DNA from: Candidatus Brocadia sp.
GTDB lineage: Bacteria; Planctomycetota; Brocadiia; Brocadiales; Brocadiaceae
Assembly: GCA_021650915.1 (NCBI GenBank)
Contig: CP091279.1
Span: 390,001 to 422,000, forward strand
Length of the DNA stretch: 32,000 nt
Reading direction: 5' to 3'
The first letter of the stretch is position 1; each line of letters opens with the position of its first letter. The position numbers and the translations under genes were made by a program. Below the pieces are notes generated by a model. That model saw nothing but the letters and a program-made list of their open reading frames with translations, did no database searches and was not told where the DNA came from. Positions 1 through 32,000 of the stretch are shown here, piece after piece.

Positions 1-105
1 CGCCCTCAGTATCGGTGGTAGCTCATCTCGACTCTTTATTGGCAGTTTTACCCCTGAAATGGGTATGATGCCAAGCTTCAATTGCTGCTCAAATCTCTTT
101 CTCAT
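1..105 (-). CDS. 5' end (35 codons) of a leftward gene that runs off the window; N-terminus resembles ISNCY/IS4-superfamily DDE transposases (recollection only)
   Basis: Hand translation of the reverse complement from the ATG (plus-strand 'cat' at 103-105) gives MRKRFEQQLKLGIIPISGVKLPIKSRDELPPILRA. It is open to position 1, with an in-frame stop two codons upstream. I remember the KSRDELPP(I/V)L motif from N-termini of ISNCY-type transposases, but cannot verify this here. Confidence 0.3.
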   Translation of the reverse strand, partial: MRKRFEQQLKLGIIPISGVKLPIKSRDELPPILRA

Positions 106-385
106 CTTCTATCGAATGTCCTTTGGCTAGTGGGTTAATGAACCGAATATTTGGACTCTTTATACCCAGAATCCCTTCATTTTCGCCATATTTTACCCTT
201 TTACCCGAAAAAATTCAATGACTTTCATGAACATTTTTCACCAGCTTCTCCTTACTTTACAGGGCTCTGGGGGGTTTCCGTTCAAACACTAATTATATCG
301 CGCCGCAAAACAGTATTTATATGTTTCGTTATTAATATGTCTCTACGCTAGCTTTTTAAGGAATGTCAGACCCGGTGTGTGGTCG

Positions 386-1195
386 TCAATTTGTAAAGGT
401 TGCCTGGATGATCTTGAGTATCTCATGCTGAATTCCCTTCGTACCAGCGACGATATTGCCGGTTTTTAAATAACGGCTACCACCCTTGAAGTCTGTGACC
501 ACACCGCCCGCTTCTGTCACCAGAAGCGCACCCGCAGCTACGTCCCATGGCGAGAGGGCGCATTCGAAAAAACCGCCAAAGATCCCCTCTGCGGTATAAG
601 CCAGGTCAAGGCAGGCGGAACCTCCCCTCCTGATGCCACGGGCGCGCAGAAAACAATCTTTTAATACCCTGAGGTAGGAATCGATAATGTCTTTTATCCG
701 AAAGGGAAAGCCCGTTGCGATCAGGGCAGAAGCCATGGTTTCCGCGCGGGAGACATGGATACGGTTGTTGTTTTTAAAAGAGCCTTGTTCCCGTATTGCA
801 GAATAGATATTTTCTCTCAGCGGTTCGTAGATAAGACCCATTGCGAGATTCCCCTCGATCTCTAAGGCGATGGAAACGGCAAAACCCGGCAGACCGTGAA
901 TATAGTTCATAGTGCCATCCAGGGGGTCTATGATCCACAAAAATTCAGACGAATTTCTTTCTGCCAGGGATTCTTCCGCCAGGATGTCATGGTTCTTGAA
1001 ATGAGACTTGATGTAACTTTTAATGATGTCTTCAGATTTTTTGTCTACATCAGTGACGTAATCGTTTTTGGCCTTTTCATTGATCATGGAAGCGCTTACC
1101 TTTCCGAAGTGCTCTTTTAAAATAACCCCTGCCTTCAGGGCGGCCTCGCGCGCAATATTACAATAGTTCTGTAAATCGTGTGGAGTTGTTTGCAT
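386..1195 (-). CDS. suhB: Inositol monophosphatase family protein (SuhB/IMPase-like)
   Basis: The ORF-track protein carries the IMPase signature WIIDPLDGTMNYIHGLPGFAVSIAL and a C-terminal WDVAAGALLVTEAGG. The track starts at TTG 1219 with no SD. I prefer ATG 1195 (MQTTPHDL...), which has ggaaggaaag upstream. Confidence 0.85.
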   Translation of the reverse strand: MQTTPHDLQNYCNIAREAALKAGVILKEHFGKVSASMINEKAKNDYVTDVDKKSEDIIKSYIKSHFKNHDILAEESLAERNSSEFLWIIDPLDGTMNYIHGLPGFAVSIALEIEGNLAMGLIYEPLRENIYSAIREQGSFKNNNRIHVSRAETMASALIATGFPFRIKDIIDSYLRVLKDCFLRARGIRRGGSACLDLAYTAEGIFGGFFECALSPWDVAAGALLVTEAGGVVTDFKGGSRYLKTGNIVAGTKGIQHEILKIIQATFTN

Positions 1196-1223
1196 GAGTG
1201 GGATTCTTTCCTTCCGCAAGAGC

Positions 1224-2129
1224 CTACAACAGATTTTGTCCCGTCAGGGCTTTGTAGGCATTGAGGTATTTTTCTGAAGTCTTTTGGATAATTTCGGGTG
1301 GGAGCGTTGGTGCCGGTGGTTTCTTGTCCCAATGGACGCTCTCAAGGTAGTCACGGATAAACTGTTTGTCATAAGAGTGCTGGGGTTTTCCCGGCACATA
1401 GCCGTCTTGTGGCCAAAAGCGTGAGGAATCTGGCGTAAGCGCCTCGTCGATGAGTATCGTTGTATTCTTCTCTGTAATACCCCATTCAAACTTGGTGTCG
1501 CAGATAATAATGCCCCGGTCAAGCGCATAGTCGCGGGCGAGGAGATACAGTTTCATGCTTTTTTCTTTCAATTCTTCGGCGAGATTTTTACCAATCATGT
1601 CGGTAACTTTTGAAAAAGTGATATTTTCATCGTGTCCAATGGTCGCCTTCGTGGATGGAGTAAAGATAGGCTCAGGAAGCGGATCCGATTCTTTGAGCCC
1701 CGCCGGCAGTTTTATGCCACAAATGGAATGGGTTTTTTGGTACTCCTTCCATCCGGAGCCTGCCAGATAACCGCGAACGACACACTCTACGGGAATGACC
1801 TTCACTTTCTTTACCAGCATAGCCCTGCCTGCCAGGATGTCTTTGTGCCGCGATATTACCGGGTTGCCCATTTGTTCTATGTGAGTGGTAATCAAGTGGT
1901 TTTCTATGATACGAGAGGTATAGTTGAACCAGAATTCAGAGAGTCCGGTAAGTACCTGTCCTTTGTAAGGAATGCCGCTGGGCAGGATAACATCAAAGGC
2001 CGAGATGCGGTCTGTTGCCACAATGAGTAAGGTATTATTGATTTCATAGATATCCCGGACTTTACCGCGGTTGCATAAAGTGAGGTCTGGAATGTTTGTC
2101 GTAAGGAGTGGGGTAATTTTATGCTTCAT
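1224..2129 (-). CDS. purC: Phosphoribosylaminoimidazole-succinocarboxamide (SAICAR) synthase
   Basis: 301-aa ORF with PurC motifs: GKVRDIY near the N-terminus, ATDRISAFD, and CDTKFEWG. Confidence 0.92.
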
Positions 2130-2131
2130 GG

Positions 2132-2953
2132 TTATAAGGCAAAATCTGGGATATGTTGCTTGAGTTTTGTCTTGAGTTTGTGAGCGCCCTGGAGGTTCGG
2201 TTTTAATGACAAGGCAATATTGAGGTGCCGTAGGGCATTTTCATATGCCTTTAATGTGAGGTAACACTCGGCTATCTTTTTATGAATAAAGGCATTTTCA
2301 TTTTTATATAGTTTGAGTCTGAGCACCTTTTCATAATAACCCAGGGCTTTTTCGGGAGCAGCGCGGCGTGCCAGATGCCGGCAATAGATGTTTCTTATGC
2401 GTTCTTTCACCTCGTGGAGCAAGTGACTGCGGTGGGTATTGCCTTTGCCCTTTTCAAGGATAAATTCGTAAAGGCTGATGGCCATATCGAATTTATCGAG
2501 TTTTTCATACGCCTCGGCGAGGAGAAAGAGGCAGTCAATAGAGTCGCGTTTGTTTAATGATGAAAAAAAATCAACACCGGCGTAATCTTTTAAGAGACGT
2601 TCATGATTTTTAATGGCGTGGTGTATATGACCGTTTAAAAGGTCTGTGAAAATGGTGCGGACGTGTTCCTGAACAGCACCCGTTGCTGCGGTTGTTTCGG
2701 TTTTTTCCCGTGGTTTGTGCTTGCTGTAGGTATATAAGAGATGCTTGTAGCGCTTGTCGTAGTGTTCACGTGATGTGGAGTTGGAAAGGGTTTTATATGC
2801 CTGGATAATAGTCTTTGTTTTGGATTCAGCCCAAAGCTTGTTTTGACCGTGGATATCCGGATGATATTTTTTAATAAGGGTTCTGAACGAACGTTTTAGT
2901 TCGTCGGTACTTACCTCATAATGCACTTCAAGAATATCGTAGTAATTTATCAT
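2132..2953 (-). CDS. J-domain (DnaJ-like) protein with TPR-like C-terminal repeats
   Basis: The N-terminus YYDILEV...[15 protein letters not shown] contains the HPD tripeptide of J domains. The C-terminal half has helical repeat character ([25 protein letters not shown]). Its stop abuts the purC start. Confidence 0.75.
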
Positions 2954-3020
2954 AGGGAAAACGTGAATAACCTATTTGGAGATTATCTGCGTGATACGGC
3001 CAAAAACCAAGTCAGGAAAA

Positions 3021-3049
3021 ATATTAACAGCTATCTTGTAGCCTGTCAA
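3021..3049 (-). promoter_or_regulatory. Sigma70-type promoter for the J-domain/purC/suhB operon
   Basis: On the minus strand: TTGACA (3049-3044), a 17-nt spacer, then TAATAT (3026-3021). It lies about 60 nt upstream of the ATG at 2953, in the 128-nt gap after the permease gene. Confidence 0.55.
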
Positions 3050-3081
3050 TAGTATCTTATGAAAAGGGAAAAGGGCGGTGG

Positions 3082-4344
3082 TCATTCATAGCGCAATGTT
3101 ACGACGGGGTCTAACCGCGCAGCCCGCAACGCCGGGTAGATGCTAAATACCACGCTGCTTACGACGGCAATGACTGCGGTGATAAGAATGCTCGTCGGAC
3201 TTACTACGGTGGGTATCTGGTTAAAATAGTAGACCTCCGGCGGAAATGGCCTCCAGCCGGTAGTATTATATAATACGTTTTCCAGCCAGTTAATCCGTAG
3301 CGCAATCGACAGGCCTGCAGCGACTCCGAGGCATGCACCCATGCTGCCAATAAGCAGGCCGTGCAAGAGGAAGATGGACATGACTCCCTGGGTGGTTGTG
3401 CCGAGCGCCTTGAGGATGCCGATGTCTTTGGATTTTTCGAGGACAATCATAGTGAGGATTGCAAGGATGTTGAATCCGGCAACCACCAGGATGAAGAACA
3501 GGATGAGCGCCATTACACGCCTTTCCATCATTACAGCAGTTAAAAAGGTCTTTCTCGCGTCTTCCCAGGTTTGAACATAATATTCAAGACCCAATGCGGC
3601 CTGCAGTTGGTCCCGCACCTCGTTTGCAAAGCGATAATCATCTAATTTAACGCTTATGCCGGAGACGGCATTTTTTTCCCTTGAGCCGGTTAATTCCTGC
3701 GCTACCGCAAGGGGGATGTACACGTAATTCTTATCGAAATCATACATGCCAGATCTGAATTTCCCGACGACTGCAAACGCCTTTACGCTGATCTTATCCC
3801 ATTCTTTTAAGGTGACGAGCACGATCTGTTCGCCGTTTTGAATAAAGCTTCCCGTATCTTTTTCCGGTTCACCCGGTCCAAGCCTGAATAATTCTGAACC
3901 GCCAAAGACGCTGGCAGTTTTTTTTTCGCCATGGACTTGCAATAAGTCCTCCGGTTGGTTTCCAAAGGGGGCGATATAAGACCGAAAATCGCTCACGTCT
4001 GATTCTGCGTGAGGGTCTATCCCTTTAAAGTAGACAAACTCCCTTCGGTTTCTCAATTTGATAAGCGCTGGCCCTTCTATATAGGGAGCACACGCAACAA
4101 CGTGGTCAAAGCTTTTAACCTTTTCCATGACGTGTTGGTGATCTTCAAGCCCGTACATCCCGCCCTTCAAGATAATAATATGTGCCAGCGTGCCCCTTAT
4201 CCTGCTCCGGAGTTCCTGGTCAAAGCCGTTCATGACGGAGAGCACGACGATTAGGGTCATTACCCCCACGGCCACTCCGGCGATGGCGAAAAACGAGATC
4301 TTCCTGCTGCGGAGATATCGCAGGCTAATGAAGAGTTTGTACAT
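3082..4344 (-). CDS. LolC/LolE-family (FtsX-like) ABC transporter permease, lipoprotein-release type
   Basis: 420 aa. The N-terminus FISLRYLRSRK... followed by a TM segment and MNGFDQELRSRI is typical of LolC/E. There is a large periplasmic loop and a C-terminal FtsX-type 3-TM bundle ending PALRAARLDPVVTLRYE. Confidence 0.88.
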   Translation of the reverse strand: MYKLFISLRYLRSRKISFFAIAGVAVGVMTLIVVLSVMNGFDQELRSRIRGTLAHIIILKGGMYGLEDHQHVMEKVKSFDHVVACAPYIEGPALIKLRNRREFVYFKGIDPHAESDVSDFRSYIAPFGNQPEDLLQVHGEKKTASVFGGSELFRLGPGEPEKDTGSFIQNGEQIVLVTLKEWDKISVKAFAVVGKFRSGMYDFDKNYVYIPLAVAQELTGSREKNAVSGISVKLDDYRFANEVRDQLQAALGLEYYVQTWEDARKTFLTAVMMERRVMALILFFILVVAGFNILAILTMIVLEKSKDIGILKALGTTTQGVMSIFLLHGLLIGSMGACLGVAAGLSIALRINWLENVLYNTTGWRPFPPEVYYFNQIPTVVSPTSILITAVIAVVSSVVFSIYPALRAARLDPVVTLRYE

Positions 4345-4358
4345 AGAGAGGATTTACA

Positions 4359-4387
4359 TTGTTATTTTTCATGGTTAAATATATAAT
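4359..4387 (+). promoter_or_regulatory. Candidate sigma70-type promoter for aroC
   Basis: TTGTTA (4359-4364), a 17-nt spacer, then a perfect TATAAT (4382-4387), in the divergent intergenic region about 70 nt upstream of ATG 4458. Confidence 0.4.
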
Positions 4388-4457
4388 CACGCAATTCTAG
4401 CATATCGAAATTATTTTAAGCAATGAAATAATACGTTTATTGTTTTGGAGACGACGG

Positions 4458-5600
4458 ATGCTGTACTTTAAAACTGCCGGTGAATCCCACGGGAAATGTC
4501 TGATTGCGATCATAGAGGGATTTCCTGCAGGGGTATTCATTGATACACCGGTAATCAATGATGAGTTGAAACGAAGACAGGGGGGGATGGGCAGGGGCGG
4601 GAGGATGCAGATCGAGGATGACAGCGTGGAAATTCTTTGTGGAATCAGAAAAAATACAACCATAGGGAGTCCCCTTTGTTTAATGATCAAAAACCGCGAT
4701 CATAAAATTGATGAGTTGCCGGCTGTTATTCGTCCCAGGCCTGGTCATGCCGATTTATCGGGTGTTATCAAATATCATGAGCAGGATGCGCGCAATATAT
4801 TGGAACGGGCAAGCGCAAGGGAAACTGCCGCACGCGTGGCCGCCGGAGCGGTGGCAAAGATATTGCTGGCTTCCTTTGGAATTGTGGTGTTTGGGTATGT
4901 ACAGGGAATCGGAGGAATAACGTCAGATAAATTTCTTCACCGGAAAGATCTGGATGTCGCAAGGGCCATACGCGATAAAAGTCCTCTCTATTGCATCGAT
5001 CAGGGAATCGAAGACAAAATCGTGGAAAAGATCAGACAAACGGCAGAAAAGGGAGATTCTCTCGGAGGCGTTATTGAGGTGATTACGTATGGATTGCCGG
5101 TAGGCTTAGGAAGCCACACTCAGTGGGATCTGAAATTGGATGCTCGGCTTGCCTATGCAGTGATGTCTATTCAGGCTATCAAGGGCGTAGAGCTGGGCAT
5201 GGGCTGTAACGCAGCCAAGAGATTCGGTTCGGAGGTGCATGACGAAATTTTTTATGAAAAGCCTCGGCAGAATAAGCCGGTAACGGGCGGATTTAGAAGG
5301 CGGACCAATAACGCAGGAGGGATAGAAGGAGGTATCAGCAATGGAGAGCCGGTTGTGGTGCGGGCATACATGAAACCTATCCCAACCTTGAAAAAACCAT
5401 TGCGATCCGTGGATTTGCTGACCAAAGAACCGATTGCCGCTACGTATGAAAGATCTGATGTATGCGCTGTTCCCGCTGCCTCGGTTGTGTGCGAAGCCAT
5501 GGTTGCTTTTGAAATTGCCAGGGCATTTTTAGAGAAATTTGGAACCGACAGTATTGATGAGGTCAGGCGGAATTACGAAGGATACCTGTGCAATATTTGA
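4458..5600 (+). CDS. aroC: Chorismate synthase
   Basis: The protein has the AroC signature FKTAGESHG near the N-terminus and RPGHADL. The track ORF begins at TTG 4440. ATG 4458 ([12 protein letters not shown]) matches the usual AroC N-terminus. Confidence 0.93.
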
Positions 5601-5619
5601 TAATGACGGTAAATTTTCC

Positions 5620-5647
5620 TTGAATAATTGTAATGTTTTGATAATAT
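5620..5647 (+). promoter_or_regulatory. Candidate promoter for the tRNA-Thr/Tyr/Gly cluster
   Basis: TTGAAT (5620-5625), a 16-nt spacer, then TAATAT (5642-5647), ending 14 nt before the tRNA 5' end. Confidence 0.4.
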
Positions 5648-5661
5648 ATCTCCTTTTCTGA

Positions 5662-5736
5662 GCTAGCGTAGCTCAACGGCGGAGCAGCGGTTTTGTAAAC
5701 CGCAGGTTGTGGGTTCGAGTCCCACCGCTAGCTCCA
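5662..5736 (+). tRNA. tRNA-Thr (anticodon UGU), CCA encoded
   Basis: Hand-folded cloverleaf: acceptor GCTAGCG/CGCTAGC, D arm GCTC..GAGC, anticodon stem GCGGT/ACCGC with loop TT-TGT-AA, T arm GTGGG-TTCGAGT-CCCAC. 75 nt. Confidence 0.93.
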
Positions 5737-5772
5737 TAACGGTAGCTTTGGTATGCACAAGAAGGGCTTAAA

Positions 5773-5857
5773 GGGTGGATTCCCGAGTGGCCAAAGGGGA
5801 CAGACTGTAAATCTGTTGGCATAGCCTTCGGAGGTTCGAATCCTCCTCCACCCACCA
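5773..5857 (+). tRNA. tRNA-Tyr (anticodon GUA), type II with long variable arm, CCA encoded
   Basis: Acceptor GGGTGGA/TCCACCC, anticodon stem ACAGA/TCTGT with loop CT-GTA-AA, variable arm TGGCATAGCCTTC, T arm GGAGG-TTCGAAT-CCTCC. 85 nt. Confidence 0.92.
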
Positions 5858-5889
5858 TACTTAATCAAAGTTCTCATTCGTTCTGTTGT

Positions 5890-5960
5890 GCGGGCGTAGC
5901 TCAATGGTAGAGCCCTAGCCTTCCAAGCTAGTCATGTGGGTTCGATTCCCATCGCCCGCT
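5890..5960 (+). tRNA. tRNA-Gly (anticodon UCC), CCA not encoded
   Basis: Acceptor GCGGGCG/CGCCCGC, anticodon stem CTAGC/GCTAG with loop CT-TCC-AA, T arm GTGGG-TTCGATT-CCCAT. The discriminator T is followed by 'ctt'. Confidence 0.92.
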
Positions 5961-5999
5961 CTTGTTAAGCAGTTTTTCATAAAAAATATATATTTGTGT

Positions 6000-6028
6000 T
6001 TGACATTTGATTTGCTATTTGTTATATT
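6000..6028 (+). promoter_or_regulatory. Near-consensus sigma70-type promoter inside the tRNA cluster, upstream of tRNA-Thr(GGU)-tuf
   Basis: TTGACA (6000-6005), an exactly 17-nt spacer, then TATATT (6023-6028). An A/T-rich UP-like tract (cataaaaaatatatatttgtg) precedes it. It sits in an otherwise unexplained 141-nt gap. Confidence 0.6.
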
Positions 6029-6101
6029 TTTCGACTTCTCCGCTTAATGTAAGTAAGAATAAGGTGTGTCTGTCTTATACATGCGGTTTTCAAAAATCTT
6101 T

Positions 6102-6176
6102 GCTGCTGTAGCTCAGCGGTGGAGCACGTCCTTGGTAAGGACGAGGTCATGGGTTCAAATCCCATCAGCAGCTCCA
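6102..6176 (+). tRNA. tRNA-Thr (anticodon GGU), CCA encoded
   Basis: Acceptor GCTGCTG/CAGCAGC, anticodon stem CGTCC/GGACG with loop TT-GGT-AA, T arm ATGGG-TTCAAAT-CCCAT. 75 nt. Confidence 0.93.
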
Positions 6177-6242
6177 TAGAATATGAAATATTATAGCATT
6201 AAAATATAAATTGCACAGGGAAGAAATAGGGGGAGTTTGATA

Positions 6243-7452
6243 CGATGGGTAAAGAGGTATTTAAGCGAACGAAGCCGCATGTGAATGTGGGAACGATAGG
6301 GCATGTGGATCATGGTAAGACGACGTTGACGGCGGTAATAACGCATGTATTGGCGAAGCAGGGGTTGGCAAAGGAGAGGCCGTACGATTCGATAGACAAG
6401 GCGCCGGAGGAGAGGGAGAGAGGGATAACGATAGCGATATCCCATGTGGAGTATGAGACGCAGAAGAGGCATTATGCGCATGTTGATTGTCCTGGTCATG
6501 CGGATTATGTGAAGAACATGATAACGGGGGCTGCGCAGATGGACGGTGCGATATTGGTGGTGAGTGCGCCGGATGGTCCGATGCCGCAGACGCGGGAGCA
6601 TATACTTTTGGCGAGGCAGGTTGGTGTGCCGAGGATTGTGGTGTTTATGAACAAGGTGGATATGCTTGAAGACAAGGAGTTGCTGGATTTGGTGGAGATG
6701 GAGGTAAGGGAGTTGTTGAGCAAGTATAATTTTCCTGGTGACGAGATACCGGTGGTGAGGGGTTCTGCGCTTAAGGCGAATGAGTGTGGGTGTGGTAGTG
6801 CGACGTGCGCGAATTGCGGGCCGATATTGAAGTTGATGGAGGCAGTGGACGCGTATATACCTGATCCGGTGAGGGAGATAGACAAGCCGTTTTTGATGTC
6901 GGTGGAAGATGTGTTTAGTATTAAGGGTCGTGGCACGGTAGGGACGGGCAGGGTGGAGCGCGGTCGTGTGAAAGTGGGTGAAGAGGTGGATATCGTTGGG
7001 ATCAAGCCGGATGTGAAGAAGTCGGTGGTGACTGGGGTGGAGATGTTTAATAAGACGCTGGATGAGGGTCAGGCTGGCGATAATCTTGGGGTATTGTTGA
7101 GGGGTGTGGAGAAGGAGGATCTGGAGCGCGGTCAGGTGTTGGCAAAGCCTGGGAGTATAACGCCGCACAAGAAGTATGAGGCGGAGGCGTATATTCTGAC
7201 GAAGGAAGAGGGTGGTAGGCATACGCCGTTCTTTAATGGGTATCGGCCGCAGTTTTACTTCAGGACGACGGATGTGACGGGTGTGGTGAGTTTGACGGGT
7301 GGGGCGGAGATGGTGATGCCCGGTGATAATGTGAAGGTGAATGTTGAGTTGTTAACGGCGGTGGCGATGGATGAGGGGTTGAGGTTCGCCATTCGGGAAG
7401 GCGGAAAGACGGTTGGCGCTGGAGTCGTTACAAAAATTATTGAATAAAAACA
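6243..7452 (+). repeat. Copy 1 of a 1210-bp apparently perfect direct repeat (tuf CDS plus 2 nt upstream and 5 nt downstream)
   Basis: Translations in four frames are identical between the copies: EF-Tu, a 60-aa alternative plus frame, and two minus frames. Flanks compared by eye diverge at 6242 vs 22060 and at 7453 vs 23271. Confidence 0.9.
6245..7447 (+). CDS. tuf: Translation elongation factor Tu (copy 1, tufB-like context after tRNAs)
   Basis: 400 aa with canonical [14 protein letters not shown] and NKVD G-motifs, plus GRGTV and [10 protein letters not shown] gggggag lies 9 nt upstream. Confidence 0.98.
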
Positions 7453-7465
7453 TTGGGAAAGTGCG

Positions 7466-7615
7466 ATGCGCGAATATGTGACTATGGTATGTAAGGAGTG
7501 TTCGAACAGAAATTATCGAACGCCAAAGAAAACGCAGCAAACGGAAAAGCTGGAGCTAATGAAGTTTTGCAGATCTTGTCGGAAGCACACGAGTCATAAG
7601 GAATACAAAAAATAA
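7466..7615 (+). CDS. rpmG: 50S ribosomal protein L33 (Cys-containing C+ form)
   Basis: Below the ORF-track size cutoff. Hand translation gives MREYVTMVCKECSNRNYRTPKKTQQTEKLELMKFCRSCRKHTSHKEYKK (49 aa), which fits the L33 pattern with CxxC...CxxC and occupies the expected position between tuf and tRNA-Trp/secE. Confidence 0.88.
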   Translation: MREYVTMVCKECSNRNYRTPKKTQQTEKLELMKFCRSCRKHTSHKEYKK

Positions 7616-7652
7616 GGTTGTGTTTGATATTATAAAGGTTTCTTGAAAATAA

Positions 7653-7729
7653 AGGTCTGTAGCTCTAATTGGTAGAGCACCGGACTCCAAATCCGGCTGT
7701 TGGGGGTTCGAGTCCCTCCAGACCTGCCA
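7653..7729 (+). tRNA. tRNA-Trp (anticodon CCA), CCA end encoded
   Basis: Acceptor AGGTCTG/CAGACCT, anticodon stem CCGGA/TCCGG with loop CT-CCA-AA, T arm GGGGG-TTCGAGT-CCCTC. 77 nt. Confidence 0.92.
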
Positions 7730-7744
7730 TATGTGGGATTTAAT

Positions 7745-8206
7745 ATGTCGTTTTTTAGTGTTTATCGAAAAGGTGTAGGTTTATACAGTAGAATTACGGT
7801 CGGGATTGCCTTGGGTATCCTTGCGCTCTTTGCGTCGCTGTCGCTGTACAATGCGTTGGTAGATTTGCCAAATATTGCGGGGGCTGCTAAGGTTCCCTTG
7901 GTTGATATTGGTTTAACGTGGGGTTTGGTGTGTTCGATCGTTCTGTTTCTTTTTTTGGGTTTTTTTATCTGTATTTTTGTTGCTGGTCTTGAAACAAAGA
8001 TCAGGCCACTGGATAGTGGTGGTAAAAAAACTGTTGAGTTTTTAATTGAAACCCAGGGGGAGTTGCAAAAGGTCTCATGGCCGACAAAATATGAATTGGT
8101 TGGTTCCACGGCAGTTGTTCTTGTATCAGTGATTGTTATTGGGGTGTTTGTATTGGGTGTCGACTGGTTTGTATCAATAATAATGGAGTATATCGGCGTG
8201 CTCTAG
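7745..8206 (+). CDS. secE: Preprotein translocase subunit SecE (three-TM long form)
   Basis: The C-terminus ELQKVSWPTKYELVGSTAVVLVSVIVIGVFVLGVDWFV is the conserved SecE segment. The track ORF start (7700) lies inside tRNA-Trp, so the first ATG after the tRNA (7745, MSFFSVYRKG) is used. Confidence 0.85.
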   Translation: MSFFSVYRKGVGLYSRITVGIALGILALFASLSLYNALVDLPNIAGAAKVPLVDIGLTWGLVCSIVLFLFLGFFICIFVAGLETKIRPLDSGGKKTVEFLIETQGELQKVSWPTKYELVGSTAVVLVSVIVIGVFVLGVDWFVSIIMEYIGVL

Positions 8207-8332
8207 ATGTTGTAGCACAGCTAGCTGTAATGAAAAATTAAGTATAGTGCCCCTCATAGTGTTGTTATTGAATTAAAGAGATTCCTCATAACTATTCAAC
8301 TCTTTTAATTCCTTCCCGATGAGAAATAAGCT

Positions 8333-8360
8333 TGTGTAAGTTTTTTACAATAATAATATA
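8333..8360 (+). promoter_or_regulatory. Candidate internal promoter upstream of nusG
   Basis: TTGTGT (8333-8338), a 16-nt spacer, then TAATAT (8355-8360), in the 189-nt AT-rich secE-nusG spacer. Motif match only. Confidence 0.3.
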
Positions 8361-8395
8361 TGCTTTTTGCCGTGTTTTCTTCTATAGGTTCATAA

Positions 8396-8944
8396 ATGCC
8401 TAAGCAATGGTTTGTCTTGCGTGTTCAAAGTAATAAAGAGGATAAGGTTCGGGAGAGTTTGATTGAACTTATCAAGGCGCGTGGTTTAGAGGGAGTGGTT
8501 TCTACCGTTTTGGTGCCCAGTGAAAAAGTTTCAGAGATTAAAGGTGGGAAGAAAAAAATTACCGAAAGAAAAATTTATCCTGGGTATATCATGGCAGAGG
8601 TTGAGGTTGATGAGCAAGGGATGATACCGAAAGAGGTTTGGTTCCTGGTTCGTGAGACGCCTGGTGCCGGTGATTTTATAGGAGGGAAAAGCAGACCCGT
8701 GCCCATGGCGAGCTATGAAGTTGAAAAATTATTATCAGAGGTGGAGCATAAAGAGGAAAAACCCCGTGCAAAGGTTGAGTTCCGCGAGGGTGAAAAGGTG
8801 AGGGTGAAAGAGGGTCCGTTTGAGAATTACGACGGAATTATTGAGGAGGTGTTGCCGGCCAGCGGTCGGGTAAAGGTAATGCTTACAGTTTTTGGCAGGG
8901 CAACGCCCGTTGAGTTAGAGTATTGGCAGGTTGAGGCAATTTGA
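8396..8944 (+). CDS. nusG: Transcription termination/antitermination factor NusG
   Basis: 182 aa. It has the NGN-domain start KQWFVLRVQSNKEDKV and the C-terminal KOW motif GEKVRVKEGPFENYDGIIEEV. It sits in the conserved position after secE. Confidence 0.95.
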   Translation: MPKQWFVLRVQSNKEDKVRESLIELIKARGLEGVVSTVLVPSEKVSEIKGGKKKITERKIYPGYIMAEVEVDEQGMIPKEVWFLVRETPGAGDFIGGKSRPVPMASYEVEKLLSEVEHKEEKPRAKVEFREGEKVRVKEGPFENYDGIIEEVLPASGRVKVMLTVFGRATPVELEYWQVEAI

Positions 8945-8959
8945 TAGCAGGAGTAGAAC

Positions 8960-9385
8960 ATGGCGAAAGAGATTTTAACAAAAATTAAATTGCAGTGCCC
9001 TGGAGGGCAGGCAACGCCTGCACCGCCAGTGGGTCCTGCTTTAGGCCAGCATGGGGTTAACATAGGGCAGTTTGTTAAACAGTTTAATGATAAGACAAAG
9101 GATTTGCAGGGGATGGTGACCCCTGTTGAAATTACTGTTTTTAAAGATAAATCATTTACGTTTATTTTGAAGTCTCCACCTGCCTCTGTGCTTATAAAGC
9201 AATTGGCTGGTGTTGCTAAAGGTTCTGCCGAGCCAAACAAGCAAAAGGTTGGCCAGGTAACTAGGCAGCAATTGAAGGAAATTGCAAGCAGAAAACTTGC
9301 AGATTTAAATGCGGATGATTTGGAAGCCGCTGCAAAAGTGATAGAAGGAACTGCCCGTAACATGGGGGTCAGGGTTGTGGATTGA
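8960..9385 (+). CDS. rplK: 50S ribosomal protein L11
   Basis: 141 aa; [26 protein letters not shown] is the L11 signature. Confidence 0.97.
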
Positions 9386-9437
9386 CGCCTCTGGTTGTAA
9401 AAAAGGGCGACAGGTTGTCTGAAAGGAAATCACTCAG

Positions 9438-10118
9438 ATGTCAAAACGAAGTAAAAGATATGTAGAATCAAAAAAGATTGTTGACTCGGAAAAAAAATAC
9501 GAGTTAAAAGAAGCAATTAAGTTGCTTAAGTCTTTTAAACGAGCGAAATTTGATGAGAGCGTTGAAGTTGCAATGAAGTTAGGCATAGATCCAAAACAGT
9601 CTGACCAGCTTATCCGAGGCTCTGTTTCATTGCCCAAAGGCATAGGCAGAAGCCTTAAGGTGATTGTTTTTGCTGCCGGGGAGAAGGCAACAATAGCGAA
9701 AAAAGCAGGGGCTGATGAGGTTGGGGCGGAAGAGCTTGTGAAAAAAGTCGAAGGCGGATGGACTGATTTTGATGTGGCAATAGCAACTTCTGATATGATG
9801 CGGTTGGTCGGCAAGCTAGGAAGGGTTCTTGGTCCTCAGGGTAAAATGCCTTCTCCAAAATCTGGCACGGTTACTGATGATATTGAGACGGCGGTTAAAG
9901 AGTTTAAGGCGGGTAAAATAGAATACAGGACCGACGCTGGGGGGAACGTGCATACGATTGTAGGAAAAGTCTCTTTTTCAGACAAAGACCTGGAAGATAA
10001 TATAAATGCATTTGTGAAACAGATAGTTAACTCTCGTCCAGCCTCCGCTAAAGGGGTATTTATTGAAAAAGTATCCGTATCTTCCACGATGAACCCAGGG
10101 ATAATGTTAGAGGTTTAA
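9438..10118 (+). CDS. rplA: 50S ribosomal protein L1
   Basis: 226 aa; FDESVEVAMKLGIDPKQSDQLIRGSVSLPKG is typical of L1. Confidence 0.97.
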   Translation: MSKRSKRYVESKKIVDSEKKYELKEAIKLLKSFKRAKFDESVEVAMKLGIDPKQSDQLIRGSVSLPKGIGRSLKVIVFAAGEKATIAKKAGADEVGAEELVKKVEGGWTDFDVAIATSDMMRLVGKLGRVLGPQGKMPSPKSGTVTDDIETAVKEFKAGKIEYRTDAGGNVHTIVGKVSFSDKDLEDNINAFVKQIVNSRPASAKGVFIEKVSVSSTMNPGIMLEV

Positions 10119-10157
10119 GTCGGGAAACAAAATAGGTGAAGGGAATTAAATAAAGCA

Positions 10158-10685
10158 ATGGCAAATGAGATTAAAGAAGCTATCGTAAAAGAAATGGTTT
10201 CCAGCTATCGTGGCAAATCGAATTATCTGGTCGCTGGGTATCAGGGTATTACGGCATTGGAATTCGATCAACTGCGAAAAGACCTGCGGAAAAAGAAGAT
10301 CAGCTTGGGCATTGTTAAAAATTCGCTTGCAGGAATTGCATTTAAAGAAATTGGGGTTCACGGGATTGTCGATCTTTTAAAGGGCCCAACTGCCATTATC
10401 ACAGGGGATGATGATCCTGTTCTTATGGCAAAGGAAACCATTGGATGGGTAAAAAAAATACCACTTTTAAGCTTGCGAGGTGGATTGGTTGATGGTGCAA
10501 TGGTTTCTGTTCACGATATCAATGATTTGGCAAAGCTTCCGTCGATGCCGGTGCTTCGTACTCAAATAATTACGGGTATTCATGCGCCAATTGTGGGAGT
10601 TGCTGGTGCCTTTAATGCTGTCTTGCGGGGTCTGGTAACGGTATTCCAGGCCATGAAAGACAAAAAAGAAAAAGAGGGTGTATAG
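10158..10685 (+). CDS. rplJ: 50S ribosomal protein L10
   Basis: 175 aa. Called from its position between rplA and rplL and an L10-like sequence ([20 protein letters not shown]). Confidence 0.93.
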
Positions 10686-10722
10686 TTTTTTTGAGGAATT
10701 CGTATTAAGGTGGGAGGATAAA

Positions 10723-11142
10723 ATGACTCAGGTTAGCGAAGAAAAGGCAGTTGAGCCTTCAGGCAAAATTGCGCAGGTGTTGGATTTGGTTGCCGGCATG
10801 TCATTGCTGGAGGCATCTCAGCTGGTGAAGGCGTTTGAGCAGAAATTTGGTGTTTCAGCTGCTGCTGTCGCCGCGGTGCCAGCGGGCGCATCGGTTGCGG
10901 CGGAAGGTAAGGCAGCCGCTGCTGAAGAGAAAACGGCGTTTGATGTGATTTTAAAGGATGGTGGCGCAAATAAGATCCAGGTTATCAAGGCCGTTCGCGC
11001 TGAAACGAATCTGGGATTAAAAGAAGCGAAAGACCTAGTCGAAGGCGCTCCGAAAACGGTAAAGGAAGGGGTAACCAAGGAAGACGCAGAGAAGATCAAG
11101 AAATCGCTCGAGGCGGCTGGTGCCAAAGTGGAAATAAAATAA
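10723..11142 (+). CDS. rplL: 50S ribosomal protein L7/L12
   Basis: It has an Ala-rich hinge and the C-terminal domain [59 protein letters not shown] 10723 follows SD gggagga. The track start at 10678 overlaps the end of rplJ and is unlikely. Confidence 0.95.
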
Positions 11143-11180
11143 TCGTTCTAGTATCTTGGGCTTGAAAATACAGGAATAAT

Positions 11181-14100
11181 ATGGAAATCCGAAATTATGG
11201 TAAGGTTGAAGATGTGGTGGAGATTCAGAATCTCATACAGATTCAAACGAGAGCTTACCGAAATTTTTTGCAAGCTGATGTTCCTGCTTCTAAAAGGAAA
11301 AATCAGGGAGTGGAAGCAATACTGCGTGAGATATTTCCCATCAGCAATTATGACGGGACTATGTCATTGGATTACATCAAGTATGAGCTTGGAAAGCCAA
11401 GATATACGCAAGATGAATGCAGGCAATTGCGCTTGACCTATGGGTGTCCTTTTCGGATTTGGCTGCGGTTGAATAAGGCAGAACCTATTGAGGAGGAGGT
11501 GTATGTAGGCGAAATTCCTGTGATGATTGGTGGTGGTGAGTTTATTATTAACGGTACTGAACGGGTAATAGTGACTCAGTTGCATCGTTCACCCGGGATT
11601 GATTTTATTGAAGAATTTCATGCCGAAAAAAGATTGCATTCCTGTAGAATCATTCCTGAAAGAGGAAGCTGGATTGAACTAGAGGTTGGCAAAAAAGATA
11701 TTTTAACGGTAAAAATCGATCAGAGTGGGAAATTGCCTGCCATGTGCTTTCTCAGGGCATTGTCGGAAAAATACACCAATGATGAGGACATCATCAGGCT
11801 TTTTTATGAAACGGAAACGGTAAAGATTCCTGACTTTGCCGCTGCCTCAAAGTTACGGGGCAGATATACCGTAGAAAAGATCGTTAATCCGCAAACAGGT
11901 GAAATCGTGCTTGAGGCGGGCAGGCAGATGTCTGATACCACAATCAAGGCGGTTGTCGATTTGGAAATTAAAAAGATAGAAGTAATAAAAAAGACGGATG
12001 ATTTGTTGATATTGAATTCTCTAGAGTCAGATTTTACAAAATCTCACGAGGACGCCCTGCTAAAAATTTATGCCCGCTTCCGTCCTGGTAATCCCCAACA
12101 GGTAGAAAAAGCACGCCAGTTGTTTTATGATAAGTTCTTTGATGTAAAACGGTACAGGTTGGGCGCTGTTGGAAGATTCAGATTAAATCGAAAAATGGGG
12201 CATAACATTAATGAAGTCGAGATGACCCTGCAAAAGGAAGATTATGTGGAGGCTATTCGGTACATCATGAAGTTGCGGAGAGGTGAGCCGAATGTATCGG
12301 TTGATGATATCGACAATTTAGGAAACAGGAGGTTGCGCACTATTGATGAGTTGGCAGGTGAGGAGTTGCGTAAGGGTTTTCTGAAATTGCGAAGAACGGT
12401 GCAGGAGAGATTGAGTGTAAAAGATTCTGAACAGTTGACACCGCGTTCGCTGGTAAATTCGAAAGCGATTTTTTCAGCGATTGACTATTTTTTCAGCAGA
12501 AGTGAGTTGTCCCAGGTACTCGATCAGACGAATCCATTAGCGCAGTTAACCCACGAAAGAAGGTTGAGCGCGTTAGGACCAGGTGGATTGAACAGAAAAA
12601 GGGCAGGGTTTGAAGTTAGAGACGTTCATGTGTCGCACTATGGCAGAGTTTGTCCTATAGAAACGCCTGAAGGCACAAATATTGGTTTAATCGCTTCTTT
12701 GAGCATATATGCGACGACTGATGAGTATGGGTTTTTGATTACTCCATATCGTATCATCGATAAAGGAAAAATTATTGAAAAAATCACGTATCTTCGCGCA
12801 GATGAAGAAGAAAATAGAATAATAGCGCCTGCGGATGTAATTATAAAAGGTAAAGAAAAGATGGAAAAAGAAGCGGTGCTTTGCCGGTATAATGGCGACT
12901 TCCACCAGGTGAATATCAAAGACATAAATTATATGGATGTTTCTCCTAAGCAGTTGGTAGGGGTATCAGCAAGCTTAATACCCTTTCTTGAACATAGTGA
13001 TGCAAATAGGGCGCTCATGGGATCGAATATGCAAAGGCAGGCAGTCCCTCTTGCGAGAACTGAACCGCCAATAATAGCAACGGGGATGGAACGGTTTGTC
13101 GCGCAAAATTCGAGTATGACTGTTCAGGCAATTAATGCGGGAGCGGTAACAAAAGTAACGGCTGATGAAATTATTATTGATGATCGAGATGCTTATAAAC
13201 TGAGAAAGTTTGTCGGTTTGAATGAAGGGACGTGTCTGAACCAAAAGCCGATTGTTGCTCATGGTCAGAAGGTAAAAAAAGGAGAGGTTATAGCAGACGG
13301 GGCCGCTACCTGCAACGGAGAGCTAAGTCTCGGGAAAAATGTATTGGTTGCATTTATGACCTGGGATGGATACAACTTTGAAGATGCTATTGTCATTAGT
13401 GAGGCCTTGCTGAAAGACGATCGTTTTACTTCCATACACAGGGATGAATTTGAGGTGGAAATCAGGGAAACCAAGCTTGGCAGGGAGGAGTTTACGCGTG
13501 ATATTCCTAACGTGTCAGAGAAGGCGTTAAGTAACCTTGATGAGAATGGGGTAATACGAATTGGAACAAAGGTAAAACCAGGGGATATCTTGGTTGGCAA
13601 AATTGCGCCAAAAAGCAGGAGTGAGTTGTCTCCGGAAGAGAAGTTGTTGCATGCTATTTTTGGGAGGGCTGGAGAGGATGTTAAGAACGAATCCTTAGAG
13701 GTTCCTTCTGGAATGGAAGGTATCGTGATAAATACCCAGGTGTTTTCAAGAAAGTCCTATCTCTCTGACGACAAGAGACAAAAAATTATACAAGACATAA
13801 GTGAAATAGAATTGAAATATGATGAAAATATCTCGAAAGAATTTGTCAAAATGTTAAAGGCTATCAATGAGGAGATTAAGGAGCCATTGGTAGATGTGCA
13901 GACGGGTCAGGTATATACAATTGAGCGTGGGATGCCGGTTAAATCAGTCCTGACTTTGGAAGAGCAATTCGATATTGAAAACATAGAGTTCAGCAATAAA
14001 AAGAAAAAGGAGAAGGCATCAGAAATTGGTAAAGAGTTTTGTGAAAAAATAGAATTCTTAAAAGATGAAAGAGATAGAAAGATTAACAATTTAAAGCGTG

Positions 14101-14876
14101 GTGACGAATTGCCTACCGGAGTATTAGAACTAGCAAAGATTTCGATAGCTACCAAAAGAAAGTTGTCGGTAGGTGATAAAATGGCAGGTCGGCACGGGAA
14201 TAAAGGGGTCATTTCAAAGATTCTTCCTGAAGAGGATATGCCATTTTTGGCAGACGGGACGCGGGTTGAAATGTTATTAAACCCGTTAGGTGTGCCATCC
14301 AGGATGAATGTTGGTCAAATACTGGAAACTCATTTGGGCTTAGCAGCAAAAAAGATGGGCTTTCGTGCAGTAACGCCAATATTTGATGGTGCGACTGAAG
14401 AAGAAATCCGGACTGCTTTAAAGGAGGCGGAATTACCGGAAGACGGCAAATCGGTCTTATACGATGGGCGTACTGGTGAGCAGCTTGAGCAAAAGGTTAC
14501 GGTGGGTTACATGTATATGCTGAAGCTCCATCATTTGGTGGATGAAAAGGTGCATGCACGGGCGACCGGGCCCTATTCGTTAATAACTCAACAACCCTTA
14601 GGCGGAAAGGCGCGATTTGGAGGCCAACGGTTTGGTGAAATGGAGGTGTGGGCGCTGGAGGCTTATGGGGCAGCTCATAATTTGCAGGAGTTGCTTACGG
14701 TAAAAAGTGATGACGTTGAGGGTAGGACAAAGATTTACGAATCGATGGTAAAGGGTGAAAATACTTTAGAAGCGGGAACCCCAGCATCATTTGAAGTACT
14801 GGCAAATGAAATCGCAGGGTTGGGATTGAGCTTAAAGCTGGAAAAGAAAAAGACAGAAGCCCTAAAGGTGTCGTAG
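11181..14876 (+). CDS. rpoB: DNA-directed RNA polymerase subunit beta
   Basis: 1231 aa with conserved beta motifs: [25 protein letters not shown] and [13 protein letters not shown]. Confidence 0.98.
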
Positions 14877-14945
14877 TGGCCATTTTTCTTATGGCCGGGG
14901 AATGAGATAGGTATAAAAGAAGTCTTTTTTAAAAGGGTATTTACT

Positions 14946-17900
14946 ATGGCTGATATAATGTACGATAAGATAAATGAATATAGTTCGGTGAAGGTATCAC
15001 TTGCGTCCCCGGAGGACATCAGAAGCTGGTCCTACGGAGAGGTTAAAAAACCAGAAACGATTAATTATCGTACTTATCGGGCAGAGAAAGATGGACTTTT
15101 TTGCGAACGCATTTTCGGTCCAGAACGGAATTGGGAGTGTTTTTGTGGTAAATATAAAGGAATAAAACATAAGGGAATAATCTGCGATCGCTGCGGTGTT
15201 AAGATTACCCACTCCCGTGTGAGAAGAAAGCGCATGGGGCACATTAATTTGGCTGCACCGATTGTGCATATCTGGTTCTTTAAGGCAATGCCCTCCCGTT
15301 TAGGCACTCTCCTCGGAATGAAAACTACATCCCTGGAAAGAATTATCTATTTTCAGGACTATGTGGTAATCGATCAGGGAACTACACCATTGAGCGAATA
15401 CCAGATGTTGAGTGAGGAGGAATTCAAGGCAAACAAAGAGAAATATGGAGAGCAGTCATTTAAGGCAGGAATGGGTGCAGAAGCGATACGCACCTTATTG
15501 CAAAAGCTTGATCTGGTAGCGCTTTCAAAAGAACTGCGTGAAGAACTCAATCAAACTAAGTCAAAGCAGCGTGCGAAGGAAATAATTAAGAGATTGGAAA
15601 TTGTTGAAGCATTTCGAGATTCAGGAAACAAACCAGAATGGATGGTTCTGAGTGTTGTTCCGGTTATTCCTCCTGATCTTAGGCCACTGGTATTATTGGA
15701 AAGTGGGAATTTTGCCACGTCAGACTTAAACGATCTATACAGAAGGATTATTAATAGAAATAACCGTTTAAAGAAGTTGATTGACCTAAATGCCCCTGAA
15801 GTAATTATAAGAAACGAAAAGAGGATGTTGCAGCAGGCGGTGGATGCCCTCTTTGATAATACCAGAGGCAAACGTCCTGTCCTCGGGAGCAATAATAGAC
15901 CTTTAAAATCGTTAACCGACATGATAAAGGGAAAACAGGGCCGTTTTCGTGAAAACTTGCTTGGAAAAAGGGTTGATTACTCGGCGCGTTCGGTAATTGT
16001 TGTTGGCCCAGAGTTAAAGTTGCATCAATGCGGTTTACCAAAGAAAATAGCCTTGGAATTATTTCAACCATTCATCATACGGAGATTGAAAGAGTTGGGT
16101 CTGGCAGACACGATCAAAAGTGCAAAGAAGATGTTGGGCCGTAAAGATAACGAAGTATGGGATATCCTTGAAGAGGTAGTGAAGAGACATCCGGTATTGC
16201 TTAACCGGGCGCCAACGCTGCACAGGATGGGTATACAGGCTTTTGAACCAATCCTCGTAGAGGGCAATGCAATTAAGCTGCACCCGTTGGTATGCCGTGG
16301 TTTCAATGCGGATTTTGATGGTGATCAAATGGCCGTTCATTTACCACTTTCCATTGAAGCTCAGGTTGAAGCAGTTACTTTGATGTTATCGACCAACAAC
16401 ATCTTTTCCCCTGCTTCTGGCGAACCTATAATAACTCCGACGCAGGATATCGTCCTTGGCTGCTCTTATCTTACCACGATCTTGCAGGACGTTTCAGAAG
16501 AAAAGCCTAAAAGGTTCAGTGATGCAAATGAGGTTATCTATGCGTTAGCGTTGAAAAGGGTGCATTTGCATGCAAAGATTGAAGTAAGGATAAAACAGAC
16601 AAAAGTTATTAAAGATAAACTTGGAACTGAAGAACCGAAAAATGGTCTATGTAAAACAACGGCTGGGCGCGTGGTATTTAATAATATATTGCCTGACGGA
16701 ATGCCATTTTATAATTATACGCTCGATTTGAAAGGTATCAGCCGGATTATTCAGGATTGTTATAAATTACTAGGACGCGAAAAAACCATTGATTTGCTTG
16801 ATGACATTAAGGAAATCGGTTTTAAGGAGTGCACAAAAGCGGGTCTCTCATTTGCGGTAACCGATATAAAAATGCCAGCGAAGAAGCAGGAGATTATCGA
16901 TAAGACTCAGGAAGAAATTGAAAAAATACAGAAGTTGTACCGGAAGGGTATCATAACAGAAGGAGAGAGATATAATCAGATTATTGACACATGGACATAT
17001 GCTGGAGAAAGAGTTGCTGAAGAGATGCTTAATGAACTGAAAAACGATGTGAGGGGAGGGAAACCATATCTCAACCCGGTATTTCTTATGTCGTCTTCCG
17101 GTGCAAGAGGCAGTTCGCAGCAGTTACGGCAGTTAGCCGGAATGCGTGGACTGATGGCAAAACCTTCAGGCAAAATTATTGAAGCCCCTATAAAGGCTAA
17201 TTTCAGAGAAGGGCTAGGAGTGTTGGAATATTTTAGCTCAACTCATGGTGCAAGAAAGGGATTGGCAGATACAGCACTTAAGACCGCAGATTCTGGTTAC
17301 TTGACGAGAAAATTGGCGGATGTCGCTCAAAATGTTGTGATAACTGGTGATGATTGTGGCACTGCCAGCGGTGTTACGAAGAGTGTGGTTTACCGCGGAG
17401 AAAAGGTGGAGGTGCCGCTCAGTAAGCTGATAACGGGGCGTGTTGCAAGGAATAATATTGTAGACTTGGTAAAAGATGAAGTAATTGTGAGAGAAAATGA
17501 CTTAATTACCGACGAAAAGGCAAAGAAGATTGAAGCCTTGGGATATGAGAAGATTAAAGTTCGCTCTCCATTGACCTGTGAAATGCCCTTGGGCCTGTGC
17601 AAGAAATGTTATGGAATGGATTTGTCCAGGGGACAACAGGTGGAAGAAGGTATGGCAGTTGGGATTATTGCGGCGCAATCAATTGGAGAACCAGGTACAC
17701 AGCTAACGATGAAAACATTCCACATTGGTGGAACGGCAACACGTTCTGTGGAAGAATCTGAAATAAAGGCAAAACGTGGTGGAAGTGTAAAGTATAATAA
17801 TTTAAAGGTTGTGAAAAACCCACAAGGGAAAAATGTCGCTATTAATGCAAACGGAGAAATTTTACTCATTGATTCCAAGGGCAGACAAATTGATAAACAT

Positions 17901-19058
17901 ACCATAGTTCTTGGTGCGGAAGTATTGGTTCACGAAAATGACGCGGTAGTTGCTCATCAGGTGCTATCGAGGTGGGACCCTCATATGATTCCCATATTGA
18001 CCGAAATGTCCGGTAAGATTCGTTTTGAGGATATTGTAATTGGCAAGACGATGAGACAGGAAGCCGACATTTCTACCGGGGTGAAACGGAAAGTGATTAT
18101 GGAGCATAAAGGAGACTTGCACCCACAGATCATCATTGAAGACGAGACAGGAAAAATACTTGGTCTCTATCCAATTCCGGAAAAGGCGCATGTTGAGGTA
18201 GAAGAAGGGGACGTGGTGACTGCTGGTACCTTACTCGCCAAAACGCCAAGAGAAATTTCAAGAACTGAAGATATCACAGGCGGTTTGCCGAGAGTTGCTG
18301 AAATATTTGAGGCAAGAAAACCGAAGGATCCTGCAGTAATGAGCGAAATCGATGGTATGGTGGAAGTTGGCGAAAAGCGGAGAGGAAAGCGAACGATATT
18401 GGTTAAGAGTGAAACGGGGATGGAGATAGAACATCTTGTGCCAAGAGGAAAGCATTTGAAAATCCATCGAGGAGATCGCATTAAAGCCGGCAGTCCGCTG
18501 GTGGAAGGTCCGCTTATTTTGCAGGACATTTTACGAATAAGTGGTGAGGAAGAGTTACAAACCTACATGTTGAAAGAAGTTCAAAATGTCTATCGTTCAC
18601 AGAATGTACCCATAGATGACAAACATGTTGAGATTATTATTGCGCAAATGCTCAGGAAGGTAAAAGTGGATGATGTTGGCGATACAAGTTTTTTGCCAGG
18701 GCAAATTGTCGACAAATTCAGATTCAAATCTGAGAATAAAAAAATCATAGAGAAAGGCGGAAAACCAGCTACGGCAAAACCCTTATTAATGGGTATAACG
18801 AAGGCGTCATTACAATCTGACAGTTTTATATCGGCAGCTTCGTTTCAGGAAACAACAAAAGTTTTAACAAGGGCTGCGCTTGAAGGTAAGATTGACGGCT
18901 TGGTTGGGCTAAAAGAAAATGTGATCCTTGGGCATCTTGTGCCGGCAGGGACAGGTTATAAATCGTATTGCTCACTTTCTGCGATGCCGGTGGAGATGCC
19001 TGCTTCTGAAGGATTGGAAAGTGATAAAGATAACGAAGTTGTTATGTCAACTAAGTAG
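14946..19058 (+). CDS. rpoC: DNA-directed RNA polymerase subunit beta'
   Basis: 1370 aa with the Zn-binding CxCGKY...CxxCGV region, the catalytic [12 protein letters not shown] motif, and trigger-loop and bridge-helix regions. Confidence 0.98.
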
Positions 19059-19072
19059 TATGGGGGGGAGAA

Positions 19073-19444
19073 ATGCCAACAATTAATCAATTAATCAGAA
19101 AAGGTAGGAAGAAGACACAAAATAGAAGCAAGAGCCCTGACTTGCAGAAATGCTCTCATAAAAAGGGCGTCTGTCTTCAAGTGATGACGAGAACACCAAA
19201 AAAACCTAATTCTGCGTTACGAAAAGTAGCGAGGGTCAGACTGTCGAACGGAAGGGAAATAACCGCGTATATTCCTGGTGAGGGACATAATTTGCAGGAA
19301 CATTCTATTGTGCTGGTAAGGGGAGGACGAGTCCGCGATCTTCCCGGTGTTAAGTATCATATTATTCGTGGGACGTTAGATTGCGCCGGGGTTGATGGTA
19401 GAAGACGGTCTCGTTCAAAATATGGGACAAAGACCCCCAAATAA
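19073..19444 (+). CDS. rpsL: 30S ribosomal protein S12
   Basis: 123 aa; [12 protein letters not shown]... and [19 protein letters not shown] are S12 signatures. Confidence 0.97.
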
Positions 19445-19469
19445 GTTTTAATCAAGGAGAGAGTAATAT

Positions 19470-19952
19470 ATGGCGCTTGCATATAGGAGCACTGAGATAT
19501 ATTTGCAACCAGATGTAAAATATAAGAGTAAAATGGTCTCAAAATTTGTTAATTCTCTGATGAGAAAAGGAAAAAAAAGTGTTGCTGAAAAGGTATTTTA
19601 TGACGCTATGGGAGTGATCGAAAAAAAGATTGCTGACGTTGAACCATTGGAAATATTTGAAACCGCCGTGAATAATGTAAAGCCTCTCGTGGAAGTTCGA
19701 TCAAAACGCGTAGGGGGAGCTACATATCAGGTGCCAGTAGAGGTGCCAAAGCAAAGACAACAATCGCTTGCACTCCGATGGATTATCGATGCCGCAAAAG
19801 GGAAAAAAGGGCGCCCGATGTTTCAACGATTAGCAGACGAATTGTTGGATGCATATAAGAAGCAGGGGGTGGCGATAACCCAGAGGGAAAATACGCATAA
19901 GATGGCCGAAGCCAATAAGGCTTTTGCACATTTTGCTTGGTCAAAATTTTAG
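19470..19952 (+). CDS. rpsG: 30S ribosomal protein S7
   Basis: 160 aa; KFVNSLMRKGKKSVAEKVFYDA and VRSKRVGGATYQVPVEV are S7 motifs. Confidence 0.96.
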   Translation: MALAYRSTEIYLQPDVKYKSKMVSKFVNSLMRKGKKSVAEKVFYDAMGVIEKKIADVEPLEIFETAVNNVKPLVEVRSKRVGGATYQVPVEVPKQRQQSLALRWIIDAAKGKKGRPMFQRLADELLDAYKKQGVAITQRENTHKMAEANKAFAHFAWSKF

Positions 19953-19976
19953 TATTTAGTACAGAAAGCTTGGTTT

Positions 19977-22031
19977 ATGAATATTGAAAAAATGAGAAAT
20001 TTCGGTATCGCAGCGCATATTGATGCCGGTAAAACAACTACTTCAGAGCGAATTCTTTATTATACGGGCAAATCATATAAAATGGGAGAAGTCCATGAAG
20101 GTACAGCAGTTATGGATTGGATGGAGGAGGAGCAGAAACGCGGAATTACCATTACCGCTGCGGCAACCACCTGTTCATGGAACGATTATCATATTAATTT
20201 AATTGACACGCCAGGTCATGTGGATTTTACCATAGAGGTTGAACGCTCCCTTCGCGTTCTTGATGGTGCTATATGTGTTTTCTGCGGAGTTGGAGGGGTG
20301 GAGGCTCAGTCTGAGACGGTTTGGCGTCAAGCTGACAGGTATCACGTGCCTAGGATATGTTTTGTAAATAAAATGGACCGCATTGGAGCGGATTTCAATA
20401 AAGTGGTTGGTGAAGTTAACGAGCGGCTGGGAATGAAGGCGATCCCCATTCAGTTGCCATTAGGGCGAGAGCAGGACTTCAAGGGTGTTATTGATTTGGT
20501 TAGTATGAAGGCAATGATTTACTCGGACGATGTTGACAAATTGGGGGTGAATTTTTCAGTTGAGGAGATTCCTGAGAATTATAGGAAAGAATCTCTTGCA
20601 CAACGTGAGAAGATGATCGAGGGAGTAGCAGAACAAGTTGATTGGCTTACTGAAAAATTTTTAAACGGAGAAACAATAACAAACGATGAAATAAAAAAAG
20701 CCATCAGGGAAGGAACGATCAACTTAAAGCTTGTGCCAGTAATGTGTGGTTCTGCTTTTAAGAAAAAAGGGGTCCAACTACTTCTTGACGCAGTTTGTGA
20801 CTATCTGCCTTCTCCGCTTGACAGGAAATCAATCGTTGGTACGAACCCGTATACTGATGAAGAAGTATTGAGAAAACCACTCCCCAATGAACCATTCAGT
20901 GCCTTGGCCTTTAAGATAGCTTCAGATAAACACGGTGATTTAACGTTTATCAGGGTTTATTCAGGAACAGTAAATGCTGGTGCGCGGGTAATTAATTCGG
21001 GAAAAGACAAAAAAGAGCTGGTCAGTCGTATTTATAAAATGCATGCAAATACAAGAGAACAGGTAGAGTCTCTCTCTGCTGGTGACATTGGAGCGGTGGT
21101 TGGTTTGAAATATACTGTTACCGGTGACACCTTATGTGATGCTGACCAGCCAATCGTACTTGAGAAAATGGAATTTCCCGATACCGTGATATCCATGGCA
21201 ATTGAACCAAAAACTGATGCAGAAAAGGAAAAATTGGGAGTCGCTTTATCAAAGCTGGCAAAAGAAGACCCGACATTTAAAGTTCGCATGGATAAGGAAA
21301 CGGGACAAATGATTATTTCTGGGATGGGCGAATTGCACCTGGAAGTAATTAAGAACCGAATGCTGAGTGAATATAAGGTAGATGCCAATGTGGGCGCACC
21401 AAAGGTATCTTATCGGGAAACGATTGGGAAAAAGGTAGAAGTTGAGGGTAAATTTATTCAGCAGACAGGCGGTCACGGTCAGTATGGACACGTTTGGATT
21501 ACCTTGGAGCCTTTTAAAGGCGAAGAACCGGTGAGTTTTGAGGATGCGATTGTGGGGGGGAAAATTCCAAAGCAGTATGTCCGGTCGGTGGAAAAGGGAA
21601 TCAAGGAAACGGCTGCAACTGGTGTGGCTGGTGGCTATTCATTAATTGATATAAAAGTCACACTGACTGATGGATCAACGCACCCGGTAGATTCGTCTGA
21701 TTTAGCATTTTACACGGCTGCAAGCATTGCACTGCGAAAAGGTGTGGAGATGGCAAAGTCGATATTACTAGAACCCATCATGTCTTTAGAAATTGTAGTT
21801 CCGGAACAGTATATGGGAGATGTGATAAGCGAGATCCACAGTCGCAGGGCGAATATCATTGAAATGGGCACACGGGGAACTTTAAGAATTATCAAGGGAG
21901 ATGTTCCGCTTGCAGAAATGTTCGGGTACTCGACGGTATTGCGATCGATTACTCAAGGCAGGGGTACATTTACCATGGAACCGTTAGAATATAGACCGGC
22001 GCCTGCTAAGGTTTTCAGTAGTGTGGCATAA
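19977..22031 (+). CDS. fusA: Translation elongation factor G
   Basis: 684 aa; [33 protein letters not shown] and NKMDR G-motifs, in str-operon context. Confidence 0.97.
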
Positions 22032-22060
22032 CGTTTCTTCAAAACAATCGGAGGTTTAAG

Positions 22061-23270
22061 CGATGGGTAAAGAGGTATTTAAGCGAACGAAGCCGCATGT
22101 GAATGTGGGAACGATAGGGCATGTGGATCATGGTAAGACGACGTTGACGGCGGTAATAACGCATGTATTGGCGAAGCAGGGGTTGGCAAAGGAGAGGCCG
22201 TACGATTCGATAGACAAGGCGCCGGAGGAGAGGGAGAGAGGGATAACGATAGCGATATCCCATGTGGAGTATGAGACGCAGAAGAGGCATTATGCGCATG
22301 TTGATTGTCCTGGTCATGCGGATTATGTGAAGAACATGATAACGGGGGCTGCGCAGATGGACGGTGCGATATTGGTGGTGAGTGCGCCGGATGGTCCGAT
22401 GCCGCAGACGCGGGAGCATATACTTTTGGCGAGGCAGGTTGGTGTGCCGAGGATTGTGGTGTTTATGAACAAGGTGGATATGCTTGAAGACAAGGAGTTG
22501 CTGGATTTGGTGGAGATGGAGGTAAGGGAGTTGTTGAGCAAGTATAATTTTCCTGGTGACGAGATACCGGTGGTGAGGGGTTCTGCGCTTAAGGCGAATG
22601 AGTGTGGGTGTGGTAGTGCGACGTGCGCGAATTGCGGGCCGATATTGAAGTTGATGGAGGCAGTGGACGCGTATATACCTGATCCGGTGAGGGAGATAGA
22701 CAAGCCGTTTTTGATGTCGGTGGAAGATGTGTTTAGTATTAAGGGTCGTGGCACGGTAGGGACGGGCAGGGTGGAGCGCGGTCGTGTGAAAGTGGGTGAA
22801 GAGGTGGATATCGTTGGGATCAAGCCGGATGTGAAGAAGTCGGTGGTGACTGGGGTGGAGATGTTTAATAAGACGCTGGATGAGGGTCAGGCTGGCGATA
22901 ATCTTGGGGTATTGTTGAGGGGTGTGGAGAAGGAGGATCTGGAGCGCGGTCAGGTGTTGGCAAAGCCTGGGAGTATAACGCCGCACAAGAAGTATGAGGC
23001 GGAGGCGTATATTCTGACGAAGGAAGAGGGTGGTAGGCATACGCCGTTCTTTAATGGGTATCGGCCGCAGTTTTACTTCAGGACGACGGATGTGACGGGT
23101 GTGGTGAGTTTGACGGGTGGGGCGGAGATGGTGATGCCCGGTGATAATGTGAAGGTGAATGTTGAGTTGTTAACGGCGGTGGCGATGGATGAGGGGTTGA
23201 GGTTCGCCATTCGGGAAGGCGGAAAGACGGTTGGCGCTGGAGTCGTTACAAAAATTATTGAATAAAAACA
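22061..23270 (+). repeat. Copy 2 of the 1210-bp apparently perfect direct repeat
   Basis: See copy 1. The offset between copies is 15818 nt, and both are on the plus strand. Confidence 0.9.
22063..23265 (+). CDS. tuf: Translation elongation factor Tu (copy 2, tufA-like context after fusA)
   Basis: The 400-aa protein is identical to copy 1. SD ggagg lies 8 nt upstream. Confidence 0.98.
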
Positions 23271-23279
23271 ATTTTAATG

Positions 23280-23307
23280 TTGACTTTACGAAAATGCATG
23301 ATAGGAT
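23280..23307 (+). promoter_or_regulatory. Weak candidate promoter / S10-operon leader region
   Basis: TTGACT (23280-23285), a 16-nt spacer, then TAGGAT (23302-23307), within the 87-nt gap between tuf and rpsJ. The -10 element is poor. Confidence 0.25.
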
Positions 23308-23352
23308 AGTTCCTTTTTGCAATAAGTTTATCGTTTTATTTAACGGAGTAAT

Positions 23353-23664
23353 ATGGTGCTGGATCAGAAAATAAGAATACGCATGGAGGCATACGATCAC
23401 AGGATATTAGATCAATCGTCATTGGAGGTCGTGGAAACGGCGAAACGTACCGGGGCAAAGGTGTTTGGTCCTGTTCCTTTACCGACGCGTATTGAAAGAT
23501 ATACCGTGCTGAGATCACCGCATGTTGACAAAAAATCCAGGGAACAGTTTGAAATACGAACGCATAAAAGATTAATTGATATTTTCGAGCCTACGGCAAA
23601 GACCATGGATGCGTTAAACAAGATAAATATGCCGGCGGGTATAGAGATTAAGATAAAAGCTTAA
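23353..23664 (+). CDS. rpsJ: 30S ribosomal protein S10
   Basis: 103 aa; [18 protein letters not shown] and [25 protein letters not shown] are typical of S10. Confidence 0.97.
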
Positions 23665-23689
23665 ATTTTAATAGTTGAGGTGGTTACAG

Positions 23690-24331
23690 ATGTTGAATGG
23701 TTTTCTCGGCAAAAAAATTGGAATGACTCAGATCTATTCAGACGATGGTGCATTGTTGCCGGTTACGCTGATTCAGGCTGGACCGTGCAGTGTAATGCAG
23801 ATTAAAACAGTTGAAAATGATGGATATTCTGCTGTTCAACTGGGATTTGACGACAGAAAAAAGAAGCATGCAACAAAATCAGAAATTGGACATGGAGCGA
23901 AGACGTCTTTGGAGCCGAAAAGATTTGTCCGCGAAATACGATCTGAAGCGAGTGCTGATGTCAAATTGGGGCAGCGTATTGGCGTGGACATATTTCAGGA
24001 CGTCAAAACGATCAATGTGATCGGTATAACTAAGGGAAAGGGTTATGCTGGCGTCATGAAACGGTGGAATTTCAAAGGCGGTCTTAACACTCATGGATCT
24101 ACACGGCATCGTCCCCCTGGTTCGATTGGTTCTAATACCGATCCTGGGAGAGTAATACGCGGTAAGAAAATGGCAGGGAGATTAGGTGGCGAACGCGTTA
24201 CGATAAAGAATATTGATATAATTAAAATAGACGCGGAAAGAAATCTGCTGTTTGTGAAAGGTGCAGTGCCCGGGCATAAGGGAAGTTATCTTATATTAAA
24301 TAAAGTAAAGACGGGGAAGGTCGGTAAATAA
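23690..24331 (+). CDS. rplC: 50S ribosomal protein L3
   Basis: ATG 23690 (MLNGFLGKKIGMTQIY) follows SD gaggtgg and matches the usual L3 N-terminus. The track start at 23675 adds 5 unlikely codons. Confidence 0.96.
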   Translation: MLNGFLGKKIGMTQIYSDDGALLPVTLIQAGPCSVMQIKTVENDGYSAVQLGFDDRKKKHATKSEIGHGAKTSLEPKRFVREIRSEASADVKLGQRIGVDIFQDVKTINVIGITKGKGYAGVMKRWNFKGGLNTHGSTRHRPPGSIGSNTDPGRVIRGKKMAGRLGGERVTIKNIDIIKIDAERNLLFVKGAVPGHKGSYLILNKVKTGKVGK

Positions 24332-24336
24332 AAGTC

Positions 24337-24948
24337 ATGGAAATACCGGTATACAACAAACAAGGTGAAAAGATAGATCGCATACAACTCGACGAAAAAA
24401 AATTTGGTGCACCTATTCGTACTACGCTGTTGCGAGATGTCGTTATCATGTATGAAGCAAATATGAGGCAAGGAACAGCCTCAACAAAGACAAAGGCAGA
24501 AGTGGCGGGTGGAGGAAAGAAACCGTGGGTTCAAAAGCATACCGGAAGGGCTAGAGCTGGGAGTATTAGATCTCCCCTTTGGAAGGGGGGGGGGGTTGCG
24601 TTTGGTCCAAAACCAAGAGATTATTCTTATACGGTTCCCAAAAAAGCGAAGAAATCTGCACTTTACTCTGCTGTGGCGTTACGGGCACGGGATAACGAAT
24701 TGATTGTAGTTGATACTATTCAATTCGATATACCCAAAACCAAACAAATGATGGACACCTTAAGAGTGCTTGGCCTCTATGGAGAAAGTTGTCTGATTGT
24801 GATACCGCAAAAGGATGAAAACGTTTGGAAATCAGCGCGGAATATTCCGTGCGTGAAAGTTATGACGAGTTCGGCGCTGAATGCCTATGAAATTCTTAAG
24901 CCGAAAAAAATACTGCTAACGCGAGACGCTTTAGAAAAAATACAATAG
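24337..24948 (+). CDS. rplD: 50S ribosomal protein L4
   Basis: 203 aa; KPWVQKHTGRARAGSIRSPLWKGGGVAFGPKPRDY is the L4 core. Confidence 0.96.
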   Translation: MEIPVYNKQGEKIDRIQLDEKKFGAPIRTTLLRDVVIMYEANMRQGTASTKTKAEVAGGGKKPWVQKHTGRARAGSIRSPLWKGGGVAFGPKPRDYSYTVPKKAKKSALYSAVALRARDNELIVVDTIQFDIPKTKQMMDTLRVLGLYGESCLIVIPQKDENVWKSARNIPCVKVMTSSALNAYEILKPKKILLTRDALEKIQ

Positions 24949-24961
24949 GAGTTGTTCACTA

Positions 24962-25243
24962 ATGGATGCATATCACATTATTAAAAGACCTTTACGCACA
25001 GAGAAGAGTGTTGCTGACGGTGCGAGGACAAATTCTTATCATTTTGAAGTTGATTTAAAGGCTAATAAAATTCAGATTAAGGAAGCAGTGGAAAAATTTT
25101 TTAATGTTAAAGTTGCGGATGTGAGAACACTGGTCAAGAAAGGGAAGCAGAGAAGGGTAAGATTTAAAATTGGCAGAACGAAGGATTGGAAGAAGGCAAT
25201 TGTGACCCTTAAAGAAGGAAATGCAATCGATCTTGGTTATTAG
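24962..25243 (+). CDS. rplW: 50S ribosomal protein L23
   Basis: 93 aa; IIKRPLRTEKS... and WKKAIVTLKEG are typical of L23. Confidence 0.95.
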   Translation: MDAYHIIKRPLRTEKSVADGARTNSYHFEVDLKANKIQIKEAVEKFFNVKVADVRTLVKKGKQRRVRFKIGRTKDWKKAIVTLKEGNAIDLGY

Positions 25244-25277
25244 TGACCAGGTTAATTTAAGAAAAAAGGAATAACAT

Positions 25278-26123
25278 ATGGGTATTGTTTTTTACAAACC
25301 AGTGACAGCCGGAAGAAGATTTGCGAGTGTTTCTGACTTTTCTGAAATTACTAAAAAGAAGCCGGAAAAATCGTTATTGGAACCTAAGAAAAAAACCGGT
25401 GGCAGAAACACGGAAGGCAAAATAACGGCCGAACACATTGGTGGTGGAAGCAGGCGTCATTATAGAATTATCGATTTTAAACGGAAAAAAGATAATATCC
25501 CTGCAAAGGTTGCTGGTATAGAATATGATCCGAATCGGTCTGCACGTATAGCGCTTCTGCATTATGCTGATGGTGAAAAACGATATATTCTTGCCCCAGA
25601 TAATCTGCGAGTTGGCCAGATGTTAATGTCGGGAGAAAAAGTAGAGCCGGAAGTTGGTAATTGTATGCCGCTTAAAAGTATTCCTTTGGGTTTAGAGATT
25701 CACAACATCGAGATGCGTGTTGGCCAGGGTGGTCAGTTAGTTCGTTCCGCTGGTGGAACGGCAAAGCTTATGGCGAAGGAAGGGAATTACGCACACATTG
25801 TTCTTCCGTCAGGCGAAGTAAGAAAAATCTTTTACGGTTGCAGAGCTACCATTGGAAAGATTGGAAATGCGGAACATAGTAATGTACGATTGGGAAAGGC
25901 TGGCAGGAAGAGGTGGAAAGGGAGAAGGCCTCATGTTCGAGGTGTCGCTCAAAATCCGGTAGCGCATCCATTAGGTGGTGGAGAAGGAAGAAGCGGCGGC
26001 GGAAGACATCCGTGTTCAAGGACTGGTCTGCTGGCTAAGGGCGGTAAAACGAGAAAAAAGAAATCGTTAAGTAATAAGTTTATTATTCGTAGAAGAAGGA
26101 TTGGTGCGAGGGGTAATCGGTAA
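25278..26123 (+). CDS. rplB: 50S ribosomal protein L2
   Basis: 281 aa; [37 protein letters not shown], and [16 protein letters not shown]. Confidence 0.97.
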
Positions 26124-26156
26124 TTGTGAATTTAACGGTACTACGCAGGAGATACT

Positions 26157-26441
26157 ATGAGTCGTTCAGTAAAAAAAGGACCATATCTTGACAGCAAATT
26201 AATGAAAAAGGTGCTCAAACAAAAGGAGTCTGGTGGAAATGAACCGATAAAGACGTGGTCTCGAAGTTGTACAATCGCGCCGGAATTTGTATCTCACACC
26301 TTTATGATTCACAACGGCAAAATATTTCAAAAGCTTTTTGTTACCGACGACATGGTTGGTCATAAGCTTGGTGAGTTTGCTCAGACAAGGATTTTTAGAG
26401 CGCATGGCGGTGTGAAAAAGAAGGAAACGCCTCATGGTTAA
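26157..26441 (+). CDS. rpsS: 30S ribosomal protein S19
   Basis: 94 aa; MSRSVKKGPYLD and HNGKIFQKLFVTDDMVGHKLGEFAQTR. Confidence 0.96.
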   Translation: MSRSVKKGPYLDSKLMKKVLKQKESGGNEPIKTWSRSCTIAPEFVSHTFMIHNGKIFQKLFVTDDMVGHKLGEFAQTRIFRAHGGVKKKETPHG

Positions 26442-26485
26442 TAGTGGGTTTTGTCCGTTATTTGATTGTTGCACGGAAAGGTATT

Positions 26486-26824
26486 ATGGCAATGGAATTC
26501 AGATCCAGTTATAGATATGCAAGAATATCGCCGCGAAAGGCGCGTTACGTTATCGATCTTGTCCGCGGGAAATCGGTAAATGACGCGTTAAGGATTTTGA
26601 GAGTAACTCATAAGCGGTCGTCTTATATGATCGATAAAGTGATAAGGGCAGCAATAGCCGCTGCAAGTGAAAATTTGAATGTAGATATTGATTCTCTTTA
26701 TGTTGCGCAGGCGCTTGTAGACGCTGGACCAACGAGAAGATGGCAACGTACCAGACCACGCGGTATGTCCGCCCGTATTTTAAAACGCACCAGTCACATT
26801 ACGGTTGTGTTGTCTGAAAAATAA
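26486..26824 (+). CDS. rplV: 50S ribosomal protein L22
   Basis: YRYARISPRKARYVIDLVRGKSVNDALRILR is the L22 N-terminal motif. ATG 26486 (MAMEF...) is preferred over the track's upstream alternative start at 26444. Confidence 0.93.
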   Translation: MAMEFRSSYRYARISPRKARYVIDLVRGKSVNDALRILRVTHKRSSYMIDKVIRAAIAAASENLNVDIDSLYVAQALVDAGPTRRWQRTRPRGMSARILKRTSHITVVLSEK

Positions 26825-26861
26825 ATGAAAATACAGATTTAAGGATAAGTAAGGAGATAAA

Positions 26862-27560
26862 ATGGGTCAAAAGGTTTGCCCTATAGGTTTGCGTTTAGGT
26901 ATTACCCAAGGGTGGAAATCCATTTGGTATGCAGATAAAAAAGACTTTGGCGCGCTGCTTGTTGAAGACCAAAAGATACGTAAAATAATAAAAAAAAGTT
27001 ATGGCTTTGCTGGCATTCCGTGCATAGCAATCGAAAGAACACGTCAAGATGCAAAGATAACTCTTCATACGGCGCGTCCTGGTTTGATTATTGGCAGGAA
27101 GGGCGCAGAGGTTGATAAGTTAAAAGATGAAATCCAAAGATTTATTGGCCGTGAGGTTGTCATAAAGATAAAAGAAATTACCAGGCCTGAATTGTATGCG
27201 CAGCTTGTTGCGGAGAATATTGCTGAACAGTTGGAGAAGCGGGCTGCCTTTCGAAGAGCGATGAAAAAGGCGATGGACTCATCAGTAGATGCGGGTGCAA
27301 AAGGAGTCAAGATGCAGGTTGCAGGCAGGCTGGGTGGAGCTGAAATCGCCAGGACTGAAAAAATGTCATTTGGCAGCGTTCCTTTGCACACATTACGAGC
27401 TGATGTTGATTATGGCTTTGCAGAGGCAAAAACTACCTACGGGGTAATTGGGATAAAAGTGTGGATTTATAAAGGTTTGATAAGTTCGGAAAAGGAGATG
27501 AAGTATGCGTCTGATGCCAAAGAGGGTGAAGTTCAGGAAGTCCCAAAGGCAGAAAATTAA
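26862..27560 (+). CDS. rpsC: 30S ribosomal protein S3 (with acidic C-terminal tail)
   Basis: 232 aa; [18 protein letters not shown], a KH domain, and [14 protein letters not shown] taaggag is upstream. Confidence 0.96.
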
Positions 27561-27924
27561 GGGGAATGCGACCAGATGCAATACGGTTGCCTTTGGTGAG
27601 TTTGGTTTGCAATCTTTGGAGCCAGGCTGGATAACTGCGCAGCAACTTGAAGCAGGAAGGGTGTCCGCATCACAGTATCTTCCAAGAGAGGGGCAGTTGA
27701 CAATACGAGTTTTTCCTCATAAGTCTGTTTCCTCAAAGCCAATAGAAACCCGTATGGGTAAAGGAAAGGGTGAGCCTGAGTTTTGGGTTGCCGTGGTAAA
27801 ACCGGGTACGATGCTTTATGAACTTGGTGGCGTTAATGAGGAGATCGCCAGACAAACGTTTAACAGAATTGCTCATAAAATGCCTGTGAAAGTAAGGCTC
27901 GTGCAGAGGAGAAAAACAATTTGA
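27505..27924 (+). CDS. rplP: 50S ribosomal protein L16
   Basis: [12 protein letters not shown]... and [24 protein letters not shown] are L16 signatures. SD aaaggag (27491-27497) lies 7 nt upstream. The start is inside the 3' end of rpsC. The alternative ATG at 27514 still overlaps. Confidence 0.93.
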
Positions 27925-28148
27925 AACCTATTGAAATACGAAGCAAATCGAAGCAAGAAATATTGGATGAAATTGATGCTAGCAGACGTTCATTGCTAAA
28001 TATGCAGTTTCAGTGGTTGGCCGGCGAAACGAGAAATCCGGCGCAGAGAAGAGATATTAAAAAGAGCATTGCGCGTTTAAAAACGGTTATGAGAGAAATG
28101 GAATTAGGAATACAACCTAAATCTCAAGGTGAAGGAGTTGGCAAGTAA
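27921..28148 (+). CDS. rpmC: 50S ribosomal protein L29
   Basis: 75 aa with a TTG start that overlaps the rplP stop. The L29-like helical N-terminus is IEIRSKSKQEILDEIDASRRSLLNMQFQ. Confidence 0.9.
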   Translation: MKPIEIRSKSKQEILDEIDASRRSLLNMQFQWLAGETRNPAQRRDIKKSIARLKTVMREMELGIQPKSQGEGVGK

Positions 28149-28417
28149 TGGATACGGATAATGTGAGAGTTAGAAGAAGGAAGGTTGTAGGAATGGTAAT
28201 TGGCGATAAGATGCAGAAGACCATTGTCGTAGAAGTGACGCGTATGATAAGACATTCGAGATATGGTAAGTATATAAAAAGGTCAATAATTTACAAAGCG
28301 CACGATGAGAACAGACAGGCAAAGGTTGGCGACAAAGTGGAGATCATTGAAACAAGGCCATTGAGCAAAACAAAATTTACAAGATTAGTTCGCATCGTTG
28401 AAAAAGCAAACCGTTAG
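28148..28417 (+). CDS. rpsQ: 30S ribosomal protein S17
   Basis: 89 aa; VGMVIGDKMQKTIVVEVTRMIRHSRYGKYIKRS and VGDKVEIIETRPLSKTK. The ATG overlaps the rpmC stop (TAATG). Confidence 0.95.
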   Translation: MDTDNVRVRRRKVVGMVIGDKMQKTIVVEVTRMIRHSRYGKYIKRSIIYKAHDENRQAKVGDKVEIIETRPLSKTKFTRLVRIVEKANR

Positions 28418-28437
28418 GGAAGAAGTGGAGTTTTTGA

Positions 28438-28806
28438 ATGATAATGGAGCAAACAAAACTTGATATTGCAGATAACAGTGGCGCAAAAAGAGCAACATGC
28501 ATCAAGGTGCTTGGCGGAACAAGCAGAAAGTATGCAACGGTAGGGGATATAATCGTTGCGGCAGTAAAGAAGGCGATTCCTGATGGAGTGGTAAAAAAAG
28601 GTGATGTTGTAAAGGGAGTTGTTGTTCGTACCAAAAAGAATATTCGGAGAGACGACGGGTCGTATTTAAAATTCGATAAGAATGCTATTGTCATCATTGA
28701 TAATGACGGCAACCCTAAAGGAACTCGCATTTTTGGTGCAGTTGCAAGAGAACTTCGTCAAAAAAATTTTATGAAGATAATATCTCTGGCTGCGGAAGTA
28801 GTTTAG
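28438..28806 (+). CDS. rplN: 50S ribosomal protein L14
   Basis: 122 aa; [18 protein letters not shown]...[12 protein letters not shown] is the L14 pattern. Confidence 0.96.
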
Positions 28807-28852
28807 GATGGTTTCAGATAAAAGAAAGTGATGGAAATTTCTGGAGATGACT

Positions 28853-29188
28853 ATGCATGTTCGCATGAATGATCTAGTGGCAGTGATGGCTGGTAATGAG
28901 GCTGGAAAAACCGGGAAAGTGATCAGGGTTTTGACAGATAAGAAACGGGTTATGATAAAAGGGGTTAACTTAGTTTATAAGCATTCAAAACCAAGCCAAA
29001 AGAATCCTCAGGGAGGAAGAATAGAAAAAGAAGCTTCTATCGCTATAGCAAACGTATTGCCGGTATGTCAGAATAAAAGTTGTAAAAAGGGTAATAAGGG
29101 GGTACGAACGAGAAAGAAGATTCTGGAAAATGGCGCTAAACTACGTGTGTGTGCATATTGTGATTCTGAAATAATGGCGACTGAATGA
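28853..29188 (+). CDS. rplX: 50S ribosomal protein L24 (four-Cys C-terminal variant)
   Basis: It has the KOW motif NDLVAVMAGNEAGKTGKV and GGRIEKEASI. ATG 28853 has SD ggaga 5 nt upstream, whereas the track's ATG 28847 has none. The C-terminus carries Cx4C...CxxC. Confidence 0.93.
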   Translation: MHVRMNDLVAVMAGNEAGKTGKVIRVLTDKKRVMIKGVNLVYKHSKPSQKNPQGGRIEKEASIAIANVLPVCQNKSCKKGNKGVRTRKKILENGAKLRVCAYCDSEIMATE

Positions 29189-29206
29189 GGTTTTAGGACT
29201 TAAGAT

Positions 29207-29749
29207 ATGGCAAGACTGATAGAAAAATATAAACAACAAGTTGTACCGCAACTCATTGAAAAGTTTAAATACAAAAATACGATATCTGTGCCAAGGATCC
29301 AAAAGATTGTCGTTAATATGGGGATAGGTCGATCCACAGAAAACAAAAAACTTATAGAAGAGGCGACAAAGCATTTAACGGTAATCACCGGGCAAAAGCC
29401 GCTTGTTACAAAAGCGAAAAAGGCCATCTCTGGTTTTAAGCTCAGAAAAGATCAGGCTATTGGATGCAAGGTAACTCTTCGTGGCAGAAGAATGTATGAG
29501 TTTTTAGACCGGTTAATCAGCATTGTATTGCCAAGGATCAGAGATTTTCGTGGACTTTCCCCAAAGTCGTTTGACGGGAGAGGTAACTACACAATAGGTC
29601 TAACAGAACAGATTGTATTTCCTGAAATAACGATTGAATCAGTTGAATTTGTTCAGGGGATGGATATCACCATAGTAGTAACCGGCAACTCGAATGAACA
29701 ATCTTGCATGTTGTTAAAATTATTAGGGATGCCTTTTAGATTAGAATAG
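29207..29749 (+). CDS. rplE: 50S ribosomal protein L5
   Basis: 180 aa; PRIQKIVVNMGIG and TGQKPLVTKAKKAISGFKLR. Confidence 0.96.
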   Translation: MARLIEKYKQQVVPQLIEKFKYKNTISVPRIQKIVVNMGIGRSTENKKLIEEATKHLTVITGQKPLVTKAKKAISGFKLRKDQAIGCKVTLRGRRMYEFLDRLISIVLPRIRDFRGLSPKSFDGRGNYTIGLTEQIVFPEITIESVEFVQGMDITIVVTGNSNEQSCMLLKLLGMPFRLE

Positions 29750-29758
29750 GGAGCGTGA

Positions 29759-29944
29759 ATGGCAAGAAAATGTCTTATTGAAAAATCGAAAAAAGATCCT
29801 AAATACAAAACGAGACAATATAACCGATGCAAATTATGTGGTCGGCGAAGGGCTTATTTTCGCAGATTTCAAATCTGCAGGCTTTGCTTTAGGAAACTCG
29901 CATCAAAGGGTGAGATTCCCGGGGTTAAGAAAGCCAGTTGGTAG
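29759..29944 (+). CDS. rpsN: 30S ribosomal protein S14, short zinc-binding type (type Z)
   Basis: 61 aa; [39 protein letters not shown] with CxxC...CxxC. Confidence 0.95.
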
Positions 29945-30007
29945 AATGGATTTAATTTCTGATTCGTATTAAAAAATACGGTACTTGTATATTTAAGGAA
30001 AAAAATA

Positions 30008-30409
30008 ATGAGTATGACTGATCCAATCTCTGATATGTTTACGCGCATGAGAAATGCCTGCGCGATCAAACGAGAGAGCGTAGATATTCCTGTGTCAAAA
30101 ATCAAGATGGCAGTTTTAAAGATACTAAGAGAAGAAGGGTTTATAAAGGAATTTAAAGAGATATCCGGCGATAACAACAAAGGTATTATTCGGGTTTATC
30201 TCAAATATGGTCCATTAAAACAACCGGTAATCAATAAAATTAACAGGGTTAGTAAGTCAAGCAGGAGAATTTACAGAGGGGCTGATGAGATAACTAAAAT
30301 TTTTGGAGGAATTGGTGTTGCAATTTACTCTACTTCAAAAGGTGTTGTAAGTGATAAGGAATGCAGGAGGCTTAAGATCGGTGGTGAACTTATCGGTATT
30401 GTTACGTAA
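30008..30409 (+). CDS. rpsH: 30S ribosomal protein S8
   Basis: 133 aa; MSMTDPISDMFTRMRNA and the C-terminal GGELIGIV. Confidence 0.96.
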   Translation: MSMTDPISDMFTRMRNACAIKRESVDIPVSKIKMAVLKILREEGFIKEFKEISGDNNKGIIRVYLKYGPLKQPVINKINRVSKSSRRIYRGADEITKIFGGIGVAIYSTSKGVVSDKECRRLKIGGELIGIVT

Positions 30410-30436
30410 TAAGTTCTATCCGGATAGAGGTGGAAT

Positions 30437-31000
30437 ATGTCAAGAATAGGAAAACAACCAATTAAAATACCGAGTGATGTGAAAGTCTCCGTAACGGACA
30501 GCACGGTTAGTTTAGAGGGAGCAAAGGGAAAAATGGTTCAGGCCTTTCACCCTGATGTGCATATTGAATTTCATCAAAATGACAGACAAATGGTGATAAA
30601 GAGGATTTCTGATGAAAAATATTGCAAAGCATTACATGGTTTAACTCGCGCACTTATCGCTAATATGGTATTTGGCGTCACCAAAGGGTTTTCAAAAAAA
30701 CTCGAAATTATTGGGCTTGGGTACAACGCTAAGGTACAGGGAAAAGAACTGGTTTTATCGCTTGGATACACACACCCGGTTCATTTGATAATTCCTCAGG
30801 GAATTAAAGTTGATGTCACGAATCCTACAAACCCCGCGAAACTAACCATTTCCGGTTCCGACAAACAGATGGTTGGCCAGTTTTCTGCAGTGATAAGAGG
30901 CAAAAAGCCGCCGGAGCCATATAAAGGGATGGGAATTAAATATGAGAATGAAGTTATCAGAAGAAAGGCTGGCAAGGCATTTACATCAGGTGCCGCATAG
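30437..31000 (+). CDS. rplF: 50S ribosomal protein L6
   Basis: 187 aa; MSRIGKQPIKIPSDVKV and EPYKGMGIKYENEVIRRKAGK. Confidence 0.96.
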   Translation: MSRIGKQPIKIPSDVKVSVTDSTVSLEGAKGKMVQAFHPDVHIEFHQNDRQMVIKRISDEKYCKALHGLTRALIANMVFGVTKGFSKKLEIIGLGYNAKVQGKELVLSLGYTHPVHLIIPQGIKVDVTNPTNPAKLTISGSDKQMVGQFSAVIRGKKPPEPYKGMGIKYENEVIRRKAGKAFTSGAA

Positions 31001-31020
31001 TTGTTTAAAAAGGATTAATC

Positions 31021-31389
31021 ATGGACCATATTAAAGAAAAATTAAGAAAAAGAACAAGGCGCCATCTTCGAATCAGACAAAAGGTAGTTGGTACGAGTGA
31101 AAGACCGCGCTTAAGCGTTTGCAGGACATTAAAAAATATCTACTGCCAGATTATCAATGATTTGGACGGAAGAACGCTGGTTGCTGCATCTACTCAATCG
31201 CCCGATATCCGTTCGTTGATTCCTTACGGTGGGAATGTTAAAGCTGCAGAGATTGTAGGAAAAAAAATTGCAGAAGAGGCAAAAAAAAAGGGCATTACAA
31301 AAGTTGTTTTTGATAAGGGCGGCTATAAATATCATGGCAGGATAAAGGCATTGGCCGAGAGTGCACGAAAAAACGATTTGAGTTTTTAA
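31021..31389 (+). CDS. rplR: 50S ribosomal protein L18
   Basis: 122 aa; [33 protein letters not shown] and [26 protein letters not shown]. Confidence 0.96.
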
Positions 31390-31417
31390 AGAGTAGATTC
31401 ATAACAAGGAGATTGCT

Positions 31418-31903
31418 TTGGCACGTTTGGATGATCCAATGAATTTGGAAGAAACTGTTGTGCAGGTTAATCGGTGTACAACGGTAACAAAAGGCGGGAA
31501 ATCGATGAGTTTCAGTGCTCTTGTGGTTGTTGGTGATAAAAAGGGCAGTGTAGGCATTGGATTTGGGAAGGCGAGGGAAGTGCCCAATGCTGTCAGTAAA
31601 GCAGTTAAAGAAGCTAAAAAGCAGATGGTAAAAATTCCTTTGAAGGGCGATACAATACCGCATATGAGCTGGGGAAGATTTAAAGCTGCAAATATTTTTT
31701 TAAAGCCTGCATCGCCAGGTACCGGTTTAAAAGCAGGGGCTTCGGCGAGAGCGGTTCTCGAATTGGCTGGCATAAAAAATATTTTGTCAAAATGTTTTGG
31801 AAAGAGAAATCCGCTCAATGTGGCTAAGGCAACATTGATGGGCTTAAAGGCCTTAAGGACAAAGGAAGAGATTGGCGCGCTACGGGGGGTGAAGATAGAA
31901 TGA
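31418..31903 (+). CDS. rpsE: 30S ribosomal protein S5
   Basis: 161 aa; VVQVNRCTTVTKGGKSMSFSALVVVGDKKGSVGIGFGKAREVPNA. The TTG start is supported by SD aaggaga 5 nt upstream. Confidence 0.94.
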   Translation: MARLDDPMNLEETVVQVNRCTTVTKGGKSMSFSALVVVGDKKGSVGIGFGKAREVPNAVSKAVKEAKKQMVKIPLKGDTIPHMSWGRFKAANIFLKPASPGTGLKAGASARAVLELAGIKNILSKCFGKRNPLNVAKATLMGLKALRTKEEIGALRGVKIE

Positions 31904-32000
31904 ATTTCATGGATATAAAGGCTTTGCCTTTTGAAAGAAAACGAAAGAAACGGGTCGGGCGTGGTCGAGGATCAGGCATGGGAAAGACCTCATGCAGAGG
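31900..32000 (+). CDS. rplO: 50S ribosomal protein L15, 5' part (runs off the window)
   Basis: Hand translation from ATG 31900, which overlaps the rpsE stop as ATGA, gives MNFMDIKALPFERKRKKRVGRGRGSGMGKTSCRG. This is the L15 KRVGRG-GSG-GKT motif. No L30 gene intervenes. Confidence 0.88.
   Translation, partial: MNFMDIKALPFERKRKKRVGRGRGSGMGKTSCR

Follow-up and report, generated by a model that had tools for sequence, protein, structure and literature searches.

Why should one gene of an anammox bacterium spell its protein in codons that the ribosomal-protein genes around it do not share? The question is raised by tuf, the gene for EF-Tu, in a 32,000-nucleotide stretch of a Candidatus Brocadia MAG, referred to below as the window (Table 1). 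The initial annotation of this DNA had described tuf as a sharp island of G-ending codons, joined by ATA for Ile and AGG for Arg, and had listed several possible causes. We have recounted the gene, compared it with its neighbours and followed it through anammox genera and other phyla.

Table 1. Features of the window that enter into the argument
Feature	Position	Strand	Remarks
tRNA cluster: Thr(UGU), Tyr(GUA), Gly(UCC), Thr(GGU)	5662..6176	+	ARAGORN; upstream of tuf1
Strong sigma-70-like promoter match	6000..6028	+	TTGACA-17-TATATT, extended TG, 11/12; consensus match only
Antisense ORF, 343 aa	6191..7222	-	inside tuf1; twin at 22039-23040 in tuf2
tuf copy 1	6245..7447	+	EF-Tu by NCBIfam TIGR00485, 722 bits; codon island; tufB-type context: tRNA cluster - tuf - rpmG - tRNA-Trp - secE - nusG
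Cys4 loop, EF-Tu domain 1	6782..6823, also 22600-22641	+	protein feature, separate from the codon finding
Last 20 codons of tuf	7385..7447, also 23203-23265	+	G-ending rule lapses
rpmG (L33)	7466..7615	+	18 nt downstream of tuf1; co-transcription control
tRNA-Trp(CCA)	7653..7729	+	ARAGORN; after rpmG in the tufB-type locus
rplL (L7/L12)	10723..11142	+	multi-copy ribosomal protein; key contrast gene without the bias
fusA (EF-G)	19977..22031	+	ordinary codon usage
tuf copy 2	22063..23265	+	tufA-type context: rpsL-rpsG-fusA-tuf-rpsJ; identical to copy 1

Codon usage of tuf and of its neighbours

Over the whole coding sequence, a recount gives 224 third positions with G, 107 with T, 39 with A and 30 with C (fractions of 0.56, 0.27, 0.10 and 0.07 in copy 1). 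The earlier counts of ACG (23/25), GCG (20/27), CCG (15/20) and ATA (14/22), and of three AAA and six GAA codons, were reproduced exactly, and those for the first 66 codons (39 G, 14 A, 10 T and 3 C) and the first 198 nt (37% G, 15% C) agree as well. The 13 AGG codons also stand, although the Arg total is 22 and not 23; AGA accounts for one of the 22. That pyrimidine endings are nearly confined to amino acids lacking a purine-ending option was somewhat overstated, about 30% falling in families that have one.

The 32 other plus-strand genes have a mean G3 of 0.269 (sd 0.052, maximum 0.41), which places tuf, at 0.56, at z = +5.6, and Nc is 34.3 in tuf against 52-56 in the contrast genes (ribosomal-protein genes, fusA, rpoBC and nusG). 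Taken one amino acid at a time, Ala, Glu, Lys, Pro, Thr, Val, Ile, Arg, Leu and Gly all depart from the pooled neighbours, with p between 1e-3 and 3e-10. GC3 is 0.64 against 0.41, and G/(G+A) moves from 0.44 to 0.90 in tuf. C/(C+T) does not gain, being lower in tuf both in the window (0.22, against 0.28) and on pooling (0.19, against 0.27), and C takes 0.04 of the endings in four-fold boxes against 0.15; the purine share of these boxes is 0.81 against 0.53 (p = 5e-11). The coding strand of tuf carries the strongest GC skew of the window (0.44-0.54, against 0.25-0.30 elsewhere). The edges of the island are abrupt, G3 passing from 0.27-0.37 in the last windows of fusA to 0.43-0.67 in tuf and to 0.27 in rpsJ.

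If other highly expressed genes had shared the preference, it would simply have been the optimal codon set of the organism, as the initial annotation recognized; the ribosomal-protein genes, fusA and rplL all differ. The tuf codon set is absent from the ribosomal-protein genes, fusA, rpoBC and nusG, whose G3 is 0.19-0.36. fusA ends 31 nt upstream of tuf copy 2, as had been noted, and has G3 0.26, A3 0.29 and Nc 55.7, with no rise in G3 toward its 3' end. Pooled over five genera, rplL and tuf have G4 of 0.23 and 0.60, G-ending shares of Lys/Glu/Gln of 0.42 and 0.83 and ATA shares of 0.38 and 0.73 (p = 2e-29, 5e-23 and 7e-4, respectively), and in these genera rplL is not distinguishable from rplK/A/J in codon usage. 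Between tuf1 and rpmG a scan found no terminator-like site; rpmG has G at 20 of 49 third positions in the window and, pooled over five genera, a G4 of 0.43 and a G-ending share of Lys/Glu/Gln of 0.48, the latter at background. The contrasts in G3, in Nc and with rplL bear out the view of tuf as a codon island: its bias is confirmed as real and gene-specific, and is not the general 'optimal' set of the organism. This private set consists of G in third position wherever the code permits, ATA for Ile, and GGT plus GGG for Gly.

Five tRNA genes were found in the window by ARAGORN. The cluster of four upstream of tuf1 precedes tuf in all Brocadiales examined, one-copy and two-copy alike, and the promoter match sits between its tRNA-Gly and tRNA-Thr(GGU) genes. 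The adjacent tRNA-Thr(UGU) had been set down as not being the cognate C34 reader for ACG; UGU can, however, read ACG via wobble (PMC5114619 and established knowledge). The antisense ORF was considered as a gene and rejected: it is not conserved in relatives, the stop-free stretch of that frame measuring 369 aa in the window and 92-223 aa in relatives. It is a by-product of the codon set, because its first codon position complements the third position of tuf and the scarcity of A there removes T-initial stops.

Concerted evolution and distribution of the island

The two tuf copies show no difference over 1203 nt (1203/1203), and their identity extends past the coding sequence by only 2 nt before the ATG and 5 nt after the stop codon. 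A strain variant carries the same four synonymous changes in both copies, and the between-copy differences in five genera number 0, 2, 1, 0 and 5. These observations confirm concerted evolution of the pair, with conversion confined to the coding sequence. One sequence (P0098), considered as a possible divergent second copy of a basal lineage, proved to be a tufB-type locus of another MAG and was discarded.

Within the gene, the rule fails at one place. Pooled over seven two-copy lineages, the last 20 codons are G-ending in 28 of 84 cases (0.33), whereas all other 20-codon windows reach 0.58-0.77 (p = 1e-8), and near this end the run GTC GTT ACA AAA ATT is nucleotide-identical in four Brocadiaceae genera. 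The terminal 20 codons are homogenized yet not G-biased; the 5' edge is fully biased.

A comparison with the tuf genes of relatives, which the initial annotation had called for, found the bias in all two-copy anammox lineages examined: Brocadia, JALDQZ, Loosdrechtia, Kuenenia, Scalindua, JAURAC and JBFOND. The five genera whose copies were compared diverge from one another at 34-47% of synonymous codons in tuf, and synonymous differences between genera reach 79-93% of the expectation for independent draws. Synonymous sites are thus near saturation and the bias is nevertheless present in each genus, which argues that it is actively maintained and is not a foreign relic. Expressed as dG4, the G4 of tuf minus that of ribosomal-protein genes, the shift is +0.25 to +0.46 in two-copy lineages and +0.14, +0.07, +0.01 and 0 in four single-copy Brocadiales. 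The island is missing from three of these single-copy relatives, and the fourth, L103, shows it weakly, with a G shift that is small but significant; this observation bears on the explanation by conversion considered below.

Beyond the Brocadiales, a similar G shift restricted to tuf was seen in about 35 of 78 sampled species of other phyla, including Proteobacteria, Acidobacteria and Chloroflexi; among the species sampled, Firmicutes, Actinobacteria, Bacteroidota and other Planctomycetes did not show it. In the other G-shifted lineages, G4 is 0.66 in tuf, 0.42 in ribosomal-protein genes other than rplL and 0.33 in rplL, which even moves opposite to tuf. This cross-phylum control drew, by contig scan, on at least 80 loci of other phyla matching EF-Tu at no more than 78% identity; when it was redone with homologous in-frame segments, as a guard against mis-called ORFs in GC-rich genomes, the result stood. 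No earlier report of a G-ending bias restricted to tuf was found in the literature searched, and a search on the abundance of EF-Tu in anammox proteomes yielded nothing useful.

Form of the rule and comparison with known systems

Pooled across anammox lineages, the four-fold boxes of tuf hold G at 2.67 times the level of the neighbours and A, T and C at 0.60, 0.49 and 0.45 times, so that the three are depleted about equally by the preference for G; there is no C/T shift inside these boxes. Ile is written as ATA in 111 of 146 cases in tuf, against 632 of 1736 in the neighbours (shares of 0.64-0.88 against 0.29-0.46). GGT is spared from the G-ending shift, and two-fold C/T codons drift slightly off C (the 0.19 against 0.27 given above, OR 0.63). 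Synonymous first positions are unshifted (TTG/CTG OR 1.06; AGG/CGG OR 0.69, not significant), and a general avoidance of C was rejected for want of a significant effect there. The force acting on tuf respects codon/tRNA boundaries rather than nucleotides.

In EF-Tu, both G1 content and the Val/Ile ratio climb with G3 (rho 0.75 over 11 Brocadiales lineages), a hint of some nucleotide-level pressure; mutation pressure on amino acids was dropped after a site-wise test (5 up, 6 down). SD-like motifs, GGGG and TA are scarcer than in synonymous permutations of tuf (mean z of -1.7, -1.6 and -1.9), and fine-scale selection on its synonymous sites is visible. Preferred codons were not tied to conserved residues in an Akashi-type test (OR 1.1, p = 0.77), and translational accuracy was dropped as a cause on that result.

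In several respects the bias resembles the major-codon preference of E. coli tufA, fusA and ribosomal-protein genes: the protein is abundant, codon diversity is reduced (Nc 34) and GGT is favoured, while G-ending Lys/Glu/Gln codons are a known outcome where C34 tRNAs exist (PMC7374057). However, the E. coli bias is common to, and graded over, tuf, fusA and the ribosomal-protein genes, whereas that of Brocadia is confined to tuf. E. coli, moreover, both in the literature (PMC7374057) and in a control run with the same script, has C in two-fold families, ATC for Ile, U in four-fold boxes and no ATA; Brocadia tuf turns to G in four-fold boxes and to ATA for Ile, and away from C. Canonical translational selection is not what tuf displays, its codon set being absent from ribosomal-protein genes, EF-G and L7/L12 and the preference for C and ATC being absent from tuf.

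Concerted evolution of tufA and tufB by gene conversion was reportedly described by Lathe and Bork in 2001 and by Abdulkarim and Hughes in 1996. The present pair is like those treated in two further papers (PMC5485169; PMC6053082) in its classical tRNA-tufB-secE and str-operon contexts, in copies that are identical or near-identical within each lineage while orthologues diverge, and in a tract limited to the coding sequence. Those papers describe homogenization and no direction of codon change, and the six phyla of PMC6053082 exclude Planctomycetes. Like the mycobacterial DosR regulon (PMC5114619), tuf uses ACG and the other G-ending codons far above the genomic level, and a tRNA-Thr(UGU) is encoded next to it; unlike that stress regulon, tuf is a housekeeping gene and its bias covers nearly all amino acids. 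As in thermophiles, Arg and Ile are written preferentially as AGG and ATA, but the AGR/ATA usage of thermophiles is genome-wide, whereas here it occurs in one gene of a mesophile, with AGA avoided.

Proposed decoding-level selection and its rivals

The account that we tentatively put forward, with rather less than even confidence, is decoding-level selection on the output of tuf itself, favouring codons that have C34 or lysidine tRNAs dedicated to them, while gene conversion keeps the copies alike. Selection at the decoding step would steer the tuf mRNA to codons with a dedicated Watson-Crick reader, namely the C34 tRNAs and the lysidine tRNA-Ile2; these codons would usually have a second reader in a U34 tRNA. 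Anammox genomes appear to hold roughly a single gene for each tRNA species; that of Kuenenia contains one rRNA operon and 45 tRNA genes (PMC5854607), a tRNA count that would be compatible with a near-complete single-copy anticodon set. The selection would act in cis, on the EF-Tu output of its own maximally loaded mRNA, and not via global ribosome economy. Action in cis would account for the absence of any such bias in ribosomal-protein genes, rplL included, and selection on output would explain why the bias is strongest where the demand for EF-Tu has kept two copies. Each rplL is probably translated at a rate within a few-fold of that of each tuf copy, and the lack of any shift in rplL excludes selection proportional to translational flux. 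The rule would be trimmed where SD-like motifs and G runs are avoided, for example to GGT instead of GGG. The codon usage of tuf is strongly skewed to a specific tRNA subset, G-ending codons and ATA being dominant, and the C34/lysidine description fits the pattern best: G-ending throughout, ATA, and C/T pairs served by one tRNA in which C does not gain. Enrichment of G-ending codons in two-fold purine families is known where U34 and C34 tRNAs coexist (PMC7374057). GGT, and TTG over CTG, differ from a simple prediction of tRNA supply and demand, and the escape of the last 20 codons is not predicted by the decoding model.

A bias that is specific to tuf and bounded by the conversion tract would also arise if, in a duplication-linked and strand-asymmetric form of biased gene conversion, coding-strand G alleles won and G built up inside the tract; each new synonymous difference between the copies would be settled by conversion, and the processing of heteroduplexes could involve the hierarchy of MutS recognition, glycosylases acting on T:G and A:G, and consistent transfer of the template-sense strand. 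Conversion is ongoing, as strain haplotypes and the 0-5 copy differences in five genera show, two-copy lineages carry the island at its strongest while single-copy Brocadiales have it weakly or not at all, and the shifted Proteobacteria, Acidobacteria and Chloroflexi are phyla known for concerted tuf pairs (PMC6053082). MMR has a strong influence on tuf conversion in Salmonella (PMC5485169), and G1 and Val/Ile climb weakly with G3, a hint in the same direction. GC-biased conversion combined with strand asymmetry was among the causes first proposed, and its premise of concerted evolution has been upheld; the raised GC3 and the confinement of the effect to the recombining tract recall such a process. 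Classical GC-biased conversion, however, predicts gains of both G and C, and here only G rises while C falls or stays, with ATA and GGT as exceptions and a very large disparity required; transition asymmetry fails on the pyrimidine-to-G shift and on ATA. The process would operate on two copies within a genome, without amplification by population size, and to judge from the odds G would have to win about 80-90% of conversions against A, T and C each, by similar factors. A nucleotide-level bias would not be expected to raise ATA or spare GGT, and against the explanation by conversion stand also the 3' codons, homogenized yet unbiased where the 5' edge is fully biased, the significant shift of single-copy L103 and the converting tuf pair of E. 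coli, which has no G shift. We hold this explanation to be unlikely. A cause at the RNA or DNA level apart from decoding (a G-rich, C-poor transcript with resistance to Rho loading or to RNases, avoidance of RNAP pauses, less mRNA structure, or transcription-associated deamination on the exposed coding strand) is decidedly improbable. It would accord with the exceptional GC skew of the tuf coding strand, with the position of tuf1 behind a near-consensus promoter and tRNA genes, from which very heavy transcription may follow, with the mildly raised G4 of rpmG (0.43) and with the small C to T shift in two-fold codons. Yet recoding leaves the predicted folding energy unchanged (MFE -339.6, against -334.5 ± 12.3 for recodings with neighbour usage, z = -0.4), which lends no support to the earlier suggestion of a purine-loaded, poorly pairing mRNA. 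A-ending codons are depleted in tuf and are not favoured in its four-fold boxes, which likewise argues against purine loading. RNase E-type RNWUU, the YC of Rho, the ACA of MazF and the YG of RNAP pause sites are not avoided beyond codon usage (z of about 0 or positive), and each was rejected as a target of avoidance. Transitions cannot yield the pyrimidine-to-G shift or the preference for ATA, synonymous first positions show no avoidance of C, fusA and the Lys/Glu/Gln codons of rpmG are unshifted, and single-copy relatives with the same tRNA-tuf arrangement are without the island. The mark of transcription-associated strand-asymmetric mutation, coding-strand transitions (C to T, A to G) common to co-transcribed neighbours, does not describe the pattern of tuf and its neighbours.

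Regulation through codon-biased translation, which we consider quite unlikely, would let EF-Tu synthesis track the charging, abundance or modification of a tRNA subset (C34, lysidine or cmo5U-type U34 reading G) and thereby uncouple it from ribosome synthesis in starvation or redox stress. The difference in codons between tuf and the ribosomal-protein genes, rplL included, is as such a scheme would have it, ACG, AGG, TTG, ATA and G-ending codons are read by minor single-codon isoacceptors, and a tRNA-Thr(UGU) lies within the conserved cluster upstream of tuf1. There is also a precedent in mycobacteria, where ACG-rich transcripts of the DosR regulon are selectively translated as cmo5U-tRNA-Thr(UGU) rises in hypoxia (PMC5114619). 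A regulon of one gene would be unusual, however, and the codons of so abundant a protein make up a large share of tRNA demand, which undercuts the logic of a low-demand tRNA. It is similarly doubtful that many slow growers with duplicated, converting tuf give EF-Tu a private dialect read by C34 and lysidine tRNAs, with EF-Tu supply set or buffered apart from ribosomes; such a dialect would be G-ending, plus ATA in anammox bacteria, and distinct from or opposite to that of ribosomal-protein genes. As for a foreign tuf allele that kept the codon usage of its donor and was copied to both loci, the protein lends it some colour. Anammox EF-Tu is nearest to that of Binatia (77-78%, against 70-73% for other Planctomycetes, among 80 matches listed from other phyla), whereas NusG, L11, L1 and RpoB are nearest to Planctomycetes among the matches listed. 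The Cys4 loop occurs in all Brocadiales EF-Tu, and the sole CxC...CxxC outside them, in 96 sequences examined, belongs to one Binatia EF-Tu (L008); of the solved EF-Tu structures, the two that match best, whose alignments were inspected, lack it. The anammox EF-Tu type may, on these sequence comparisons, have had an ancient foreign origin, which would not account for the codons of today. As a cause of the codon bias, the foreign allele is effectively refuted: EF-Tu identities inside Brocadiales follow taxonomy, the bias is in all two-copy genera, single-copy Brocadiales have the same EF-Tu type without the island or, in L103, with a weak shift, and the tuf of Binatia is not G-shifted. Synonymous sites between genera are near saturation, so that the signature of a donor would have decayed, and the bias is kept in each; no sampled genome has a background of G3 0.56 with C3 0.07.

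Reference sets for CAI and tAI, and predictors of growth rate, treat tuf, fusA and the ribosomal-protein genes as one class showing optimal codons. In this genome, and apparently in almost half of the 78 species sampled from many phyla, tuf follows a rule of its own, sometimes opposite to that of rplL. Identical tuf copies break short-read assemblies at tuf, and the atypical composition of the gene could mislead detectors of HGT and of islands. If the explanation by conversion is true, a strand-specific, G-directed biased gene conversion not described before would be at work; if EF-Tu has a private dialect, this would be a one-gene programme of codon-biased translation, averaged away by reference sets of 'highly expressed genes'. 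If decoding-level selection is true, the choice of isoacceptor would be selected in cis on one mRNA, and ATA and tRNA-Ile2 would be put to positive use in organisms thought to be without translational selection.

Codon usage of the tuf pair

The window carries a classical block of translation and transcription genes, in the order aroC, tRNA-Thr(UGU), tRNA-Tyr, tRNA-Gly(UCC), tRNA-Thr(GGU), tuf, rpmG, tRNA-Trp, secE and nusG, followed by rplKAJL, rpoBC, rpsLG, fusA, tuf and the S10 and spc operons. The two tuf copies are identical at 1203 of 1203 positions, and the encoded EF-Tu is identical in Candidatus Brocadia sp. MAGs (contigs in GCA_019186885.1, GCA_029760155.1 and JGI 3300038826), which places the source among the anammox planctomycetes. 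Between tRNA-Gly(UCC) and tRNA-Thr(GGU) lies a stretch close to the sigma-70 promoter consensus (TTGACA-17-TATATT with TG), which, judged from its sequence, would drive tRNA-Thr(GGU)-tuf-rpmG apart from the first three tRNAs. GC skew is +0.25 to +0.30 along the whole plus strand, and its sign is reversed in the minus-strand genes at the left end, in which third-position C (C3, 0.32-0.35) exceeds third-position G (G3, 0.13-0.24). The strand asymmetry is thus of the replication type, marked for a planctomycete, and forms the background for judging tuf.

The G3 of tuf is 0.56, versus 0.269 ± 0.052 (maximum 0.41) in 32 other same-strand genes (z = +5.6), and Wright's effective codon number is 34.3, versus 52-56 for fusA, rpoB, rpoC, aroC and the pooled ribosomal-protein genes. 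The borders are abrupt, G3 being 0.27-0.37 in the last fusA windows, 0.43-0.67 in tuf and 0.27 in rpsJ. These values bear out the initial annotation, which had described tuf as a codon island from hand counts. A mechanical recount reproduced those counts (ACG 23/25, GCG 20/27, CCG 15/20, ATA 14/22, three AAA, six GAA) and the third-position tally of codons 1-66 (39 G, 14 A, 10 T, 3 C); the 13 AGG codons were also recovered, but among 22 arginine codons rather than 23. Third positions of the whole coding sequence comprise 224 G, 107 T, 39 A and 30 C.

Features of the tuf region and their positions in the window
Feature	Position	Strand	Remark
Left-end genes	386-4344	-	
Promoter match	6000-6028	+	predicted
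tuf, copy 1	6245-7447	+	
tuf, copy 2	22063-23265	+	
Cys4 loop codons	6782-6823; 22600-22641		EF-Tu residues 180-193
Last 20 tuf codons	7385-7447; 23203-23265	+	G-ending preference lapses
Antisense ORF, copy 1	6191-7222	-	343 aa
Antisense ORF, copy 2	22039-23040	-	333 aa

Codon choice in tuf and in neighbouring genes, by codon class
Class and measure	Sample	tuf	Neighbours	Test
Two-fold purine-ending pairs (Lys, Glu, Gln, TTR-Leu, AGR-Arg), G fraction	window	0.90	0.44	p = 2e-21
Four-fold boxes minus Gly, G fraction	window	0.73	0.27	
Four-fold boxes minus Gly, pyrimidine share	window	0.19	0.47	p = 5e-11
ATA fraction of Ile	window	0.64	0.29	
ATA fraction of Ile	six lineages	111/146	632/1736	
Two-fold pyrimidine codons, C fraction	window	0.22	0.28	p = 0.24
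Two-fold pyrimidine codons, C fraction	five genera	0.19	0.27	OR 0.63, p = 6e-4

When six lineages are pooled, G in four-fold boxes rises 2.67-fold with similar depletion of A (0.60), T (0.49) and C (0.45), and pooled tuf shows no C/T shift inside these boxes relative to neighbours; the pooled shift in two-fold pyrimidine codons is small and directed away from C. For glycine, GGT is retained and GGG is raised. Synonymous first positions are unshifted (TTG versus CTG, OR 1.06; AGG versus CGG, OR 0.69, not significant). The rule followed by tuf is thus third-position G, else ATA, and not general G-richness, C-avoidance or purine loading.

This rule is even along the gene (0.58-0.77, with 0.65 in codons 1-20) except in the last 20 codons, of which 28 of 84 are G-ending (0.33, p = 1e-8, seven lineages pooled). 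Within this segment GTC GTT ACA AAA ATT is nucleotide-identical across four Brocadiaceae genera, against saturated synonymous sites elsewhere. Single-copy relatives have G-richer codons at these positions, and the few between-copy differences cluster just upstream, at nt 1167-1176. Either an element conserved at the RNA or DNA level or a conversion edge effect may lie behind the 3' segment.

Distribution among anammox relatives and tuf copy number

Genes for tuf with 10-kb flanks were taken from Kuenenia, Scalindua, Loosdrechtia, the Brocadiaceae MAG JALDQZ and deeper Brocadiia/Brocadiales MAGs. Wherever both tuf sites were readable the copies differ by 0-5 nt, and the identical stretch reaches no further than 0-14 nt upstream of the ATG and 1-9 nt past the stop codon. 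In the MAG JBFOND the second tuf is represented by 110 nt before the contig end (109/110 matching); JAURAC, in which the copy after fusA was seen alone, was counted as two-copy from its close kinship with JBFOND. All these two-copy lineages have the island (G3 0.36-0.56 versus 0.23-0.31 in neighbours; ATA share of Ile 0.64-0.88 versus 0.29-0.46).

Between genera, codon differences at identical amino acids reach 79-93% of the independent-draw expectation in tuf (77-107% in other genes); synonymous sites are therefore near saturation, and each lineage must continually renew the bias. EF-Tu identity follows taxonomy (Brocadia 95-100%, Loosdrechtia 93%, Kuenenia 90%, Scalindua 83-85%). Saturation and this taxonomic order together dispose of a recently imported allele, and the foreign origin suggested initially is scarcely credible as the cause. 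A second Brocadia strain (JGI 3300038826, also WBZY01044870) has four synonymous tuf differences, at nt 162, 351, 525 and 837, each present in both copies. This directly attests recent concerted change, and hence fast, ongoing conversion.

A Cys4 loop of the pattern CxC...CxxC, which looks like a metal-binding knuckle, replaces the usual variable domain 1 loop in all Brocadiales EF-Tu and, among the matches listed, in one Binatia EF-Tu (L008); it is absent from the other Planctomycetes among those matches, nor does it occur in the two solved EF-Tu structures that match best, the sole alignments inspected. In a comparison of the window tuf with L008, L022, L034, L041, L053 and L056, among the matches listed, anammox EF-Tu is nearest to Binatia (77-78%) and least similar to other Planctomycetes (70-73%), whereas the nearest matches of NusG, L11, L1 and RpoB are planctomycetal. 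This discrepancy suggests an ancient transfer of the anammox EF-Tu type, or unequal rates.

Loci spanning both possible tuf sites were obtained through RpoB homologues. Dozens of rpoB-bearing anammox metagenome contigs are 14-16 kb long, the spacing of the two tuf copies, so short-read assemblies evidently break at the identical repeats.

tuf copy number and codon bias in deeper lineages (tuf versus other genes; G4, G fraction in four-fold boxes)
Lineage	tuf sites	G4	ATA share of Ile
JBFOND	two	0.42 vs 0.17	0.86 vs 0.38
JAUQZZ	one, fusA abuts rpsJ	0.27 vs 0.20 (p = 0.055)	0.58 vs 0.49
ERZ25071401	one, fusA abuts rpsJ	0.16 vs 0.15	0.38 vs 0.38
JAIQZQ	one, fusA abuts rpsJ	0.28 vs 0.14 (p = 4e-5)	0.27 vs 0.39

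In JAIQZQ the G-ending share of Lys/Glu/Gln codons is also raised (0.54 versus 0.30), without ATA enrichment, and JBHIBD has neither a second identical tuf on its 55-kb contig nor an island. The island is thus strongest where tuf is duplicated and homogenised, and a weak G shift also occurs without duplication. A single evolutionary transition probably underlies the two-copy lineages; the tRNA-tuf arrangement is common to all these one-copy and two-copy lineages. The JAUQZZ locus carries, at positions 1-1486, tilS (tRNA-Ile lysidine synthetase), which bears on ATA decoding; the tRNA-tuf cluster follows a few kb downstream.

Weighing the causes

Essentially no such bias was found in ribosomal-protein genes, fusA, rpoBC or nusG of the window and relatives. 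The sharpest test is rplL, whose product is present in several copies per ribosome in E. coli, so that the gene should be translated at a rate no more than a few-fold different from that of each tuf copy. With five genera pooled, rplL has a G4 of 0.23, a G-ending Lys/Glu/Gln share of 0.42 and an ATA share of 0.38, versus 0.60, 0.83 and 0.73 in tuf (p = 2e-29, 5e-23 and 7e-4), and cannot be told apart from rplK/A/J and rpoB. Judged by the window and relatives, the tuf set is not the organism's optimal-codon set, and selection simply proportional to translational flux is excluded for anammox tuf. In E. coli, by contrast, the same scripts return the textbook picture of a graded C bias, U bias and total ATA avoidance common to tufA, fusA and ribosomal-protein genes (PMC7374057).

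Several mechanisms fail on direct comparison. The purine-loaded, poorly self-pairing mRNA of the initial annotation has no counterpart in predicted folding: native MFE is -339.6 kcal/mol, against -334.5 ± 12.3 for 40 recodings with neighbour usage (synonymous permutations of tuf, -347.9 ± 6.4). GC-biased conversion, also proposed there, would couple the G/(G+A) move of 2.4 log-odds units to a rise in C/(C+T) from 0.28 to about 0.8; C falls instead. Transcription-associated deamination acts through transitions, which can neither alter the four-fold purine share nor enrich ATA, and is further contradicted by rpmG, 18 nt 3' of the first tuf with no terminator-like site between, whose Lys/Glu/Gln codons are unshifted (G4 mildly up, 24/56). 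The antisense ORFs are a by-product, since their first base complements the tuf third base and scarce A3 removes T-initial stops; they are not conserved, the 343-aa frame shrinking to 92-223 aa in relatives. Conserved residues are not enriched in preferred codons. Permutations that keep tuf codon usage contain RNase E-type RNWUU, YC, ACA and YG no more often than tuf itself. SD-like motifs, GGGG and TA are rarer in tuf than in these permutations (five genera, mean z -1.7, -1.6 and -1.9), indicating subtle selection on tuf synonymous sites that probably accounts for GGT over GGG. RNA- or DNA-level causes seem unlikely.

We tentatively favour selection at the decoding step, as the pattern honours codon/tRNA boundaries and coexists with fine-scale motif avoidance. 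The favoured codons would be those with their own Watson-Crick reader, either a C34 tRNA or the lysidine tRNA-Ile2. Where a single G34 tRNA reads both codons the choice hardly shifts, and GGT is spared. The earlier C34/lysidine characterisation holds as a description of the pattern. The 45 tRNA genes and single rRNA operon of Kuenenia (PMC5854607) are compatible with a one-gene-per-anticodon set including C34 species. Because rplL and the ribosomal-protein genes show nothing, this is not the usual global ribosome-economy effect; selection would act in cis, on how much protein the most heavily loaded mRNA yields, in lineages where EF-Tu demand may also have led to the keeping of two copies, and conversion would merely spread and homogenise changes. 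The main rival, a novel strand-specific biased conversion between the copies, appears unlikely. Across 11 Brocadiales lineages, higher G3 goes with a higher G1 content and Val/Ile ratio of EF-Tu (rho 0.75), a weak hint in its favour, but the site-wise amino-acid test is null (five up, six down), two-copy conversion within a genome lacks population-size amplification, and the converting tuf pair of E. coli has no such G shift; to yield the observed odds, G would implausibly have to prevail over each of A, T and C in roughly 80-90% of conversions. Neither of these two models predicts the 3' lapse. A regulatory codon dialect, by analogy with the ACG-biased DosR regulon (PMC5114619), is rather improbable, and the remaining confidence is assigned to causes not considered. 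The tuf bias is genuine, strong and of phylogenetic depth. Codon bias in a top-expressed gene is a familiar phenomenon; here its direction is non-canonical and its scope a single gene.

A tuf-only G shift in other phyla

Homologous in-frame segments were compared in 78 loci, comprising the window, the listed matches from other phyla and Brocadiales relatives. Among them, about 35 of 78 have a tuf four-fold G at least 0.15 above both ribosomal-protein genes and rpoBC/fusA/nusG. Examples are Acidobacteriota (L083, +0.54), Gemmatimonadota (L047, +0.44) and Chloroflexia (L077, +0.44); several Gamma-, Beta- and Alphaproteobacteria, Synergistota and Verrucomicrobiota are also shifted. The shift is absent from sampled Firmicutes, Actinobacteria, Bacteroidota, other Planctomycetes and Binatia among the matches listed. 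In GC-rich genomes the gain is mostly at the cost of C, and across G-shifted lineages rplL moves the opposite way (G4 0.33, versus 0.42 in other ribosomal-protein genes and 0.66 in tuf). Phyla with the shift partly coincide with those in which tuf pairs are reported to evolve in concert (PMC6053082).

Outside anammox bacteria, a clear ATA preference was seen among the matches listed only in L046, an uncultured non-Brocadiales bacterium (SRR19160658_binner12; tuf at 10001-11209), whose EF-Tu is of a different type, 70% identical and without a Cys loop. Its tuf nevertheless combines the features of the anammox tuf, with raised G-ending codons, ATA 0.50 versus 0.31, two-fold C 0.26 versus 0.44 and GGT 0.56 versus 0.21. 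Of the non-anammox matches listed, RpoB and RpoC of L046 belong to the closer ones.

The anammox tuf is an extreme low-GC version of this shift with the ATA preference added. No prior report of a tuf-only G shift was found in the literature searched, which is not proof of novelty; the anammox island may belong to a wider tuf-specific pattern that has apparently gone undescribed.
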